IMG/VR virus record: IMGVR_UViG_3300018475_000104
Coordinates: 45,535 to 109,534 of that record
Length of the DNA: 64,000 nucleotides
Strand: one strand, 5' to 3'
Origin: a virus
Taxonomy: Duplodnaviria; Caudoviricetes
In this document: positions 1 through 64,000 of the stretch, piece by piece
Layout of the letters: each line of letters begins with the position of its first letter
Position numbering within the stretch: the first letter of the stretch is position 1
Translations under genes and position numbers: made by a program
Notes under the pieces: model-generated
Told to the model about the DNA's origin: nothing
Databases searched by the model: none
What the model saw: only the letters and a program-made list of their open reading frames with translations

Positions 1-2
1 AT

Positions 3-464
3 AAAAGTTATAAAATAAATAATAAGACTAATGAAAATAATAAACGAAAAAATGAACAAACCAAAATAAGATGTTCTCGTCCAGTTGAGCAATATGACTT
101 ACAAGGTAATTTTATAAAACTTTGGGAATCTGCTTCGGAATGCGGCAGAACTTTTGGAAACGAATCTTTTATTAGTGCTATTTGTAGATAGGAAGAAAAC
201 ATTATTACTGCTTATGGTTATTTATTTAAATATGCAGACGACCCTTAGGATATTAAAATATGGGTTGAAAGAGTGGCAAATAAAAAAAATGGTGGAAAAC
301 CAAAAAAACAAATAGGGCAATATGATTTAAATTGGAATCTAATTTCTGTTTATAATTCTGGGGCTGACGCTGCAAAGGCTCTAGGGAAAAATGACAAAAG
401 CAATATTTGCGCGGCAGCGAGAAAGGAAGGTAAAGCATATGGATTCTTATGGAAATACGAATAA
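3..464 (+). CDS. Homing endonuclease-associated protein with NUMOD1-type DNA-binding repeats; 5'-truncated by the window; 2 in-frame TAG
   Basis: Frame open from base 3 except TAG at 189 and 246. Two repeats, 'RPVEQYDLQGNFIKLWESASEC' and 'KQIGQYDLNWNLISVYNSGADAA...AYGFLWKY', are typical of NUMOD1 modules. Confidence 0.7.
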
Positions 465-3400
465 TAAAAGTGGCTATCCAGGAAGTCTTCACAACCACAC
501 TGATTTTTCAAATTTGAGACTTCGGGATTGCATAATTAAGGTCGAAGATTTACTATGGCACGCCGCGAAACTTGGACATGAAGTAGTCGGAATTACTGAC
601 CACGATAGTTTAAGTTGTCACATAAAAGCAGAAAAAATATACAAAAAGGTAAAAGAAAAATATCCTAATTTTAAGATGATTAGAGGCAATGAAATTTATC
701 TCGTCCGAAATGGTTTGAATGCTGATAATTTTAATAGAGACTTTGACAAATATTATCATTTTTGCTTGTATGCAAAAGACGCCACCGGGCACCAGCAAAT
801 TCGAGAAATCTCAACTCGTGCGTGGAATCGTTCTTACATGGCGCGCGGTATGCGTCGAGTTCCTACATACTATCAAGACCTGATTGATATTATTGGAGCG
901 AATCCTGGACACGTTATTGGTTCCACGGCTTGTCTTGGTGGCGCGCTTGCGACTCAGTTAATGAAATTTCAAGTCCTTTCAAGAGGTACCGGAAAGATCG
1001 AAGCTGCTTTAAATTTAAAGGAAAAAATTATTTCTTGGTGTAATCAAATGAAGAATCTCTTCGGAGAGGGTAATTTCTTCTTTGAACTTCAACCTTCTGA
1101 AAGTCATGAGCAGACTTATGTAAATAGACAGTTAATTGGTTTGTCTATTTTGCTTGATATCCCCTATATTATCACCACTGATAGTCACTACTTGAAAAAG
1201 GAAGATGCCGATGTTCATGCGGCTTTTCTTAACGCGCAAGATGGTGATCGAGAAGTTAAGTCTTTCTATGCTACGACTTATATGATGAGTACAGAAGAAC
1301 TTGAAAGTCATATGGATTTAACAGAAGAAGAACTCGAAAAGGCTTATGATAATATTCGCGCAATTAAGGATATGTGTGAAGATTATAGTTTAATGAAGCC
1401 TTTAAAGATTCCCCAACTTCCTTGGAGAGATTTAGGTTCTTATCAAATCGACCAAAGAACATGGTGTAAACGAATTCCCTATCTCGATAAGTTTTGGAGT
1501 TCAGAGTATGAAGGAGATAAGGAGCTTGCTGATGCAATTTGTTTAAAACTAATGGAAGATGAAAGACTCCATGATTTTAAGATTTATGATGCAATCAATG
1601 AATGTCTTGAAATGACTTGGATTTCTTCGGAAGTAAATAAAACTCATTGGTCAGCATATTATCTAAATCTCCAAAAGATTATTGAGGAATGTTGGAACGC
1701 AGGAACACTCGTAGGATGCGGGCGCGGTTCTGGTGTAGGTTTCATTTTGTTGTATTTGCTTGGTATCACTCAAATAAATCCTCAATGGGAGACAACTCAA
1801 ACTTTTGCTTGGCGTTTCCTTAACCCAGATCGTGTATCTGTACTGGACGTTGACGTAGACATTGAGGGCGGCCGTCGTGGTCAGGTTTTGAATCATCTGC
1901 GCCAAGTGTATGGTAATGACCGAGTAGCAAACGTAACCACTTTCGGCACTGAAAAAGCAAAAAGTGCAATTCAAACAGCTTGTCGTGGTTTAGGTATTGA
2001 TGTAGATATTGCTCAGTATTTGAGTTCGATGATTGCGGCAGATCGTGGTCTTCAGCGTAGTTTGAAGCAAACTTTCTATGGCGATGAAGAAAATGATTTT
2101 CTACCTAATAAACAGTTCGTTTATGAAATGACAGAAAATTATCCCGAAGTTTGGGCAATCGCGCAGAAGATTGAAGGACTTGTATGTCGAAGTGGTATTC
2201 ACGCGGGCGGTGTGATTTTCGTTGATGAACCTTTCACAAACTCAACTGCTCTAATGCGCGCGCCAGATGGAACTTTGGTTACACAGTATGACCTTCACGA
2301 TTGCGAAGATGTATCACTAATTAAATATGACTTGCTTTCTGTTGAAGCATTGGATAAGATGCATATTTGTCTTGACTTGTTGGTTCAGGATGGATATATT
2401 AAACCAGAAACAAGCCTAAAAGAAACTTACGAAAAAGTAATTGGTATCTACAACCTTGAAAGAGAAGATAAGAAGATGTGGAAAATGGTTTGGAACCATC
2501 AAATTTCTTCTCTGTTTCAAATGGAGAAGCAATCTGGTATTCAAGGAGTTGCTTTGGTTAGACCGGAAAGTGTTGATGACTTGGCAACTCTAAACTCTGT
2601 AATTCGTCTAATGGCGCAGGAGAAGGGCGCTGAACAACCACTAAATAAATTTGCTCGTTTCAAAGCAGATATTAGTTTGTGGTATGACGAGATGGCGCGA
2701 TATGGTTTAACAGAAGATGAAATGAAGATTCTTGAACCGATTATAAAACTTTCTTATGGCATTTGTGAAAGCCAGGAAGGATTCATGCAGTTGGTTCAGA
2801 TGCCAGAATGTGGTGGATTTGACTTGTCTTGGGCAGATAGACTTCGTAAGTCTATTGCAAAGAAGAATCCTGCAGATTATGAAAAACTTCAAACTGAATA
2901 CTTTGCGCGAGTCGAAGAAAAAGGTTTGAGCAAGAGACTTTGTAATTATGTGTGGAATGTTCTGGTAGCAACGAGTAGAGGTTATGGTTTTAATAAGAGC
3001 CATACTCTTGCTTATTCATTGATTGCGCTTCAAGAAATGAATCTAGCTTTCCATTATCCAGTTATTTACTGGAACACCGCTTGTTTGATTTCTGATAGCG
3101 GCGGTGCCGAAAGAGATGATTCTGAACTTAGTGAAGATGAAGAAAGAGAAGATTTATGGTTTGTTGAAGCAGAAAGTGTTGTTGAAGAGTTTGTAGAAGA
3201 AGATGATGAAGAAGATGAAGAGGATGAAGAAGAAGTTACTGTAAAAAAGAAAAAGAAAACTCGTTCAGCAAACTATGGTAAAATTGCTAGCGCGATTGGT
3301 AAAATGAAATCGGAAGGCGTTGAGATTGTATCTCCCAACATTAATAAGTCGTCTTTCACTTTCTCTCCTGACGCGGAAACAAATACGATTCGTTTTGGTT

Positions 3401-4470
3401 TGAGTGGTATCACACGAATTGGCGAAGAGCTAATTCAAAATATCATTGAGAATAGACCTTATGAGTCTGTAGAGGACTTCTTAAAGAGAGTTAAAATCAA
3501 TAAACCTCAAATGGTTAATCTGATTAAAGCGGGCGCATTTGATGATTTTGGTGATAGGTTTGGTTTGATGGTAAAGTATATTGAATCTATCAGTGATAAG
3601 AAAAATCGAATCACTTTACAGAATATGAAAATGCTAATTGATTTTGGTTTGATTCCCGATGAATTTGACCTTGAGCGCCGTGTATATAATTTTAATAAGT
3701 ATTTGAAGAAGTTTAAGTTTGAGAAATATTATCTGTTAGATAATATTGCTCTTGGATTCTTTGATAAACACTTCGATATTGATATACTTGTCCCAACGGA
3801 TAAAGTTGAAACTGGTTTAATGATTGAACAAGTTAAATGGGATAAGATTTATCAAAAACATATGGATATTGTTCGTCCTTATGTTAAAACTCACAATCAA
3901 GAACTGCTTGAGGCAGTGAACTCAAAGTTGGTTAAGGATATGTGGGATAAGTATTGTAAGGGTAATATCAGTAAATGGGAAATGGATAGCGTTTCTTGTT
4001 ATTTCCATGAACATGAACTTGCTGATGTTGAGGAATATTATTTCGATTGTGTAGACTTTAATGAGTTGAGCGAACAGCCCGAAGTTGATTCTGTATTTAC
4101 GATTAAGGGCAAACAAGTTCCTATTTTTAAAATTTATCGTATTATGGGAACAATTTTGGATAAAGATAAGGCAAAGAAAACAGTAACCTTATTAACAAAT
4201 ACTGGTGTTGTAACTGTAAAGATTTATGGTGATGTTTATTCTCACTATGATAAGCAGGTGTCTGAGAAGAATGTGGCAACTGGTAAGAAAAAGGTTATTG
4301 AAAAGTCTTGGTTCACAAGAGGTAATAAGATTATCGTAACTGGTATTCGGCGCGATGATATGTTCATGGCGAAGAAATATTCGAGAACTCCTTATCATCT
4401 TGTAGAATTAATTACTGAGGTTAAGGGTGAGAGAATTATGACTCGTGGAGAAAGAACTGAAGTGGTATGA
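439..4470 (+). CDS. dnaE: DNA polymerase III alpha subunit (family C)
   Basis: PHP motifs (HNHTDFS, TDHD, DSHY), GRGSG, catalytic DVDVD, HAGG, GFNKSH. Start moved to ATG 439 behind the RBS AAGGAAGGT. No in-frame TAG. Confidence 0.95.
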   Translation: MDSYGNTNNKSGYPGSLHNHTDFSNLRLRDCIIKVEDLLWHAAKLGHEVVGITDHDSLSCHIKAEKIYKKVKEKYPNFKMIRGNEIYLVRNGLNADNFNRDFDKYYHFCLYAKDATGHQQIREISTRAWNRSYMARGMRRVPTYYQDLIDIIGANPGHVIGSTACLGGALATQLMKFQVLSRGTGKIEAALNLKEKIISWCNQMKNLFGEGNFFFELQPSESHEQTYVNRQLIGLSILLDIPYIITTDSHYLKKEDADVHAAFLNAQDGDREVKSFYATTYMMSTEELESHMDLTEEELEKAYDNIRAIKDMCEDYSLMKPLKIPQLPWRDLGSYQIDQRTWCKRIPYLDKFWSSEYEGDKELADAICLKLMEDERLHDFKIYDAINECLEMTWISSEVNKTHWSAYYLNLQKIIEECWNAGTLVGCGRGSGVGFILLYLLGITQINPQWETTQTFAWRFLNPDRVSVLDVDVDIEGGRRGQVLNHLRQVYGNDRVANVTTFGTEKAKSAIQTACRGLGIDVDIAQYLSSMIAADRGLQRSLKQTFYGDEENDFLPNKQFVYEMTENYPEVWAIAQKIEGLVCRSGIHAGGVIFVDEPFTNSTALMRAPDGTLVTQYDLHDCEDVSLIKYDLLSVEALDKMHICLDLLVQDGYIKPETSLKETYEKVIGIYNLEREDKKMWKMVWNHQISSLFQMEKQSGIQGVALVRPESVDDLATLNSVIRLMAQEKGAEQPLNKFARFKADISLWYDEMARYGLTEDEMKILEPIIKLSYGICESQEGFMQLVQMPECGGFDLSWADRLRKSIAKKNPADYEKLQTEYFARVEEKGLSKRLCNYVWNVLVATSRGYGFNKSHTLAYSLIALQEMNLAFHYPVIYWNTACLISDSGGAERDDSELSEDEEREDLWFVEAESVVEEFVEEDDEEDEEDEEEVTVKKKKKTRSANYGKIASAIGKMKSEGVEIVSPNINKSSFTFSPDAETNTIRFGLSGITRIGEELIQNIIENRPYESVEDFLKRVKINKPQMVNLIKAGAFDDFGDRFGLMVKYIESISDKKNRITLQNMKMLIDFGLIPDEFDLERRVYNFNKYLKKFKFEKYYLLDNIALGFFDKHFDIDILVPTDKVETGLMIEQVKWDKIYQKHMDIVRPYVKTHNQELLEAVNSKLVKDMWDKYCKGNISKWEMDSVSCYFHEHELADVEEYYFDCVDFNELSEQPEVDSVFTIKGKQVPIFKIYRIMGTILDKDKAKKTVTLLTNTGVVTVKIYGDVYSHYDKQVSEKNVATGKKKVIEKSWFTRGNKIIVTGIRRDDMFMAKKYSRTPYHLVELITEVKGERIMTRGERTEVV

Positions 4471-5600
4471 GTATTGGGCTATATGATATTGATTTTATGA
4501 CTTATATTCATGTTCCTTTCAATCTCACCCTAATGAAACTCGCGGCTTATTACAAAAAGAAAAGAGAAGTAGTAGTTCTGGCTCCTTATTTGGAGCCAGA
4601 GCGATATCAAAAGATGTATGTGGTTAAGGACTATTTTGATGGAAATTTTGATAGAAGAATTCTTGAATCAAATGTAATATATAGTGGTCATGCGTTTACA
4701 AAAGACTTTTACAGCGCGATGGCGCCGGAAATTGAGATAATGAAACCAGATAAATATCTTTATCACAAGTATGATAAAATGTTTTGTATTAACAAGTCAA
4801 AAGAGTCTTTATTTAAAACAATGACCAATGCAGAACATATACGACTTTCACTTGATAATAAAACAATTTGGCCTGGTTATAAAAAAACTTATTCTTTTTC
4901 TCCTACAACGCGCGCCGTCATCTTTCATGATTATAATATAGCCTCTTTAGAAAATGGATATGAGACTGTGAAAGAAATTATTTCTGAAATGAATCAAAAT
5001 TGGTTTCATGGGCCATTACTCGGCGCGAAGTTCCCAATTCAAGTTTCAACACCAGAAGATTTATTTAATTGGATGGATTTTAAAGCCATGGACATCTTTT
5101 ATAATATTCAGTATAATAATTTAATGAGCGATGAACTTGTTAATGAAACTGTGCAAAGATTTCCAATGAATAGTAAAAAGATGTGGTATAATGTAACCTC
5201 GACATCATACAACGAGAACCATTTTTCAAAAGAAGTCTTACCAAAAATTTTTCGTCAGGCTTTATTTTTTCGGACTCACCATATACCAATCCTACTTAAA
5301 TATGACGATAATTTTTTCAAAGACGAAAGATGGGAACGAGTTATTAAATTGATAAATGGTTATGTCTCAATGAATAACAGAGCGCCAAAGAAAGAAGGCT
5401 TTAGAGATTTCAGTAGAACTTTTACAATGTTTAGATATGTAACTTCAAAAAATCTTGTAGAAGCACCTTCCAGTGATTGGACAATTGAAGAGTTAAGAGA
5501 TTTATTCCAATTCGTCAGAGAAGAAAGTTATGAAACATTTAAAATGTTTTATGAATCATGTTTAATGGAATATAAAGGAGGAAAAATTAATGACATCTAA
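4467..5600 (+). CDS. Hypothetical protein; N-terminus resembles phage radical-SAM-associated proteins but no CxxxCxxC
   Basis: 377-aa ORF coupled to dnaE by ATGA overlap; begins IGLYDIDF...NLTLMKLAAYYK. Confidence 0.55.
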   Translation: MSIGLYDIDFMTYIHVPFNLTLMKLAAYYKKKREVVVLAPYLEPERYQKMYVVKDYFDGNFDRRILESNVIYSGHAFTKDFYSAMAPEIEIMKPDKYLYHKYDKMFCINKSKESLFKTMTNAEHIRLSLDNKTIWPGYKKTYSFSPTTRAVIFHDYNIASLENGYETVKEIISEMNQNWFHGPLLGAKFPIQVSTPEDLFNWMDFKAMDIFYNIQYNNLMSDELVNETVQRFPMNSKKMWYNVTSTSYNENHFSKEVLPKIFRQALFFRTHHIPILLKYDDNFFKDERWERVIKLINGYVSMNNRAPKKEGFRDFSRTFTMFRYVTSKNLVEAPSSDWTIEELRDLFQFVREESYETFKMFYESCLMEYKGGKINDI

Positions 5601-5781
5601 AGAAATTAAAGAGAAAATTGATTTTAACAATAAACTCATTAGAGATATGTTTAATCCTAATCAATTTACTTTAAATAACACGGTGCGCGAACTTCTTGAA
5701 GAGAATGCGCGGCTCCAAGAAAAATGCGAACATAAATATGCTGATGGTTATTGTGTTTATTGCTACAAGGAGAAGAAATAA
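5590..5781 (+). CDS. Small protein with C-terminal Zn-binding motif (CEH...CVYC)
   Basis: RBS AGGAGG; overlaps both neighbours. Confidence 0.7.
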   Translation: MTSKEIKEKIDFNNKLIRDMFNPNQFTLNNTVRELLEENARLQEKCEHKYADGYCVYCYKEKK

Positions 5782-5981
5782 TGATAATACTTTATTCAAC
5801 TGGTTGTCCTCGTTGCACTGTTTTAGAAAAGAAACTTGAGCAGAAAAAAATTGAATACTCTAAAATAACTGACGTAGATGTAATGCTAGCGATGGGAATT
5901 AAGTCTGTTCCAATGCTTCAAATTGATGACGCCGCGCCAATGGATTATATGAAAGCAGTTAATTGGGTAAAGGAGCAGTAA
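5781..5981 (+). CDS. nrdH: Glutaredoxin-like NrdH redoxin
   Basis: CPRC active site and SVP cis-Pro motif; directly upstream of nrdD; start at MIILY. Confidence 0.85.
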   Translation: MIILYSTGCPRCTVLEKKLEQKKIEYSKITDVDVMLAMGIKSVPMLQIDDAAPMDYMKAVNWVKEQ

Positions 5982-5982
5982 A

Positions 5983-7893
5983 ATGAACATTAATATTAGA
6001 TTAAGCAAAAACTTTACTACCGCATATAACAAAATGCAAGAAGCCTACGGCGAAGAAATCGCGCGAATCAATGGCTTCTCAGATGGCCTTCTATCATATA
6101 CAGACTTCATTGATAATTTCGTTGATACAGAAACAGTGGCAGATGCTTCTGTAGATGGTAATGCTAACGTTGGTCAAAAAGATATCGTAACTCTAATCAA
6201 TGAAATGCCTAAACCTCATCAAAAGCTTTTGGCTTTCAATAAAATCTATCACGAAATCAATAAGAAATATGGCTTTAAAGTGGCAAATGATTGGCTTCGC
6301 GCGGAATGGGATGGACATCTATATATGCATGATGCGAATACCACTTCATTCGTTCATTATTGCTTTGCTTATGATTTAAAAGACTTGGCTGAAAAAGGTC
6401 TATTCTTTATTGAAAACTTTAATGCTGAACCTCCTCAGCACTTAGAAACTTTTGTCGATTTTGTTAAAGAGTTTGTAAGTTGGGCTTGTAATCGAAGCTC
6501 TGGCGCGGTTGGTTTACCAAATCTAATTCCTTATATGTATTATTTTTGGAATAGAGATTGTGAGAAAGGTTATTACACAGTTTCTCCCGAAAAATATGCT
6601 GAGCAACAAATCCAACGTCTTATTTACGCTTTAAATCAACCTTTCCTGCGCGGCGGTATTCAATCTGCCTTTACGAATACATCTGTATTTGACCGCCCCT
6701 ATCTTGAGGCTCTATTTGGCGGCGCCGAGTTCCCAGATGGAACCTTCATGATTGATGAAATGGAAGGCATTATGGAATTCCAAAAGCTTTATATGGAAAC
6801 AATGAGTAAAATTCGTTCTCATAATATGATGACTTTCCCAGTAAGCACTATTTCTCTATTAAAACAAAATGGCAAATTTGAAGATGAAGATTTTGCAATT
6901 TGGGCTTGTAAGCACAATATGAAGTGGAATGATTCAAATATCTTTGCTGATTCAAGTGTCAATAGTCTATCCAATTGTTGCCGCCTAAAATCTAACATTG
7001 AAGACCTTGGTTATTTTAACTCAATCGGCGGCACTGCTTTAAAGGTTGGTTCTGTAAAGGTTAATACAATTAATCTCGCGCGCCTTGCTTTGGAGAATAA
7101 AACTGAGAAGGACTATTTAGTTGCTTTGCGCGATATGGTTGAGTTAGACCTCAAAGCTCTTGATGCAGTAAGATATATCATTCGCAGAAATGTTGAGAAA
7201 GGTTTGTTAAAGAATTTCACTCTTGGCTTAGTTGATTTTGAGCATTTGTATAATACAATTGGCTTTATTGGTATTTATGAGACAATGAAGTCTTTTGGAT
7301 ATGTAAGATATGATGAATTTGGCAATTGCTTCTATACCGAAGAAGCTGAAAAGTTTGGCAAAAAGATTTTCGATGTAATTCATAATGTAGCTGATAACTT
7401 TAAGCTTGATAAAGATTACATGATTAACTGTGAAGCTATTCCTGGCGAAAGTGCTGCCGCGAAGCTAATGAAGAAAGACAAATTCTTCTTCCCCGAAACC
7501 GTAGTAGATGACCTACCTCTCTATGGTAATCAGTTTATTCCTCTCGGCATTAAAACCACTCTTCAAGAAAGAATTCGTATCGCTGCAATGTTTGATGGAT
7601 TCTGTAATGGTGGTAGCATTCTTCATGCCAATATCGAAGCGCCATTTAAGACTTTTGAACAAGCTTGGGATATGCTTAATTACATTACTGACCAGGGAGT
7701 AACCTATTTTGCTTTTAACACAAAAATTCAAGCCTGCGCGAAGAACCATGCTTTCTATGGCACAGTTTGTCCCGAATGTGGCGGCCCTGTTGAGACAGAA
7801 TATACACGAATTGTAGGTTTCTACACACCAGTAAAAACTTATTCCAAAGAAAGAAAAGCAGAATACGCAATGCGCGAATGGGAGAATGTATAA
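5983..7893 (+). CDS. nrdD: Anaerobic (class III) ribonucleoside-triphosphate reductase
   Basis: SNCCRL finger loop, PGES, CxxC Zn site, C-terminal YTRIVGF glycyl-radical motif. Confidence 0.93.
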   Translation: MNINIRLSKNFTTAYNKMQEAYGEEIARINGFSDGLLSYTDFIDNFVDTETVADASVDGNANVGQKDIVTLINEMPKPHQKLLAFNKIYHEINKKYGFKVANDWLRAEWDGHLYMHDANTTSFVHYCFAYDLKDLAEKGLFFIENFNAEPPQHLETFVDFVKEFVSWACNRSSGAVGLPNLIPYMYYFWNRDCEKGYYTVSPEKYAEQQIQRLIYALNQPFLRGGIQSAFTNTSVFDRPYLEALFGGAEFPDGTFMIDEMEGIMEFQKLYMETMSKIRSHNMMTFPVSTISLLKQNGKFEDEDFAIWACKHNMKWNDSNIFADSSVNSLSNCCRLKSNIEDLGYFNSIGGTALKVGSVKVNTINLARLALENKTEKDYLVALRDMVELDLKALDAVRYIIRRNVEKGLLKNFTLGLVDFEHLYNTIGFIGIYETMKSFGYVRYDEFGNCFYTEEAEKFGKKIFDVIHNVADNFKLDKDYMINCEAIPGESAAAKLMKKDKFFFPETVVDDLPLYGNQFIPLGIKTTLQERIRIAAMFDGFCNGGSILHANIEAPFKTFEQAWDMLNYITDQGVTYFAFNTKIQACAKNHAFYGTVCPECGGPVETEYTRIVGFYTPVKTYSKERKAEYAMREWENV

Positions 7894-8123
7894 TGGCTGA
7901 AATGAATATGGATACTGTTTCGCTAAGCAGAGTAAAAAAATTAGTAGAACAATTAGAAAGACAAAAGGCGCAACTTGAACTAAGTGAAGAAGATGACTTA
8001 GAAGTTGCTTTTGAATATATAATTGGCAGTCTATTTCCAACAGCTTATCAAAATATGAAAAATGCCTGTCGCGCCTTCTATATTGAAGGATATAATGAAG
8101 GGAAGAAAGCGAATGAAAATTAA
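7893..8123 (+). CDS. Hypothetical protein
   Basis: Coupled to nrdD (TAATG) and overlaps nrdG. Confidence 0.7.
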   Translation: MAEMNMDTVSLSRVKKLVEQLERQKAQLELSEEDDLEVAFEYIIGSLFPTAYQNMKNACRAFYIEGYNEGKKANEN

Positions 8124-8583
8124 AGGTTTAAATGAGTGTGATATAGTAAATTATAAAAAAACCTCAATGTTTATTGTATTTCCTCATTGTAGCTTTAAAT
8201 GTGATAAAGAGTGCGGGCGCAATGTTTGTCAAAACAGCGCGCTCGCTTGTGCTCCTATATTTGAAATAGACACAAAAAAAATAATTGAAAGGTATGTATA
8301 TAATCCTTTAACAAAAGCCTTGGTTTGTGGTGGACTTGAGCCATTTGACAGTTGGGAAGAATTACAAGAGTTAATTTTTAATTTTAGACAAGAAAATAAT
8401 GATGAAATTGTTATTTACACTGGCTACACAGAAGAAGAAATAGAAGATAAAGTTGAATGGTTAAAATTATATAGTCCAATTACTATTAAATATGGCAGAT
8501 TCATTCCAAATCAAGAAAAACATTTTGACGAAATTTTAGGCGTAGATTTAGCAAGCTCAAATCAATACGCGAAGGAGTATTAA
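8113..8583 (+). CDS. nrdG: Anaerobic RNR activating radical SAM protein
   Basis: CSFKCDKEC cluster motif, GGLEPF, IYTGY; adjacent to nrdD. Confidence 0.88.
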   Translation: MKIKGLNECDIVNYKKTSMFIVFPHCSFKCDKECGRNVCQNSALACAPIFEIDTKKIIERYVYNPLTKALVCGGLEPFDSWEELQELIFNFRQENNDEIVIYTGYTEEEIEDKVEWLKLYSPITIKYGRFIPNQEKHFDEILGVDLASSNQYAKEY

Positions 8584-8585
8584 AT

Positions 8586-8786
8586 ATGTCATCATCAATG
8601 ACAATTACAATTAATCAAGATAAAGCAGAAGTTGAACGTATTCGGCGCGCAGTGCGTGAAAATGATGGATATTGCCCATGCCAGTTAGAAAAAAACGAAA
8701 ACACTCGTTGTATGTGTAAAAATTTTGTAAATAGCGAAGAAAGTGGCTGGTGTCACTGTGGCCTGTATTTTAAAACTATAAAATAA
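8586..8786 (+). CDS. Ferredoxin:thioredoxin reductase catalytic-subunit-like protein
   Basis: GYCPC...CMC...CHCGLY pattern of the FTR catalytic chain. Confidence 0.8.
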   Translation: MSSSMTITINQDKAEVERIRRAVRENDGYCPCQLEKNENTRCMCKNFVNSEESGWCHCGLYFKTIK

Positions 8787-8789
8787 ATT

Positions 8790-8818
8790 TTGACTTCCTT
8801 CGAAAAATATGTTATAAT
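8790..8818 (+). promoter_or_regulatory. SigA/sigma70-type promoter for the deaminase-thyX-tRNA-dut-ruvC unit
   Basis: TTGACT-17 bp-TATAAT. Confidence 0.8.
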
Positions 8819-8851
8819 ATTTATAGATAAAAAAGAGAAGGGAAAAGAACT

Positions 8852-9268
8852 ATGACCAATCGAGAAAAGAGAATGTTTCGAGTAGCAAAAGAGATTTCAA
8901 AATTTTCTAACTTTAATGGGCCGCATATTGGCGCAGTAGTATGTGAAGGAAAGACTATAATCTCAACTGGTTATAATTCTTATAAGACTCGGCCTCTTCA
9001 ACATCAATATAACATATATCGAGACTTTGAAGATTATGAAAACTCTATCCCCAGACAACACGCAGAAGTTGATGCTTTGAGTCGGCTTATTGGTAAAGAA
9101 GTTGATTGGAATAATGTGTCTATTTTTGTTTATAGAGAATTTAAAAATGGCGAACCAGGCTGTTGTCGACCGTGCGCGGCGTGTTCTCGTTTAATTAAAG
9201 ATTTGGGTATTAGAAACATTTATTTTATTGATGAAGAAGGACGATATTGCAAGGAAAAGGTGCTTTAA
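8852..9268 (+). CDS. Cytidine/dCMP deaminase family protein
   Basis: HAE...PCAAC Zn motif and IGAV...STGYN. Confidence 0.85.
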   Translation: MTNREKRMFRVAKEISKFSNFNGPHIGAVVCEGKTIISTGYNSYKTRPLQHQYNIYRDFEDYENSIPRQHAEVDALSRLIGKEVDWNNVSIFVYREFKNGEPGCCRPCAACSRLIKDLGIRNIYFIDEEGRYCKEKVL

Positions 9269-9868
9269 ATGAAATTTACCGATATTGTTTCAAATGTAAA
9301 AATTTATGATTTAGAAGAATCAATTATCGCAAGTGGCTATCCTATGAGAACTAAAGCTGGTAGGCGAGAAGTTGAGGAGAAAGATATTAATCGGGGCGAA
9401 AAGTTAGTTAGGGCTACCCTTGGCGGTAATACCGCACATCATTAGTTCTTAACAGGTATTAGGGTAAACTTTGATTTAACTTTTACAAATAAGGCGTGGG
9501 TTGAAGCCGAAAGATATAGATTCTTAGAATTTGTTTCAAGCCAATCAACAATGCACAGAATTACTAAATTCAATTTAGATAATCAGTATATTAAATATGT
9601 TGACCCACGAGTTATTAAAATTATGCAAGAGTTGGTTGATGCATACAACGAAAATCCAACTCCAGAAAATTACTTAAAGGTTCTTTATACAAATCCCGCA
9701 GGTTTTAAAATTACTGCGCGCATGACTACAAACTATAGAAGTTTAAGAAATATTTATATTCAAAGAAAGAATCATAGATTACCTGAATGGCGCGCGTTTT
9801 GTAAATGGATTGAAACCTTACCTTTTGCAAAAGAGTTTTTAACTAATATTAATCAAGAAGAGGAATAA
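9269..9868 (+). CDS. ThyX-like flavin-dependent thymidylate synthase family protein; 1 in-frame TAG (9443)
   Basis: ATG 9269 is in frame with ORF 9551..9868. Reads AHH*FLTG...ERYRF...SSQSTMH...TNYRSL...R..HRLPEW. Confidence 0.75.
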
Positions 9869-9915
9869 TTCCTCTTTTTATAGCCGTGTAGTTTAATGGT
9901 AAAACGCCGGTCTCT

Positions 9916-10604
9916 AATTAAAAATTGGACACCAAGAAGGGAAACCGCTTGTGTGAATCGTGTCAAATTCGGTAAAACTCTTTAGGAGAATACAATGGCA
10001 ACAAAAATTTCACTTTTAAGTGACGAAGAATTTTAGAAAATAATTTATGAATCTTATTCCTATGCTGAATGTTGTAGAAAGATTGGATATAGTGATAAAG
10101 GAAGTCATGGCACAGATGCGATAAAGAAAAGATGTCAAGAACTTAACTTGTCTACTAGTCATTTTTCTAAGACCAAGGCAGCAAATAAAAGTAGCACAAA
10201 ATATTCTTTAGATGATATATTGATTGAAAATTCTAATTATAAAAACATATCAAGATTAAAAACTCGACTAATCAATGAAAACAAACTTGAATATAAATGT
10301 GCTATATGTGGTAATACTGGAGAATGGAATAATAATCCCCTAGTTCTTCAATTAGACCATATTAATGGAAAACACAACGACCATCGTTTAGAAAATCTAA
10401 GATTCTTATGTCCTAACTGTCATTCTCAAACAGAAACATATTCTGGAAAAAATAAAAATAAAGACAATACCGAGCTAAATCAGTAAAAAACTGTAAATGT
10501 GTAGAGACTAAACGGCACGAACCTAAACCCAATTTGGGCATGGTTAAGATATAGTCCAGACTACAACACAAATAATTGTGGCCATGGTGACATGGAGTAG
10601 TATG
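9916..10604 (+). mobile_element. Group I self-splicing intron (689 nt) inserted between anticodon positions 35 and 36
   Basis: P1 with U.G wobble exactly at exon U35 (TCTAATT/AATTGGA). P3 CGTGTC/GGCACG. P4 TTCGGTA/TACCGAG. R element GTAGAGACTAA, S element AAGATATAGTCC. P9 hairpin CCATG-GTGA-CATGG with GNRA loop. Terminal omega-G at 10604. Confidence 0.92.
9995..10486 (+). CDS. Intron-encoded HNH homing endonuclease; in-frame TAG at codon 14 (10034)
   Basis: RBS AGGAG at 9984 and ATG 9995, in frame with ORF 10148..10486. CAIC...LDHING...HRLENLRFLCPNCH HNH motif. Confidence 0.88.
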
Positions 10605-10691
10605 AAAACCGTAATATCCTTCTGACGGAGGTTATCTGGGTTCGAATCCCAGCACGGCCGCCAATCAAATATTTTACTGGAGGACAGTCCA

Positions 10692-10916
10692 ATGAGAGAT
10701 GGTTTTGATGCCTCTAGTTTTCTAATACCCAAAGCATTCCATGATTTACCACTTTTTGGTGGAGGAGAAGGAAATGACGTTGGGTGGATGTTACTAGATC
10801 TTGCAACCTACTATAATGAACTTTTAGACAAATACTTACAAACTAATGATGACAGATATTTAAAAGTTTTAAATGCAATACTACCAAATCTAAGGAGAGA
10901 ATTAGAAGATGAGTGA
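10692..10916 (+). CDS. Hypothetical protein
   Basis: RBS GGAGG; overlaps the dut start. Confidence 0.6.
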   Translation: MRDGFDASSFLIPKAFHDLPLFGGGEGNDVGWMLLDLATYYNELLDKYLQTNDDRYLKVLNAILPNLRRELEDE

Positions 10917-11838
10917 TAATGTAATTCAGATGCCAAATACACAAGTAGAAGAAACAGAACAGCCAAATGTTCTTGAAAGTGCTTTTAATGCTATAACAGA
11001 AGCCGCGCCAGAGCTTCAAGGTATGGAAGGAGTAGCTGCTTTACTAGCAATGCCAGATAAAGAATTTTCTGTGCTCGCGCCGCTCGTGCTTGAGAATATG
11101 GAAAAATCTTTAAACAATGTTAGCGATAAACTAATTCTTGTTCAGGCACTAAATGCCAGTGGGGGCACTTCTGAGGACTTAATCGAAGCTTTTGCTAAAC
11201 TAACCGATGAAATTGATAATCAGCTAACTACTCTAACACGTGCAAAGCGCGATTTCGTAAAACAGCTTATTGGTATGCTTTGTAATGCAATTGCAGATAC
11301 AGAGGGTATTGCTAAAAAAATCATCCAAGTTCCTTTTGAGTTGTGTCATCCCAATGCTAAAATGCCTACCTATGCAAATGTAAACGATGCTGGTATGGAT
11401 ATTTATGCATTAGAAGATATCACAATTCATCCTGGTGAGACAATTATTGTTAAAACTGGGTTAAAATGCGCGATTCCTAAGGGCTATGAACTCCAAGTTC
11501 GTCCTAAGAGTGGTAGAGCTTATAAAACTAAAATGCGCATTGCAAATACTCCTGGTACAATTGATAGTGGCTATCGTGATGAAATTGGAGTAATTATTGA
11601 TAATATCGAACCTAAGATTAAAGATATTACCTTTGAATCTGATTTAGTTGATGGTAAGCCTGAATACAAAATTACTTCCGTTCTCTTTGGCGAAGATATG
11701 CATATCGGAGAGGGCGAAAAATTTGCCCAATTAGTATTGAATGAAATTCCTAAGTGTGCGCCTTACCAAGTTGAAAGCGTCGCTGCTATTGAGAATGATG
11801 GTCGTGCAGGCGGATTTGGAAGTACGGGGTTAAAGTAA
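10909..11838 (+). CDS. dut: Trimeric dUTPase with an N-terminal extension of about 135 aa
   Basis: Motifs AGMDI, RPKSG, GTIDSGYRDEI, AQLV, RAGGFGSTG. Confidence 0.92.
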   Translation: MSDNVIQMPNTQVEETEQPNVLESAFNAITEAAPELQGMEGVAALLAMPDKEFSVLAPLVLENMEKSLNNVSDKLILVQALNASGGTSEDLIEAFAKLTDEIDNQLTTLTRAKRDFVKQLIGMLCNAIADTEGIAKKIIQVPFELCHPNAKMPTYANVNDAGMDIYALEDITIHPGETIIVKTGLKCAIPKGYELQVRPKSGRAYKTKMRIANTPGTIDSGYRDEIGVIIDNIEPKIKDITFESDLVDGKPEYKITSVLFGEDMHIGEGEKFAQLVLNEIPKCAPYQVESVAAIENDGRAGGFGSTGLK

Positions 11839-12143
11839 TGAGTGAATTTTGGAAAGATAAAGATTATCATATGATAGGTAGTAGATGTAGTGGAAAAACT
11901 ACTTCGCTACTTTATGCCGCAGAATTAAGAGGCATTAAAAATATAGTTATGGCTGAATCACAAGTAGGTAAATTAAAAGAACAAGAATTGGGGTATCCAG
12001 AAGGAACTTTTAATTTTATTAACTATAAAGATTTCGACCCTTTAACAATGAAAGAAGATTTTTTAATTGACGAAGTAGATAATTTTTTACATTATCTTTT
12101 TCGTGGATACAGAGGATTTACAATGTCCTCGCAAGAATATTAA
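11838..12143 (+). CDS. Small P-loop-like protein
   Basis: GSRCSGKTT and FLIDE motifs. Confidence 0.6.
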   Translation: MSEFWKDKDYHMIGSRCSGKTTSLLYAAELRGIKNIVMAESQVGKLKEQELGYPEGTFNFINYKDFDPLTMKEDFLIDEVDNFLHYLFRGYRGFTMSSQEY

Positions 12144-12160
12144 TTATTGAGGTAATTTAA

Positions 12161-12892
12161 ATGGCGCGAATCCGATTAGAGGACATTCAATAGGAACTCG
12201 CGCGGGATGGCTGGAAGGTCATATCTGAAGAGTATGTCAATCTTGATACGGAAATGATATTTGAATGTAACGAAGGACATCGTGTTTATGCGCCGTGGAA
12301 AAAGATTAGACAGAAAAGAGTTTGTCCTATATGTCAACAAAATTTTGAAAAAAGAGAACAAACAATTATTCCAAAACCAAAAGATAAAAATCGTGTTCTA
12401 GCTTTAGACTAGGCAACAAAAATAACTGGGTGGTCAATATTTGACGGCGCGCAGTTAGTAAAATTTGGAACTTTTGAAACTTCTTTGAATGAAGAGATAG
12501 CAAGAGATAATGCAGTTAAGATATGGCTCATCTCAATGATTGAGAACTGGAAGCCAGACTACATTGGAATAGAAGGAATTTAGCTTTAGGAAAATAGTGA
12601 AGAGCGTAAGATGGGCGTTACAGTTTTTGAAACCCTTGCGCGCCTTCAAGGTATTCTAATGGAAACCGCCTATGAGCATAAAATTCCCTTTAAAATTTGC
12701 CCAACCAATACTTGGCGAGGGCATTGTGGAGTAAAAGGAAAATCTCGCAGTGATAAAAAACGTTCAATGCAACTTATAGCAAAAAGACTTTATGACATCA
12801 CACTAACCGATGATGAAGCAGATGCAATTGGTATTGGTAAATATATAAGCGAGACTTGTGCAAAAGAAGTTTCAATTGAATCATGGGAATAA
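12161..12892 (+). CDS. RuvC-like Holliday junction resolvase with N-terminal Zn-ribbon; 4 in-frame TAG
   Basis: Reads VLALD*ATKITGWS, IGIEGI*L*E, DDEADAIGIG. TAGs at 12191, 12410, 12581, 12587. Confidence 0.85.
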
Positions 12893-12924
12893 AAAAGAGA
12901 GGTATTTCTACCTCTCTTATTTTT

Positions 12925-13287
12925 TTATTTAACTTTATATGTCTCCCACACAAATCGGTCGGAGGGGTCAAAAGTATCCCATATAACTCCATCAATTATG
13001 CAAGTAATATGCCCATTCATTGTAACAAGATAAACACCTTGATTAAACTCTTCAGCGAATTCACCTACCGTCATTTTACCGCGGCAATCACATACTTTAT
13101 CATATCGCCTACTCAAATACTAATCAATGTATAAAACCTCATCGGGCATAATTGCTTGAGACTGCGCGAAGTCACTTAATTTTTCATAAGTCTCATCCCA
13201 GGTGGCGCCCGTTGCGAGTGAAATTGCACGAACTGTACAATCATTAACTCTTCTTCCCAACGGGTTAGCATTATAGTAATGAAACAT
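12925..13287 (-). CDS. Hypothetical protein, possible Cys-His peptidase-like fold; 1 TAG
   Basis: ATG 13287 overlaps the upstream TAA. Reads YYNANPLGRRVNDCTVRAIS...GHITCIIDG...DTFD. Confidence 0.7.
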
Positions 13288-13811
13288 TATAATTTACTAA
13301 GCTTCTGTAAGTGACGGCGAATAGTCTCTTTTTCTTGAGGAGTTTCAGCAAATTCCATTGTAGATTCAACGAAGGTGCAAATTGCATACATTAGTTTCTC
13401 AATACCATCCTGTAGGCGCGCTTCGTCTCCTCCATGCATATAACGGTCACGACCATATTCATAACTTTCCGCGCCATCCATAATTCTATCCATATGGTCG
13501 CGCATTCTCATGTCCTGACCTCTATAGGTACCATAATTATTATATCCGCCTCTGTCATAGTCATCTCTGTAATTACCACCACGGCGGCCATAGTTGCCAC
13601 CATCGCGATAGCCAGAATAATCTCTATAATCATCACGATATCTTGGCATATCATAACCTCCTTGTTCCATGGCTGCAATGGTAGACAAGTCTTTTCTTGC
13701 CTCTGCCAAAGCTTTAAAATTTTGTACAGTATTTGCGCTCAAACCTTTTTCGGCCATAGCCATTAGTTCTTTATCTAGAACTTCATTAATTTTTTTAACA
13801 TCTAAAGCCAT
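13287..13811 (-). CDS. Hypothetical protein with Arg/Gly/Tyr/Asp-rich central repeats
   Basis: RBS AGGAGG; YRD and GGNY repeats. Confidence 0.8.
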   Translation of the reverse strand: MALDVKKINEVLDKELMAMAEKGLSANTVQNFKALAEARKDLSTIAAMEQGGYDMPRYRDDYRDYSGYRDGGNYGRRGGNYRDDYDRGGYNNYGTYRGQDMRMRDHMDRIMDGAESYEYGRDRYMHGGDEARLQDGIEKLMYAICTFVESTMEFAETPQEKETIRRHLQKLSKL

Positions 13812-13823
13812 AACTCAACCTCC

Positions 13824-14210
13824 TTAACCAGTGGTTATAGGAAGGGCCAAGGCGTTGTTAGCACAACGGGAGCAAGGTAACTTTCCTAAGAGTTTAAATA
13901 CACCATCTGCGATACCAGTGTTGACACAGACAGAATAGCGGGTTCGTCTATTAATCTAACAAGCATAAACTGTTGTACAATCACAGTTCACTAATGGATA
14001 AGTGGTAGCCGTATCTGCGCCAATAGTTATAGCAACTGGCGCTGTAATAGTAGTTGCATCGGGTAAATTCTGCGCGACAACTATGCAATATTTCTCTCCA
14101 TCGCCATAACTGCCCGCAGGAATATTAATTAACAAAGTATTATCTGCAAAAGTAACTGATTCAGAAATTACCAGTCTTTTGCATAAAGTTTTAACATTCT
14201 GGCAACTCAT
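13824..14210 (-). CDS. Hypothetical Cys-rich protein; 1 TAG
   Basis: Start MSCQNVKTLCK; reads through TAG 13956 to TAA 13824. Confidence 0.75.
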
Positions 14211-14301
14211 AACATCTACCTCTCTAATAAAAGAGAGGGTATCAGCGTGATACCCTCTCAAAAATCACGCCGGAGCGGAGTTTTTAAGTTTTAGTTAATT
14301 T

Positions 14302-15123
14302 TTAGCCGCAACCGCAACCGCACCCATTGTTGCCGAAATTGAATCCAAAGTTCCCATAGCAGCAATTGGGGTTAGGAACTACATAGGCAGGTACGGGGCA
14401 ATCTCTGCCGAGACGACGAAGAAGTTCAGCGGTCTGGGCTTCCTGGTTTGCAGCGATATATGCGTTCTGCGCGCTCTGAGAAGCCTGGAAACGGAGAGCT
14501 TGATTCTCTGCAGTAAGAGTATCAATTTTGTCTTTAACTAGGAAATCAAGAATGGAACGAGTGTTATTGTTCTGGTTTTCAATAATGTCTCTTGTGTTAT
14601 TCTGGAGAGTGTTGCGAGTATCGCAGAACTGAGATGCCATATCATACCGCATATCGCAGCAGCATTGTGCTAGCTGGGCGGCGAGAGCATTAAAGCCTGC
14701 CTGATTCTGGAAGCTGGCGTTCATAATTGATTTATCAACGCCACAGAAACCGGAAGCCATCTCTCTCTGAGTAGTGCAGCAGCAATTCTGAATAGCACTT
14801 AACACACCATTAATAGCATTGTTCTGAGCATAGAAGCCATCACATAGTCCATTAGCAAGACTACGAATGCCATTGTCGAGCTGATTGAAGTTGAATGCAT
14901 CGGTCATTCCCTGTGCAGTGGCGGGTACGCAACATGCGCTGTAGCCTCCGCCATTTTCGCTGCCAAAGCCGCCGTTACGGCCCCAGCCGCCCATAGCGAA
15001 GAAGAGAATTAAGATTATCACCCACCATGCTCCGTTGTCGCCACCAAAGCCACTGTCGGAGCCTCCACCAGAGTTACGTAGAGCTAGAGCATCAGCCACA
15101 GAAATTCCTTCGTTTCCTGTCAT
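14302..15123 (-). CDS. Hypothetical Gly/Cys/Asn-rich membrane-anchored coiled-coil protein
   Basis: Hydrophobic AWWVIILILFFAM segment, CCC repeats, C-terminal GCGCGCG; RBS AGGAG. Confidence 0.85.
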   Translation of the reverse strand: MTGNEGISVADALALRNSGGGSDSGFGGDNGAWWVIILILFFAMGGWGRNGGFGSENGGGYSACCVPATAQGMTDAFNFNQLDNGIRSLANGLCDGFYAQNNAINGVLSAIQNCCCTTQREMASGFCGVDKSIMNASFQNQAGFNALAAQLAQCCCDMRYDMASQFCDTRNTLQNNTRDIIENQNNNTRSILDFLVKDKIDTLTAENQALRFQASQSAQNAYIAANQEAQTAELLRRLGRDCPVPAYVVPNPNCCYGNFGFNFGNNGCGCGCG

Positions 15124-15155
15124 AACTTTATTCTCCTATTTTATTTATTAATTGC

Positions 15156-15398
15156 TTATAGATGTTTAACTGCGTCCATTAAAGATTGAAACTCAGCGCT
15201 AAAGTTTCGACCTTGCGAACCCAGCATCTATGTAGCAATCTATTCCAATTGCTTTACATCACCATTACGACCCAATTGAAGCAAATTTTGCATCTGTGGG
15301 TTGTTTGGGAAATTTTGTTGAATTATTTGTTGCGCGACTGCTTGTGGATTTCCACCTTTAAGCATCATCATCAATTGCATTGGATTTAAAGCTGCCAT
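15156..15398 (-). CDS. Small Gln/Asn/Met-rich protein; 2 TAG; missing from the ORF track
   Basis: MAALNPMQLMMMLKGGNPQAVAQQ...QLE*IAT*MLG...; RBS AGGAGG. Confidence 0.75.
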
Positions 15399-15868
15399 TT
15401 TTCTGTCCCTCCTTTATTAGGTGAAAGTGATTTTTCAATAGCGGAGAGTCTATCGTTGAATTGGCTTAAGACCTCTGCTAATTTGCTTTCTACTTGCGAG
15501 GGTTCAGATTCTTTAGGAGAAGTTTGTGTTGCGGGAGTTTGATTTGTTATTTGATTGTCTAAGGGAATTAACTTATATCCTATCATACTTGGATTACCAT
15601 TTTGCATTGTTTTGATGAATAACGTTCCATCTGTTAAACAAATACTCGCGGAAAGTCCATTAGTGATGGGGATATTGTTTACATCAGAAGACGACCGAAT
15701 CATGTATACGGCGCCTTGTGGTTGTGGAAAGTAAGTTTGACTTTCCTGGGTCATAGGAGTTGGATTGTACCCTACTGGTGTCCCCATTGGCATATTTAAA
15801 TAATTTTGAGCCGGGTTTTGAGTAAACTGAGGAGCAGTGGGGAATTGAGAATAATTATAATTCGCCAT
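15386..15868 (-). CDS. Hypothetical Pro/Gln-rich protein
   Basis: 160-aa ORF with RBS AGGAG; first gene of the cluster. Confidence 0.75.
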   Translation of the reverse strand: MANYNYSQFPTAPQFTQNPAQNYLNMPMGTPVGYNPTPMTQESQTYFPQPQGAVYMIRSSSDVNNIPITNGLSASICLTDGTLFIKTMQNGNPSMIGYKLIPLDNQITNQTPATQTSPKESEPSQVESKLAEVLSQFNDRLSAIEKSLSPNKGGTEKWQL

Positions 15869-15999
15869 CTTTTTAATCTCCTTTTGGTTTGTTTTTTCTT
15901 CCCTTCTACTAAAAAGTCGCGGAGAAAGGGAGACGTTACAAAAAATTTATAAAATTTAAAATTTCAAAATTAGGGCTTACGCAGTTGGAGAGAATAAAG

Positions 16000-16029
16000 A
16001 AAAAGAGCGAACTTAATGGTTCGCTCTCT
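16000..16029 (-). terminator. Intrinsic terminator after the tail-fibre genes
   Basis: GAGCGAAC/GTTCGCTC hairpin followed by a T-run on the - strand. Confidence 0.7.
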
Positions 16030-16031
16030 CA

Positions 16032-16709
16032 TTATACAGCTTTTTTGCCATCTATCACAACTTCTCCGACAGCAAGATATTTTTGTCCAATATAATCTGA
16101 ACCATATTTATCCCCTGTCATATTATACCAACTTGTAAATTTTATCATTATATATTGATAAGCATTATTGTAATTCCTACAATCAATAACCGAACTGCCA
16201 CCAGAAGTTGCGCCGTCAAGCCCAGAAAAATCAATTAATTTTGTTTGCGAGCCATCTATAGAATCAAATCCATAAATCGTACCTGCAACAGGTCCATTAA
16301 TTAAGACAGTCCAAACTCGATTATATAAAGTTACTTTTATATTTTTTAAAGCATAAGGAAGTTTTATTGCGAGCCAAGGGGCGGTATCATTATTAGCTGT
16401 TGCCCAAGAATAATTAGAATTTAATATCCCATTGAAAGCTTTTGCTATCCCATAAGCTATATAGCTATTATGTGTAGAACAATAATAGGTATATCCATTA
16501 CTTGTATAACCTCCGCTTAAGCCAGTCTAATATTCAGAAGTTGGATCTTTGGCTTTTATAAGTGGATGACCATTCTCTTGAATCCAATGAGGTATTCTAA
16601 TTCCATTTACATATGCCCAATATTCTGTTCCGGTGGCAGGATCATAAGGAATATAATCTGTTGCAGTGTTTTCATTTTCATTCATTATAATTCGTTTTGC
16701 TACAGCCAT
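16032..16709 (-). CDS. Putative receptor-binding/discoidin (F5/8C)-like tail accessory protein; 1 TAG
   Basis: Reads through TAG 16527 to TAA 16032; KAFNG...SWAT...PWLAIKLP pattern. Confidence 0.6.
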
Positions 16710-16718
16710 AATTATACC

Positions 16719-17774
16719 TCACGAAGTTTTAAATGATACTAGGCCTTCATGCCAAACTTTTTTAGTTGAACCACTACTATTCGCAGCATTTGGTATACAA
16801 ACATAAATAGTTTCATTACCTGCAGTCCCATCATGTCCAGTAGAAATATAAGTCTTGCCAGTATGATGTTTTGTAGCCGTTTGTGTAGAACCAATCCATA
16901 AATTTGTACCATTATCATTCACACCAGGATAATCATAGCCAGTAGAATCTTTTAAATAATATCCTCTACTAGAACCAGTTGCAGAAGTAAGAATTTTTCC
17001 TGTTATAGTTCCTCCAGCAAGTGGTAAATAGATATTATTTTCATTTGATTTTTCCCAGCCTTTATATATCCAAGAGGTAATATCTCCGTTTGTATATACA
17101 TGTCTTGAATAATAATAATTTTTATTATAAGGTCTATATACTTGTCGTAAATAGATATAAGTTCCACTAATCCCATCTTCACCAGCGGCATCTGAAACTT
17201 CAAGTACTCCCGCCAAAGCTTCTGGAATGTTTGTAATAAAACCTGCTAGTTTATTACTTGCAATACTATATTTACCAAGTGTTCTAAATTCTGGATCATT
17301 AAAATCTTTTGGATCCTCTGCTGTTGCTGTTATTACATAGTCAGCTTTACCATAACTACTAATAGCTAAATTTAATCTAGCTTGTTCAGCCGTACTTGCG
17401 CCGGTGCCTCCCTCGGTAATTTTCACAAGTTCGGCAGTTGTTAAAATTTTCTTTCCTTTAATAGTTAAACTATTAGTTATATCACCGCCAGTAAGTGGTA
17501 AATACGTTTGTACCAAATGATTTTTAATAGCCTCATCTTCATTTTCTATCTAAGAAATTACATAACTAGCAACAGCCTTACCCGTAACTCCAGAAGTTTC
17601 GTCTGTGCTATCAATTTCATTAACTAACCTTGAACCAACTACTTTTGCTTCTTGATTTTCTCCCTATCCTATATATAAAAGTCCATCATCAGTACAATAA
17701 CCAAGTTCAAAAGCCTGTAGAACTCCCACACCAGGAGCATTCGTTCCGTGCTTAATCTATATAATATTAGCCAT
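16719..17774 (-). CDS. Tail fibre protein (TAG-recoded)
   Basis: Starts MANII*IKHG...FELGYCTDDGLLYIG; contains YLPLTGG/YLPLAGG and GGTGASTAEQARLNL fibre motifs. Confidence 0.8.
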
Positions 17775-17824
17775 TTTTTCCTCCTTTTAAAAATAAAGGG
17801 CGCCAATGTTCTGGCGCCCGCTTA

Positions 17825-18202
17825 TTATTCCTCTATAAAAGGCATTAGCCATTCCATTTCTGTTATACTTAATTCAAAAAAGTCCAACTCTTCAAGAGTA
17901 AATTTGATGTCTATGGCATCAATTTCTAAATTAGATAGTTCTCTAATTTTTTCTTCACATTCTTGAATTTTATCAGGTTTAATACGGACTCCTTGTTGGT
18001 CAGATGTTAGAAGATAGTCTCCATTTTCATCAATCATTCCATATTCACGAATCAAGTCAGTCATCTTCTTTTGATAAAAGAAAGCTTCTTCTTCAAGTTT
18101 ATTAAGTAATTTGTTTAATTTATATGCTGTCTTGATTGGCATTTTCTTTTCTTTTATATCATTATAGAATTTTTTACATTCTAAGATTTGATACATCTTC
18201 AT
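17825..18202 (-). CDS. Hypothetical tail-fibre-associated protein
   Basis: 125-aa ORF with RBS AGGAGG, followed by a GGGCGCC/GGCGCCC hairpin. Confidence 0.75.
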   Translation of the reverse strand: MKMYQILECKKFYNDIKEKKMPIKTAYKLNKLLNKLEEEAFFYQKKMTDLIREYGMIDENGDYLLTSDQQGVRIKPDKIQECEEKIRELSNLEIDAIDIKFTLEELDFFELSITEMEWLMPFIEE

Positions 18203-18231
18203 AGTAATTCCTCCTTTTAACTCTTTATTTT

Positions 18232-18260
18232 ATTATAACAGAATTTTTAATTTATGTCAA
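18232..18260 (-). promoter_or_regulatory. Consensus SigA promoter inside the late operon
   Basis: TTGACA-17 bp-TATAAT overlapping the end of the upstream tail gene. Confidence 0.75.
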
Positions 18261-21200
18261 ATTTTGATCCCAAGTTCCTCCAGAGATTGTAATTCCAGAA
18301 ATTGACATTACATCAGAATCTAAATCAACAATAATTTTCTATCCGGTTTTTACTCCATAAAAAACTATTTTATTCCTGATTTCATCAGCAGGTGAGATAG
18401 CAAATAGTTCATCTGTATTAAAAGAAGACATATTAATACCAACATGATTCTGTCTTAGCTGCAGAGTACTCGAGAAAGGATAAAATATTAAAGCATCTGA
18501 ATAAGCTTCTACTGGATTAGAAGGTTGATTAGAAGAATCTATACTGGTATATATTTTTAAATAAAGTCGAATATAAAATTTCTTATCTACTTCCCAATTG
18601 GTAAGATAACTGTAACTACTGTTGATGATATTAAATAATTTATTTCCATTACTAGAAGTAGTAGATAAATATAATTCATTTGAGGGTTCAACTTGTATTT
18701 TATTTGAAAAATCAGCAGTTTCAGAATACTAAACAAAAATTTCGGCTTTCCCCGTATAACTATTTCCAATATATCTTTCAAAATAATGTTGAATTGAATA
18801 GGAAAGTTCATTATTTCCAGAAGAGATATTGCCGTAACCTCCATCAGTAATTTGATAGGAATATTTTAGTTTTTTATTGTTATCAACTTCAACCTTTTCT
18901 AATACAATATTTGGGTTTGTCCTTATCCCTCGAATTAAACAAAGATCAGTACCTTGTAATGAATTTAATGATTCTTTTCCTTTCGTATCTTTAACAGTTA
19001 TTTTAAAATATATAAACTTAACTTCACTTGGATTCTTTGAAAAACTATAAGTAAAACTTTTAGGGCTATCTTCTGAAGCAGTTTTATCGACATTAATCTC
19101 GGCAATTAAACTCCATGAAGGTTCACTATTTATAAAACTTGTAACTTTTTGGGAATTTTCCCAAGTATATAAACAATATTTTGAAACGTCGGAAAATCCA
19201 TTTGCATCGGTATATTGTAAATTAGTAAATTCAATCATCTCTCCAGGAAAAAATATTCTTGTTTCATTTTCATTTGTGGAAGAAGGAAAAATATTAACTT
19301 CTTTTCCATTTGAAGAAACCTTTATATTAACTGGGATTGCGCTATTATATACCATTATTTTTGGAGCTTCTTTATAATCTATTTCAATGCCTGTTTTAAT
19401 TAACGGTTCAGATTTTAAATCAAAGACATCTATTGCATAAACCTCAATCTAACAATTAGAATATAAAGTATTCTTATTATTAATTTCACTTGTTTCTAAT
19501 AAAATTTTTGATAAAAGTGTTGTTGAATTAAATAGTGATATATCTTCTTTAGCCTCTGAAGTTATTTCCGATACAAATATATCATTAAATGACCCATTGT
19601 TCGAATGAATATAAGTTTTATAAGTTAAATTATCATAAGATCCTGTTTTCGCATAGGGAGTTTCTAAAGAAATTTCTGGTGACTAATAGGGAAAAACTGT
19701 CGGATTACCAGTATAGATAAGATTTGTCCCCGTAAAACTTGGTTTAGAAGCTCTTTTATAGCTAAAATCTGTTGTAGAATCAATAATCTAGCCAGCAGTA
19801 TCTTCTAATCTTACTCCTATATGGTATAATTCACCTCGTTTAATATTAGAACTATCACTGTAAGTTGCAATAATTTCATTTTGACCATTAGAATTTAAAT
19901 TTGTCCCTTCATGTATAGAAGTTAAAACATTCGTAGTTTCGTTTTTAATATATATAAGTTTTAAACTTGCTATATTACATTGACCATCAATTATATTTGG
20001 ATTGGTAAATTTTAATTTTATCTTGTTACTAAAATACCATGATGATATTTCTTCACCATTATCATCAATTAATGAATTGTCTAAGTCATTTTTTAAATTA
20101 TTTATAACAACACCGGAAGGTTCCTTGGGAGAATAATATATTACATTATCATAAAATGTTTTCTAGGGTTCATCAGTTAAGTTATCTGTAATAGTTACTC
20201 CCAATCTAAAATAGCATCCAGCACTTAAATCCGTTAATTTATAATCTGAATAAGAAGTATTTGAACCTATATTACTTTTATCGCTGGCATTATTTATAGT
20301 AGAAGCATTAGAAGTTTGAAAAAACCAATTATATGTTTTTGGATCTCCAGCCGTTTTACTAAAAGAAAAAGATAATTTGTTAGTCAAACATTCCGCGCCA
20401 CTAGGAATTATGCCAGCATATTCATCCGCAGTAGAAACAATATTCCCTGTAATAGCTATATTTTTTGTAACTTTAAAAGTTTTTGCACTGCTATATTCTA
20501 AACCATCAAAAGAGTAAAAACTATATGTTATTGAAGAACCTTGCGCACTAGGAGCACTGAGAGTTACAGTGTTTCCTGTTATTTCTGTTTTAGTCTCTCC
20601 ATTTTGATAATAACAACTTACTGACTAACCCTAAGCATCAGCACCAGGAGTAACCGTTAGTTTAACAGTTGTAGCAGTACTAATTACTTCTGTTGGTCCA
20701 GTAACCGTAGGCGCGTTGGGCGGTGAGTTTACTGTTACAACTGCTACATTGGTATAATCTGAATAATATGATGAACCAGCCGAACCCAAAGTTCTAACTT
20801 TATAATTAATAGATTTACCCTTTGGCGCGTTAGAAGGAATGGTTGTTGTAAAAAAAGGTTTACCATCTGTCCCCGCAACTGTTCCGTTAATTGTTCCCAG
20901 TGATGTAAAAGCCGCGCCATTGATACTTCTTACTATTTCATAGCCAGAAATTGATTGAATGCCGTCTGGAGAAGTCCCTTTGTTCCATTTAAGAGTTATA
21001 TTACCGTTAATTTTCTATATATTGACATTACTTGATAAATTAGATGGTGCACCCATCTATTTATAGGCATTTTCATGTGTAATAGTAATTGTTGGACATT
21101 CGGTGTCACTACGAGTATCACAATGTATTTCTTGATATCCATAGTTATTTCCTCGCGCCTCAGACTAAACAAAAACTATCCATTTATCTTTTGTATAGTC

Positions 21201-21638
21201 TCCCCAAACGTTTGAATCTATATCAATTGTGTATGATTGACCACTCTAAGCTGTCAAATCTTCTTTTATACGAACAAAGCCAGTAGAATTATAGGCAACA
21301 TTTACTGCTGGCTAAGAAGTCATTATACCTATATCCCAACGACCAGAACTTGACCAACGTGTATTAATTTTAAAGCTTAGAGTTACTTTAGTGATTCTCT
21401 AAGGAACTGAATTGGCGCCTTCAATATTATTTTTTATGGTTGCGCCCGGTATTTTAAAATAAGAACGATATTTTGTTCTGCTTCCTGAATCATCTACATT
21501 TGTATAACCAGCAAGTAAGTTATAATAACCTGTGACCTCGCTATATTGTCTATTATACCAAGAAGAACCAGTAGAAGCCTTATATATTGAATTAAATAAA
21601 GTAGCATTTAATTCATTAGGATATTTAAAAATTGCCAT
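18252..21638 (-). CDS. Large Ser/Thr-rich tail/baseplate protein with FN3/Ig-like repeats (about 1128 aa, TAG-recoded)
   Basis: Track fragments starting at 21638, 20387 and 19355 share one frame and end at TAG; TAA at 18252. Confidence 0.75.
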
Positions 21639-21643
21639 TCTAT

Positions 21644-24514
21644 TTACTCCTTTATCTCAGTTATCTCATCGGCCATAATATAGATATCATAACCAATAAT
21701 ACATTCCACATTTGACGCGTCTGATACAACTTGAATTATCATTTTATCCTGGCCACTATTATTTGTTAAGTGAAGTTCTTTTTTAGTAACCAAACTACCA
21801 GAAAATTTTGCGTTATCTTTATTTAACGAAGCTATTGTTTTATTTTCAACTTCATTGTTACTATCGTTTTTAATTTCTTGTTTGATATTAAAATAATCAA
21901 TATTATTTTCTTTCTCACCATTTAAAGAAAAAGAACCCTCATAAAATTTTAAATAGCCATTATTAAGTAAATCAATTTTTGAGGAGAAAACTACGTTTTC
22001 GTTTATAGTATTAAACTCTCCAATAGAAAGTTTAACTGATTGGAGGGCTACTTCTTCATCTTTCACCGAGGGATAGATACTTATATTTTTATTAAATCTA
22101 ACAACTTCACCAAATTCGGCCTGGTTTAAAATCCAAGTTGCATCTGCATCTGTTCTAAACCATTCTTGTGGGTCTTCATCGTTTCCATTCCAAAATGAGA
22201 TACCTTCATCTGCATTTTGAATTACAAGTGCTGCGGTCTTTGGCTTTTCTGTCGTACCTCCAACTTTTGTGTCTCCAATCCCTTCGATTACTGCTGTCTA
22301 AATCTTGGCAGCCTAAATTATAGCATCGGTAATGATTGTACCATTAAAATAACCACTGCCAGCATAGAGATTACCATACATATCTACTCTAAAATTGGCA
22401 GATTCAATAGCATCTATTTCATCACTTTCCGCGCCGGCCCATAATAAAATATTACCTTTTTTAGCATTAGGAAACATTGTATTATTATTATCTATCATCA
22501 TTGCTTCTGAATTTGTACTGATACCAGAAGCATAATCATCAGTCTTTGCTATCATAGAACCCTTAACCAAAACATTATCGGCATAAAGACCCCAAGATCC
22601 AGCAAGAGTTCCATAAAAGTCTTCATCTGGTATTTTTCCAATAACTACATGATTATTAGTTAACAATACTTCGTCTATGAGTCCTTTATTTTCAAAAACA
22701 GTGATTGCCTAATCAGGAAAACCATTAGCATCATTTTTAGAAGAATTAATAGAAATACCAATATCACTTTCTTTTCCAAAATTTACACACGTTTTTCCTA
22801 TTAATGATTTAAGTTCAGCATCTTCACCTTTAAGGTCTAATTTAATTCGGTTCTATTCATCTATAGTAATTATATAAAAAAGTTCTCCTATTTTACATAA
22901 ATCACCTGAAATAAAACCTGTATTATCTTCATCTTCTAAAGCAATAAAATAACTAGTAACTTCAGTATTCTAATCTATTTCTTTAAAAGCATTTTTTATA
23001 ATACTACTTGGACGAACCAATAAAATTCCTCCGACGGCTTGAGTTTCTCCATATTCTAAAACTGACGCTTTAATAGAGCCAGTTACAACAACATTCTTAA
23101 ACTCTGCGGAAAAAGGTGATAAACTCCAATAATAGCCAAGATTTTCATTATCATCAATTGGTAAACCTTTAATAGTAGAATTTGGACCATCAATAATAAT
23201 ACCACCTGCTTCAATGGTACCATTATCTTTTATCATGAGGCTTGCATCAGAATTGGAAGTAGTAGAATACAATACAATTTGATTATTCTTTTCTAGAGTA
23301 GCATTGTACAAATAAGTATAATCTCCTAATTTTAAATAATCTGCTATTTCTGCATTAGATCCTAACTTTAATTCATTGGCGTAAATGGTACCATCTGATT
23401 TGATAGAAAAACCCGTTTGATCTGCTTCAGAATAATTAGAAGAAGAAATCGTTCCATCCTATCCACTTATTTGAATATTTTCAGCTGAAGACTATTTTTG
23501 AACAGTTAAAACACCGCTTACAATTAAGTTTTGTAACTCTCCTTGCTATGCTGTAATCGTTCCAGTAAAACTGCCCTCATTCGCGATAACTTTTCCTTCA
23601 AAGGTACCTGAACCTACAATTTTTAATTCTCCATTTTCGGTGATTTCAAAAAGAGTCCTTGTTGGAGAGTCTTCTCCCGTGGTACCATTTATTCTAAAAC
23701 CACCATTCCCAATGGTTAATCCATATTCATCAAAAGTTAGTTTAGTACTTTGAATTGAAGCATTGATATTTCTTGCATTGATGGAAAAATCTAATAAATC
23801 AGAAGTTAAACCATATCGAAAACTAAGAACTTTAATTGCTATTATTTGATCATTTTCTTTTTCTTTAATAATGATTTTTAGAATATTATCTCTAGAAAGT
23901 ATTAGTTCTTGTAGTTTTATTTGTTCATCTGATTTTGATTCTGCATTTAAAAATTCGGTAAAAGATATAACACACTTTGAGCTTTCTGCCTCTTTACTAA
24001 TATAATCCTCTAATATATTTGTAATATCTCCAAATGTATTCTATTTTAATCCCGTTCCACTATCTTCTACTTCACCACCAACAGTAGAAAAATCGGAAAA
24101 CTTTAATTCAATTGTAACCTCTTTCATCTAAAAATAAGTATTATCTTTAACTTTTTTTATTTCAATTTCCAAGATTTCTGGACTTAGTTCAACCTTTTCA
24201 TCATTTCTAAATTTTAAAATCTCTTCTTGGTTGGTTTCAATAAGATAACTATTTCCATCTTCACCAGGTTCACCGGGTTCGCCTTGAGGACCAACATATT
24301 TTGACCATTGCGTGTCATCGGGCGCGTTCTCTGGTTGGCCGCCATCTAAAGCAGTTCCATTATATATACCTATATATTGAGAGTTAGCATTAGGGGTTAT
24401 AGTAACCCCTTCTGCTACTCCATTTTCATATAATTCGGCATAATATATATAGGTGGCTTTATCAATTAAATCAACCAAAGTAATTTGACCGGTTGAAACA
24501 ATTTTCTCACCCAT
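21644..24514 (-). CDS. Minor tail/fibre protein (about 956 aa, TAG-recoded)
   Basis: Fragments starting at 24514, 23311, 22666 and 22066 are co-framed; short collagen-like GPQGEPGEPG. Confidence 0.75.
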
Positions 24515-27500
24515 TCTATACCTCCTTTTTACTCACATTACATATAAAAGTTTTACTAAAATTAACCTATTCCGCACTTACAGCCAACTCTCTTCCGTTT
24601 CCTAGCAGCTCGTTATCATCAGCGCTTACCCAAGAATAATCATATTCTGTTCCATTTACATCAATTTGCTAGCCACCGCTAAATAACTATGCTACTAATG
24701 TGGTATTACCGATACCATTTTTAAAATAAGTACCATTACTAGAAGTAATAACCAAAGTTATTGCATCATCGCCTTTTTCTCCATCTTCACCTTTTTCTCC
24801 ATCAGAGATGGCCATTATTGTTTTCCAAGCAGTATACGTGTTTCCATCCGTACTTCGCGCGACTGCTTTAATGTAATATGTAGAATTAAAGCTCTTTTCT
24901 TTAAAATCGTCATAAGTTAAAGTATAAGTTTCTTCTGTGCTTAAGACGGTGCCCCAATCCTCAAAATTAGAACTACCATACCAAGCAATTGAATGTAATT
25001 CAAAGCCGACTACTTCACTCTCTAAAATTAAAGAATTTGTATTAGGCGTTCCGCTCTCTACTTTAAAAGTATAACCTGATTTTGAAATAATGTCAAGTTT
25101 TCGAGTTTGTTCGACAACGTCTTCAACGTCATCAATAGTTAAATTACCAATTTTTCCGCCAGTTGCAATAATCGTACCTTCGAACTCTGCTCCCTAAGCG
25201 ACCATTTTGCCATCTTCATAGACAACAAATTTCTATTCTCCCTTACCAGCATGAATTACTTCATGAATTGCAGTATTGTCGCGCGTATCTTTAAGATAAC
25301 CAATCTATACAGTTGCTTCTTCTTCAGAGATGCCTTTGGCTCCAACAATCAATTTGTTTCTTAACCAAAGCTCGCCATTATCATCTGATTCCATGACAAC
25401 CGCACCTTCTGAATTAGAAATTCTAATACCATAGTTCGGATCTAAATCAGAATTAAGTCTACCAATTTTAATTCTTTCTTTTTCACCCTCAAAAACTGCA
25501 ATATCATTTTTTGAACTAACTTCAACGTGACCTTTGCCTTGACGATTCTTAACAAAGAATCCATCCCAAGTCATACCAAAGTTGGCATTATCCCAAATTT
25601 CCTTTTCATTTTCAGGAGAAAAAGTTTTATCTTCATTCCAACCATTAATACCATAAATACCATATTGATCAAATCGAACAAAGGTATTTAAATCGGTATA
25701 ACTATAGATTTGTTCTTGACTATTCTTGCCTTCTTTTCTAGAAAAAGCATTGATACCATCAGAATCCCAACGGAAAGCGGTATGCTCACCATCTTGAATT
25801 ATGATGTTGTTTGTATTAATCGCGCCGGCAGTTAAATACTGAGTTGAAATACCCGTGCCTCGAATACCACTCTTCCAAGTATTACCGCCGTCTGTTGATA
25901 AGAAAATACCACCAGAAGTTATCTTAACTTTATTATTAGGGTTAGATGAATCAACTAAAGTTAATCCAGTATTATCCTAAATAAAAGTTTCATTTTGCGC
26001 GCTAATTACCAAGTTTTGGTTTAAAGCTAAACTATTCGATAGAGTTAAAGTATTAATTGTACCATCAGGTTCTATAATGTTTGCCGCACGCTAATATTCA
26101 CCAGAAGCATATTGAAGACTTTGTGTGGTTGCTGTTATGCGTTGAAATAAATCTTCAAATTGTGTTTTATAATTCTAAACTTTAAATGAATCTTTTTCTG
26201 GAGAATCAAAATTTGAAGTAATTTCAGTTACTAAAACTTTTTCTTTATAAGGAGTAAATCCATCAGACATAAATCCAAAGAATTCGGTATCCTGGACAAA
26301 GCTAATGTCTCCTAAATGAAATGTTTTATTTTTAAATTCTTCAAGCGCGCTAATTCTTAAAACAGAAATGTTATAAGTAATTTGAGGCCGTGAAGAAGTA
26401 TACGCAACACTTTGCGCGTCAAGATAATAATAATCATCATCAATATAGTCTTGGGAAGTCCAAGAACCTTCTTGTAAGAAACGAGAATATTTTGTATAAA
26501 ATTTTGTATCATACTCTACTATCTCTTCAATTATCGTTTCTTGTCTTTCTTCTGTATCGGTAATGATTTCATCTAAATTAGATAAATTATTAGTGATAGT
26601 ATTAACTAATTTATCATAATTAGCATAGTTCTTTTTCATTACACTGCGCGCATTCATTTTGGTCTAGACTTTTGTATCATCTTTGTGACCTTCTAGGTAA
26701 GCCTGTACATTCTCCCAGTCTTTTGCACCAGTATGTTGTAAAATTTCATTTTCTATTTCTTGAATTTCTTCTTGCGCCGCGTCTCTAGCAGAAGTATAAG
26801 TAGACAGTAAAGCTTCCTGTCGGGTCTTTTCAGCTTTATTATTTTTTAAAACCTCTGCTATTCTCTCATTTTCTTTATTTAATCTGTTTAAGTTAAAGTA
26901 ATAACCAATCTCAGAAGAGGAGTCATATAAATCCTTATTCAGTGCACCAGCATCTAACATACCTTGATTAATATAATAATCAAAGTTTAAAATAAAGGTT
27001 GACCTTGCATAATTTTCACGACTTCGCGCGATTGTACATATCCCATCAATGGCTAATTCGTTAATATTGGGCTATACAATTACTTTTGATATAACTTTAT
27101 CCGAATTAATTGTACGAGAAATTTGTTTTAAGTCTATTCCATAAATAAAGCCTATACCAGTATCTTTACCTATTTCTTTTTTAAAATAAACTTTCTTTTG
27201 CGGTTTGCCATCGACTAATTTTATCGCACCGTCATCTTCATGTTCAATCTCAAAGCGCACCCAACATTCAAAAGTTTCAGCTATTGTTTGTAATAAATTA
27301 AATCTATTTGAATTCTTTGCGGTTATTGAACGAATTTTCTCTTCATACTTCTCTCCATCTTTTTCTACTGTATTATAAACAATCTTATAATCAGCAGACG
27401 GAGCAGAAAAAACTGAACCAACTAAATCATCAATAGATGTTGCTTGTGAATTTTCTAATGGATTGTAGTATACATAAACTGTTCTAACAATACCTTGTTT

Positions 27501-29072
27501 TTCAATCTCTCCTGGGTTAATGCGTATATTATCGGCAATCTCTGTTTTACCAAAAATCTCTTTAAAAAATTCTACTTTTTCTATATAAATTTTAGAAGGA
27601 ATATTAAATAAAATACCAAAATCTTCTGCTTTTAATAGTTCACTTCTAGAAAGTGTTTTAACACACTCTGCTTCATATTCCAACCAATTATCAATTATTC
27701 CTTTATTAGTAATACTGAAATAAGGTTCACCAACAGAATAAATATTTTGCTCTCCATCGAGCTAAAAAGTTCCTATAAATGGCGAAACTTCATTGGAATA
27801 TTCGTCTTTGCTTAAATCTTTCTTGGCTTTAATACGAATAATATAACGTTCACCTTTCTAAAAACCCTTTTCAAGATATTGACTATTCGCTTTGATTCCT
27901 CTATTTAAATAATAGCCACTATTATCTAGTCTTAAATAACTAAAAGACTCATAATTTTCAATTTTAAAAGCTTCATTTGATTCAAGATCTGCTAAAGAGG
28001 GATAATGCTCAAAAGTAATAGCGCCAAAGCCGCCACCAGCCCAACCCTCAATATTAGAAAAGTTTTCATAATTCGCAAGTAAATTTACAACAACAATAGG
28101 ACTATTGTATTCTGTTTTTTCAAAGCCATAAATTTCTATTGGCTTATTATTTTCATCTTTACCTTCGTAAACATAAACAGTTCTTTTAATAGTAGGATCA
28201 TAAACCTACTTTTGCTAACGAACTGGTCTCTCCGCGCGATAACGAGAGGAAACTTTTTCGCCATTGGCTAAATTAAATTTAATCTTCGCAGTATCAATTG
28301 TAACAGTATAATCATTTTCTTCCCATACAACATTTTCTACTCCATAAACTGGCATATCAATAATCAACATACCATTTTCTTCAGTAGAAAATTGACCAGT
28401 CGTGCTGTATAAGAACTAGAAGTAAGGATTTTTATTAATTACTGTTGAATAAAATACAAGTAGTTTTCCATTTCCGTTAGTTGAAATAGTCGTTCCATCT
28501 ACCTCAAAACTACCTGTCATATCAATACCACTTACTTCATAAACAGCCTCTTCTGTAACTTGTTCAATAATATCACTACCTGCAAACTACCAATCACTTC
28601 CTTCGAGAACCTACTCTCCTAAGTATGCGGCGGTGCCTAGATTATTACCAAGTTTTTCATCAAATTCAAGATTAAAACCAGTTTTACTTAATTCATTAAT
28701 AAATAAATCTTTACAAGTATAAGTAATTGATTTACCATTTGAATCCTCTTGAATACTTTTAATAACCAAGTCATACCACTTGTTTTTCCAAAAGGCTTTA
28801 ATTTTTCTTTCATTGGTCATTAATTTAGCAAAAGGATTAATGACTTTCTCACCAGTTTCTGTATCAATATAGGTATAATACATCTTAAAAGTAAAAGTAT
28901 TACTACCATTAATATTCTCAACCATTTTTGGTTCAATCGCGCGCCATTGCGCGGTTAAAGTATCAGAACCAATTATGGCTAATTTTTTTTCTGCATAGTG
29001 CTCAGGAATATTATCTGTCGCAGCAACAAGATAATCTTCCCAGAGGCTTATTTCATATTTATCTTTTAACAT
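24507..29072 (-). CDS. Tail-associated Tal/central spike protein (about 1521 aa, TAG-recoded)
   Basis: Fragments starting at 29072, 27683, 26960, 26657 and 25574 are co-framed; follows Dit; ENINGSNTFTF N-terminal pattern; ends at TGA 24507. Confidence 0.75.
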
Positions 29073-29083
29073 ATTAAGCCTCC

Positions 29084-30064
29084 TTAATAGTAAATATAAT
29101 CATATTCAATTGTGTATTTAAAAGGTACATTTAAAAGAAATTCGCCAACAGGAATTTTAAAGAAATCTCCTTTAGAAACATACTCATTGTATAAAGTGCC
29201 AGTTTCTTTGCCATTATCATCAATACCACTAATTAAATTAGTTTTACTATTAATACAAATACCAGCATCATCCTTCTCATCTTTCTATTTTGGTTCGATT
29301 TTGCTCAGTTCTAAATGGCCAACTTCTATGTTTTCTTCATTTTCAAGTGTTATCTTACCTTGAATTGAGCCATCAGCAAACTTAGCAAAAATCTTACAAT
29401 CAGTGTCAAAATCTCCACCATTATAAATATTTGCTTCATCCCAATCAAAAGTCCCTTCTGCTTTAATTCCACTTTCAATGCGCCATTCTTCAAGATTTCC
29501 TATTGAGGCTTCTCCAAGTATGCCTGGTTTATATAAATCTCCACCTTCTGCCTCTCCAGGCCAATTATCCCATTCTGGAATATTAGCACTGGTATAGTCT
29601 TCCAAATATTTAAATCTACTTCGCGCGAAAGGATAGTATGCAGTAAACGTTAATGTTCCTTCTCCTTTGTAAATTCTACAAGGATTACCATCCTTATCCT
29701 CTCCATCAAAACAAATTGTCTTCAACTAAGGAGTACCAGTAGATTTAGCCATATAAACTTTGTAAGGTCTTTCATCAAAAATTAACTCATGAATACCCTT
29801 ATCGCCAAAATGCTGCCGCAGTCTACGATATTGCGCTTCTGTTAAACTATCAAAAGCAATTGGCACATTAAATGGTCTTTGCGTGTAAAAACTGCCAAAA
29901 AAATAAGTGCCATCCGCGCCAGGTACTTGAACTGTTTTATCCTAAATGGTAGGCAATAAATTTTCATTATATCTACTACCATCACTCGTTCTAGTAATAC
30001 CTAATTCCGAGGAATGAACACCATTAAAACTAAATGATATAAAATCGCCTTTTAAGCCGCCCAT
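29084..30064 (-). CDS. Distal tail protein (Dit-like, TAG-recoded)
   Basis: Starts MGGLKGDFISFSFNGVHSSELGI...VPGADGTYF...LIFDERPYK; lies directly after the tape measure gene. Confidence 0.8.
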
Positions 30065-30146
30065 TTCTTTTCCTCCTTTAGTCCTATAAAAAGGAATAAC
30101 TCCTTACTAATTCTAAGTGAAGAATTAGTAAGGAGCCTCCAATAAA

Positions 30147-33100
30147 TTACCGTTGTAGTGAAATTGTGTTTACATTTCGATACATACCATCTTCATAGAT
30201 ATTTTGTTTAATACGTTCACTTAACTGGTCTACATCGTAATCACTACCGATTTCATCAACAATGATATCAATATCAAAGTAGTTGTCGCCGCCTTGTGCG
30301 GAAGTTTTTCCGGACATCGCGCCGAGTGCATCGGCCAGGATATCTTTTAGTACGATAAAGTTTTTGGTGTCTTGTTGGTTTAGAACAAGTTCGGGATGGG
30401 ATTTTGTTCCGTCTAACCAAGCTGGGCCGGTGAAATCGGCAAGACCGCCGGTTTTGAAGGCTTTATACTTAGCGGATTTCATAACCGCATCATGAGTTTT
30501 TGGCCCATAAATACCATCAGCACTTACTCCAACTGCTTTTTGAAGTTTTCTTATTGCAGCAGTTGTTTTTTCACCAATAATACCATCAATAGAACCGGCA
30601 TTAAAACCTGCAGCATTTAAGGCTTTTTGAAGTGTTTTTATTTCACTTTTTGTTGTTGGCCGACGTTTTGAAGCAATAGTTTCTGTTAAAGACTTAAAGT
30701 AGCCCTTGTCAGTACCTTCGTTATCGTCAAGGGATGTTGTTCCTCCCTGCTCTCCACCTTGTGTTTTAGGAGATTCTTTCTTTTTCTCCCCAGCCTCTTC
30801 TGCAGTAGTATAATCTCCATTAAACATCTGCACAACGTCTTTATAAGTTTCACCATCTGCAGTTGTAACACTACCATCTTTATTAACAGTACCAGTTAAA
30901 GTCTCGCCTTTACTATTTCTAAAGGTGACAGTTTTACCAGCTATACCATCAATCTTCTCAAGCTATCTACTTGAACCTTCTCCTATAATCCAAGCCAAAC
31001 CACTCATTATAGTTTGTTCAAGATCATCAACCCAAGTAGCTTTTTGTTGTTCAGACATTGATTTCCAATCGCTATTAGCAGTTAAAAGTTTGCCTAAAGG
31101 AGAAGATGGATCAATTTTACCATCATTTTCAACCAGTTGGGCAATTAAATCATGTGCTTGTTCCCAGAAATATCCGGTTTCTTGCTAATAATCAAGCTAA
31201 GATTGCATTATCTCAATCTAACGTTCTCTTTGCTCTGCGGCCTCCTCATTGGCTTTATTTAGTCGTTCAATTTCTTGGTCAACTAAAGTATCGCCATAAG
31301 ATTCTCTTGCTTCGGCAAGTTGTTCTTCAAGTTCAAGAATCTCAAGACGATTACCGCTAGAAGTATCCGCGCGCAAGTATGCGAGACGAGCTTCCATTTC
31401 AGCAATATCTTCTTCTTGTTTTGTATTGTCGCGAATCTAACGCTCTAGGTCAATTGATTCCTGAAGTGCAGTTAGCATATTAGAAGAAGATTCAGACAAG
31501 GTTTCGGAAAGCGTTGAATAATTATCAATTAAAAGTTGTCTATCAGCAACAATTGCATCGTAAACTTGTTGTTCAAGTTCTTCATAATCTTCACGACCTT
31601 GCTCAAGAATCTCAGCAACTTTATCATCGATTTCATAAAGAGTATCTTCTGTTTCTTCGATTTGACCAGCAACTTCATCATAACGAGATTTTAAAGCTTC
31701 AATTAATGCACCCTGGTCTTCACCAGTTTTTTCATTTTTCTCAATTGCTTCAATTCTGTCCCAGTCAATCCAAAGCTCTCCGGTTTTCTGGTCATATCCC
31801 ATGTACTTATCAATTGAGCCAAGTCCAAGACGTTTGAATTCTTCCGCAAAAGTTGTACGGAATTGTTCCTCTTCATCTCCGTTCCTTTTTGTTGCAATGT
31901 AAGATTCATTTGCTAGATTCTTTAGTTGTCTTTTTCTTCCTTCAAGAAGTTCCTTTTGTAAGCTGCGCTCTCGTTCAAGATTTGCAAGTTGGTCTTTTTG
32001 GTTTTCGTAGAGGTCTTTGAAGGTTTTTGTACGATCTTTTAAGATTCGGTCGTAATCAATTTCAAGTTGATTGCGGTCACGAAGAGTTTCATCAATTTGT
32101 TCTTGTTTGTTGTGGAGTTCATCGTAGGGATTTTCCCAGTGCTAAGTTTTTGGCTTCGAGGACCCACCTCCGCCACCGCCTTTTTTCTATTTTCCAGCAT
32201 CTATATTGCCAGTAGAAATTCCTCCTCCACCAGAACCGGTAGAAGTTAAAGTTTTAACAACAGGAAAATAACCTGTTATACTTTGTGGCTATCCAGTTGT
32301 AGTAACAGTATGCCATTTTGTAGGCATTTTACTGCTCGGATCATATTCATCAATAACACGTTCTGTATATTCAGAAGGAACCATTCTGGTATCTTTAACA
32401 TATTCTATTTCTGCATCAAAACCCATTGCTTTAACAGATTCTTGAATCTGTTCAGCCGATAAGTTTGACGCTGCAGCCATATCGTTAAAGGCATTAATAA
32501 ATTCTTGTGACCCCTCGCCATTCCACTAGACACCAGCTTCTAAATTAGGAATATCAACCCCTTGTATATAGTCTGAAAATTCTTGAATGGCGCTTTTCGC
32601 ACCCTCAACATCTTCTACTTGTAAGCCTAAGTCTATATTATTTAGATAGTCAGAAGCAGCAGCTTTTTGTAATGCTTCTAAAGCTTCAGTATCTCCTTCT
32701 GCGGCCTTCTTTAGATTATCCATATTCTCTGCATTGTCCCAGAAGGCATCAGATAAATCTTCGGAAGTATTAAGCATTGTATTAACAGACTTCTTTAATT
32801 TATTATACGCTGCGACATCTTCGCTTGAACTTGCTTTTATAGTACCAGTATTTTCGTCAATCAATCCTGTCCATTCGTCATAAGATTCAATGATTTCACC
32901 TAAACCTAGATTCATCTTAGAATTTGCTAAGGCAACCTAAGTCGCAGTTACTTTGTTAAGACCTTCATTTATATTTTGAAGATGCTCAGCATAGGCTGTC
33001 ATTTCATTTACATCGAGACCTGCCTCTATAGCTTCATTTTGCGCACTATAGATTATACTTTCATCGCTATGGCCCAACGCCTCTGCTTCAGCCGAGCTAT

Positions 33101-36100
33101 ATTTGGCAGCTTCAGCCATCGCGGCAGCCTTTTCCAAAATAGCAGACGTCTCTTCGCCGGTATTTAAAAGATTAATATAATTATCATAAGCCTATTGAAT
33201 TCTTGCAATATAAGCCTCATTGGTTTCGTCTTCTCTCTTTCCGTCTTCGCCAAGAACGCCTAGCATACTACCAGCATTTTCAAGAGTAACTTCACCGCCA
33301 ATCAGTTTGCCATTATCATCAACAGAAGTTATCCCACCTAAACCTTTGTCTGTAATAGAAAACCGCCCAGTTTCTTCATCATAAATAATATTATCAGTTA
33401 CATTGCTAATAGCAGCTTCATAGGCTTTATTATGTCGAGTTAAAGTATTCTCCGCATTTATTGCGTTCTACTCTTTTAATTTTTCTGTAGCAACTTCAAT
33501 TTCTTCTGCTGAGGCCTACCAGCCTTCAGCAGTTAATTGAAAATTACTAATATCTACACCGGCCTCAACCAAATATTGAACATCTTCATAAGTCCCTTTT
33601 CCATCTGATAGGCGGCTCTCAATTTCGGAAATTCCTATAAGTTTTTGCTGGAACCTCTCTGTTAAATTTAATGCCTAACCAATACTTGTAACAAAAGCAT
33701 TGGCGCCTCCGGTTGCTTTTTCCCAAAAATTCTATACTTCAGTAGTATCAAAGCCCTAAGTCTATAAATATTCCATGGCTTCTACTGCCTAAGACATGTC
33801 TGACCAGTCGACAGTAGACAGATAATTACTTAAAACATTTTTTGCATTTCCCGACTTCTAAGACACTACTTGTTCAAACTCTTTGAGATAGTCTTCAGTA
33901 GCCTATTTAGATAAATTTTGAGTTTGTTTAGCTAAATTTGATAAAAGTGCAGGAGAAATTTCTGAAAGGAAGCCAGAGTCTACAAGTATACCCTTATTAT
34001 TAAAAGCTTTTGTAGCTTCTGTTTTAACCTAAGTAATCTATTCTTGAAATTTCTAATCCTCTAAAAATAGCTAAGCCTCTAGAGAAATAACTTCTCCTTT
34101 TTGTTCTTGTTCTGTTATATAACTATTAATATTTTCATCTGTTATTTCTTCTGGTTTTTTACCTTCTTTTTCCAAGGCAAAGCGTGCAACTGCTTTTTGT
34201 TCAGTATCACTCAAATCCTCAAAGAAAGTCATATCATATCCTAAATTTTCTCTAATTGCCGCTTCAGCTTCTGAACCTTCACCATAGATCTTTGTAAGAA
34301 GCTCATATTGAGAAGTTCCTTCCAAAGCCTTTAATTCTCCCATTGATAGCTTAGAAGTGTCCTTTGATATAAAAGCAGATAACTGTTTCTATTCTTCATC
34401 AGTTAATTTTTCCTGCATTGCTAGTCTGAATTCTTCTAATTTTGCTACTTTTTCCTCTGTCTTTAGAGCATACGCTATAGCCTTAGACATCTCTTTATAA
34501 TTACCTTCAATTTCAGCAGGAATTTCAGAGACTTTCATTACATCTTTATATAAAGCTTCTATCTGCTAATTTTCATTGCCAACAACGTCTAAATCTCGTG
34601 ATTCCATCAGCTCTTTTCTTTTCGCATCTTCTGAGCCTGAAGATTCAGTATTATAAATTTCGTCATAAACATAATCATCAATATAAGTACTATATTCTTC
34701 TTCTGACATTGGCTGAGCAAAACTACTAATAATTGCATCAGAATATTCATAATTAAGAGTCTCTTGAGACGCAGCAGTAGTTAATAATCCCTCTGTCATT
34801 GCCAAATTAGTGCTTTCAGCAGCCAATACTGCAGAAGTATAAGAAGTTAAAGCTCCTTCTAAAGTAGCAAGATGCATAGCAGTTTGAGAAGAACCATTAG
34901 CTAGTTTTAATAGATCTTCATTAAAAACCTTAATCGTATCATTGTCTTTGAAAAATAAATCAGGTCGATTGGTATAACCATAACTATCTAAAACTTTATT
35001 TTGTTCTTCTTGGGATAATTTTGAAAACTCTTCTTCAGTTAATTCTTTAGATGAAAAGATGGCAGGATTCTTTTTAAAACTATTTATAATAGTCTCTAAT
35101 GGAATACCAGCATTTATTAATAATTTTTCATACTCTTCAGTTAAATTTTCTTTTTCTCCGCCAGCACTTAGATTAGTTTGACGTACTTGATTCATTATTA
35201 AAGAAGCATTAGCAGCTTTTATACCTTTCTCTTGATCAGCAAGTACTTTTTCAAAGCCCTCATCACTAATAACTAGTTGTCCATCTTCGCCTCTAGATAG
35301 ATACTCAGCTAATTTAGGATAAGTATTTAAAAGTTGTAAAACTTGATTGTTTGCTTCAAGCAAGGCTTGCTTCCATTCATTTGTTCCCTTTGTTAAACCT
35401 TCAAGTGTTTTTTGAAGTTCATTAAATTCGTCTCTATCCTATAATAAATTATCATATTCTTCTTTTGCGGCTTTTGCAGACTATTCTGCCGCATCAGTGG
35501 CTTTTTTTGCTGCTTCAAGTTTTCCTTCTAGAGAATTAGCATAATCAGCTTTAAAAGTATTAATTAATATGCCAGCTAAAACTCCTAGTGCCGCGACCAC
35601 TCCAATAATCCAACCAATAACAGGAATAGATACTATTGATGTTGTAACGCTAGATGAAAAAATTTGTGCGGCAACCTAAACTACCTAAAAAATAACTGGT
35701 AAGGTCATTAAAGCTACACCAATTGCTTTTATTACAGTAGTAACTTCTTCTCCAACTCCCAAAGATTCCAATCCTTCCGCAGCAATCATTAACAGTCCAC
35801 CTACTGTTGCCGCGGCTTGACCCATAGTATCCATGGATGCCCCAAACTTATTTAACGTTGCTCCAGCCTAAGCCGCTTCTTTTCCAGTTAGCTAAATTTG
35901 CTTCCCCGTGCCTTCCAAAGCTTTATTAATACCATCTACATCTAAAGAATCCCCAGATAGACTACTTCGAATTTTATCATTTATCTCTTCTGAAAGGCCC
36001 ATGCCACTAACCTATGTTAAAATATTCTCTTTTAGGGCCGTCATGCCTTCTGGCTTTACATTTTCAAAATTTAATGAGTTTAAATCAAAAATTTTAGTAT

Positions 36101-38360
36101 AGTTTTTTTCTAAAATTGGTACACCTTTTTTAATACCAATAGCATTTAAAAGACTCTCTTTAAAACCTTTTTCTTTTATTCCTGTAATTTTTGCTTTTAT
36201 TCCATTAACTAAATTTTTTCCAATACCTTCTCCTTCTTTTTGGGCTTCTTTTCTTACATAACCCATACTCTTTAAAATACTGTCAAATGGACCAGCCTAA
36301 CCTTTCCCACCTAATAGGCCTCTGCCAATTTTAAAAGCACTTAAAAGACCCATGGCTGTTACAAAGGTTTTTACTATACCACTTCCGCCAGATAAAGTAT
36401 CTATTATTTTATTAAGTGTTTCTAAAAGAAAAGTTAGAGTTTCAACTCCAGCCTTTAATAAGTCACTATTAAATAGTCCCATAATAAAAGTATCCCAAGC
36501 ATTCTTTAACTCATTCAACTTTGAATCTAGACTATCTAGTGTTTTATTAAATTGTTCAGTACTTGCGCCAGCACTATTATTTGCCGCATTTGTTAATTCA
36601 ACAGTTCTTTCGTAGTCGCTCATCATAGCAATAAAACGAGACTGTTGTCTTGAACCTGCCGCAGTTGTGGCAATATATCTCTGTGTCTCAAAATCAAGTG
36701 TATCCCACTTTTCAGCAAGACGCAATAATACATCCTCTAAACCTTCAGTACCCTTAAAGAAGTCATCCATCGAAATTCCAACTGTTCTTAAAGCAGTTTG
36801 AATTTTATTTACATCAATAACTTCTCCTTCTTCATCTTCACCAGTACTCTGCCCTTCATTAGCTAATTTTTTAACTTCTGAAAAACGAGCAATAATTGTC
36901 TTTAATGCAGTACCAGCAGTTTCAGGAGCTTCTTGGGTTGTTTCAATAATCTGTGCTAATAGTGCCGCAGTATTTTCAAACTCCATATTAGCACTTGATG
37001 CGATTGAAGCAGTTTTAGACATAGCTGTGGCAATTTGGGAAGTATCAGCCGCAGTAATAGCCGCCAATTCTGAATAAACATCATTAACGGTTTGTGCGTT
37101 CATTTCATTTACTTCCATATTAAAACCACGTAGCGCCGCAGTCATTGCAGTGGTTGCTTCAGTAGCATCCATGTTAGCAATGCGCGCCATCTTCATGGTT
37201 TCAACACCAACGCCCATAGCTTCATTAGTCTTTAAGCCTTGCTGATAGTATAGAGTGGTTGCACCATATAAATCATTAATACGCGCGCCAAGCTAAGAAG
37301 CTTCTTGCGAATATTGTGGAAGTTTTCCCCACATATCCCCAACAGAAAACTCTGTAACTACAGCAGCCTCTGTCATTGTAGCGTCTAATTCTTTTACCGT
37401 TTCAAGGGCAGAATTAACAGCTCTTTTAAAAAGCTAAACAGCATTTCCAATTGAGAAAAAGTTTAAAATAGAGTTCTTTAAATGATCAACATCCTAAGCA
37501 GTTTTATTTAAAGAATTTGCAGTATCTACACTAGTCTTTCCAAAATTTTCAGCACTCTGGCGTGCCATTTCCATTTTTTCTTTTAGGTCTGGAAATTGAG
37601 CTATAAATTCATCCAATCTTTTCTAAGCTAAATTTTCAATTAAATTTGAAATATTTGCAATATCTGCTTTCGCGCCTTCAACGTCTCCACTATTAGCAAA
37701 ATTTGTAAGAGAGGTTTGTAACTCTTGAATTTGCTTTAAATACTCTTTTGCCGCAGTGTGTTCAGCACTTCCTGTTTTTTCTCCTTTCTCAAGCTTTGTT
37801 AATGTTGCCTTCGCAGTAGATTCAAGAGTTTTTAAAGCCTTTTCTGCGGCAGGAATATCATTTTCTGCTATCGCTTTTATAAAATTTTGGCTTGAAATAC
37901 CACCTTTTTTGCCAAAGTCCTGTAGTATCTAAGACATCTTGGCCGAAAAGCCTTTAAATTGATCACCATTTAATAAAGTTGTAAGTCTCTATTGAGCATT
38001 AGCCAGTTGCTTATTTAGTTCTTCAAGCTCTTTTGGATTAACCTAAAAAGAATCTCTAAGCATTCCAGGGCTAATCTGATTAGCCTGCTGCTAAAGCTAA
38101 AACATTAATTGATTAATCTTTTGATAGCTCTTTTCTAAAGCAGTAACGTCCCCTTGTTTTTTAAAACCAGAAGTCATTAGCCCCTAAATCTTACTTGTCT
38201 CTTTTTCAATTCCATCAAAAGTTTTTGTAAAACTTGTTTTTAATTTGTCTGGTAGCTTTAAACTATTAATCGCACTTTGAATTGCACCAACATTACTAGT
38301 AATATCTTTTATGTCGCTGACCATCTTCAAAGTAACTTGAATTGTTTGTTTATCTGCCAT
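30147..38360 (-). CDS. Tape measure protein (about 2737 aa, many TAG) with C-terminal peptidoglycan-binding domain
   Basis: Nine track fragments share the frame of ATG 38360. TP901-like TMP core (AGTALKTIIAR, AAGSRQ). PG_binding_1 motif LQKALNAAGF...DGIIGEKT...DGIYGPKT. Confidence 0.88.
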
Positions 38361-38380
38361 CTCTTTTCCTCCTAAATAAA

Positions 38381-38414
38381 AAAATCGACATTAATTAAAA
38401 ATTAATGTCGATTT
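38381..38414 (-). terminator. Hairpin/terminator upstream of the tape measure gene
   Basis: AAATCGACATTAATT/AATTAATGTCGATTT inverted repeat with a T-run on the - strand. Confidence 0.6.
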
Positions 38415-38418
38415 CTCC

Positions 38419-39201
38419 TTAAAAGTCTATATCTTCATCCAAAACAATAAAATTACAGACATAGCTTGTTCCTCTACCACCCATGGGGACGCCAACAGCA
38501 TTAAAATTAACCGTTGCTGGGTCAGCGTTACGTCCCAATCTAATAGATAAATCAGACATTAATTTTAATCTTGGTATTTCAATAATACCAGTTACTGTAC
38601 GTCCGTTTTCACTTTCCTTTAATCGCGTTTTGGCTTCGAGTTTTAGATAGCCATTCCATAGACGTCTACCAACTTGGATGATTTGGGCTTCGTTTACATA
38701 TTCCCAATCATAAGTTACATAAACATCATTGTATGGTTTCTCAATTTTTAATTCTTTGCCCGAAACCTCAAAATCAAGCTTTTCTCCTGTTTCTCTATCA
38801 TATAAAAATAGGTTCTGCTTTGGTTCTCTTTTAAGTGTAATTAATCCATCTTCCGAACTTTCAAGACTTTCTCTTTCAGTTAGAATAATTGGATTAGAAA
38901 TTTTTTGAGAACCAAGTAAACGAGAATTGCTAATTAAACTTAAGTGGTCTACAGAAAAAATACCTTGTGTAAAACTGAGTGGAACTTCGCGAGTTGTTTC
39001 CCAGTTTACCCACGCGCGATTGTCGAAACCACCTCGCGCGGAAACTCTGTCTTTTAGTTCCTAAAGACCGCCAATTTGGATATTGTCAAAAGCCATTACA
39101 ATTTCGCCAGGTTCAATTTTTCTGTTACCTAACTCTATAGGATAAGTAGATTTTAGTGTGACTCCGTATAGTTCTTTGAGACCTTGTAAGTCGTTATTCA
39201 T
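38419..39201 (-). CDS. Tail-tube paralogue/minor tube protein; contains TAG; missing from the ORF track
   Basis: MNNDLQGLKEL...ARGGFDNRAWVNWE resembles GIKEV...ARGGKGNPALIMWD of the major tail protein. Confidence 0.7.
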
Positions 39202-39270
39202 CTTTTTCTCTCCTAAAGTAAATAAGGCGAAGGATTACCTCCTCCGCCTTACAGATTTTTTAATTAATTA

Positions 39271-40185
39271 TTAGCCTTCAGCCTGCTCGTCTGTGCCAGG
39301 TTCTGTGCCAGCAACTACAACCTCTTCCTTAGCGAGGTTATGGTTATGGATTAATTCAACAGTATTTTCTTCCGCAGCAGCACCTTCATCACCAGCTAAT
39401 TCATATTTAACTAGCTTCATCATCTTACCATCGGCAGGACGTAGAACACGTAGACTCATATTGAATACAGAAGGATCACCTTCAGCTTCTAGAGTAATAG
39501 TATTTTCAGATTGTACCTTAGCCTTAGGAATAATAAACTGGAAGAATTCATCTTTACCAGAAGCTTCGCTACGAGCAAAAGTATCACCAGTTACATAATA
39601 TGTACCGGGGAAGCTGTTAGCAGAAATTTCAATGACAGAACCCTCAGCAGCGAGGTCAAAAGTACAGAAATATTTATTATCCGCCTCTAGTTTCTCTACT
39701 AGCTTGTCATTTTCGTCATAGAACTTAGGATTAATTTTAGCATATCTATTGCCATCGGGAGCTTCAAACTTAGCATTCCAACCGCAATCTGCTAAAGCAG
39801 CAGTATCTTTTACTCCACCATCGGTTTCATCATAAGCAATAGAAGCAACAGCTTTGGTGCAAGTAAATACTTCAGTTTTCATAATATAACTACCAGTAGC
39901 AATTTCCTTAACCTTACCATTACCAAACATAATAGCCATGGATTTGGCAGAGAATAGAGCATCCTCTAGAGTTACATTAATTTCCTTACCATAGTCCCAC
40001 ATAATTAGAGCAGGGTTACCCTTACCACCACGAGCCTCAGCGGTTTCAGCGGTCTGCTCAATGGTAGAAACTTTTAGAGTGTCTAGGTATAGAACAGGAG
40101 AAGTAGGCATGCCGTTATTATTTAATTCATAAAAAGTTACGTCAGCAACTTCTTTAATACCATATCTATCAAGAATACTAGCCAT
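39271..40185 (-). CDS. Major tail tube protein
   Basis: Position, strong codon bias, downstream hairpin terminator, FIIPKAKV...EGDPSVF motif; no TAG. Confidence 0.75.
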   Translation of the reverse strand: MASILDRYGIKEVADVTFYELNNNGMPTSPVLYLDTLKVSTIEQTAETAEARGGKGNPALIMWDYGKEINVTLEDALFSAKSMAIMFGNGKVKEIATGSYIMKTEVFTCTKAVASIAYDETDGGVKDTAALADCGWNAKFEAPDGNRYAKINPKFYDENDKLVEKLEADNKYFCTFDLAAEGSVIEISANSFPGTYYVTGDTFARSEASGKDEFFQFIIPKAKVQSENTITLEAEGDPSVFNMSLRVLRPADGKMMKLVKYELAGDEGAAAEENTVELIHNHNLAKEEVVVAGTEPGTDEQAEG

Positions 40186-40216
40186 TTTTTATATAGCCTC
40201 CTATATAATTTTAATT

Positions 40217-40960
40217 TTAATCATCAATTTTCCTAATCCAATATTTGGGTTTAACCTTTTTTGCTCCTGCCATAACGCTTTTAATATCAACTTCATACTT
40301 CTCTCTCTCTTGAAAAGTACGCATTATAGGCGAAATCGCGCAGTAGCTTATCTCTCCGATATTAAGTGGAGTTAAACCTATACCCATACAACAAATTGCG
40401 ACCAAAGTAGATTTTAAATCCAATCCATCTTTGCTTTGTTGTTTGGCTTTTATTTTATCTCTATAACGCGCGCGAGCCTTCATTTGTTTAATCTTCCAAT
40501 GCTCATTTGGATTCGGTGGTTCAATTGCTTTCTAACCACACGCTTCGCGCACAATATTCTAAAAGGCAAAAAAGTTTTCTTCATTAATAGTTCTCAATTC
40601 AGAAACGTTCTTAATCTTTGGTAAAACTTCTTTCAAATCTCCAACTACTATTGTCTTTTGCTCAAAAAGTAAGGTAACTTCTTCGCGCAAGAAAAACTTA
40701 AATGCATCTTTTATTAACAAATGAATCTTATCTTGCTAATAAGCAAGTGCTAAAAGAGTTTCAAGAGGAGTGAGCATATCTTTCAAATCAATTTTCTTTT
40801 CAACATACTCATCCTCAATCTCTTCTTGAGAAGTTGTCAACAACTTCTAATAAGTCCCAAAATATCTATTGGCAACCACATCTTTAACTTTTGGGGGATA
40901 GATATAAATATCTTTTTGGAAGAACAATGGTTCTCCAATAAAAGATACAACATCATTCAT
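40217..40960 (-). CDS. Hypothetical tail assembly protein (TAG-recoded)
   Basis: ATG 40960 is in frame with fragment 40217..40483. Confidence 0.65.
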
Positions 40961-41450
40961 AAGCCACCATATTAAAAGTCATTTCATAACAAGACATTTC
41001 TTCAGTTAGGAAGTTCAAATCGAAACCCCCAAATTCAATTCGTCCTAAACCTTCAATAACCTTGCCTTCAAGACTTTTCTAAATTTCACTCATAATCAAA
41101 AAAGGTCTTAAACTAACATCTTTTAAAATCCATTGAGTAAGTGGAACGAAAACTTCAAAAGCAAGTGAAATATTTTGAAATTCAGAATTCGTCGTAGTTT
41201 TTCTACCACGAGTAACTCTAAAAGCAATAATTGATTGCGCGCCTTCTTTTGCTTCCGCGCCGACTCTTGGGACAATTTTTATTAACTTTTCAAAAATCTC
41301 TTTTTGAACTTGTTCTTTGGTTAAATCCTACTGACTAAAGGGGTCTTTATCAGTATAGTAAAGCAACTTTAATAAGTTCTGATTTGCCGTCAACCTTTTA
41401 ACAATATTCTAAAGATTGTAGCCCATCTCCTGCAATTGTCTTACTTTCAT
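40953..41450 (-). CDS. Putative tail terminator/neck protein (TAG-recoded; missing from the ORF track)
   Basis: MKVRQLQEMGYNL*NIVKRL...LLKLLYYTDKDP; coupled starts and stops on both sides. Confidence 0.65.
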
Positions 41451-42175
41451 TACTCTACACCCCCATTTAGCCAGAAGAATTCTTCTTCTTCATCCTCTTC
41501 TGTTTGTTCAGGCTTGGGAGAAGAATCATATTCATAAATAGGATCGACAGATACATATTCAACTCCTTTGGAGGATTGAATATCATAACCAGTAACTCGA
41601 TACTGTTCTTGTAACTCACCTTCTCCAATAATTAAATAATCATCTTTTTTAATTTTTGGCGTAGTAGGCATTACAAAGAAACTTAGCTTTAAGTTTTCTG
41701 AATACAAAGTATCCATACGACTCCTAGAACGTATTTCATCCTTAAGCATATTATTCTCTTGGCCATACATATATACCCAAGATGAATAATTTTCACCATC
41801 GCGCGCAGTCCACGTAATAAAATGAGTCATCTTCAACATTATATATCTATTATATCCACTGCGTTTGATTTCTTCTAAATACCAAATCATCCAAGGCTTC
41901 TCTTCCCCATTCTTATTTGGTATCATTAAAATTGTGCCATTCGGCATATCAAGATCTACACGAGTTAATAAATATTGAACTGTTTCGGTTTCATCCTGTT
42001 TATATCTCTCAATACATCCAGGATACTTTTCATTCTCATATTCAAAATCTACCTAATAAGTACTCTTCATCCACAGTAATTCAAACTCATGCTCTCTTTT
42101 GCCCTAAATGCGTGTCTGATAGGTGGTACCATAACGATTCAATCTTTTCTTGTAAACTTCCTCAAAATAACTCAT
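41450..42175 (-). CDS. Putative head closure/neck protein (TAG-recoded)
   Basis: ATG 42175 (TAATG overlap) is in frame with 41450..41947. Confidence 0.65.
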
Positions 42176-42438
42176 TAGTTCTTTCCAAGCAAATTCATAC
42201 AATCAAAAACTGTTGAACGAAAATAATCATATCTTAAATAACGAAGTGAACTCAGCTTAAAATACAAGACATAATAATTAATGGTCTTCTCCTCTTCGGG
42301 ATAGCCAAGTAATTCAATCAAAATTGAATCTAAAAACTTCTCCCATTCGCGATTTTTCTCTCGTTCACAAAGAAGACCATATAACTTATTTCTAAGCTTA
42401 TTATTATATCCTTCTCTTAGCTCAGGATAAGTAAACAT
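42175..42438 (-). CDS. Hypothetical protein
   Basis: 87-aa ORF coupled on both sides. Confidence 0.75.
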   Translation of the reverse strand: MFTYPELREGYNNKLRNKLYGLLCEREKNREWEKFLDSILIELLGYPEEEKTINYYVLYFKLSSLRYLRYDYFRSTVFDCMNLLGKN

Positions 42439-42866
42439 TACTGTTCCCCAGCTAATTTCTTAAAATCGAAAGGTTTACCGCGGCGTGAACGGTAATAAAC
42501 TCTTTCTAGCTTTGTTGCATTATATTTTTCTTGCTCAAGCATATTATTAAACTTGTCAAGCAAGTTTGCCTGGGAAAAGTCTCTCTCCTCATATAAAGGC
42601 TTGACATTCTCCCAAGTTAAAATAGTTCTATTTAACCATTCACATTTCATATAACACGCCAAAATTTGAATTTCTTCGTTATTTAAATCTTCAATAAAAC
42701 CGTTATCGTCTCTTTCTAGCGACACGCGAGGAAATTTAAACCAAGGAATCGCGCCTTCTAACATTGCGCGCCAGTCAGCAACAACATCCTCAATCTCCCA
42801 ATTTCCCCATTCATCTTCTAGCATTTTAGCTAGAAAAGCATCATAAACTTTCTGATAGGGAGTCAT
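42438..42866 (-). CDS. Putative head-tail adaptor
   Basis: Position after the capsid genes; helical 142-aa ORF; RBS AGGAGG. Confidence 0.6.
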   Translation of the reverse strand: MTPYQKVYDAFLAKMLEDEWGNWEIEDVVADWRAMLEGAIPWFKFPRVSLERDDNGFIEDLNNEEIQILACYMKCEWLNRTILTWENVKPLYEERDFSQANLLDKFNNMLEQEKYNATKLERVYYRSRRGKPFDFKKLAGEQ

Positions 42867-42883
42867 TGTGTGCCTCCTTTATG

Positions 42884-43414
42884 TTAAACTCTAAAAGGAT
42901 TCTGCGCATTTGCCTGCTCGGCGGCTTTCTTTTCTTTCTCAATTAAAGCTTTTTCAGCCATATTGTTTTCATGAATCTTTAGTACGTCAATACCAGTAAT
43001 CTCCTTAACAACGGAGCAACGCTCATAGTCAAAAAGCTTCTTCTCTAGCATATAATCAGCTAAATTCTTGCACTGGTCTACAGAATACTTACCAATCAAT
43101 TCTTTAAAACGCCAAACAGGTTGCTTTAGAATATCTTCTATAGTCTTATCATTAAAAACTAATATATTAACTGGCTCTTTTGCATCTTCAGGTTCAAGTC
43201 CAAGGTCTTTTTTTACCTGCATATCTTCAATATAAAGAATACCTTTTCTTAACATATACTCAAAGCCAGGGTCAAATTGCATTTCTTCGAGCTTTTCTCT
43301 CTCGACAGGAATTCTCATTCCTTTCTTCGTCCAGGTACGACGAAAATTAATCTGTGGAACAGAAACCGTGATATTACCACGGACGGTACTAATTAAATAA
43401 ACTTTATCACTCAT
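42884..43414 (-). CDS. Hypothetical protein
   Basis: 176-aa ORF with RBS AAGGAG. Confidence 0.75.
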   Translation of the reverse strand: MSDKVYLISTVRGNITVSVPQINFRRTWTKKGMRIPVEREKLEEMQFDPGFEYMLRKGILYIEDMQVKKDLGLEPEDAKEPVNILVFNDKTIEDILKQPVWRFKELIGKYSVDQCKNLADYMLEKKLFDYERCSVVKEITGIDVLKIHENNMAEKALIEKEKKAAEQANAQNPFRV

Positions 43415-43445
43415 AATAAGATCTCCTTTTCACTCAAATTAATAA

Positions 43446-43476
43446 AGAGGAAGGAAGGCTCGCTTCCTTCCCCTTT
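43446..43476 (-). terminator. Terminator after the major capsid gene
   Basis: GGAAGGAAG/CTTCCTTCC hairpin. Confidence 0.65.
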
Positions 43477-43495
43477 AATCATTCATATTTTAAAA

Positions 43496-44545
43496 TTATA
43501 GATTTACGTAGGGATTTTCATAAGTCTGGGTGATACCAGTGTTCTGGTAGATACCCCAGTTGTTATATGCTAGAATTGCACTACCCATCTTCTTATAGGT
43601 ATGAATTTCAATAGACTGATCGGGGTTGATGAAATCCCACATCTGAGTCTGACCTTCTAGACCAACTTTTACAATCTTCTCGCCGCCAGTGGGAAGAACA
43701 TAAGCAATCTGGGGGTCCACCCAAGTAGTGGTATTAGTGTCATCAACGAAAGACTGCTGCATCTGAACAATGGGAGTACCACGGAATAGGGTGATAAAGC
43801 CAGTGTTGTGGATAGCATCGATATCCTGGGGATGATAAATGCCCTGGTAATTGGTGCCAACAGGAACGATGGCATCAGGACCCATAGCAGCAACGAACTC
43901 TGGAGGAGCAAAGATTACTGCGCCAGCACCATATGCACGAACTACGTTTACTAGTCTCTGCATGGACTCGGCATTGAATACGTTGTCAATTACTAGGTTG
44001 GTGTCAGGACGATTTGTGGTTTCGACAGCAGCACGTAGAGCCTTATGAATCTGTACAAATACAGCGTCAGTTAGACCAGTTGTGATGATGTCCATTAGAT
44101 CAGCCATGTTGTCAGCACCGTCAAGCATACGCTCGAAGTCAATGCGGGCAGCTCCGCCAACAGCCATACCCTGTAGTTCGAAGGTATCGTTGTCTAGACG
44201 GAAGGTCTCATATAGACCACTTAAACCAACCTGGGTTAGGAACTTACGAGCACGAGCATGACCTTTCTTGGTCTTGAACATGATCTTCTGTCCCTGGGGT
44301 ACAGATACTACTTCAGCAAACATGCCGACAGCATCCATTACTTTCTTAGGTACTACTTCATCAGCAGCAGTGATGATGATATCAAAGATATCATGTTTAT
44401 TACGCTGGAACTCATTAATGGAGCCAGCTAGAGCGCGCATCTCTTCACGGAGAGCGTCGTTTACATTCTGAGTTGAGAAATTAGCGGGAGCAGTGCCTTT
44501 GGCTGCATGTAGAGCTAATTCTTTTAATTCTTTAATTGTAGCCAT
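43496..44545 (-). CDS. Major capsid protein (HK97-fold predicted)
   Basis: 349 aa, after protease/scaffold and decoration genes; RBS GGGAGGT; strong codon bias; no TAG. Confidence 0.8.
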   Translation of the reverse strand: MATIKELKELALHAAKGTAPANFSTQNVNDALREEMRALAGSINEFQRNKHDIFDIIITAADEVVPKKVMDAVGMFAEVVSVPQGQKIMFKTKKGHARARKFLTQVGLSGLYETFRLDNDTFELQGMAVGGAARIDFERMLDGADNMADLMDIITTGLTDAVFVQIHKALRAAVETTNRPDTNLVIDNVFNAESMQRLVNVVRAYGAGAVIFAPPEFVAAMGPDAIVPVGTNYQGIYHPQDIDAIHNTGFITLFRGTPIVQMQQSFVDDTNTTTWVDPQIAYVLPTGGEKIVKVGLEGQTQMWDFINPDQSIEIHTYKKMGSAILAYNNWGIYQNTGITQTYENPYVNL

Positions 44546-44559
44546 TCTATTTACCTCCC

Positions 44560-45114
44560 TTACGCCTTCACACACTGGAACTGAATTGCGAACTGACCAT
44601 CAGGCATGGAGCCGTTACCGCAGCCGCGGATTGCTACTAGTACAGGACCTTCAGCAGGAGCAGTACCAGAAACTAGGATAGCGCCAGTCTCGGATACGCC
44701 GCCGTATAGTTTGGCTTCGCCTTTAGCAGCTTCCTTTACAGCCTCTTCATCAGCAAATTCGCCATCGTCATATGCTAGGCAGTTAGTTGTGAACTTATCG
44801 CCAACAGAGAGATAACCTAGACGGGGATAGAAGTGATTACGCTCTAGCTTAAAGTGCTTGAGACCAGTTGTTCTCTCGTCGTACATATGTTCAGTAGAAT
44901 AATTTAGTGCAATGGGGAAAACTTCGCCAGGAACAGGTAGTTTTACCTCACGAGCAATGTTATCAACCATAAGTAGCATTCCGTTTTCAGCGGGCATCTC
45001 AGCAAAATCTTCGCCTAGAGCGCACTGGGCTTCAATACGGCCATCACGAGGGAAAGCTACTAAATTTAACTCTAATTGACCATAACCGTCAATTTTAAAT
45101 CTTTTCTGAGCCAT
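44560..45114 (-). CDS. Putative capsid decoration/auxiliary head protein
   Basis: Between scaffold and MCP; PAENGMLL motif; no TAG. Confidence 0.6.
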   Translation of the reverse strand: MAQKRFKIDGYGQLELNLVAFPRDGRIEAQCALGEDFAEMPAENGMLLMVDNIAREVKLPVPGEVFPIALNYSTEHMYDERTTGLKHFKLERNHFYPRLGYLSVGDKFTTNCLAYDDGEFADEEAVKEAAKGEAKLYGGVSETGAILVSGTAPAEGPVLVAIRGCGNGSMPDGQFAIQFQCVKA

Positions 45115-45128
45115 TTTCTTTCCTCCAA

Positions 45129-46535
45129 TTATTTCTTATACTTAGATAAAATGTCTTCAAGACCACCAGTTGGTGCATCTTTAGGGATATATTGAGGTTC
45201 CCTTGAAAATACTGAGGGATTAGATTTCTTTAACTCATAAGCTAATTCCTTATCGAGTTCAATAGCATTTTCATACTTATCGAGGTTCGCCTTGAATTCG
45301 GCAATCTTCTCATCGCTAAGCATTTCAGCATAGGAACTAATTACAGCTTCCTTCTCGGCTTTCACGACATTAGCCTTATAAGTTTCAAGTTCTGCATTTT
45401 TGTCGTTTAATTCTTCAATGCGGGTGCTTAGATTTTCAATTGTGACATTGAAAGATTCTACATCAATAGCATTAAACTTTTCAACCGCTTCATCCCTTTC
45501 CGTAGTTAAAGTAGCAATAGTATTATTTAGCTCTTCAATTTTGAGACCAAAATTTTCACTACTTTCTTTATATTCTGCCGCGTGTTCGAGAGTTTCATCA
45601 ACTAGCTCATAAGAGCCGCCATTTAGAGCACGTAGAGTCTCTACAGTATCTTTTTCCTTTTCGGAAAGATCCATAATATAAACGGGCATCTTTTCATTAA
45701 TTGAAATCTCGTCATTTTCATCGTCTTTTGTATAGTAAACTCTTTCAAACTTGGCTTCGGCATAATTATAAGCTAAAGCGTAGTCATCATAAACTTCGGT
45801 AATGGTGTAATCAATGATCCAACCATTCTCCTCGTTATAATTCTGGTTTAAAAGAGACCAAAGATAATCATGCTTCTGCGCGTCAGAAAGCTTAAAATTT
45901 AATTTTGACATTTCCGACTGTCCTCCTTGTGTTTTAGAATCAAGAGAATATTCTTCAATTTTCTTAACTAAATCTTTTAATTCTGAAGTAAGAGAGAAGA
46001 AGCTTGCGCCCTCAAAACAAGGCTCAACTTCGTCTCCTAATACTTGAAGCCCTAAAAAACAACCTTCTCTAAAACGGAATAATTGCTTTCCATTAATTAC
46101 TGTCCAATCACCAGCAATTGATGGTTCATAAATCTCCATTGATTGGGGTTTTCCAATAATTTGTTCGGCTTCATCATAAAGAGCAGTATAAATGAAGACA
46201 TCCGCGCAGGCATAAGTTCTCTCGATACCATCTTCATCCAAATGCTTTTCCCAAGCAAAATTATGATTTTCTGGAACTACTCCATAAATTCTACCAAGGC
46301 TTCTTTTGTTACCATGGTCAGAATAATCTTCTTCAAAATTATCGTAAATACCTTTCACCGGAGTGTAAGGTAGCGTCTTTATTAATTTTTCAGCAAATTC
46401 ATCACTGATGTAACTACCATTTCTGTTCTCATACTTGTAGAAAATTCTACATCTTCCTCTTGAAATAGTAGGAGAATATTTCTCTGTGATACTATAAACT
46501 GTAATCGGAAACTCTTTAACAGCTTTTAAATCCAT
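45129..46535 (-). CDS. Prohead protease-scaffold fusion
   Basis: NRNGSYI...QSMEI...LGDEVEPCFEGA protease-like N-half and an acidic coiled-coil C-half. Confidence 0.75.
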   Translation of the reverse strand: MDLKAVKEFPITVYSITEKYSPTISRGRCRIFYKYENRNGSYISDEFAEKLIKTLPYTPVKGIYDNFEEDYSDHGNKRSLGRIYGVVPENHNFAWEKHLDEDGIERTYACADVFIYTALYDEAEQIIGKPQSMEIYEPSIAGDWTVINGKQLFRFREGCFLGLQVLGDEVEPCFEGASFFSLTSELKDLVKKIEEYSLDSKTQGGQSEMSKLNFKLSDAQKHDYLWSLLNQNYNEENGWIIDYTITEVYDDYALAYNYAEAKFERVYYTKDDENDEISINEKMPVYIMDLSEKEKDTVETLRALNGGSYELVDETLEHAAEYKESSENFGLKIEELNNTIATLTTERDEAVEKFNAIDVESFNVTIENLSTRIEELNDKNAELETYKANVVKAEKEAVISSYAEMLSDEKIAEFKANLDKYENAIELDKELAYELKKSNPSVFSREPQYIPKDAPTGGLEDILSKYKK

Positions 46536-48070
46536 TAGTTAGAGCCTCCTTGATTTTCAATAGATTTTTCATTTTCGATAGTTTTTTCAGTCTTATCTTC
46601 TTCTTTTAGCGAAGGCCGTCCGCCTTCTTCAGTTGCTCCTGCACTTTCTTCCCCAGCACTCGCTGTATAAGCTGATTTTAAAGGAATTAATTTTTCTCCC
46701 AAATTCAATACTTCGTTTTCCAGGTCTTTTAAATTACTAAACTCAAGTTGAGAAAAACCACAGGCTAGAGCGGGCAATAGGAAACTATATCCGCTCTGTG
46801 CAAGTTTGAATGTGTCAGTGATATAATCTGATTCATTATAATAAGAAATAGGTAACATTAAATATTTAAAACTTAAAGCGCCATTTCCAAAGAGCCTGTT
46901 AACAACATTTGTAATGAATCGACCATATTTATTCGCAATTGACATCATTAAAGCAATATCATTCTTTATTGAAGTTTCCAAAGAAGAGCTACCCGTTGCA
47001 GCAAATAATTCACCACTAACGCCGCCTTCTGCATAAATATTTTGAACCATTTTTTCTAAAGCATTGTTGGCTGCTTCTGAACTTGTTCTTGAAATAATAG
47101 AATCAACATCCGCGTAAGTAGTCAAAACAGAAACATTTTTGTTTCCTTTCATCATACCAACAGTACCTTCATGGATTACTTCTGCTTCATCTGGTTCAAA
47201 CAATAGACCGCCATCAGTTAAATGAGGAATTTTCTGAACTATAATTTTTCTAATTTCCTCTAGTTCGCGTTCCCTTTCGGTCTCAACTGCTTCATCATAC
47301 TAAATCGTTGCAGGGATAATATTCAAAAACAAAGGCGCGCCATCATAAAATGGAAAACAAATACCAATATCACTTGGGATGATTACCCAAGGAGTATTTA
47401 CCTTGTCTTTTACCCATAAACGATAATAAGATGAAATAACTTTAGGATAAAGTTTTAATGCCTCTTGTCTGGATTCTTTATTAGAAATAGTATTGAAATA
47501 AGAAACATCAAATTCAATAATATCATTCCCAGTAAAATCCTTAAAGAGAGTTCTACAATAACCTTGAGGTAAATCTAATACCACAAAGTCGTGTTTATCT
47601 TTACCGACTAAAACTCCATAATACGCACCGTTGATAAGTGCACGAATTGAGAAATTAGTAAGTAAAGTGCTTAAAGACATTCTATCGACATACTCCATAG
47701 CACTATAATAACGCTTTTGTAGAGATTTTTCGGAGAGAGATTTTCCAGGCGCGGGATTAGGAATTAACACACCTGTATATTTTAAAAGCGTTGCGTAGTA
47801 CATTAAAATACGCTTATAGAATCCGTCTTTATAAAAGAAATCGCGAGATAATTTTGCTTGAAGAACAGTATCATTGGAGTTGATAATTTCTTGAATCTCT
47901 TTCATCGTATATTCTTTCTGTTTTCTATAAAGAGAATAACGACTATTGTTGTTATTCCAAGCAGTCTCGCTTGTTGCGACCATTTGATTAGAAATGCGTT
48001 TAAAGGAGTCTAATGTAAATCTCTGAGGGATTTGGTTGGCCGCATTATCCTTATTTAGTTTTTCCGACAT
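46535..48070 (-). CDS. Portal protein (511 aa, 1 TAG at 47300)
   Basis: Two track fragments are co-framed across the TAG; lies between terminase and protease; acidic EEGGRP tail. Confidence 0.8.
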
Positions 48071-48072
48071 CG

Positions 48073-49875
48073 TTAGCCTCCCGTAAAGAACACCAACTTA
48101 CGTTCGCCGCCAGAGGTTCCAAAACGACGTCGACTCTTCTTGGCGGCTTCTTCTTCGATTTCTTTGATTCTCCACTGCCCATAGGCGAATGAAGAATACT
48201 TATCTTTAGGAAATCTTGGATTAATTTGCTCAAGAACAATGTCTAAGCCAGTACCTGTCCGTTTTAAACGTAAATTAGCCATTTCTTCGAAAAGTTTAGT
48301 GGTCATTTCGTGAGGAAGTAATCTCTTGACCCTATCTTCAATGGACATTTTTTGTCCCTTTTTGGTTGCAAGCAAAGCATTCTTTGCTTCCTATTCCTTA
48401 ATTAAGAAACGAACCATACCACCATTCAATCTTGAATAGCAATTACCATGAATTTTAGAGTTTAAAGGACCATTTGCCTTTAAAGAATAAAGAATTTGTC
48501 GCGCATCCTTTGGTTGAATCTTTTTATACTCATTATCATTAAAAAACCCATATGCTGGAAGGTAATTTCCTTGCTCATCATATTGGGGTTTAATCATTTC
48601 ATCGGCAAGGCCGATACCAAGGCCGTTTGTATCGATTACTACCTCTCGAGGATTAAAGTCTCGAATGATGGTTTTTAAGTCGATAGCCTGTTGTGTAAAT
48701 GTCTTGGTTTGAGATTGTCTACCAAGAACAAAAAGATTAACTAAGGTAGAGTAATATCTTCCTTGGGCAATATTAACTCGGAAAACGCAGCAAACTGTTT
48801 GGTCATGGAGTCTTCCTACGTCCACTGATAATAAGTAAAATTGATCACTACCGGCTCTAAAAATTGCACGCTTTTCTGGATTTTTAATTTTTCTATATTT
48901 TGCCAATTTGTCAAAGTTAAACCAAGATTCATCACTACCACCACTCCAAATGGACATATACTCGCGCGCAAAGGACTCCTCGTTGTAAGAAGGGCTCATG
49001 CGCAATTTATTGATAAAGGTTTTATCAAGTAGTCCATGAAGCATTGGAACACGATAATCACAACCTAAACAAAATGAATGGTCAGGGTCGATAATGGAGT
49101 TTTCAAAAGTATCTAAAAGTCTTTCATAAGCGAAAGAAGTTTTAACCCCAGCAGAAGTCATACAAATTACTTCTTGGTTTGGTTCTTTTTCGTTTACGGT
49201 ATTGTCTGGCAAACGGCGTGAAACGTTCATTAGAGGTAAAACAATTTCGTTGATGGCTGTTTCATCATGGTCACGAATCTCGTCAATAAGGCCGCCATGT
49301 CTACGACCACCACGTTGGGAGTCTAAGGCGCCGACAACGTCAAATTGGGAACCATTTCGAAATTTAAGAGTTACATAGTCTTTACCAAAATTACCAGGTG
49401 TATCTGAAATATCTCCGCCAATGACTTCGCGCCGTATAAGTGGCCATCTGTCGTAGATTTCGGTGATTTTTTCTTTTGCAATCTGCGCAGACTGGTTTTT
49501 ATTAGGAGCGCAAATGAATCGTTTTGTACCAGGAATAAAAATACACTAAAGAATCATCGCAAGAATAGTTAAAAATGATTTTGAGAAAGCACGAGGAGCG
49601 GTTACAAAAATATCCTTAAACCGCATAATCGCGCGCAAGACAATTCTTTGATAGAAAAATAAATCAAAGTTTGAATCAACAGGCTTAATTAAGTCTAAAA
49701 ATACATCTGGATAAGCCGTGAAGAACTCAGCATACTACTTAAACAATTCCTCATGGGCTTCCAAATAGTCATTAGTTAAAACAACACCTTTATCTAATTC
49801 TATGCCTTCGCGCTGTATAGGTATATAATTATCATCATTTCTATTTAAAGAAAGTAATTTAATAGGCTCGCTCAT
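48073..49875 (-). CDS. terL: Terminase large subunit (600 aa, 3 TAG)
   Basis: APRAFSKS Walker-A-like, RGGR...LIDE Walker-B, MTSAG coupling motif, SVDVGR nuclease Asp and KDKYS. Confidence 0.9.
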
Positions 49876-50855
49876 TAGTCCACCTCAACCTCAAACTCTT
49901 CATCTTCTTTAAATAACTTCTCAAAACCTTCATTCTCAAATTCATCTAAATCATATTCTCTATTAGTATCATAAAAGTTTTCTTGTTCTTTGGCAGATTT
50001 AAGTGCGTCAAGACGACGAGTTATTTCTTCTCCAATTGAGGATTCATTTGTATACAAACGCTAATTGTAACTTTGGATATTCTTAATTGTTTCATCAACA
50101 ATATCCCTTGTAACTCCATCGAAAAACTTATTCTTCCAACCTCTCTTCTCAAGCCAGCGGAATAATTCTCCAACAGAATCAAAGTCCGAAGCATTCTTTG
50201 CGTTTTTGGGAGTGAACTCCGCAACCTTAACAAGTTTGTCATAACTAGTCAAAAGTTTATCAAAGTCTGCTCCGGCACGAATTCTCGATTCAAGTTCAAG
50301 AGAAATCATGCACAATTGTTGGGCTTGTTTTGTCTACAGCGCGCCATTAACATTTTGAGTCTTAAGTATTCCACTATAAAGATCTTCGAGGTAAATGAGT
50401 TGTTCTTCATCGTAATTCGCACCCCACTTCTCTCTTAACTTGTTAAACTTTTCATCTCTAAGTAAAGGAAGTTCATCTTCAATGACGCCTCGTTCCTTTA
50501 AAGCTTTAAACTGATGATAATAATCATCCCAGCCAATATTAATATATTCTTCTCCCTTGAAAATTGCCGCATAAACTCCCCAGATATTCTCTTCGGAGTT
50601 CATCTCTTTTAACCTCTCCCATTCCTTAGGAACCCAAGGTAAGTCAGCCCACTGGCAAACTTTATCAACCGCGCGCCAATCAAAGTCAGCTTCTTTCAAA
50701 AAGTCAGTAATACATCCATTACAAACAGGCAAACTCCCATTGAAAAAATAGGAGTTTGTCTATGTAAAGTTTTCTTCTCCAAACTCGCCGCCGCAGCGTT
50801 GGCACTTTTTAAACCCAAAAGAACTTTTCTTTTTAATTTTCGGTGCTAAAGCCAT
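49875..50855 (-). CDS. Zn-finger protein, candidate terminase small subunit (TAG-recoded)
   Basis: CQRC...CNGC N-terminus; three fragments are co-framed; directly upstream of terL. Confidence 0.6.
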
Positions 50856-51081
50856 CGTGTTTTACCTCCCGTAGCATTTTGATAATGTCTCTACGTAGGG
50901 TGCGGCGCAGTGTTGGAAATTTTTCAACCATGTCAAATAAAAGTGTTTCGCCTGTTTTTAAGGCTTCGCCGCCGTCAGCGAAAATTGAAACTCCCATTAC
51001 CTTGGCTAAACCATAAGCCTCAACGGCATTTAACTTAACCAGTAATGAAAGGAATTCATCATTTTGTCGTCTATTAATCAT
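50833..51081 (-). CDS. Hypothetical protein
   Basis: 82-aa ORF coupled to the upstream gene by ATGA overlap. Confidence 0.7.
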   Translation of the reverse strand: MINRRQNDEFLSLLVKLNAVEAYGLAKVMGVSIFADGGEALKTGETLLFDMVEKFPTLRRTLRRDIIKMLREVKHDGFSTEN

Positions 51082-52418
51082 TTCAACTCTCCTTTTCGTG
51101 CCTCTCTTTTTTTCTTATCACATCTCTTACACTGAGTGGCAAATCCATCAGCAGAGCGAGCTTTGCGCACGAAATTATCAGTAGAGATAAGTAAAGTTTC
51201 GCCGCATCCTCTACACTTTTTAAAGTTCTCCTCAAAGCATAAGTTGACTACGATTTCTTCGTGGAGTGCGGCGGCATCATTAATTGCAGGAATTATATGA
51301 TGACGGAATATTGTACTTATATAATTTGGATTATAGGTTTTGCCATATTTCTTATTAATAATTTTTGCAATATCCTAATTCTGTACGTGGTCTAACTTTA
51401 GGTTTAAAATGTCTTGGTGAATTTCACTTAGTTGCGCGCGTTTAACATAAAAGTCCAGCGTATTAAGGAAAGGACGAATTGTGGAAAACACATCTTCTCT
51501 TTCCTAAAAATCCTTTAACTCATCAAGCATAACAAAAGCATTGTAAACGTGTTCTAACTCTCTAAAATCAAAGGTTTCTATTTTTTCATCCTTTCGCGCC
51601 CAGTAAGTACGAATAACCTTCTCAATCTCTTCCTCACTAAAATCCTAAGGAAGTGGGAATCTTTCCTCAGGGAAGAGCTTTTTGTTTTCCTCATACCTAA
51701 GCCCGCAAGGCATTACCTTAATATCCGCATCGAATACGGGTTTTAAAACCACATCAGGTTCTCTATTATCCAAAGTTTGAATAGTTGGATTGTAATAATC
51801 CTTCAAAGAAAATTGCTCACGGCGCAATTCAACCAAAAGGTGACGAGTTTTTAAATAGTTATACTAATTAAGTCGATTTGCTCTTCCTTTTAAATACTCA
51901 ATATCTTCTTGAGAAAAACGTTCAAGGAGTTCTTTTCTGGGTTCAAGTTTACGCTTATTGTGCGCGAGGTCATAAAAATTAATAACAAGGTCTAACTCAT
52001 CAATTTGTTCCCAAAGATCTTCCAACTTCTCCAAAATATGAGGCGGCGCAAGTTTGCGTGCTTCTTCTCTTGAAAATACAATGCGAGGTTGTTTAAGAGG
52101 AGGAGAGTTAGGAGACTAAATTGAAGTTTCCGAAAATCCAGGGGTTTCCATTAGGGCGTCAAGAGATTCGGCTTGGGCGACGTCCCAGGTTTTGTTGCGC
52201 GATTCAAGCTGAATATATTTTGATTGTTTGGCGTTTAGGCCAGTTTTTGGGTCTTTTCCCCAGAGTACGTAGTTGGCGCAAGTTTCGAGTTCATCGGGCG
52301 TTAAGGGTTTTGTTTTAAATTGGTCTTGCGCGAGGTACTCTTCCAAAAATTGAATACGTTCGTTATTTGTTGAAAGGGAAAAGTCGAGTTTTAGTCGATT
52401 TTTTTTCGTGTTTGGCAT
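51078..52418 (-). CDS. 446-aa protein with C-terminal HTH-like and Zn-ribbon motifs (TAG-recoded); first gene of the late operon
   Basis: Fragments starting at 52418 and 51836 are co-framed; DIAKIINKKYGKTYNPNYISTI then CRGC...CKRC; TGA at 51078. Confidence 0.65.
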
Positions 52419-52535
52419 TTTTTATAATTTAAAATCTACGTTTGACACTTTTGGTGAAGGTTTTTTGTGTAAGTAAGAAATGTTAAAAGTGCTAAAAAAC
52501 GTAGAGGTACTCCTGTTTTAATTCCTTCTACTATT

Positions 52536-52565
52536 ATTATATCACAAAAGGTTAAAGAGGGTCAA
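52536..52565 (-). promoter_or_regulatory. Promoter for the leftward morphogenesis operon
   Basis: TTGACC-18 bp-TATAAT with an extended TG. Confidence 0.55.
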
Positions 52566-52675
52566 ATTTTTTTCGGAGAGAATTTTGGACGTAGAGGGCG
52601 GCGATGGGTTAAAAATTAGGAAAGTTGACGAAAGAGAAAATTTATGGTATAATAAAAGAAAAAGGAGTTTTAGAA

Positions 52676-52813
52676 ATGATTGATTTTTTGGCTATTTTAT
52701 TGGCAAAGGCGTTTTATGGGGATGAAGGGGCACAGGGTTGTTTAGTGCTGTTGATAGTTGCATTTTTTGTGCTAGGCGGGATTGGTGCGTTGATTGGGGC
52801 GATTTTTAATTAA
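52676..52813 (+). CDS. Small membrane peptide
   Basis: Own promoter (TTGACG 52625, TATAAT 52648), RBS AAGGAG, hydrophobic sequence. Confidence 0.6.
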   Translation: MIDFLAILLAKAFYGDEGAQGCLVLLIVAFFVLGGIGALIGAIFN

Positions 52814-52910
52814 GGTGGGTTTGAAAAATTATTTCGTGGTACTTAGATTCCAGGGCCACTTCATCACACTAAAGTGATAAAGCGTTCTTCCCAGAACCAA
52901 CGGGGGTTTA

Positions 52911-52940
52911 TTACAAAAGTGTTACAAAATGTTACAAAAG
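52911..52940 (+). repeat. Three tandem TTACAAAA repeats
   Basis: TTACAAAAGT GTTACAAAAT GTTACAAAAG just upstream of the first early promoter. Confidence 0.7.
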
Positions 52941-52968
52941 AAAGTCAAAAGAAATTATTAAAAAGGGG

Positions 52969-52997
52969 TTGACTTTAGACGGGGATAGTGGTATCAT
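52969..52997 (+). promoter_or_regulatory. First early promoter
   Basis: TTGACT-17 bp-TATCAT with TG; the spacer contains a TTAGACG half-site of the 19-bp palindrome. Confidence 0.7.
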
Positions 52998-53055
52998 TAT
53001 AAGCGTCAGGGGGACATACCCAAGGCATAAACCAAAACGAAAGAGAGACTGACCC

Positions 53056-53232
53056 ATGTTCAAGACTATCGAAGAAGAAATCCGCATCTATATCGCCACT
53101 GCCGAAGATTATCAGAACCGCGCAATTCAGGCTTTCGCCAAGGGCGACCTTGAAAAAGCCCATCAACTGATGGACATCGCCTGCGAAGGCAAGCGCATCG
53201 CGGATATGCTGACCCGATGGGTCAGCCAATAA
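53056..53232 (+). CDS. Hypothetical early protein (58 aa; below the track cutoff)
   Basis: MFKTIEEEIRIYIATAEDYQNRA...; GC-rich codon usage matches neighbours. Confidence 0.7.
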   Translation: MFKTIEEEIRIYIATAEDYQNRAIQAFAKGDLEKAHQLMDIACEGKRIADMLTRWVSQ

Positions 53233-53237
53233 CAAAA

Positions 53238-53283
53238 GCGTCTGCAGGTGTGAGTCCTGCACTGATGAGCAGAAGCTAAACGC
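53238..53283 (+). ncRNA. Type III hammerhead ribozyme, variant copy (G12U)
   Basis: GCGTC-TGCAGG[TGTGAGT]CCTGCA-CTGATGA-GC[AGAA]GC-TAAA-CGC; the core GAAA is TAAA. Confidence 0.7.
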
Positions 53284-53301
53284 AAGAAAGGGAGTAAGAC
53301 A

Positions 53302-53820
53302 ATGAAACAGTACACTTTCAACAAGACGGACTCCGGCTACCTTGGCAAGGCTTTCGAAATGGCGATAAAAGACGCCCTGCGTCGCAAGAACGCTGACCGC
53401 GTAAGCCCCTGCGGAAGCGCAGACTTCCGTTACAATCGCCGCAACTATGACAGCAAGCAGAACGGCTCTGTCCTGCGCTATGCTGAAACCGCCCAATATG
53501 TCAAGGGTTCAAGCCGTGTGGTATACGCCACACATATCGCCTACAATGTGGTAGCTGAAACCGCCGACACCATCACCATCGAAGTTGACCTGCTGAACAC
53601 TGATATGTTCGTGTTCGACCGCAAAGAATTCGTTGACTACCTGACGGAAATCGGCTGTGTCAAGGTCAACGCAAGCCGTGGAACGGTCAACATCCAGACC
53701 GTCTACAACTACAAAAAAGACGCCTACCATGGCCGCAAGGGGCGCATGATTGAAGAGTGGGGATTCGACCATGACCTGGGCGATGACATCATTGGGGACA
53801 TCTTGGCGGGGCTTGAATAA
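53302..53820 (+). CDS. Hypothetical early protein, possibly PD-(D/E)XK-like
   Basis: 172 aa; RBS GGGAG; GKAFE...ADF...YDSKQ spacing. Confidence 0.75.
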   Translation: MKQYTFNKTDSGYLGKAFEMAIKDALRRKNADRVSPCGSADFRYNRRNYDSKQNGSVLRYAETAQYVKGSSRVVYATHIAYNVVAETADTITIEVDLLNTDMFVFDRKEFVDYLTEIGCVKVNASRGTVNIQTVYNYKKDAYHGRKGRMIEEWGFDHDLGDDIIGDILAGLE

Positions 53821-53835
53821 GCCCCATGCCACCCC

Positions 53836-53885
53836 TTGGGTCTGCAGGTGTAAGTCCTGCACTGATGAGCAGAAGCGAAACCCAA
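53836..53885 (+). ncRNA. Type III hammerhead ribozyme, intact core; predicted cleavage after C53842
   Basis: TTGGGTC-TGCAGG[TGTAAGT]CCTGCA-CTGATGA-GC[AGAA]GC-GAAA-CCCAA; all conserved core bases and stems I-III present. Confidence 0.88.
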
Positions 53886-53905
53886 ACAAGAAAGGAAGTA
53901 TAACC

Positions 53906-54253
53906 ATGACCACTATCGAACTGAAGAATCTTGCCCATGCTAAGATGGTAGAAGCTATGACCCTGCTGAGAGCCGCCTATGAAATGGCTGACATGGAAGC
54001 CGCTAATGCAGAAACTAAAGAGCGCCATGCTGCTGATGTGCTTGCCCGTTTCGAACATATGTATCCTGTGTTTGAAGGGATGCCGAACTTTGAAGCTGAT
54101 ATGGACACTGCGCAGGAGGTCTATGACAACGCTTGGCGCAAGGCTGACCTGCTTCGCTATGATGCTGACCAGATTGATAGCGCGATGCTTACCATGCGCG
54201 ATGCGATTGATGCTATTGAAGATACATGGTACTATGAGGAACTGGGTCGCTGA
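53906..54253 (+). CDS. Hypothetical acidic helical early protein
   Basis: RBS AAGGAAG then ATG 53906 (MTTIELK). Confidence 0.75.
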   Translation: MTTIELKNLAHAKMVEAMTLLRAAYEMADMEAANAETKERHAADVLARFEHMYPVFEGMPNFEADMDTAQEVYDNAWRKADLLRYDADQIDSAMLTMRDAIDAIEDTWYYEELGR

Positions 54254-54366
54254 TGGCGACCCTTTTCTTATTGGTTAGATTTAGACGTTCGACGTCTAAA
54301 CCATGTATTGACGCAAGCGCGCAGGTGTGGTATAATGAGGGTACCGAAGTAAGGGAGGGAAAAAGT

Positions 54367-54534
54367 ATGAAGTGTGTGTACTTTGAGGATGGGACTATTA
54401 TGATGTGTGAGCGGCAGTGCACTCTGCGCCGCAATATAAAGGTGAAGCTGAGCTGTGATGGACCTATGCGCTACTGGTTCAGGCCTACGGATGCATATCG
54501 TAAGGCTATGATACGTTATCAGCTTATATATTAA
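54367..54534 (+). CDS. Hypothetical early protein
   Basis: Promoter at 54308-54336, RBS GGGAGG, ATG 54367. Confidence 0.7.
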   Translation: MKCVYFEDGTIMMCERQCTLRRNIKVKLSCDGPMRYWFRPTDAYRKAMIRYQLIY

Positions 54535-54657
54535 GCTGATGGCGGCTGTTTAGACGTGTTACGTCTAAATTAGGGGTTGACGATTTTTGGAAAAAATGGT
54601 ATACTATGCTTGCAAGTTGAGGGAAGGACACCCACCAAACCGGAAAGGAAGATAAAA

Positions 54658-55056
54658 ATGCGAGTAACGAAGAACATCAAGGAATACATTGAGCGCCATG
54701 TGAAGGAAAAGGTCTATGCCAAGTATGAGACCGAGCGCCTGGAAGCTGAAAGACAGCGCAAAATTGTCGATGATTTTTGGGAAAAAATGACTGAAACCGT
54801 AGAGCGTCAGGCTGAAACTATGGTCAATGAATTTTTGGAAAATCATGGTGATATCGTAGAAAGAACTTCTGAACGAGATATCGTTAGTTATTGTTCCTAT
54901 GTCCTCCAGCTTAAGGACAAATGCTATATCAATTCTGTGCATAAGTGGCGCGAGCGTGCAAACACGGAAGTTCGAGAAATTGTGGATAATATTATCGTAA
55001 CTCTTGAACTTGGCGGTTCCAAAGCAGATTTGGACAGAATGTTGAGTGAGATTTAA
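54658..55056 (+). CDS. Hypothetical early protein
   Basis: Promoter at 54577-54605, RBS AAGGAAG; followed by a GGAAGGGGAG/CTCCCCTTCC terminator. Confidence 0.75.
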   Translation: MRVTKNIKEYIERHVKEKVYAKYETERLEAERQRKIVDDFWEKMTETVERQAETMVNEFLENHGDIVERTSERDIVSYCSYVLQLKDKCYINSVHKWRERANTEVREIVDNIIVTLELGGSKADLDRMLSEI

Positions 55057-55195
55057 CGGAAGGGGAGTTTCTCCCCTTCCTTTCCTTTTTTTCACAAAAA
55101 AAATTAGACGTCAAACGTCTAAATTAACCGTTGACTTTTTTCAGAAAATCGTTTATAATGAGGTCACAAGGTTGAGAAAGAAAGGGGTCAGAAAA

Positions 55196-55645
55196 ATGAC
55201 TATTTACTTTGACATGGACGGAACTATTGCCAATCTGTATGGTGTGGAAAATTGGCTCGAAAAATTGCGCGCGGAAGATGCGTCGCCGTATCTGGAAGCT
55301 GAGCCGCTGGTAGATATGCGTGAGCTGTCGCGCCTGCTGAATATTCTCCAGCTCAGCGGCGTAAATTTGGGCATTATTTCTTGGCTGAGCAAGGATGCCA
55401 CAAAAGAATATGATAAAATGGTGCGCCGCGCGAAAAGGGAATGGCTTATAAAAAATTTGCCAGCTGTTGAATGGGACGAAATCCATTTGGTAAAATATGG
55501 AACACCGAAACATTCTTGCTGTCGAGAAAATTTTGGAATTTTATTCGATGACAATGATGCCGTGCGTGAAAAGTGGGAAAAACGGGGAACGGCATTTGAT
55601 GTCGGAAATATTTTAGAAATTTTGGAGATTTTCTCCTTAATTTAA
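55196..55645 (+). CDS. HAD-family 5'(3')-deoxyribonucleotidase-like phosphatase
   Basis: IYFDMDGTIA motif I, K..WL, ILFDD motif IV. Confidence 0.85.
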   Translation: MTIYFDMDGTIANLYGVENWLEKLRAEDASPYLEAEPLVDMRELSRLLNILQLSGVNLGIISWLSKDATKEYDKMVRRAKREWLIKNLPAVEWDEIHLVKYGTPKHSCCRENFGILFDDNDAVREKWEKRGTAFDVGNILEILEIFSLI

Positions 55646-63620: not shown

Positions 63621-63866
63621 TTAAATTTCCTCTCGATAGAAGTGCCGCACAGCATCAATCGCGCTTTCGGGAATTTGCCCACAATAATCCTCAAAACACT
63701 CAACCTCAAAAGAGAGAATCGTATCTGCGTGATACCCTTCCAATTGTTCAACAGCCTCACTGAAAGAGCTTGCGCGCAGTAGATGATGCATTACAGACTC
63801 TTTTTCAGAAATTTCATCCCAATAAACTACCTTAAACAAAAAAGTATTAATCATATTACACCTCAT
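63621..63866 (-). CDS. Hypothetical protein
   Basis: Abuts the next gene; acidic 81-aa ORF, start uncertain. Confidence 0.6.
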   Translation of the reverse strand: MRCNMINTFLFKVVYWDEISEKESVMHHLLRASSFSEAVEQLEGYHADTILSFEVECFEDYCGQIPESAIDAVRHFYREEI

Positions 63867-64000
63867 ATTATTCTTTATTACTTATACCAATCAAACCGCC
63901 AAGGTTTGTTCCAGTCCTGTCTCTTCATAAAATGTCTTTTAGCTTCACAATGCTTACACTTAATCCACTTCTTAGAACCAAAGTGAGGTGTCCAAAACCA

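Follow-up and report, generated by a model that had tools for sequence, protein, structure and literature searches.

Bacterial and plastid tRNA genes can carry group I introns in their anticodon loops. The classical classes of these introns are Leu-UAA ('Leu.3Ug', CUU/AAAA), fMet, Ile2 and Arg, all of subgroup IC3 (Williams 2020, bioRxiv 10.1101/2020.01.27.920355, citing the group I intron database). The same work raised the number of anticodon-loop classes to 21, and its running text names no suppressor class. For phages, a 2014 review of bacterial group I introns placed all examples in protein-coding genes (PMC3984707). 'Enigmatic' introns were later described in tRNA genes of the TAG-recoded Lak megaphages, where phage tRNA introns were said to be unreported before (Devoto et al. 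2019, PMC6784885); that paper gives no intron class and describes none in a CUA suppressor. A ribozyme step has been linked to phage tRNA-Sup maturation in recoded gut phages through theta (HDV-like) ribozymes, for which the authors discuss a possible role in switching the code (Kienbeck et al. 2024, PMC10879173). In Agate phages, an intron of an early protein-coding gene carries an endonuclease ORF with in-frame recoded TGA stops, so that the endonuclease is expected only after the switch (Borges et al., bioRxiv 10.1101/2021.08.26.457843). phAss-1, in which TAG is read as Gln according to its authors, carries an annotated, intron-less Sup-CTA gene. Stop-codon-recoded phages are common in gut viromes, and the lack of a visible suppressor tRNA in some clearly recoded genomes is a standing puzzle (Yutin 2021, PMC7886860; PMC10607447; PMC12386605).

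Here we analyze a locus in a 64,000-nucleotide stretch (hereafter the window) of a recoded phage contig, in which the two halves of a tRNA gene flank a group I intron with an endonuclease ORF. We consider it very probable that a phage amber suppressor tRNA gene has been invaded, between U35 and A36, by a mobile group I intron with its HNH gene, and that this intron is a selfish passenger and not a purpose-built regulator. The features of the locus are as follows.

9882..9915, + strand: 5' exon of tRNA(CUA), with the acceptor 5' strand, D arm, anticodon stem 5' strand and loop C32 U33 C34 U35
9916..10604, + strand: group I intron of 689 nt, which starts directly after U35 and ends with omega-G10604; it shares the core motif of the family, and its helices fit the covarying family fold
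9913..9929, + strand: P1 hairpin, 9913-9919 with 9923-9929 (exon UCU and intron AAUU against AAUUGGA)
9929..9954, + strand: P2 hairpin capped by a GAAA tetraloop; all six of its six pairs change on both sides in the family
9959..9964 (CGUGUC) with 10514-10519 (GGCACG), + strand: P3; 94.8% paired in the family, compensatory changes in 6/6 pairs
9968..9974 (UUCGGUA) with 10468-10474 (UACCGAG), + strand: P4; fits the family fold
9979-9984 with 10459-10464, + strand: P5; encloses the HNH ORF
9995..10486, + strand: HNH homing-endonuclease ORF, 163 aa, in the P5 loop (Pfam PF01844)
10481..10493, + strand: P6 hairpin (CAGU/ACUG), overlapping the stop codon of the ORF; its pairs show covariation within the family
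10506-10510 (GACUA) with 10552-10556 (UAGUC), + strand: P7; invariant in the family
10520-10545, + strand: P8; covaries in the family
10560..10604, + strand: P9 three-way junction (P9 ACUAC/GUAGU, P9a, P9b), ending at omega-G10604
10605..10663, + strand: 3' exon of tRNA(CUA), with A36 A37 A38, anticodon stem 3' strand, 23-nt variable arm, T arm, acceptor 3' strand, G73 and encoded CCA

The 5' half of the tRNA ends in ...CCGGT-CT-CT, and the 3' half starts with A-AA-ACCGT and ends in G73-CCA. When the halves are joined at U35|A36, a 93-nt tRNA with the anticodon loop CUCUAAA and the anticodon CUA results, and the in-silico junction reads ...GGUCUCUAAAACCGU.... These halves, loop and anticodon had been named in the preliminary description, and each lies where it was placed; removal of 9916-10604 in silico gives an ARAGORN call of tRNA(cta), as foreseen there, with a length of 93 nt. 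The long variable arm is an addition to that description. Three combinations of U(-1) and G(omega) give a 7-nt loop over at least 4 stem pairs, and only with the junction 9915|10605 does the anticodon stem stay in the register that the D arm dictates. The tRNA carries the mismatches A1.C72 and C27.U43, which could be a mark of decay; A.C at 1:72 is also found in 9 uninterrupted relatives. A scan for consensus terminators at the tRNA gave none, and promoter-like sites were at chance level. A hairpin and a T-run at 9860-9879 were noted by eye only.

Since the intron splits the gene, the gene is hidden from tRNA finders. ARAGORN with default settings reports 0 genes and Rfam at gathering thresholds 0 matches at the locus. 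When introns are allowed, ARAGORN puts the intron at 32/33 and mislabels the tRNA as His(atg), in agreement with the earlier expectation that standard finders would miss it.

The intron contains every element of the group I core that had been proposed for it (P1 U.G, P3, P4, P7, GNRA-capped P9 and omega-G), and its family fold covaries. The wobble pair U9915.G9927 is located within P1 at the 5' splice site, the 3' strand of P7 sits inside AAGATATAGTCC (10546-10557), and the P3/P7 pseudoknot typical of group I introns is present. P9b is capped by the GNRA loop GTGA, with compensatory changes in 5/5 P9b pairs in the family. The omega-G is G10604, followed by AAAACCGU; in the alignment of family introns, nearly all have their terminal G at this position. 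In the suggested search with group I covariance models, Rfam RF00028 matches the intron with an E value of 0.0034 (9.2e-5 on the genome), but its 22.1 bits do not reach the gathering score of 50. In this alignment, the 3' core alone is placed properly; the 5' third of the model is laid over the ORF, and the true 5' strands of P1-P4 (9913-9974) lie upstream of the match. According to Williams 2020 (bioRxiv 10.1101/2020.01.27.920355), the Rfam seed holds no bacterial sequence and cut-offs of about 18-20 bits were used.

The support for the fold comes from pair counts in the intron family and the projection of the family helices onto the window. Over the 51 pairs of the family fold, 90.1% of the cells are paired, versus 70.7% in shuffles and 34-39% in slid-partner controls; changes on both sides are seen in 34 of the 51 pairs, and none of 500 shuffles attains the observed values. 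The U.G pair of P1 is invariant (16/16 family members), and the guide sequence follows the exon, with ACUU/GAGU in Leu and CUCU/GGAG in CUA genes. The window intron forms every helix of this fold.

The core motif occurs in at least 98 IMG/VR stretches and at least 120 bacterial stretches, and a split tRNA spans it in 70 of the 80 IMG/VR loci that were fetched. Splice mapping of the IMG/VR loci assigns 48 to Leu-UAA, 7 to CUA (the window included) and 5 to Arg-UCU, and a further 4 mis-registered calls are Arg-UCU when the junctions are read by eye. Among 80 of the at least 120 bacterial loci, which include a cyanobacterium, we found Leu CTT/AAAA (27), Arg CTT/CTAA (22) and CAU CT/CATAA (16), and no CUA tRNA. 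By BLAST, Lak records also match the core of the window intron. A paralogue in the same genome splits tRNA-Leu(UAA) at genome c[3367,4166] and has a near-identical 3' core. An orthologous split gene, with the same tRNA type, site and ORF position, lies on a TAG-recoded 123-kb contig (hereafter L091).

The window intron shares with the classical bacterial and plastid tRNA introns the conserved core GUAGAGACUA...AUAGUCCAGACUAC, the helices, the P3/P7 pseudoknot, the 5' U.G, the 3' omega-G, the insertion in the anticodon loop and the optional homing-endonuclease ORF in a peripheral loop, and its exact core motif is found in bacterial Leu-UAA, Arg-UCU and CAU tRNA genes. In view of the many tRNAs of phages and bacteria that this core interrupts (Leu-UAA, Arg-UCU, CAU), we regard the element as a mobile member of the classical tRNA intron family that occupies a new host gene. 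Unlike the classical introns, it lies in a phage gene for an amber suppressor tRNA(CUA), inserted between positions 35 and 36. As judged from these comparisons, this choice of host gene is what appears to be new: the author of the preliminary description knew of no described case, and our literature search for an amber suppressor tRNA split by a group I intron in a phage likewise found no description.

The ORF in the P5 loop matches the HNH family PF01844 (E 7.2e-6, 26.5 bits versus a cutoff of 21.4), shows the CxxC...HxxxH...CPNCH motifs in an alignment with two paralogues, and is preceded by a ribosome-binding site, AGGAGA, at 9984-9989. In a blastn search of the whole element against GenBank phages, the matches were HNH genes only, from T4-like and Staphylococcus phages. 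The endonuclease probably homes to intron-less alleles, and the existence of such target alleles is consistent with homing. Not mentioned in the preliminary description are the ORF itself and its single in-frame TAG at codon 14 (10034-10036), downstream of which the ORF has no Met codon. Because of this TAG, the endonuclease would be makeable only when the suppressor is active, i.e. after the code switch. This resembles the endonuclease ORF of the Agate phages; in contrast to the intron there, the window intron interrupts the very tRNA that would read the TAG of its own ORF.

Intron-less alleles, which the preliminary description had advised looking for in related phages, were found in IMG/VR, in phAss-1 and on four metagenome contigs. 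In IMG/VR, 75 stretches contain CCGGTCTCTAAAACCG, and there are 35 unique, uninterrupted long-arm tRNA(CUA) genes; the best homologue is 86% identical to the spliced product. The four metagenome tRNA(CUA) genes align to window positions 9880-9917 and 10605-10664, skipping the intron exactly; the 5' halves of uninterrupted metagenome tRNAs and the window's 5' exon share 94% identity. No match to a 20-mer spanning the 5' exon was found in IMG/VR. The Sup-CTA of phAss-1 is 82% identical to the spliced product (83% for the 3' exon), shares the anticodon arm CCGGU-CUCUAAA-ACCGU, the long variable arm, G73 and the encoded CCA, and is also located near nrdD; it is intron-less, whereas the window gene is split by 689 nt. 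G73 is present in 34 of the 35 unique long-arm tRNAs; in about 30 of them the 1:72 pair is weak or mismatched. The host tRNA is a member of a widespread phage family of long-variable-arm tRNA(CUA), marked by this weak or mismatched pair and G73.

The contig that contains the window is linear, 109.5 kb long and about 89% complete. Reading TAG as sense nearly doubles the ORF content of the phage, and in-frame TAG is used as a sense codon, e.g. 44 times in a 2737-aa ORF. The split gene is the sole gene for a TAG-reading tRNA on the 109.5-kb contig, on which no second CUA tRNA was found; a second, uninterrupted one had been named in the preliminary description as a finding that would refute gating by splicing. 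It lies at the end of a nearly TAG-free early/replication block, and TAG-bearing genes start just after it. Megablast of 25 kb against GenBank phages found no close relatives. The neighboring dUTPase-like gene leads to two relatives at about 50% identity, without a tRNA at the corresponding place; TAG recoding is not clear in one of these two, G001, which we used as the reference for the amino acid at TAG. A crAss-like affiliation of the window phage was considered and rejected, as the nearest TerL proteins belong to Firmicutes phages and phAss-1 (36-42% identity).

At 31 of the 104 TAG sites aligned to G001, TAG stands against Q, an 8.6-fold enrichment, and Ser, Tyr and Leu show no enrichment. 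On these alignment statistics, glutamine is the residue that the split tRNA would most likely insert at TAG codons in late genes. The long variable arm had suggested a Ser, Tyr or Leu identity, which we rejected because Q/E/K, and not S/Y/L, stand opposite the TAG sites. The identity set of E. coli GlnRS includes G73 and a weak 1:72 pair; the split tRNA matches it in both, although a Gln acceptor would not usually have such a long variable arm.

For the tRNA to function, the primary transcript would have to lose the intron through guanosine-initiated self-splicing, with cuts after U9915, which forms the P1 wobble with G9927, at the 5' splice site and after G10604 at the 3' splice site. We infer from the intact core that the intron splices, and it would be phenotypically tolerated because it splices. 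The CUCUAAA loop would exist only after exon joining. Since the anticodon itself is split, the gene could not decode UAG until the intron is removed, as had been reasoned before, and TAG decoding by the split gene would depend on a ribozyme step; this dependence follows from the anatomy. In this respect the locus resembles the theta ribozymes. However, those cleave the 3' trailer outside the tRNA, whereas the window intron lies inside the anticodon and would rejoin the exons by two transesterifications (PMC10879173).

The preliminary description went further and proposed that the rate or timing of intron removal delays the suppressor, and hence the translation of TAG-containing late genes. The solitary split gene on the contig, its position ahead of the TAG-bearing genes and the same solitary arrangement in a complete recoded genome, NC_055898.1, would suit such a splicing-gated switch, and a ribozyme-linked suppressor has already been proposed as a switch for the theta ribozymes (PMC10879173). 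However, most relatives of the tRNA are uninterrupted: 35 unique homologues in other phages, that of phAss-1 included, lack the intron, and recoded relatives therefore work without it. The same intron family also resides in Leu-UAA, Arg-UCU and CAU tRNAs; the Leu-UAA and Arg-UCU tRNAs have no recoding role, and one of these is in the same genome. The intact endonuclease ORF here and the decaying copy in L091 fit the life cycle of a selfish element, and no ligand-binding or regulatory element was seen. The tRNA group I introns of Anabaena and Azoarcus splice efficiently without regulation. We therefore regard gating by splicing as unsupported and unlikely, and the same low probability applies to the related idea that the phage has co-opted the intron, with the TAG-bearing endonuclease ORF closing the loop so that homing would be licensed only after the switch. 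The selfish-passenger interpretation is the best reading and is an argument from distribution, with which a lineage that exploits the splicing step stays compatible.

A non-splicing intron or a decayed tRNA would leave the gene inactive, with TAG read by a suppressor from the unassembled part of the genome or from the host. The contig is linear and incomplete, and it starts inside a tRNA-Phe(GAA) gene. The array of tRNA genes thus continues past the contig end, where a second CUA tRNA may lie; phAss-1 has three Sup-CTA genes, so multiple copies are normal in that group, and the 1:72 and 27:43 mismatches point in the same direction. On the other side, the core helices, U.G pair, omega-G and endonuclease ORF are all intact, the exons are 82-86% identical to intact relatives and share their acceptor signature, and the complete genomes bearing the intron family have no other CUA tRNA, which makes an inactive gene a quite improbable explanation. 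The His(atg) call of ARAGORN, with the intron at 32/33, and the two further U(-1)/G(omega) combinations that formally exist raise the question of whether splicing at a different junction yields another anticodon, such as AUG (His). We consider this extremely improbable: the alternatives lose the D-arm register and give tRNAs of 95-97 nt with poor stems, CCGGTCTCTAAAACCGT is present unchanged in the uninterrupted homologues, whose alignment to the two halves breaks at the proposed junction, and G10604 aligns with the family omega-G.

The split suppressor gene bears on other recoded phages. The abundance of the classical tRNA intron family in phage tRNA genes overturns the statement that all phage group I introns are in protein-coding genes (PMC3984707). 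In NC_055898.1 (cr115_1), a complete TAG-recoded crAss-like RefSeq genome, we found no plain CUA tRNA and one unannotated, intron-split CUA tRNA, in line with the earlier suggestion that a hidden suppressor can explain recoded phages that seem to lack one. Intron-split tRNA(CUA) genes thus offer a concrete and checkable answer for part of the recoded phages without a visible suppressor. In the classical tRNA introns, splicing serves ordinary decoding; at the locus described here, where TAG decoding would depend on splicing, the ribozyme would instead be a precondition for an altered genetic code.

A reading of the sequence at 9700-10850 places the two halves of a tRNA(CUA) gene on either side of a 689-nt intron (9916-10604), which carries an endonuclease ORF. 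The intron helices were mapped by hand and then confirmed by coordinates.

Features of the split tRNA(CUA) gene and its intron (window positions)
9882-9915, tRNA(CUA) 5' half: AGCCGTG-TA-GTTT-AATGGTA-AAAC-G-CCGGT-CTCT
9913-9919 with 9923-9929, P1, including U9915.G9927
9929-9954, P2, GAAA cap
9959-9964 with 10514-10519, P3
9968-9974 with 10468-10474, P4
9979-9984 with 10459-10464, P5
9995-10486, HNH endonuclease ORF, 163 aa, in the P5 loop, preceded by the RBS AGGAGA
10481-10484 with 10490-10493, P6
10506-10510 with 10552-10556, P7
10520-10545, P8
10560-10601, P9, three-way junction, GUGA cap
10604, omega-G
10605-10663, tRNA(CUA) 3' half: AAA-ACCGT, 23-nt variable arm, CTGGG-TTCGAAT-CCCAG, CACGGCC-G-CCA

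ARAGORN at default settings reported no tRNA gene across the whole 64-kb window, and Rfam at gathering thresholds gave no match in the window. When 9916-10604 was deleted in silico, ARAGORN returned a 93-nt tRNA with the anticodon CTA and a long variable arm. With introns allowed, the same program detected the split gene, misplaced its junction and labelled it His(atg). We listed the junctions having U at -1, G at omega, and a 7-nt loop closed by four or more stem pairs. Three satisfy this rule, and only 9915/10605, with the loop CUCU/AAA, keeps the anticodon stem in the register of the acceptor and D arms; the His(atg) reading was rejected on this basis. The in-silico splice and the junction register bear out the preliminary description of a tRNA split inside its CUA anticodon, and its expectation that standard finders miss the gene agrees with the searches. 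Upstream, a hairpin GAGGAA-UAA-UUCCUC followed by UUUUU (9860-9879) overlaps the stop codon of the preceding ORF and ends 2 nt short of the tRNA 5' end. It looks like a candidate intrinsic terminator or processing site and was not flagged by a consensus scan for terminators.

The group I core proposed for the 689 nt was recovered, with all named helices and the omega-G mapped. A relaxed Rfam search matched RF00028 over 10338-10581 with 22.1 bits (E 0.0034), short of its gathering score of 50. This alignment is proper for the 3' core alone; the match leaves out the true 5' strands of P1-P4 (9913-9974), which lie further upstream with the 490-nt ORF in between. The core pattern GTAGAGACTANAC N25-55 ATAGTCCAGACTAC matches at least 98 IMG/VR stretches, and ARAGORN found a split tRNA spanning the core in 70 of 80 fetched IMG/VR loci. 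We aligned 16 distinct ORF-less family members with each other and used them to test a hand-drawn structure of 51 pairs, with P3/P7 as a pseudoknot. Standard pairs occupy 90.1% of the cells versus 70.7% in column shuffles, and 34 of the 51 pairs show changes on both sides. The covariation score was 0.551 versus 0.189 in the shuffles (reached by 0 of 500), and sliding the 3' partner by 1-3 columns left pairing at just 34-39%. With its ORF looped out, the window core forms all helices of the family fold. The predicted intron fold is supported by comparison, beyond the single sequence of the window, and we infer that 9916-10604 would be removed by splicing.

Splice sites across the family were mapped by the U(-1)/G(omega) rule and checked by eye.

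Host tRNAs of the intron family in phages
Leu(UAA), junction CUU/AAAA (classical site), 48 phage loci
Arg(UCU), junction CUU/CUAA, 5 phage loci mapped outright and 4 more by eye
tRNA(CUA), junction CUCU/AAA or CUCU/AAC, 7 phage loci

The seven split CUA cases are the window and the IMG/VR loci L091, L059, L038, L039, L055 and L097. The internal guide follows the exon, being ACUU/GAGU for Leu and CUCU/GGAG or UCU/GGA for CUA; the window's intron is thus adapted to its own insertion site. In the same phage, the tRNA-Leu(UAA) gene at c[3367..4166] of the whole contig (G000:C1, outside the window) is split at the classical site between U34 and A35 by a 714-nt paralogous intron, whose 3' core is near-identical to that of the window's intron. 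Among bacteria, the core motif is present in the genomes of at least 120 species; the hosts among 80 fetched bacterial loci include Leu-UAA (27), Arg-UCU (22) and CAU tRNAs (16), and none is a CUA tRNA. These hosts include classes catalogued by Williams 2020 (bioRxiv 10.1101/2020.01.27.920355), who extended the bacterial tRNA intron classes from 4 to 21 and pointed to the IC3 label that the classical tRNA introns carry in the group I intron database. Two IMG/VR loci, L064 and L076, carry family introns in a short-arm tRNA (loop CUC/AAAA, anticodon CAA) with C instead of U at -1 and a C-G pair in P1, and resemble the 'Leu.3Cg' class, whose splicing the same work flagged as untested.

A 2014 review placed all phage group I introns then known in protein-coding genes, despite the many phage tRNA genes (PMC3984707), and 'enigmatic' introns in Lak phage tRNAs were later reported as the first phage tRNA introns (Devoto et al. 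2019, PMC6784885). A BLAST query with a split CUA tRNA and its intron matched the intron core in all ten matched Lak megaphage records (MK250020-MK250029; e.g. Lak-B1 412067-412314), so at least some of these introns may be group I introns of the same family. In our full-text literature search, no paper described a suppressor tRNA interrupted by a group I intron. We consider the window's feature real and well supported. It adds a new member to the family of tRNA group I introns, with a phage amber suppressor as a new host gene.

Another kind of insert interrupts the anticodon loop of a Lys-UUU-like tRNA on the minus strand outside the window (L358, G000:C1 c[571..1135]). Its ~486 nt encode a 140-aa PDDEXK_5 endonuclease of the I-Ssp6803I family (E 3.7e-27), leaving just ~65 nt non-coding; a group I core is absent, and no junction satisfies the U(-1)/G(omega) rule. 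This sequence prolongs the anticodon stem into a long helix, UUUUUAG/CUAAAAA and then GAAUGGCAAUUAC/GUAAUUGCCAAUUC. An endonuclease of this type is encoded at nine related IMG/VR loci, in eight of which ARAGORN places it inside a split Lys-like or Pro-like tRNA; in the identical loci L361 and L362 the tRNA halves could be made out only by eye. The first helix covaries among these inserts (..AG/CU.., ..CA/UG.., ..CG/CG..), and they are candidates for a non-group-I tRNA intron or an inverted-repeat element.

Intron-less relatives of the window's tRNA were found both in metagenomes and in IMG/VR. Intact tRNA(CUA) genes on four metagenome contigs align to 9880-9917 and then 10605-10664, exactly omitting the proposed intron. 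In IMG/VR, 75 stretches carry the uninterrupted anticodon arm CCGGTCTCTAAAACCG, and 62 of them gave tRNA(cta) calls, most of 86-95 nt with the same long variable arm; the best intact IMG/VR relative shares 86% identity with the window's spliced product. This long-arm phage family is widespread (window 9882-9915 and 10605-10663; loci L120-L194, L357, L368-L371). L091, on a TAG-recoded 123-kb contig, is its only other split member and agrees with the window's gene in insertion site and ORF position.

The viral contig, classed as linear and ~89% complete, has 109,534 bp, and the window is its final 64 kb. With TAG read as sense, ORFs of 200 aa or more hold 30.2 thousand residues instead of 18.6 thousand, and a 2737-aa ORF with 44 TAG codons opens up. 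No TAG occurs in the early replication genes (DnaE-type polymerase, NrdD, dCMP deaminase; 391-9268), and the late block on the minus strand at 13.3-52.4 kb (portal, TerL) is full of it. The nearest TerL matches come from Firmicutes phages and from phAss-1, a code-15 phage (36-42% identity), and a crAss-like affiliation was rejected. We wrote TAG as X in all ORFs and aligned them to G001, a ~50%-identical relative identified by way of the dUTPase-like gene. X stands opposite Q at 31 of 104 TAG sites (enriched 8.6-fold), with E and K next and no enrichment of Ser, Tyr or Leu at these sites. Since Q is enriched and Ser, Tyr and Leu are not, TAG most likely encodes Gln in this phage.

G73 is present in 34 of 35 unique long-arm tRNA(CUA) members, and about 30 of the 35 have U:A, A.C, U.U or A:U at 1:72, a combination that serves E. 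coli GlnRS as acceptor signature. According to the phAss-1 paper, tRNAscan-SE gave a Gln isotype. The long arm of the family resembles type II tRNAs, while its acceptor end is Gln-like and the decoded sites align with Gln; a Gln acceptor with a long variable arm would be unusual. G001, which lacks clear TAG recoding and whose largest ORF grows from 2170 to 3003 aa when TAA is sense, has a 92-95-nt long-arm tRNA (G001:C1:114539-114633) with the odd anticodon loop CCUAUAC and C at position 33, called Ile(tat) by ARAGORN.

The anatomy makes TAG decoding by the split gene dependent on predicted splicing, and to this extent the earlier claim that the tRNA cannot decode UAG until the intron is removed stands. 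The further proposal that splicing is a dedicated timer of late TAG translation has a low probability, given that most relatives of the tRNA lack the intron, that the same family splits ordinary tRNAs, in this genome and in bacteria, and that the window's element bears the hallmarks of a homing intron. A ribozyme-linked suppressor switch has been proposed for theta ribozymes, with introns not mentioned (Kienbeck 2024, PMC10879173). The ORF of the window's intron contains a single TAG in frame, at codon 14 (10034), with no Met codon downstream; the endonuclease is thus adapted to the recoded phage and translatable only once a suppressor is active. The same logic of translation after the code switch applies to the TGA-recoded intron endonuclease of Borges et al. 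(bioRxiv 10.1101/2021.08.26.457843). The HNH ORF of the tRNA-Leu paralogue lies in the P6 loop, rather than P5, and lacks TAG; since the 3' cores are near-identical, ORF and ribozyme modules were combined independently. The orthologous L091 copy has four in-frame TAGs at positions differing from the window's and is frameshifted after LDHI; by eye, a fifth TAG beyond the frameshift lines up with a codon for Gln in the window's ORF. The L091 ORF has the look of a homing endonuclease gene in decay, with a frameshift of the kind expected late in a homing cycle. We read the window's element as most probably a homing intron and mobile passenger, whose TAG-bearing endonuclease would be made only after suppressor activity.

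No second CUA tRNA or CUA-type hairpin was found on the 109,534-bp contig, whose tRNA array (genome 1-4166) is cut short by the assembly. Since the contig start (G000:C1:1-60) cuts a tRNA-Phe(GAA), the array continues into the missing ~11% of the genome, which may hold more tRNAs and perhaps another suppressor. Recoded genomes in which no suppressor could be detected were noted by Yutin 2021 (PMC7886860) and in the phAss-1 and Zeta-crAss papers. The suggestion that split genes could explain such missing suppressors is backed by NC_055898.1 (uncultured phage cr115_1), a complete, strongly TAG-recoded RefSeq crAss-like genome, in which the split tRNA(CUA) at 30527-30842 (L038), with a 228-nt ORF-less intron and no annotated feature, is the sole CUA tRNA. 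The practical weight of the finding lies in the annotation of recoded phages.

Follow-up and report, generated by a model that had tools for sequence, protein, structure and literature searches.

Group I introns inserted in the anticodon loop of bacterial tRNA genes are known from the cyanobacterial tRNA-Leu(UAA), from the tRNA-fMet, where the intron comes with the endonuclease I-Ssp6803I, and from the tRNA-Ile of Azoarcus. In Bacillus phages, group I introns encode homing endonucleases of the HNH type, such as I-HmuI and I-BasI. As regards phages using an alternative genetic code, the group I intron endonuclease of the Agate phages is rich in TGA codons and a delayed expression was proposed for it (Borges et al., bioRxiv 10.1101/2021.08.26.457843). 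In phAss-1 (PMC10607447) and crAss-like phages (Yutin et al., PMC7886860), TAG is read as Gln, mostly in late genes, and intact tRNA-Sup(CUA) genes are present, phAss-1 harbouring three suppressor tRNAs (PMC10607447). The word “intron” is absent from the phAss-1 paper (PMC10607447), and neither a suppressor tRNA split by an intron nor a nuclease relying on the very tRNA that its gene interrupts turned up in full-text literature searches.

The locus considered here associates a suppressor tRNA gene, a group I intron and an HNH endonuclease gene containing an in-frame TAG. It lies in a window, i.e., the whole stretch of DNA analysed, of 64,000 nucleotides, which corresponds to the final 64 kb of a 109,534-bp virus contig (GC 0.37). 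By its TerL, this gut phage is close to phages of Bacillota such as Geobacillus virus E3 (41.5% identity), Enterococcus phages and phAss-1. As in the Agate phages, the endonuclease is intron-borne with in-frame reassigned stop codons, and its translation is predicted only once the phage suppressor tRNA is available. In the Agate phages, though, TGA is reassigned to Trp and the intron resides in an early protein-coding gene, whereas here TAG is reassigned to Gln and the intron resides in the suppressor tRNA gene; unlike its Agate counterpart, the nuclease in the window would depend on the exons flanking its own intron. With bacterial tRNA introns, this intron shares a site in the anticodon loop, a P1 formed from the anticodon stem-loop, a small core and the recovery of a normal tRNA after ligation, but the interrupted gene is a phage amber suppressor, the insertion site lies between positions 35 and 36, and the HNH gene sits in L5 and overlaps P5, P4 and P6. 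Like I-HmuI and I-BasI, the enzyme is the HNH nuclease of a phage intron, and its expected activity is cleavage or nicking of alleles lacking the intron; unlike them, it belongs to phrog_10822, possesses its own three-helix N-terminal domain and tracks tRNA genes. While the suppressor genes of phAss-1 and crAss-like phages are intact, the one in the window is split and missed by standard tRNA scans. Default tRNA scans overlook suppressors split by an intron, which may explain some of the recoded phages reported without a suppressor (PMC7886860, PMC10607447). More broadly, the locus brings to light a mobile intron and a nuclease that appear specialised on a key component of a phage alternative code while themselves using that code.

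The split tRNA(CUA) gene is carried by the plus strand. Exon 1 (9882..9915) comprises the acceptor 5' strand, the D arm, the anticodon stem 5' strand and C32 U33 C34 U35. Exon 2 (10605..10663) begins with A36 A37 A38, the anticodon stem 3' strand and a long extra arm (10613-10633, loop UUCUGAC), and continues to 10663 with the T arm, the acceptor 3' strand, G73 and an encoded CCA. Once joined, the two exons give a 93-nt tRNA with anticodon CUA that is accepted by ARAGORN, which found zero tRNAs over the whole 64-kb window when scanning without interruption. In the spliced tRNA, the unpaired A1/C72 and G73 are acceptor features of the Gln type, and charging with Gln would be expected from the meaning of the TAG codon in this genome. 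A later 3' splice site, which would result in the anticodon CUC, was rejected since it would leave a non-canonical loop and since the closing of P9 falls immediately 5' of G10604.

The extra arm of this tRNA shows a particularity of its own, namely a 7-nt loop, UU-CUG-AC, resembling the anticodon loop of tRNA-Gln. Such a Gln-anticodon-like loop occurs in 21-26 of the 36 unique long-arm tRNA(CUA) of IMG/VR that have the common anticodon arm, mostly as CUCUGAA or CUUUGAA and with stems that covary; loci with an extra-arm feature of this kind include L002 1213-1515, G008 c119240-119327, G010 c95354-95443 and L125-L240. In L002, the suppressor is an intron-split opal tRNA(UCA), and a Trp-like CU-CCA-AC loop is found at the equivalent place of its extra arm. 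The extra arm may thus serve as a display of the cognate anticodon to the charging enzyme. Its interpretation as a variable arm of the Ser/Leu/Tyr type, with TAG read as Ser, was rejected because the TAG columns correspond to Gln (see below). The stretch 10580-10659, i.e., P9b strand, extra arm, T arm and acceptor 3' strand, can also be arranged into a tRNA-like structure in which the extra arm takes the anticodon position; the corresponding matches are weak, that is, a mascRNA-like match in the window (22.2 bits, E 0.1) and, for a similar 3' fold at L002 1444-1512, a match to the Rfam tRNA model (23 bits, E 0.015).

The intron itself (9916..10604, plus strand, 689 nt) separates U35 from A36 in the anticodon. 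Its P1 (9909-9919/9923-9933) is formed between the anticodon stem-loop and a guide sequence and displays a U9915-G9927 wobble at the 5' splice site, while the terminal intron G (G10604) stands directly after the P9 three-way junction and directly before the 3' exon. Both the insertion site and the guide sequence TTGGACA are common to the window and the homologous loci L246, L247 and L243, and the 3' ends of the homologous introns read GTAGTAAG or GTAGTATG. The match of the intron to Rfam RF00028 is weak (22.1 bits, E 0.0043, for a gathering score of 50), and an Rfam group I search of the ORF-less intron of L002 gave no match. The minimum free energy (MFE) fold of the ORF-deleted intron nonetheless comprises P1, P2, P3, P4, P5, P6, P8 and P9, with P7 recognised as conserved motifs and not in the MFE fold, and comparison of three homologous introns with that of the window revealed compensatory changes in P2, P3, P9a and P9b. 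The 3' ribozyme core (10494..10604) is composed of J6/7-P7, the P3 3' strand (10514-10519), P8 (10520-10545), the P7 3' strand motif AAGATATAGTCC and the P9 three-way junction (10560-10601). The intron has group I anatomy, and by analogy with bacterial tRNA introns it would be self-splicing. Assembled contigs from strains about 96% identical span the ORF (X11, and X23 from an RNA library), and the locus contig from a single RNA run is unspliced, such contigs being unreliable for showing spliced junctions. The scan of the locus for promoters and terminators performed no better than on shuffled sequences.

The HNH ORF occupies loop L5. The P5 5' strand (9979-9984) is touched at its top by the AGGAG of the ORF, and the final 10 codons constitute the P5 3' strand, the P4 3' strand and the P6 5' strand. 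The overlap between ORF and ribozyme (10459..10493) hence contains the P5 3' strand (10459-10464), the P4 3' strand or “Q” (10468-10474) and the P6 hairpin (10481-10493), which has its 5' strand at 10481-10484 and the TAA stop codon at its apex. The first-pass annotation of this DNA had noted that the 3' end of the ORF runs through the Q/P6 core, and the ORF-deleted fold agrees, with these strands falling within the last 10 codons. In the related introns of G002 and L102, the same P4-P5-P4' elements are located 5' of the ORF, which there sits in L6. With an ORF lying over the ribozyme core and 3' of a suppressible stop, the window intron offers a simple system for studying a possible competition between translation and self-splicing and a possible self-regulation of suppressor supply.

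Regarding the genetic code, the minus-strand late genes (16-52 kb) form long ORFs with up to 44 TAGs when TAG is taken as sense, and several early plus-strand genes are without any TAG. The meaning of TAG was deduced from the alignment of ten late proteins with 80 related IMG/VR loci. Opposite TAG, Q is the commonest residue (500 out of ~1190), and the conserved columns are nearly all Q or TAG, e.g., column 495 of TerL with 75 Q and 5 TAG. Because conserved TAG columns are almost purely Q or TAG, the alignments indicate that TAG is Gln in this phage genome (code 15). TAG represents 44 of the 158 Gln codons (~28%) in the largest late gene and, near the tRNA, one of six in the gene at 9269-9868 and four of 12 in that at 12161-12892; the HNH ORF, with one TAG for five Gln codons, conforms to what the TAG share of the genome predicts. 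Early genes shun TAG, as illustrated by a 1359-aa early protein where it is used for none of 48 Gln codons. As to the supply of suppressor, the intron-split gene is the sole tRNA(CUA) detected on the 109.5-kb contig, and each of three complete TAG-recoded relatives has one tRNA(CUA), all intron-less. The contig starts inside a tRNA-Phe gene belonging to a tRNA array, and the rest of that gene is absent from its other end. Contigs encoding the same HNH protein reach 122.6-125 kb; about 13-16 kb may thus be missing, which could hold another suppressor tRNA. Since the contig ends within the tRNA array, the split tRNA(CUA) can be regarded as the sole suppressor of the sequenced part only.

The HNH homing-endonuclease ORF (9995..10486, plus strand) counts 163 sense codons followed by TAA (10484-10486). 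As the first-pass annotation had described and as direct reading and a script both confirm, it is preceded by a Shine-Dalgarno sequence AGGAG (9984..9988) 6 nt upstream of ATG 9995, has an in-frame TAG at codon 14 (10034..10036), here read as Gln, and presents the nuclease motifs 3' of that codon; this TAG is the only in-frame stop before the TAA. Downstream of it, the ORF contains no in-frame ATG or GTG, and the only possible in-frame starts are the TTG codons 52 (10148) and 76 (10220). An identical or 94-98% identical 163-aa protein is present on many contigs. For an 81%-identical homologue, the NCBI protein called with code 11 (P0044) begins at residue 42 and the 163-aa form (P0126) has its sole N-terminal Q at position 14, from which the TAG at codon 14 is probably kept in that phage as well. 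Scanning contigs with P0126 matched only a 45% relative, and the sole match of a degenerate DNA pattern across codon 14 was the end of an unrelated gene.

At the protein level, the HNH/zinc-finger nuclease core is delineated at residues 97-146 (10283..10432) from Pfam PF01844 (residues 102-145; 26.5 bits for a cut-off of 21.4), from the alignment and from weak Foldseek matches, namely to HNH domains of McrA, Cap5 and Cas9. The HNH and zinc residues, i.e., C102, C105, D121, H122, N134, C139, C142 and H143, show little or no variation among 29 aligned sequences. Upstream, an N-terminal three-helix domain (residues 1-57; 9995..10165) is delineated from the AlphaFold2 model and the alignment. The model (mean pLDDT 83, and about 79-92 over residues 1-60) predicts helices at residues 10-19, 23-30 and 37-49, then a floppy linker and then the HNH domain, with codon 14 inside the confidently predicted helix 1. 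This N-terminal domain probably binds DNA, a role that is only proposed because a PDB sequence search with the HNH protein gave no match, hence no relative of solved structure, and the Foldseek matches, which include winged helix-turn-helix (wHTH) rows, are weak. Among 5.8 billion proteins searched, 7960 homologues reached E<=1e-5, the best 120 of them being mostly 154-165 aa long and covering 93-100% of the query, and phrog_10822 matches residues 5-159 (E 1e-52). Whether the N-terminal 51 residues are conserved across the TAG could thereby be settled in the affirmative, i.e., in more than 100 full-length homologues, about 155-165 aa long and aligned from residue 1 onwards, as well as in phrog_10822. 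In the alignment of 29 sequences, the stretches before and after the TAG are as conserved as the remainder of the protein, and the TAG column is occupied by Q, K, R or I, with Q in the closest homologues. Because the TAG stands in a conserved domain and no other good start is available, the full-length nuclease needs amber suppression.

The same arrangement is encountered in other phages. Homologous introns are found at the identical tRNA(CUA) site, GGTCTCT|AAAACCG, in L247, L246 and L243-245, with HNH genes 56-60% identical to that of the window. At least four intron lineages thus share one suppressor-tRNA site; of these four, three contain one to three TAGs and one contains none. Tabulated by alignment column of the HNH family, the TAGs of these suppressor introns are positioned at column 14 in the window, at columns 15, 69 and 119 in L247 and at columns 11 and 49 in L246, L243-245 being free of TAG. 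In other recoded phages, members of the family also occur as free-standing genes beside a tRNA(CUA) gene devoid of intron (L242, L249, L239 and L101, with zero to three TAGs), being immediately 3' of it in L242, L249/L005, G010 and L239: L242 (1096-1680) has TAG at columns 11, 15 and 70, L239 at columns 19, 48 and 145, and L249/L005 (1108-1650) at column 41 in L249, whereas the free-standing copy of G010 (c94825-95443) has none. In L002 and L253, an N-terminally truncated remnant of the family is located beside the suppressor tRNA. The family as a whole follows tRNA arrays and suppressor genes. On the basis of these alignments, the use of TAG in the family is common but not universal, and its positions vary between lineages. 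Among the 16 TAG positions of the recoded family (one in the window and 15 in homologues), six fall in columns 11-19, a clustering that could reflect either selection for an early stop or a helix tolerant of Q, E and K; the helix is indeed rich in these residues, and part of these TAGs are probably shared by descent.

From these elements, the following course of events is proposed. The region 9882-10663 would be transcribed as a precursor whose group I intron is excised by its own ribozyme activity, and exon ligation would yield an amber suppressor tRNA(CUA) of the Gln type. Either this precursor or the intron, once released, would serve as mRNA for the HNH protein. Translation initiated at ATG 9995 would halt after 13 residues until charged suppressor exists; from then on, TAG would be read as Gln and the 163-aa enzyme, with its three-helix domain and C-terminal HNH domain, would be produced. 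The first-pass annotation had suggested that full-length endonuclease is made only after some precursor has spliced and that this constitutes a closed dependency loop. While the dependence of the full-length nuclease on the suppressor is upheld, the closure of the loop is not: the group I core appears complete and splicing is expected without the nuclease. Because splicing would be RNA-catalysed and nothing suggests that the HNH protein is required, the loop is not closed, and the first suppressor molecules can arise without any nuclease. The dependence is thus most likely one-way, the translation of the nuclease needing the spliced and charged tRNA and the tRNA being independent of the nuclease.

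How the TAG came to be there can be viewed in different ways. The TAG at codon 14 is probably an ordinary Gln codon, the dependence having then arisen through neutral adaptation to the code and not as a purpose-built switch. Because the homing target exists only where the suppressor is already expressed, a TAG costs the nuclease little; it is a sense codon whenever homing is possible, and the constraint against it is therefore expected to be relaxed. One TAG for five Gln codons is likewise unremarkable, since TAG makes up some 28% of the Gln codons in the biggest late gene. Against this neutral reading speak the apparent retention of TAG14 in the 81%-identical homologue, the TAG cluster at columns 11-19 and the avoidance of TAG by early genes. 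The rival reading is a selected gate, where the early TAG keeps the nuclease off until spliced suppressor accumulates, as well as in non-recoded cells, a ribosome without suppressor yielding just a harmless 13-residue peptide. The TAG is indeed upstream of every functional domain, TAGs occur in columns 11-15 of four members (14 in the window, 15 in L247, 11 in L246, 11 and 15 in L242), and that of the 81%-identical homologue is probably the same TAG14; the same logic was proposed for the TGA-rich intron endonuclease by Borges et al. (bioRxiv 10.1101/2021.08.26.457843). However, L243-245 lie in the same kind of suppressor intron without any TAG, the positions are unconserved between lineages (14; 15/69/119; 11/49), the TAG count fits the background share, and, the target gene being present only in recoded phages, gating against standard-code contexts would add little. 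The silencing function that the first-pass annotation had attributed to the TAG is not supported by the comparison, and a selected gate is considered unlikely. Even if the dependence results from drift only, which is the most likely case, the locus would still illustrate clearly how a selfish element adapts to a host genome that has been recoded.

Two other readings would dispense with a functional full-length enzyme. Homing endonuclease genes commonly degenerate, often once their intron is fixed, and the truncated remnants beside the suppressor tRNA of L002 and L253 indicate that members of this family can be reduced; the TAG could accordingly be a true nonsense mutation in a nuclease being lost. 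Yet the presence of just one stop over 163 codons without any frameshift, the integrity of all invariant HNH and zinc residues, the recurrence of the 163-aa protein, identical or 94-98% identical, on many contigs, and the meaning of TAG as Gln in this genome with Q in that column of the closest homologues make such decay very improbable. Alternatively, an active HNH-only nuclease of 112 aa could be initiated at TTG 10148, with no need for a suppressor, and gene callers using code 11 do give exactly this product (P0018, 22 contigs). Such a start, raised beforehand as what would contradict the dependence, is hardly credible: no Shine-Dalgarno sequence precedes TTG 10148 or TTG 10220, compared with the AGGAG at 6 nt from ATG 9995, conservation over the 13 codons preceding the TAG and the 37 following it is comparable to that of the remaining protein, and the product would be deprived of the whole three-helix domain with all three N-terminal helices. 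It is also conceivable, though decidedly unlikely, that the TAG works as a sensor of suppressor level coupling translation to splicing, in a self-limiting circuit setting both tRNA dose and time of homing. When suppressor is scarce, ribosomes would fall off at codon 14 and never reach the P5/P4/P6 strands, so that the core folds and splices; when it is plentiful, read-through would unwind P4-P6 on the remaining precursors, with less splicing and nuclease being made. If true, the intron would take part in the early-to-late code switch instead of simply being carried along. Neutral adaptation remains the preferred reading. The sequence data establish the anatomy of the locus, the coding of the ORF, the meaning of TAG as Gln, the conservation and the recurrence in other phages, while self-splicing, the timing of nuclease synthesis, the cleavage target and the lack of selection on the TAG are inferred.

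The cleavage target would plausibly be the anticodon arm of intron-less suppressor tRNA genes. In G008, the tRNA(CUA) gene lacks the intron and agrees with the window over all 19 nt surrounding the insertion site, and homing into the anticodon arm fits because intron-less alleles with the same 19 nt exist. The 15-nt anticodon arm recurs in at least 116 IMG/VR stretches, and in a contig of sheep-gut DNA the flanks of both exons are joined via an intron-less relative; the exact 27-nt pattern of exon 1 gave no match in IMG/VR.

Some other features of the genome can be mentioned. Directly 5' of the tRNA, the gene at 9269-9868 belongs to phrog_6721, is ThyX-like by eye and has an in-frame TAG (9446-9448). 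At 9857-9880, its stop codon is found in the loop of a AAGAGGAA/TTCCTCTT hairpin, followed by T's and then by tRNA exon 1; a scan with consensus terminators did not call this hairpin. Further on in the window, a type III hammerhead ribozyme-like match (53835-53886, plus strand; 35.6 bits, E 1e-4, below the gathering score of 48.5) is located within a stretch at 52-60 kb with a GC of 0.43-0.45, overlapping ORFs on both strands and no clear genes. Outside the window, in L001, a tRNA-Lys(UUU)-like gene (c571-1135) with a 487-nt insert was reported by ARAGORN; nearly all of the insert is one ORF (139 aa, phrog_5018), leaving too little room for a group I core. At c3367-4166 of L001 (G000:C1), a paralogous group I intron splits a tRNA-Leu(UAA) between U34 and A35; its HNH gene encodes 150 aa without any TAG and is about 30% identical to that of the suppressor intron, and its 3' core closely resembles the one of the suppressor intron. 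Just downstream of this split tRNA-Leu, at 3290-3359 of L001 (minus strand), lies a skipping-rope RNA (Rfam RF02924; 60.4 bits for a gathering score of 36.7).

What the first reader, a model, noticed from the sequence alone, without database searches (positions are those of the whole stretch)
53836..53885. Intact type III hammerhead ribozyme directly upstream of an early-gene RBS
Seen: GUC cleavage triplet, 6-bp stem I, CUGAUGA, 2-bp stem II, GAAA and stem III (TTGGGT/ACCCAA). It lies between a stop codon (53820) and an RBS/ATG (53906). Known: hammerheads self-cleave after NUH and leave a 5'-OH. Inference: it cuts the first early polycistronic mRNA into units with a hairpin-protected 5'-OH end, a natural RiboJ-like insulator or stabiliser that needs no host RNase.
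Basis: partly seen in the sequence, partly recalled or inferred. Interest (0 to 1): 0.75.

Follow-up and report, generated by a model that had tools for sequence, protein, structure and literature searches.

The report
Phage hammerhead ribozyme between early genes
A complete type III hammerhead self-cleaving RNA motif sits between two early genes of a ~110-kb phage; it belongs to a recurrent subclass found in many phage contigs, so it is real but of a kind known since 2011.

Summary
Window 53835-53886 (+) carries every defining hammerhead feature: GUC cleavage site (C53842|U53843), CUGAUGA, GAAA, a 6-bp stem I, a 2-bp stem II and a 6-bp stem III.

- **Statistics.** Rfam Hammerhead_3 scores it 35.6 bits. 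That is below the curated cut-off of 48.5, but E = 2e-7 for the whole genome. No descriptor hit occurred in 200 shuffles.
- **Subclass.** A scan of IMG/VR found 76 full hammerheads with this stem II (40 distinct sequences with exactly this stem I/loop I geometry). Stems I and III covary, and there is a perfect loop I - loop II covariation.
- **Synteny.** A relative whose flanking protein is 58% identical has the ribozyme at the same position, with two compensatory stem I pairs.
- **Second copy.** A copy 600 nt upstream (53235-53286) has the general base G12 replaced by U. It is probably dead, and no other G12 variant was found in IMG/VR.
- **Cassette.** Both copies sit in the same arrangement: a GC-rich hairpin at the end of the upstream ORF, the hammerhead, then an extended Shine-Dalgarno and a start codon. 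This recurs across the subclass.
- **Mechanism (inferred).** Self-cleavage most likely cuts the first early transcript into units with hairpin-protected ends.

Phage hammerheads that flank genes, and 2-bp stems II, were described by Perreault et al. 2011. This is a new member of a known kind. Cleavage and its effect remain untested.

The parts
53835..53886 (+). Hammerhead copy B, intact type III. Stem III 53836-41/53880-85; cleavage C53842|U53843; stem I 53843-48/53856-61; loop I 53849-55; CUGAUGA 53862-68; stem II 53869-70/53875-76; loop II 53871-74; GAA 53877-79.
   Evidence: Sequence. RF00008 35.6 bits, full-length alignment. Class model R1 70.5 bits, though this sequence was in the model's training set. 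Descriptor hit with 0 of 200 shuffles matching. Stems I and III are kept in the MFE and centroid folds of the 121-nt native context.
53235..53286 (+). Hammerhead copy A. The 37-nt stretch from G16.2 to C11.1 matches copy B except for one loop I base. Stem III is GCGU/ACGC (53238-41/53280-83). U replaces G12 at 53277, so it is probably catalytically dead.
   Evidence: RF00008 23.6 bits. 34-nt repeat found only twice in the window. Compensatory C-G to G-C change in stem III relative to copy B. No G12 variant of the class elsewhere in IMG/VR. The MFE of the native context prefers an alternative fold.
53803..53831 (+). GC-rich hairpin (core GGGGCUU/AAGCCCC, 53808-53825) spanning the TAA stop at 53818-53820 of the upstream ORF, 10 nt before stem III. 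[quoted passage not shown]
   Evidence: -17.2 kcal/mol for the 36-nt window; none of about 150 local background windows folds as well. Conserved in the syntenic relative L019. Not followed by a U tract, so it is not an intrinsic terminator.
53208..53226 (+). Equivalent hairpin upstream of copy A (GCUGACCC/GGGUCAGC), just before the TAA stop at 53230-53232.
   Evidence: -14.2 kcal/mol, 1st percentile of local background; present in the MFE fold.
53888..53908 (+). Extended Shine-Dalgarno AAGAAAGGAAG (53888-53898) and the ATG at 53906 of the downstream ORF. This stretch is predicted to be unpaired.
   Evidence: Copy A has the parallel AGAAAGGGAG (53285-53294) and an ATG at 53302.
53906..54253 (+). 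Downstream ORF, 115 aa, no family match. It would become a monocistronic mRNA of about 420 nt after cleavage.
   Evidence: Not detectably homologous to the gene after the ribozyme in L019.
53302..53820 (+). 172-aa ORF flanked by the two hammerhead copies. Conserved early protein, probably a PD-(D/E)XK-fold nuclease.
   Evidence: 200 homologues at E <= 0.001; the 120 listed are 61-92% identical. AlphaFold2 model pLDDT 89. Best structural matches are restriction or homing endonucleases and Hjc: NhoI Z 7.1, Eco15I N-terminal domain 5.5, I-Ssp6803I 4.5. No Pfam, PHROG or PDB sequence hit.
53056..53232 (+). First ORF of the unit, 58 aa.
   Evidence: only a sub-threshold DUF1771 hit.
52969..52997 (+). 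Promoter-like site TTGACT-17-TATCAT with an extended -10 TG. Probable start of the three-gene transcript that carries both hammerheads.
   Evidence: It is one of 11 sites with at least 10 of 12 matches on the + strand between 52625 and 58165.
54244..54262 (+). Terminator-like hairpin (8 bp, 6 GC, then a U-rich tail) at the end of the downstream ORF.

Best explanation
Copy B (53835-53886) is a functional type III hammerhead of a phage-specific subclass. It is transcribed by host RNA polymerase as part of a three-gene early mRNA that starts at the promoter at 52969-52997.

Once stems I-III and the loop I/loop II contact form, G12 activates the 2'-OH of C53842 and the chain breaks between 53842 and 53843. 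Two products result:
- The upstream RNA (the 58-aa ORF, the dead copy A and the nuclease-like 172-aa ORF) ends in a 2',3'-cyclic phosphate, 17 nt after a stable GC hairpin.
- The downstream RNA begins with a 5'-OH that is flush with the 6-bp stem I hairpin. It carries an unpaired extended SD and the 115-aa ORF.

The cassette thus turns one transcript into two units with hairpin-capped ends, so their stability and translation are uncoupled. Copy A, with U12, probably no longer cleaves, which would keep the first two ORFs on one RNA.

Shown here: motif integrity, statistical significance, subclass recurrence with covariation, syntenic conservation and the cassette architecture. Inferred: cleavage itself, the transcript boundaries and the effect on stability and translation.
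For: - **Motif and significance:**
- **Subclass:** 76 of 113 IMG/VR hits to CTGATGAGC-N4-GCGAAAC are full type III hammerheads. Of these, 73 have exactly a 6-bp stem I and a 7-nt loop (about 0.3 expected by chance), giving 40 distinct sequences.
- **Covariation on 42 sequences:** 89% of cells paired against 68.5% in shuffles. Covariation score 0.50 against 0.11 in shuffles and 0.05-0.13 with partners slid. Five of 6 stem I pairs and 5 of 7 stem III pairs change on both sides. Stem I pairing was a selection criterion; stem III pairing was not.
- **Loop contact:** loop I position 2 and loop II position 3 covary perfectly (A/G 30, G/A 8, G/U 4, no mixed cases). This fits the loop-loop motif of natural hammerheads (PMC2632901).
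- **G12:** no variant at this position was found in IMG/VR for the subclass, which points to selection on catalysis.
- **Synteny:** relative L019 has the ribozyme at the same site, with two compensated stem I pairs and a conserved upstream hairpin and SD.
- **Context across the class:** the upstream ORF ends within 50 nt upstream of the element in 33 of 42 cases, and an SD plus start follows within 36 nt in 29 of 42. An unusually stable upstream hairpin is present in 29 of 40, where about 2 are expected.
- **Native-context fold** keeps the hammerhead stems and leaves the SD free.
- **Early-region setting:**
- **Literature:** phage hammerheads flank genes and are proposed to process long transcripts, and 2-bp stems II are common (PMC3088659); G12 is the general base (PMC6155905).
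Against: - There are no cleavage data and no RNA-end data.
- The score is below Rfam's curated cut-off.
- A 2-bp stem II is weak, and activity depends on a tertiary contact that is only inferred.
- The twin copy has lost G12 yet keeps every other feature, which could mean that cleavage is dispensable here.
- The ribozyme is absent from the same site in five more distant homologous loci, so it is not essential for this operon type.
- A 5'-OH can destabilise RNA in hosts that have RNase J.
Confidence: 0.65

Rival explanations
1. Selfish or near-neutral cassette. The hairpin-hammerhead-SD module spreads by duplication or recombination among phage intergenic gaps and persists because it does little harm. 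Cleavage happens but brings no benefit to this operon.
For: - Distribution among homologous loci is patchy.
- The two copies in one genome are nearly identical, while the syntenic copy in a relative differs in stem I and both loops.
- One copy is already mutated at G12.
- The genes next to the class members vary (also stated in PMC3088659).
Against: - Placement relative to the stop codon and SD is strict across 42 sequences.
- The upstream hairpin is conserved.
- No G12 variant was found elsewhere.
- Changes are compensatory.
Together these indicate purifying selection on a working ribozyme in a defined mRNA position.
Confidence: 0.17
2. Structural RNA element whose role does not need cleavage, for example a folding insulator, a protein-binding site or a stabiliser. 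The hammerhead core would be a relic.
For: Copy A keeps the stems, both loops, the upstream hairpin and the SD although G12 is lost.
Against: All core nucleotides are intact in copy B and in all 40 distinct class sequences from other contigs. No G12 variant was found in IMG/VR. Copy A's native-context fold does not even favour the hammerhead shape.
Confidence: 0.08
3. The two copies act together to excise the 600-nt segment 53243-53842 (the 172-aa ORF), which is then circularised or spliced.
For: The copies are exactly 600 nt apart and flank a single ORF. Excision or circularisation was raised as a possibility for clustered phage hammerheads (PMC3088659).
Against: Copy A lacks the general base G12. 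A junction hammerhead would pair UUGGGU with ACGCAA, which is mismatched. Perreault et al. looked for such products and found none (PMC3088659).
Confidence: 0.03
4. Chance resemblance with no biological meaning.
For: The score is below Rfam's gathering score.
Against: E = 2.4e-7 for the genome. 0 of 200 shuffles gave a hit. The subclass recurs with covariation. The site is conserved in synteny.
Confidence: 0.01

Closest known systems
Bacterial and phage hammerhead ribozymes that flank genes (Perreault et al. 2011, PMC3088659; review PMC6155905)
   Same: Consensus core, intergenic position in phage operons, several copies flanking a single small gene, and stem II often only 2 bp. Some copies carry core mutations and are inactive. 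The proposed role is processing of long phage transcripts.
   Different: Here the topology is type III, with a fixed geometry (6-bp stem I, 7-nt loop U-R-N-R-A-G-U, GC/GC stem II, mostly A-N-R-A loop II) and a non-Watson-Crick loop contact. Many bacterial type II examples use a pseudoknot instead. I could not find this sequence class in the supplements of that paper that are held as text, so I do not know whether this exact subclass was listed.
Viroid and satellite type III hammerheads with the loop 1 / loop 2 motif (CChMVd, sTRSV; Dufour et al. 2009, PMC2632901); Rfam RF00008
   Same: Type III topology. Heptanucleotide loop 1 that begins with U and has a U at its 3' side. Purine-rich loop 2 ending in A (RNnA). 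The functional link between loop 1 position 2 and the penultimate loop 2 base is mirrored here by perfect covariation.
   Different: Stem II is 2 bp, where the RF00008 model has a longer stem-loop II, so the score is 35.6 against a cut-off of 48.5. Loop 1 fits UNmYN only if the closing pair of stem I opens. The setting is a DNA phage mRNA, not a rolling-circle RNA replicon.
RiboJ (synthetic insulator: sTRSV hammerhead plus a 23-nt hairpin). This comparison rests on my own knowledge.
   Same: Cleavage near the 5' edge removes the upstream RNA and leaves the ribozyme body on the downstream mRNA just before the RBS. The 5' end is a hydroxyl.
   Different: This element is natural. No extra downstream hairpin is predicted between stem III and the SD. 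It acts between cistrons rather than after a promoter, and a hairpin is placed upstream instead, on the 5' product.
glmS ribozyme (PMC6765202)
   Same: A self-cleaving RNA within a bacterial mRNA whose cleavage changes the fate of that mRNA.
   Different: glmS is ligand-dependent, lies in a 5' UTR, and its cleavage leads to degradation of the mRNA (PMC6765202). No ligand pocket or regulation is evident here.

Membership tests
Hammerhead ribozyme (core definition of Perreault et al. 2011) | C3 U4 G5 A6 N7 G8 A9 | tested here: met
   CUGAUGA at 53862-53868 in copy B and at 53262-53268 in copy A.
Hammerhead ribozyme (core definition of Perreault et al. 2011) | G12 A13 A14 | tested here: met
   Copy B: GAA at 53877-53879. 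Copy A does NOT meet this feature: U at 53277. Only copy B is filed as a member; copy A is a hammerhead-derived variant.
Hammerhead ribozyme (core definition of Perreault et al. 2011) | A15.1-U16.1 pair and H17 at the cleavage site | tested here: met
   A53880 pairs with U53841; C53842 is H17, giving a GUC triplet.
Hammerhead ribozyme (core definition of Perreault et al. 2011) | Three helices, with no mispair next to the core (1.1-2.1, 10.1-11.1) | tested here: met
   U53843-A53861 and G53869-C53876. Stems are 6, 2 and 6 bp. Class-wide covariation in stems I and III.
Hammerhead type III (Rfam RF00008) | Open stem III, with hairpin loops closing stems I and II | tested here: met
   Full-length alignment to RF00008, model positions 1-54.
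Hammerhead type III (Rfam RF00008) | Score at or above the curated gathering score (48.5 bits) | tested here: not met
   35.6 bits; E = 2.4e-7 for the genome. In the alignment only 4 nt stand where the model has 12 positions in stem-loop II. This is a database threshold, not a structural criterion.
Hammerhead ribozyme | Tertiary contact between loop I and loop II, needed for activity at physiological Mg2+ | tested here: inconclusive
   Loop II AGAA fits RNnA. Loop I UGUAAGU fits UNmYN only partly (PMC2632901). Perfect covariation of L1.2 with L2.3 in 42 sequences, but it is not corrected for relatedness.
Hammerhead ribozyme | Site-specific self-cleavage that yields a 2',3'-cyclic phosphate and a 5'-OH | not testable with these tools
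   Needs a cleavage assay or RNA-end mapping.
RAGATH-5 (RF02685), considered for the upstream hairpin | Match to the covariance model, and recurrence next to class members | tested here: not met
   18 bits against a cut-off of 50, E = 0.57 in a 161-nt search. Only chance-level matches in five other records that carry the hammerhead class.

The most novel reading that the evidence does not exclude
The three-part cassette (3'-capping hairpin, rigid-geometry type III hammerhead, flush 5' hairpin plus SD) is a modular 'mRNA punctuation mark', found here in phage contigs and in assemblies mostly labelled as Clostridia. It would make defined cistron-length mRNAs without host RNases. In some lineages the SD (GGAGG) lies inside the 3' strand of stem III and would be unmasked only by cleavage. 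Natural G12 knock-outs such as copy A would be a way to switch a punctuation mark off and re-couple neighbouring genes.
Probability: 0.25. Interest if true: 0.55.

Novelty: new member of a known kind. Interest (0 to 1): 0.35.

Why it matters
The biological role of bacterial and phage hammerheads is still called an open question (PMC6155905, PMC6765202). This locus offers a compact test case. It has an intact ribozyme and a natural G12-mutant twin in the same three-gene early transcript, with clear predictions for the RNA ends. The subclass alignment also yields a testable tertiary contact (loop I position 2 with loop II position 3). Its recurrent upstream hairpin and downstream SD suggest end protection and, in some phages, SD unmasking. 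None of this changes the picture of what hammerheads are. It refines where and how one phage subclass is deployed.

Tried and rejected
- **Default Rfam scan** of the window: no hit at gathering thresholds. The hammerhead appears only with E-value thresholds.
- **Rfam E-value scan of 62 kb of related loci:** it missed all the hammerheads because of its filters and found only a twister-P1 in L013.
- **Similar DNA:** none in 50,697 deposited phage genomes. The exact 22-nt core-plus-stem I string is absent from IMG/VR.
- **The search for related loci:** the single 172-aa protein found nothing. With an alignment it gave 3 viral and 7 metagenome loci, of which only L019/L020 carry the ribozyme.
- **RAGATH-5** as the identity of the upstream hairpin: rejected.
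- **More ribozymes in this phage:** none. The class model finds only the two copies in the genome, and Rfam E-value scans of the rest of the window gave nothing credible.
- **Loop I-loop II pseudoknot:** no Watson-Crick complementarity is visible in the sequences.
- **The 172-aa protein:** Foldseek against the PDB gave no match, as did the PDB sequence profile. Only the VIA-align wide search gave nuclease folds, at middling Z.
- **Literature:** Jimenez 2011 and Weinberg 2015 are not held. The class sequences were not found in the held supplements of Perreault 2011.

Full report
**1. What is there**

Window 53835-53886 (+) reads, 5' to 3':
- stem III strand UUGGGU (53836-53841);
- C17 at 53842;
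- stem I UGCAGG / CCUGCA (53843-48 / 53856-61), closed by the 7-nt loop UGUAAGU;
- CUGAUGA (53862-68);
- a 2-bp stem II GC/GC with loop AGAA;
- GAA (53877-79);
- stem III strand ACCCAA (53880-85).

All 13 core positions used by Perreault et al. 2011 to define a hammerhead are met. So are the three core-adjacent pairs: U-A at 1.1-2.1, G-C at 10.1-11.1 and A-U at 15.1-16.1.

**2. Is it more than chance?**

- The default Rfam scan reports nothing, because the site scores 35.6 bits against a gathering score of 48.5 for Hammerhead_3.
- With E-value thresholds the match is full length (model 1-54). E = 1.5e-6 locally, 1.2e-4 for 13 kb against all 4227 families, and 2.4e-7 for the 109.5-kb genome against this family.
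- In the alignment only 4 nt stand where the model has 12 positions in stem-loop II, which I take to be the cause of the shortfall.
- A descriptor I wrote (UH, hairpin stem I, CUGANGA, stem II of at least 2 bp, GAAA, stem III of at least 3 bp) finds only this site in the window and nothing in 200 dinucleotide shuffles.

**3. A second copy**

The same search shows a twin 600 nt upstream, at 53235-53286 (23.6 bits).
- From G16.2 to C11.1 (37 nt) it differs from copy B at one loop I base. The 34-nt repeat occurs only at these two places.
- Its stem III is GCGU/ACGC. This differs from copy B by a compensated C-G to G-C exchange.
- Position 12 is U instead of G (53277).
- G12 is the general base of the reaction (PMC6155905), and core mutants were treated as non-members or found inactive by Perreault et al. 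(PMC3088659). I therefore treat copy A as probably dead.
- A class-specific IMG/VR scan that allowed A, C or U at position 12 found no such variant, whereas the G version is common. This argues both that catalysis is under selection in the class and that copy A is an exception.
- An assembly or population variant cannot be excluded.

**4. The subclass**

- A scan of IMG/VR for CTGATGAGC-N4-GCGAAAC gave 113 hits. Of these, 76 are complete type III hammerheads, and 73 have exactly a 6-bp stem I and a 7-nt loop, where about 0.3 would be expected by chance.
- These reduce to 40 distinct 52-nt sequences. Aligned without gaps with the two window copies they form alignment A2.
- On A2, 89% of cells are paired, against 68.5% in shuffles. 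The covariation score is 0.50, against 0.11 in shuffles and 0.05-0.13 with partners slid. Five of 6 stem I pairs and 5 of 7 stem III pairs change on both sides.
- Stem I pairing was a selection criterion for A2. Stem III pairing was not.
- Loop I is U-R-N-R-A-G-U and loop II is mostly A-N-R-A.
- Loop I position 2 and loop II position 3 covary perfectly: A with G 30 times, G with A 8 times, G with U 4 times, and never otherwise (Fisher p = 9e-11, not corrected for relatedness).
- The stem I shared by the window copies (UGCAGG/CCUGCA) occurs with both loop states (window and L079), so the link is not just two clades.
- This matches the loop-loop motif described for viroid hammerheads: loop 1 starts with U and has a 3' U; loop 2 fits RNnA; and loop 1 position 2 was mutated together with the penultimate loop 2 base in that work (PMC2632901).
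- A model built from A2 finds only the two copies in the phage genome.

**5. Conservation in a relative**

- The 172-aa ORF between the copies has 200 homologues at E <= 0.001; the 120 listed are 61-92% identical.
- In L019/L020 (a 144.6-kb viral contig; protein 58% identical) a hammerhead sits at the same place after the gene.
  - It has the same stop-codon hairpin, the same stem III start (UGGGUC) and the same SD (AAGAAAGGAAG).
  - Stem I carries two fully compensated pair changes (AGCCGG/CCGGCU), and both loops are in the other covarying state.
  - The gene that follows is not detectably homologous, so the cassette goes with the 3' end of the nuclease-like gene.
- Five more distant loci have no ribozyme there. 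Presence is patchy, as is usual for hammerheads.

**6. Context and likely mechanism**

*Setting.* The region 52625-58165 carries 11 + strand promoter-like sites with at least 10 of 12 matches, most with an extended -10, interspersed with terminators. Its ORFs are open in the standard code. The structural genes on the - strand need TAG read as sense: for example, the tape-measure frame is 2747 aa with 44 in-frame TAGs. This fits an early region read by the unmodified host machinery.

*Transcription unit.* In order:
1. promoter 52969-52997;
2. 58-aa ORF;
3. copy A;
4. 172-aa ORF;
5. copy B;
6. 115-aa ORF;
7. terminator-like hairpin 54244-54262.

No terminator lies before copy B.

*Cassette.* Each copy is preceded by a stable GC hairpin at the end of the upstream ORF (53208-53226; 53808-53825, spanning the stop). 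Each is followed by an extended SD 5-8 nt after stem III and a start codon. Across the class:
- the upstream ORF ends within 50 nt upstream of the element in 33 of 42 cases;
- an SD plus start follows within 36 nt in 29 of 42;
- the 36 nt upstream fold better than 95% of local windows in 29 of 40 cases, where about 2 are expected.

*Fold.* In the 121-nt native context the minimum-energy and centroid folds keep the upstream hairpin, stem III and stem I, and leave the SD unpaired.

*Inference.* Cleavage gives an upstream RNA ending 17 nt after a protective hairpin. It gives a downstream RNA whose 5'-OH nucleotide is already paired in stem I.
- Class members in genome assemblies are mostly labelled Clostridia: Butyrivibrio, an Eubacteriales MAG and Caproicibacter, plus two Bacteroidota MAGs.
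- The SD and promoter style also suggest Bacillota.
- In such hosts a 5'-OH by itself invites RNase J (my own knowledge). The flush hairpin, not the hydroxyl, would therefore be the stabiliser.
- In several other class members (for example L033, L047, L063) GGAG of the SD lies inside the 3' strand of stem III and would be freed by cleavage. That is not the case in this window.

**7. Comparison with what is known**

- Perreault et al. 2011 reported hundreds of bacterial hammerheads, many near prophage genes. They noted copies flanking single genes, stems II of only 2 bp, non-functional variants, and the idea that long phage transcripts are cut into gene-length mRNAs (PMC3088659).
- Reviews still call the role open (PMC6155905, PMC6765202).
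- The present element is therefore a new member of a known kind.
- What this analysis adds:
  - a definition of a rigid type III subclass;
  - a covariation that supports its loop contact;
  - the recurrent hairpin-ribozyme-SD layout;
  - a natural G12 mutant twin.

**8. Rivals**

- Selfish or neutral cassette: 0.17.
- Structural element that does not need cleavage: 0.08.
- Excision or circularisation of the 600-nt segment: 0.03. It is disfavoured by U12 in copy A and by a mismatched junction stem.
- Chance: 0.01.

**9. Verdict**

The motif is real, intact and under selection (about 0.9). It probably cleaves (about 0.8). Transcript processing with end protection is the best functional reading (0.65 for the combined statement). 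Interest is 0.35.

Noticed in passing
window 16722-52421, - strand (e.g. 30150-38390): The late structural genes are open only if TAG is read as a sense codon. The tape-measure frame is 2747 aa with 44 in-frame TAGs, and neighbouring frames have 10-19. The early region and the replication genes use the standard code. No suppressor tRNA is present among the 5 tRNAs on the 109.5-kb record, which CheckV rates 89% complete. This looks like a TAG-recoded phage.
   Followed up: partly
window 53302-53820 (+): The ORF between the two hammerheads is a widely conserved early protein (200 homologues). It has a confident AlphaFold2 model (pLDDT 89). Its best structural matches are PD-(D/E)XK nucleases (NhoI Z 7.1, Eco15I N-terminal domain 5.5, I-Ssp6803I 4.5, Hjc 4.0). 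Aligned columns D41, the D/E at position 50 and K52 fit the motif. No Pfam or PHROG family matches.
   Followed up: partly
window 55104-55122, 56337-56355, 58100-58118: A 19-bp palindrome, TTAGACGT-N3-ACGTCTAA, recurs between early gene cassettes. It turned up in the terminator scan.
   Followed up: no
L013 2027-2086 (+): A twister-P1 match (50.6 bits against a cut-off of 67.2, E = 2e-8) lies about 800 nt upstream of a class hammerhead in another viral contig. This agrees with the known co-occurrence of twister and hammerhead ribozymes.
   Followed up: no
L033, L047, L051, L063, L100; partly L052, L054, L062: In these class members the SD (GGAG/GGAGG) is part of the 3' strand of stem III, and the start codon follows 5-8 nt later. 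Cleavage and release of the 7-nt 5' strand would unmask the ribosome-binding site.
   Followed up: partly
L088 1145-1196 and 1471-1522 (-): Another viral contig has two class hammerheads 326 nt apart. Their stems I differ, unlike the near-identical pair in this window.
   Followed up: no
window 10338-10581 (+): Weak group I intron match (22.1 bits against a cut-off of 50, E = 0.18) in the nucleotide-metabolism gene block.
   Followed up: no
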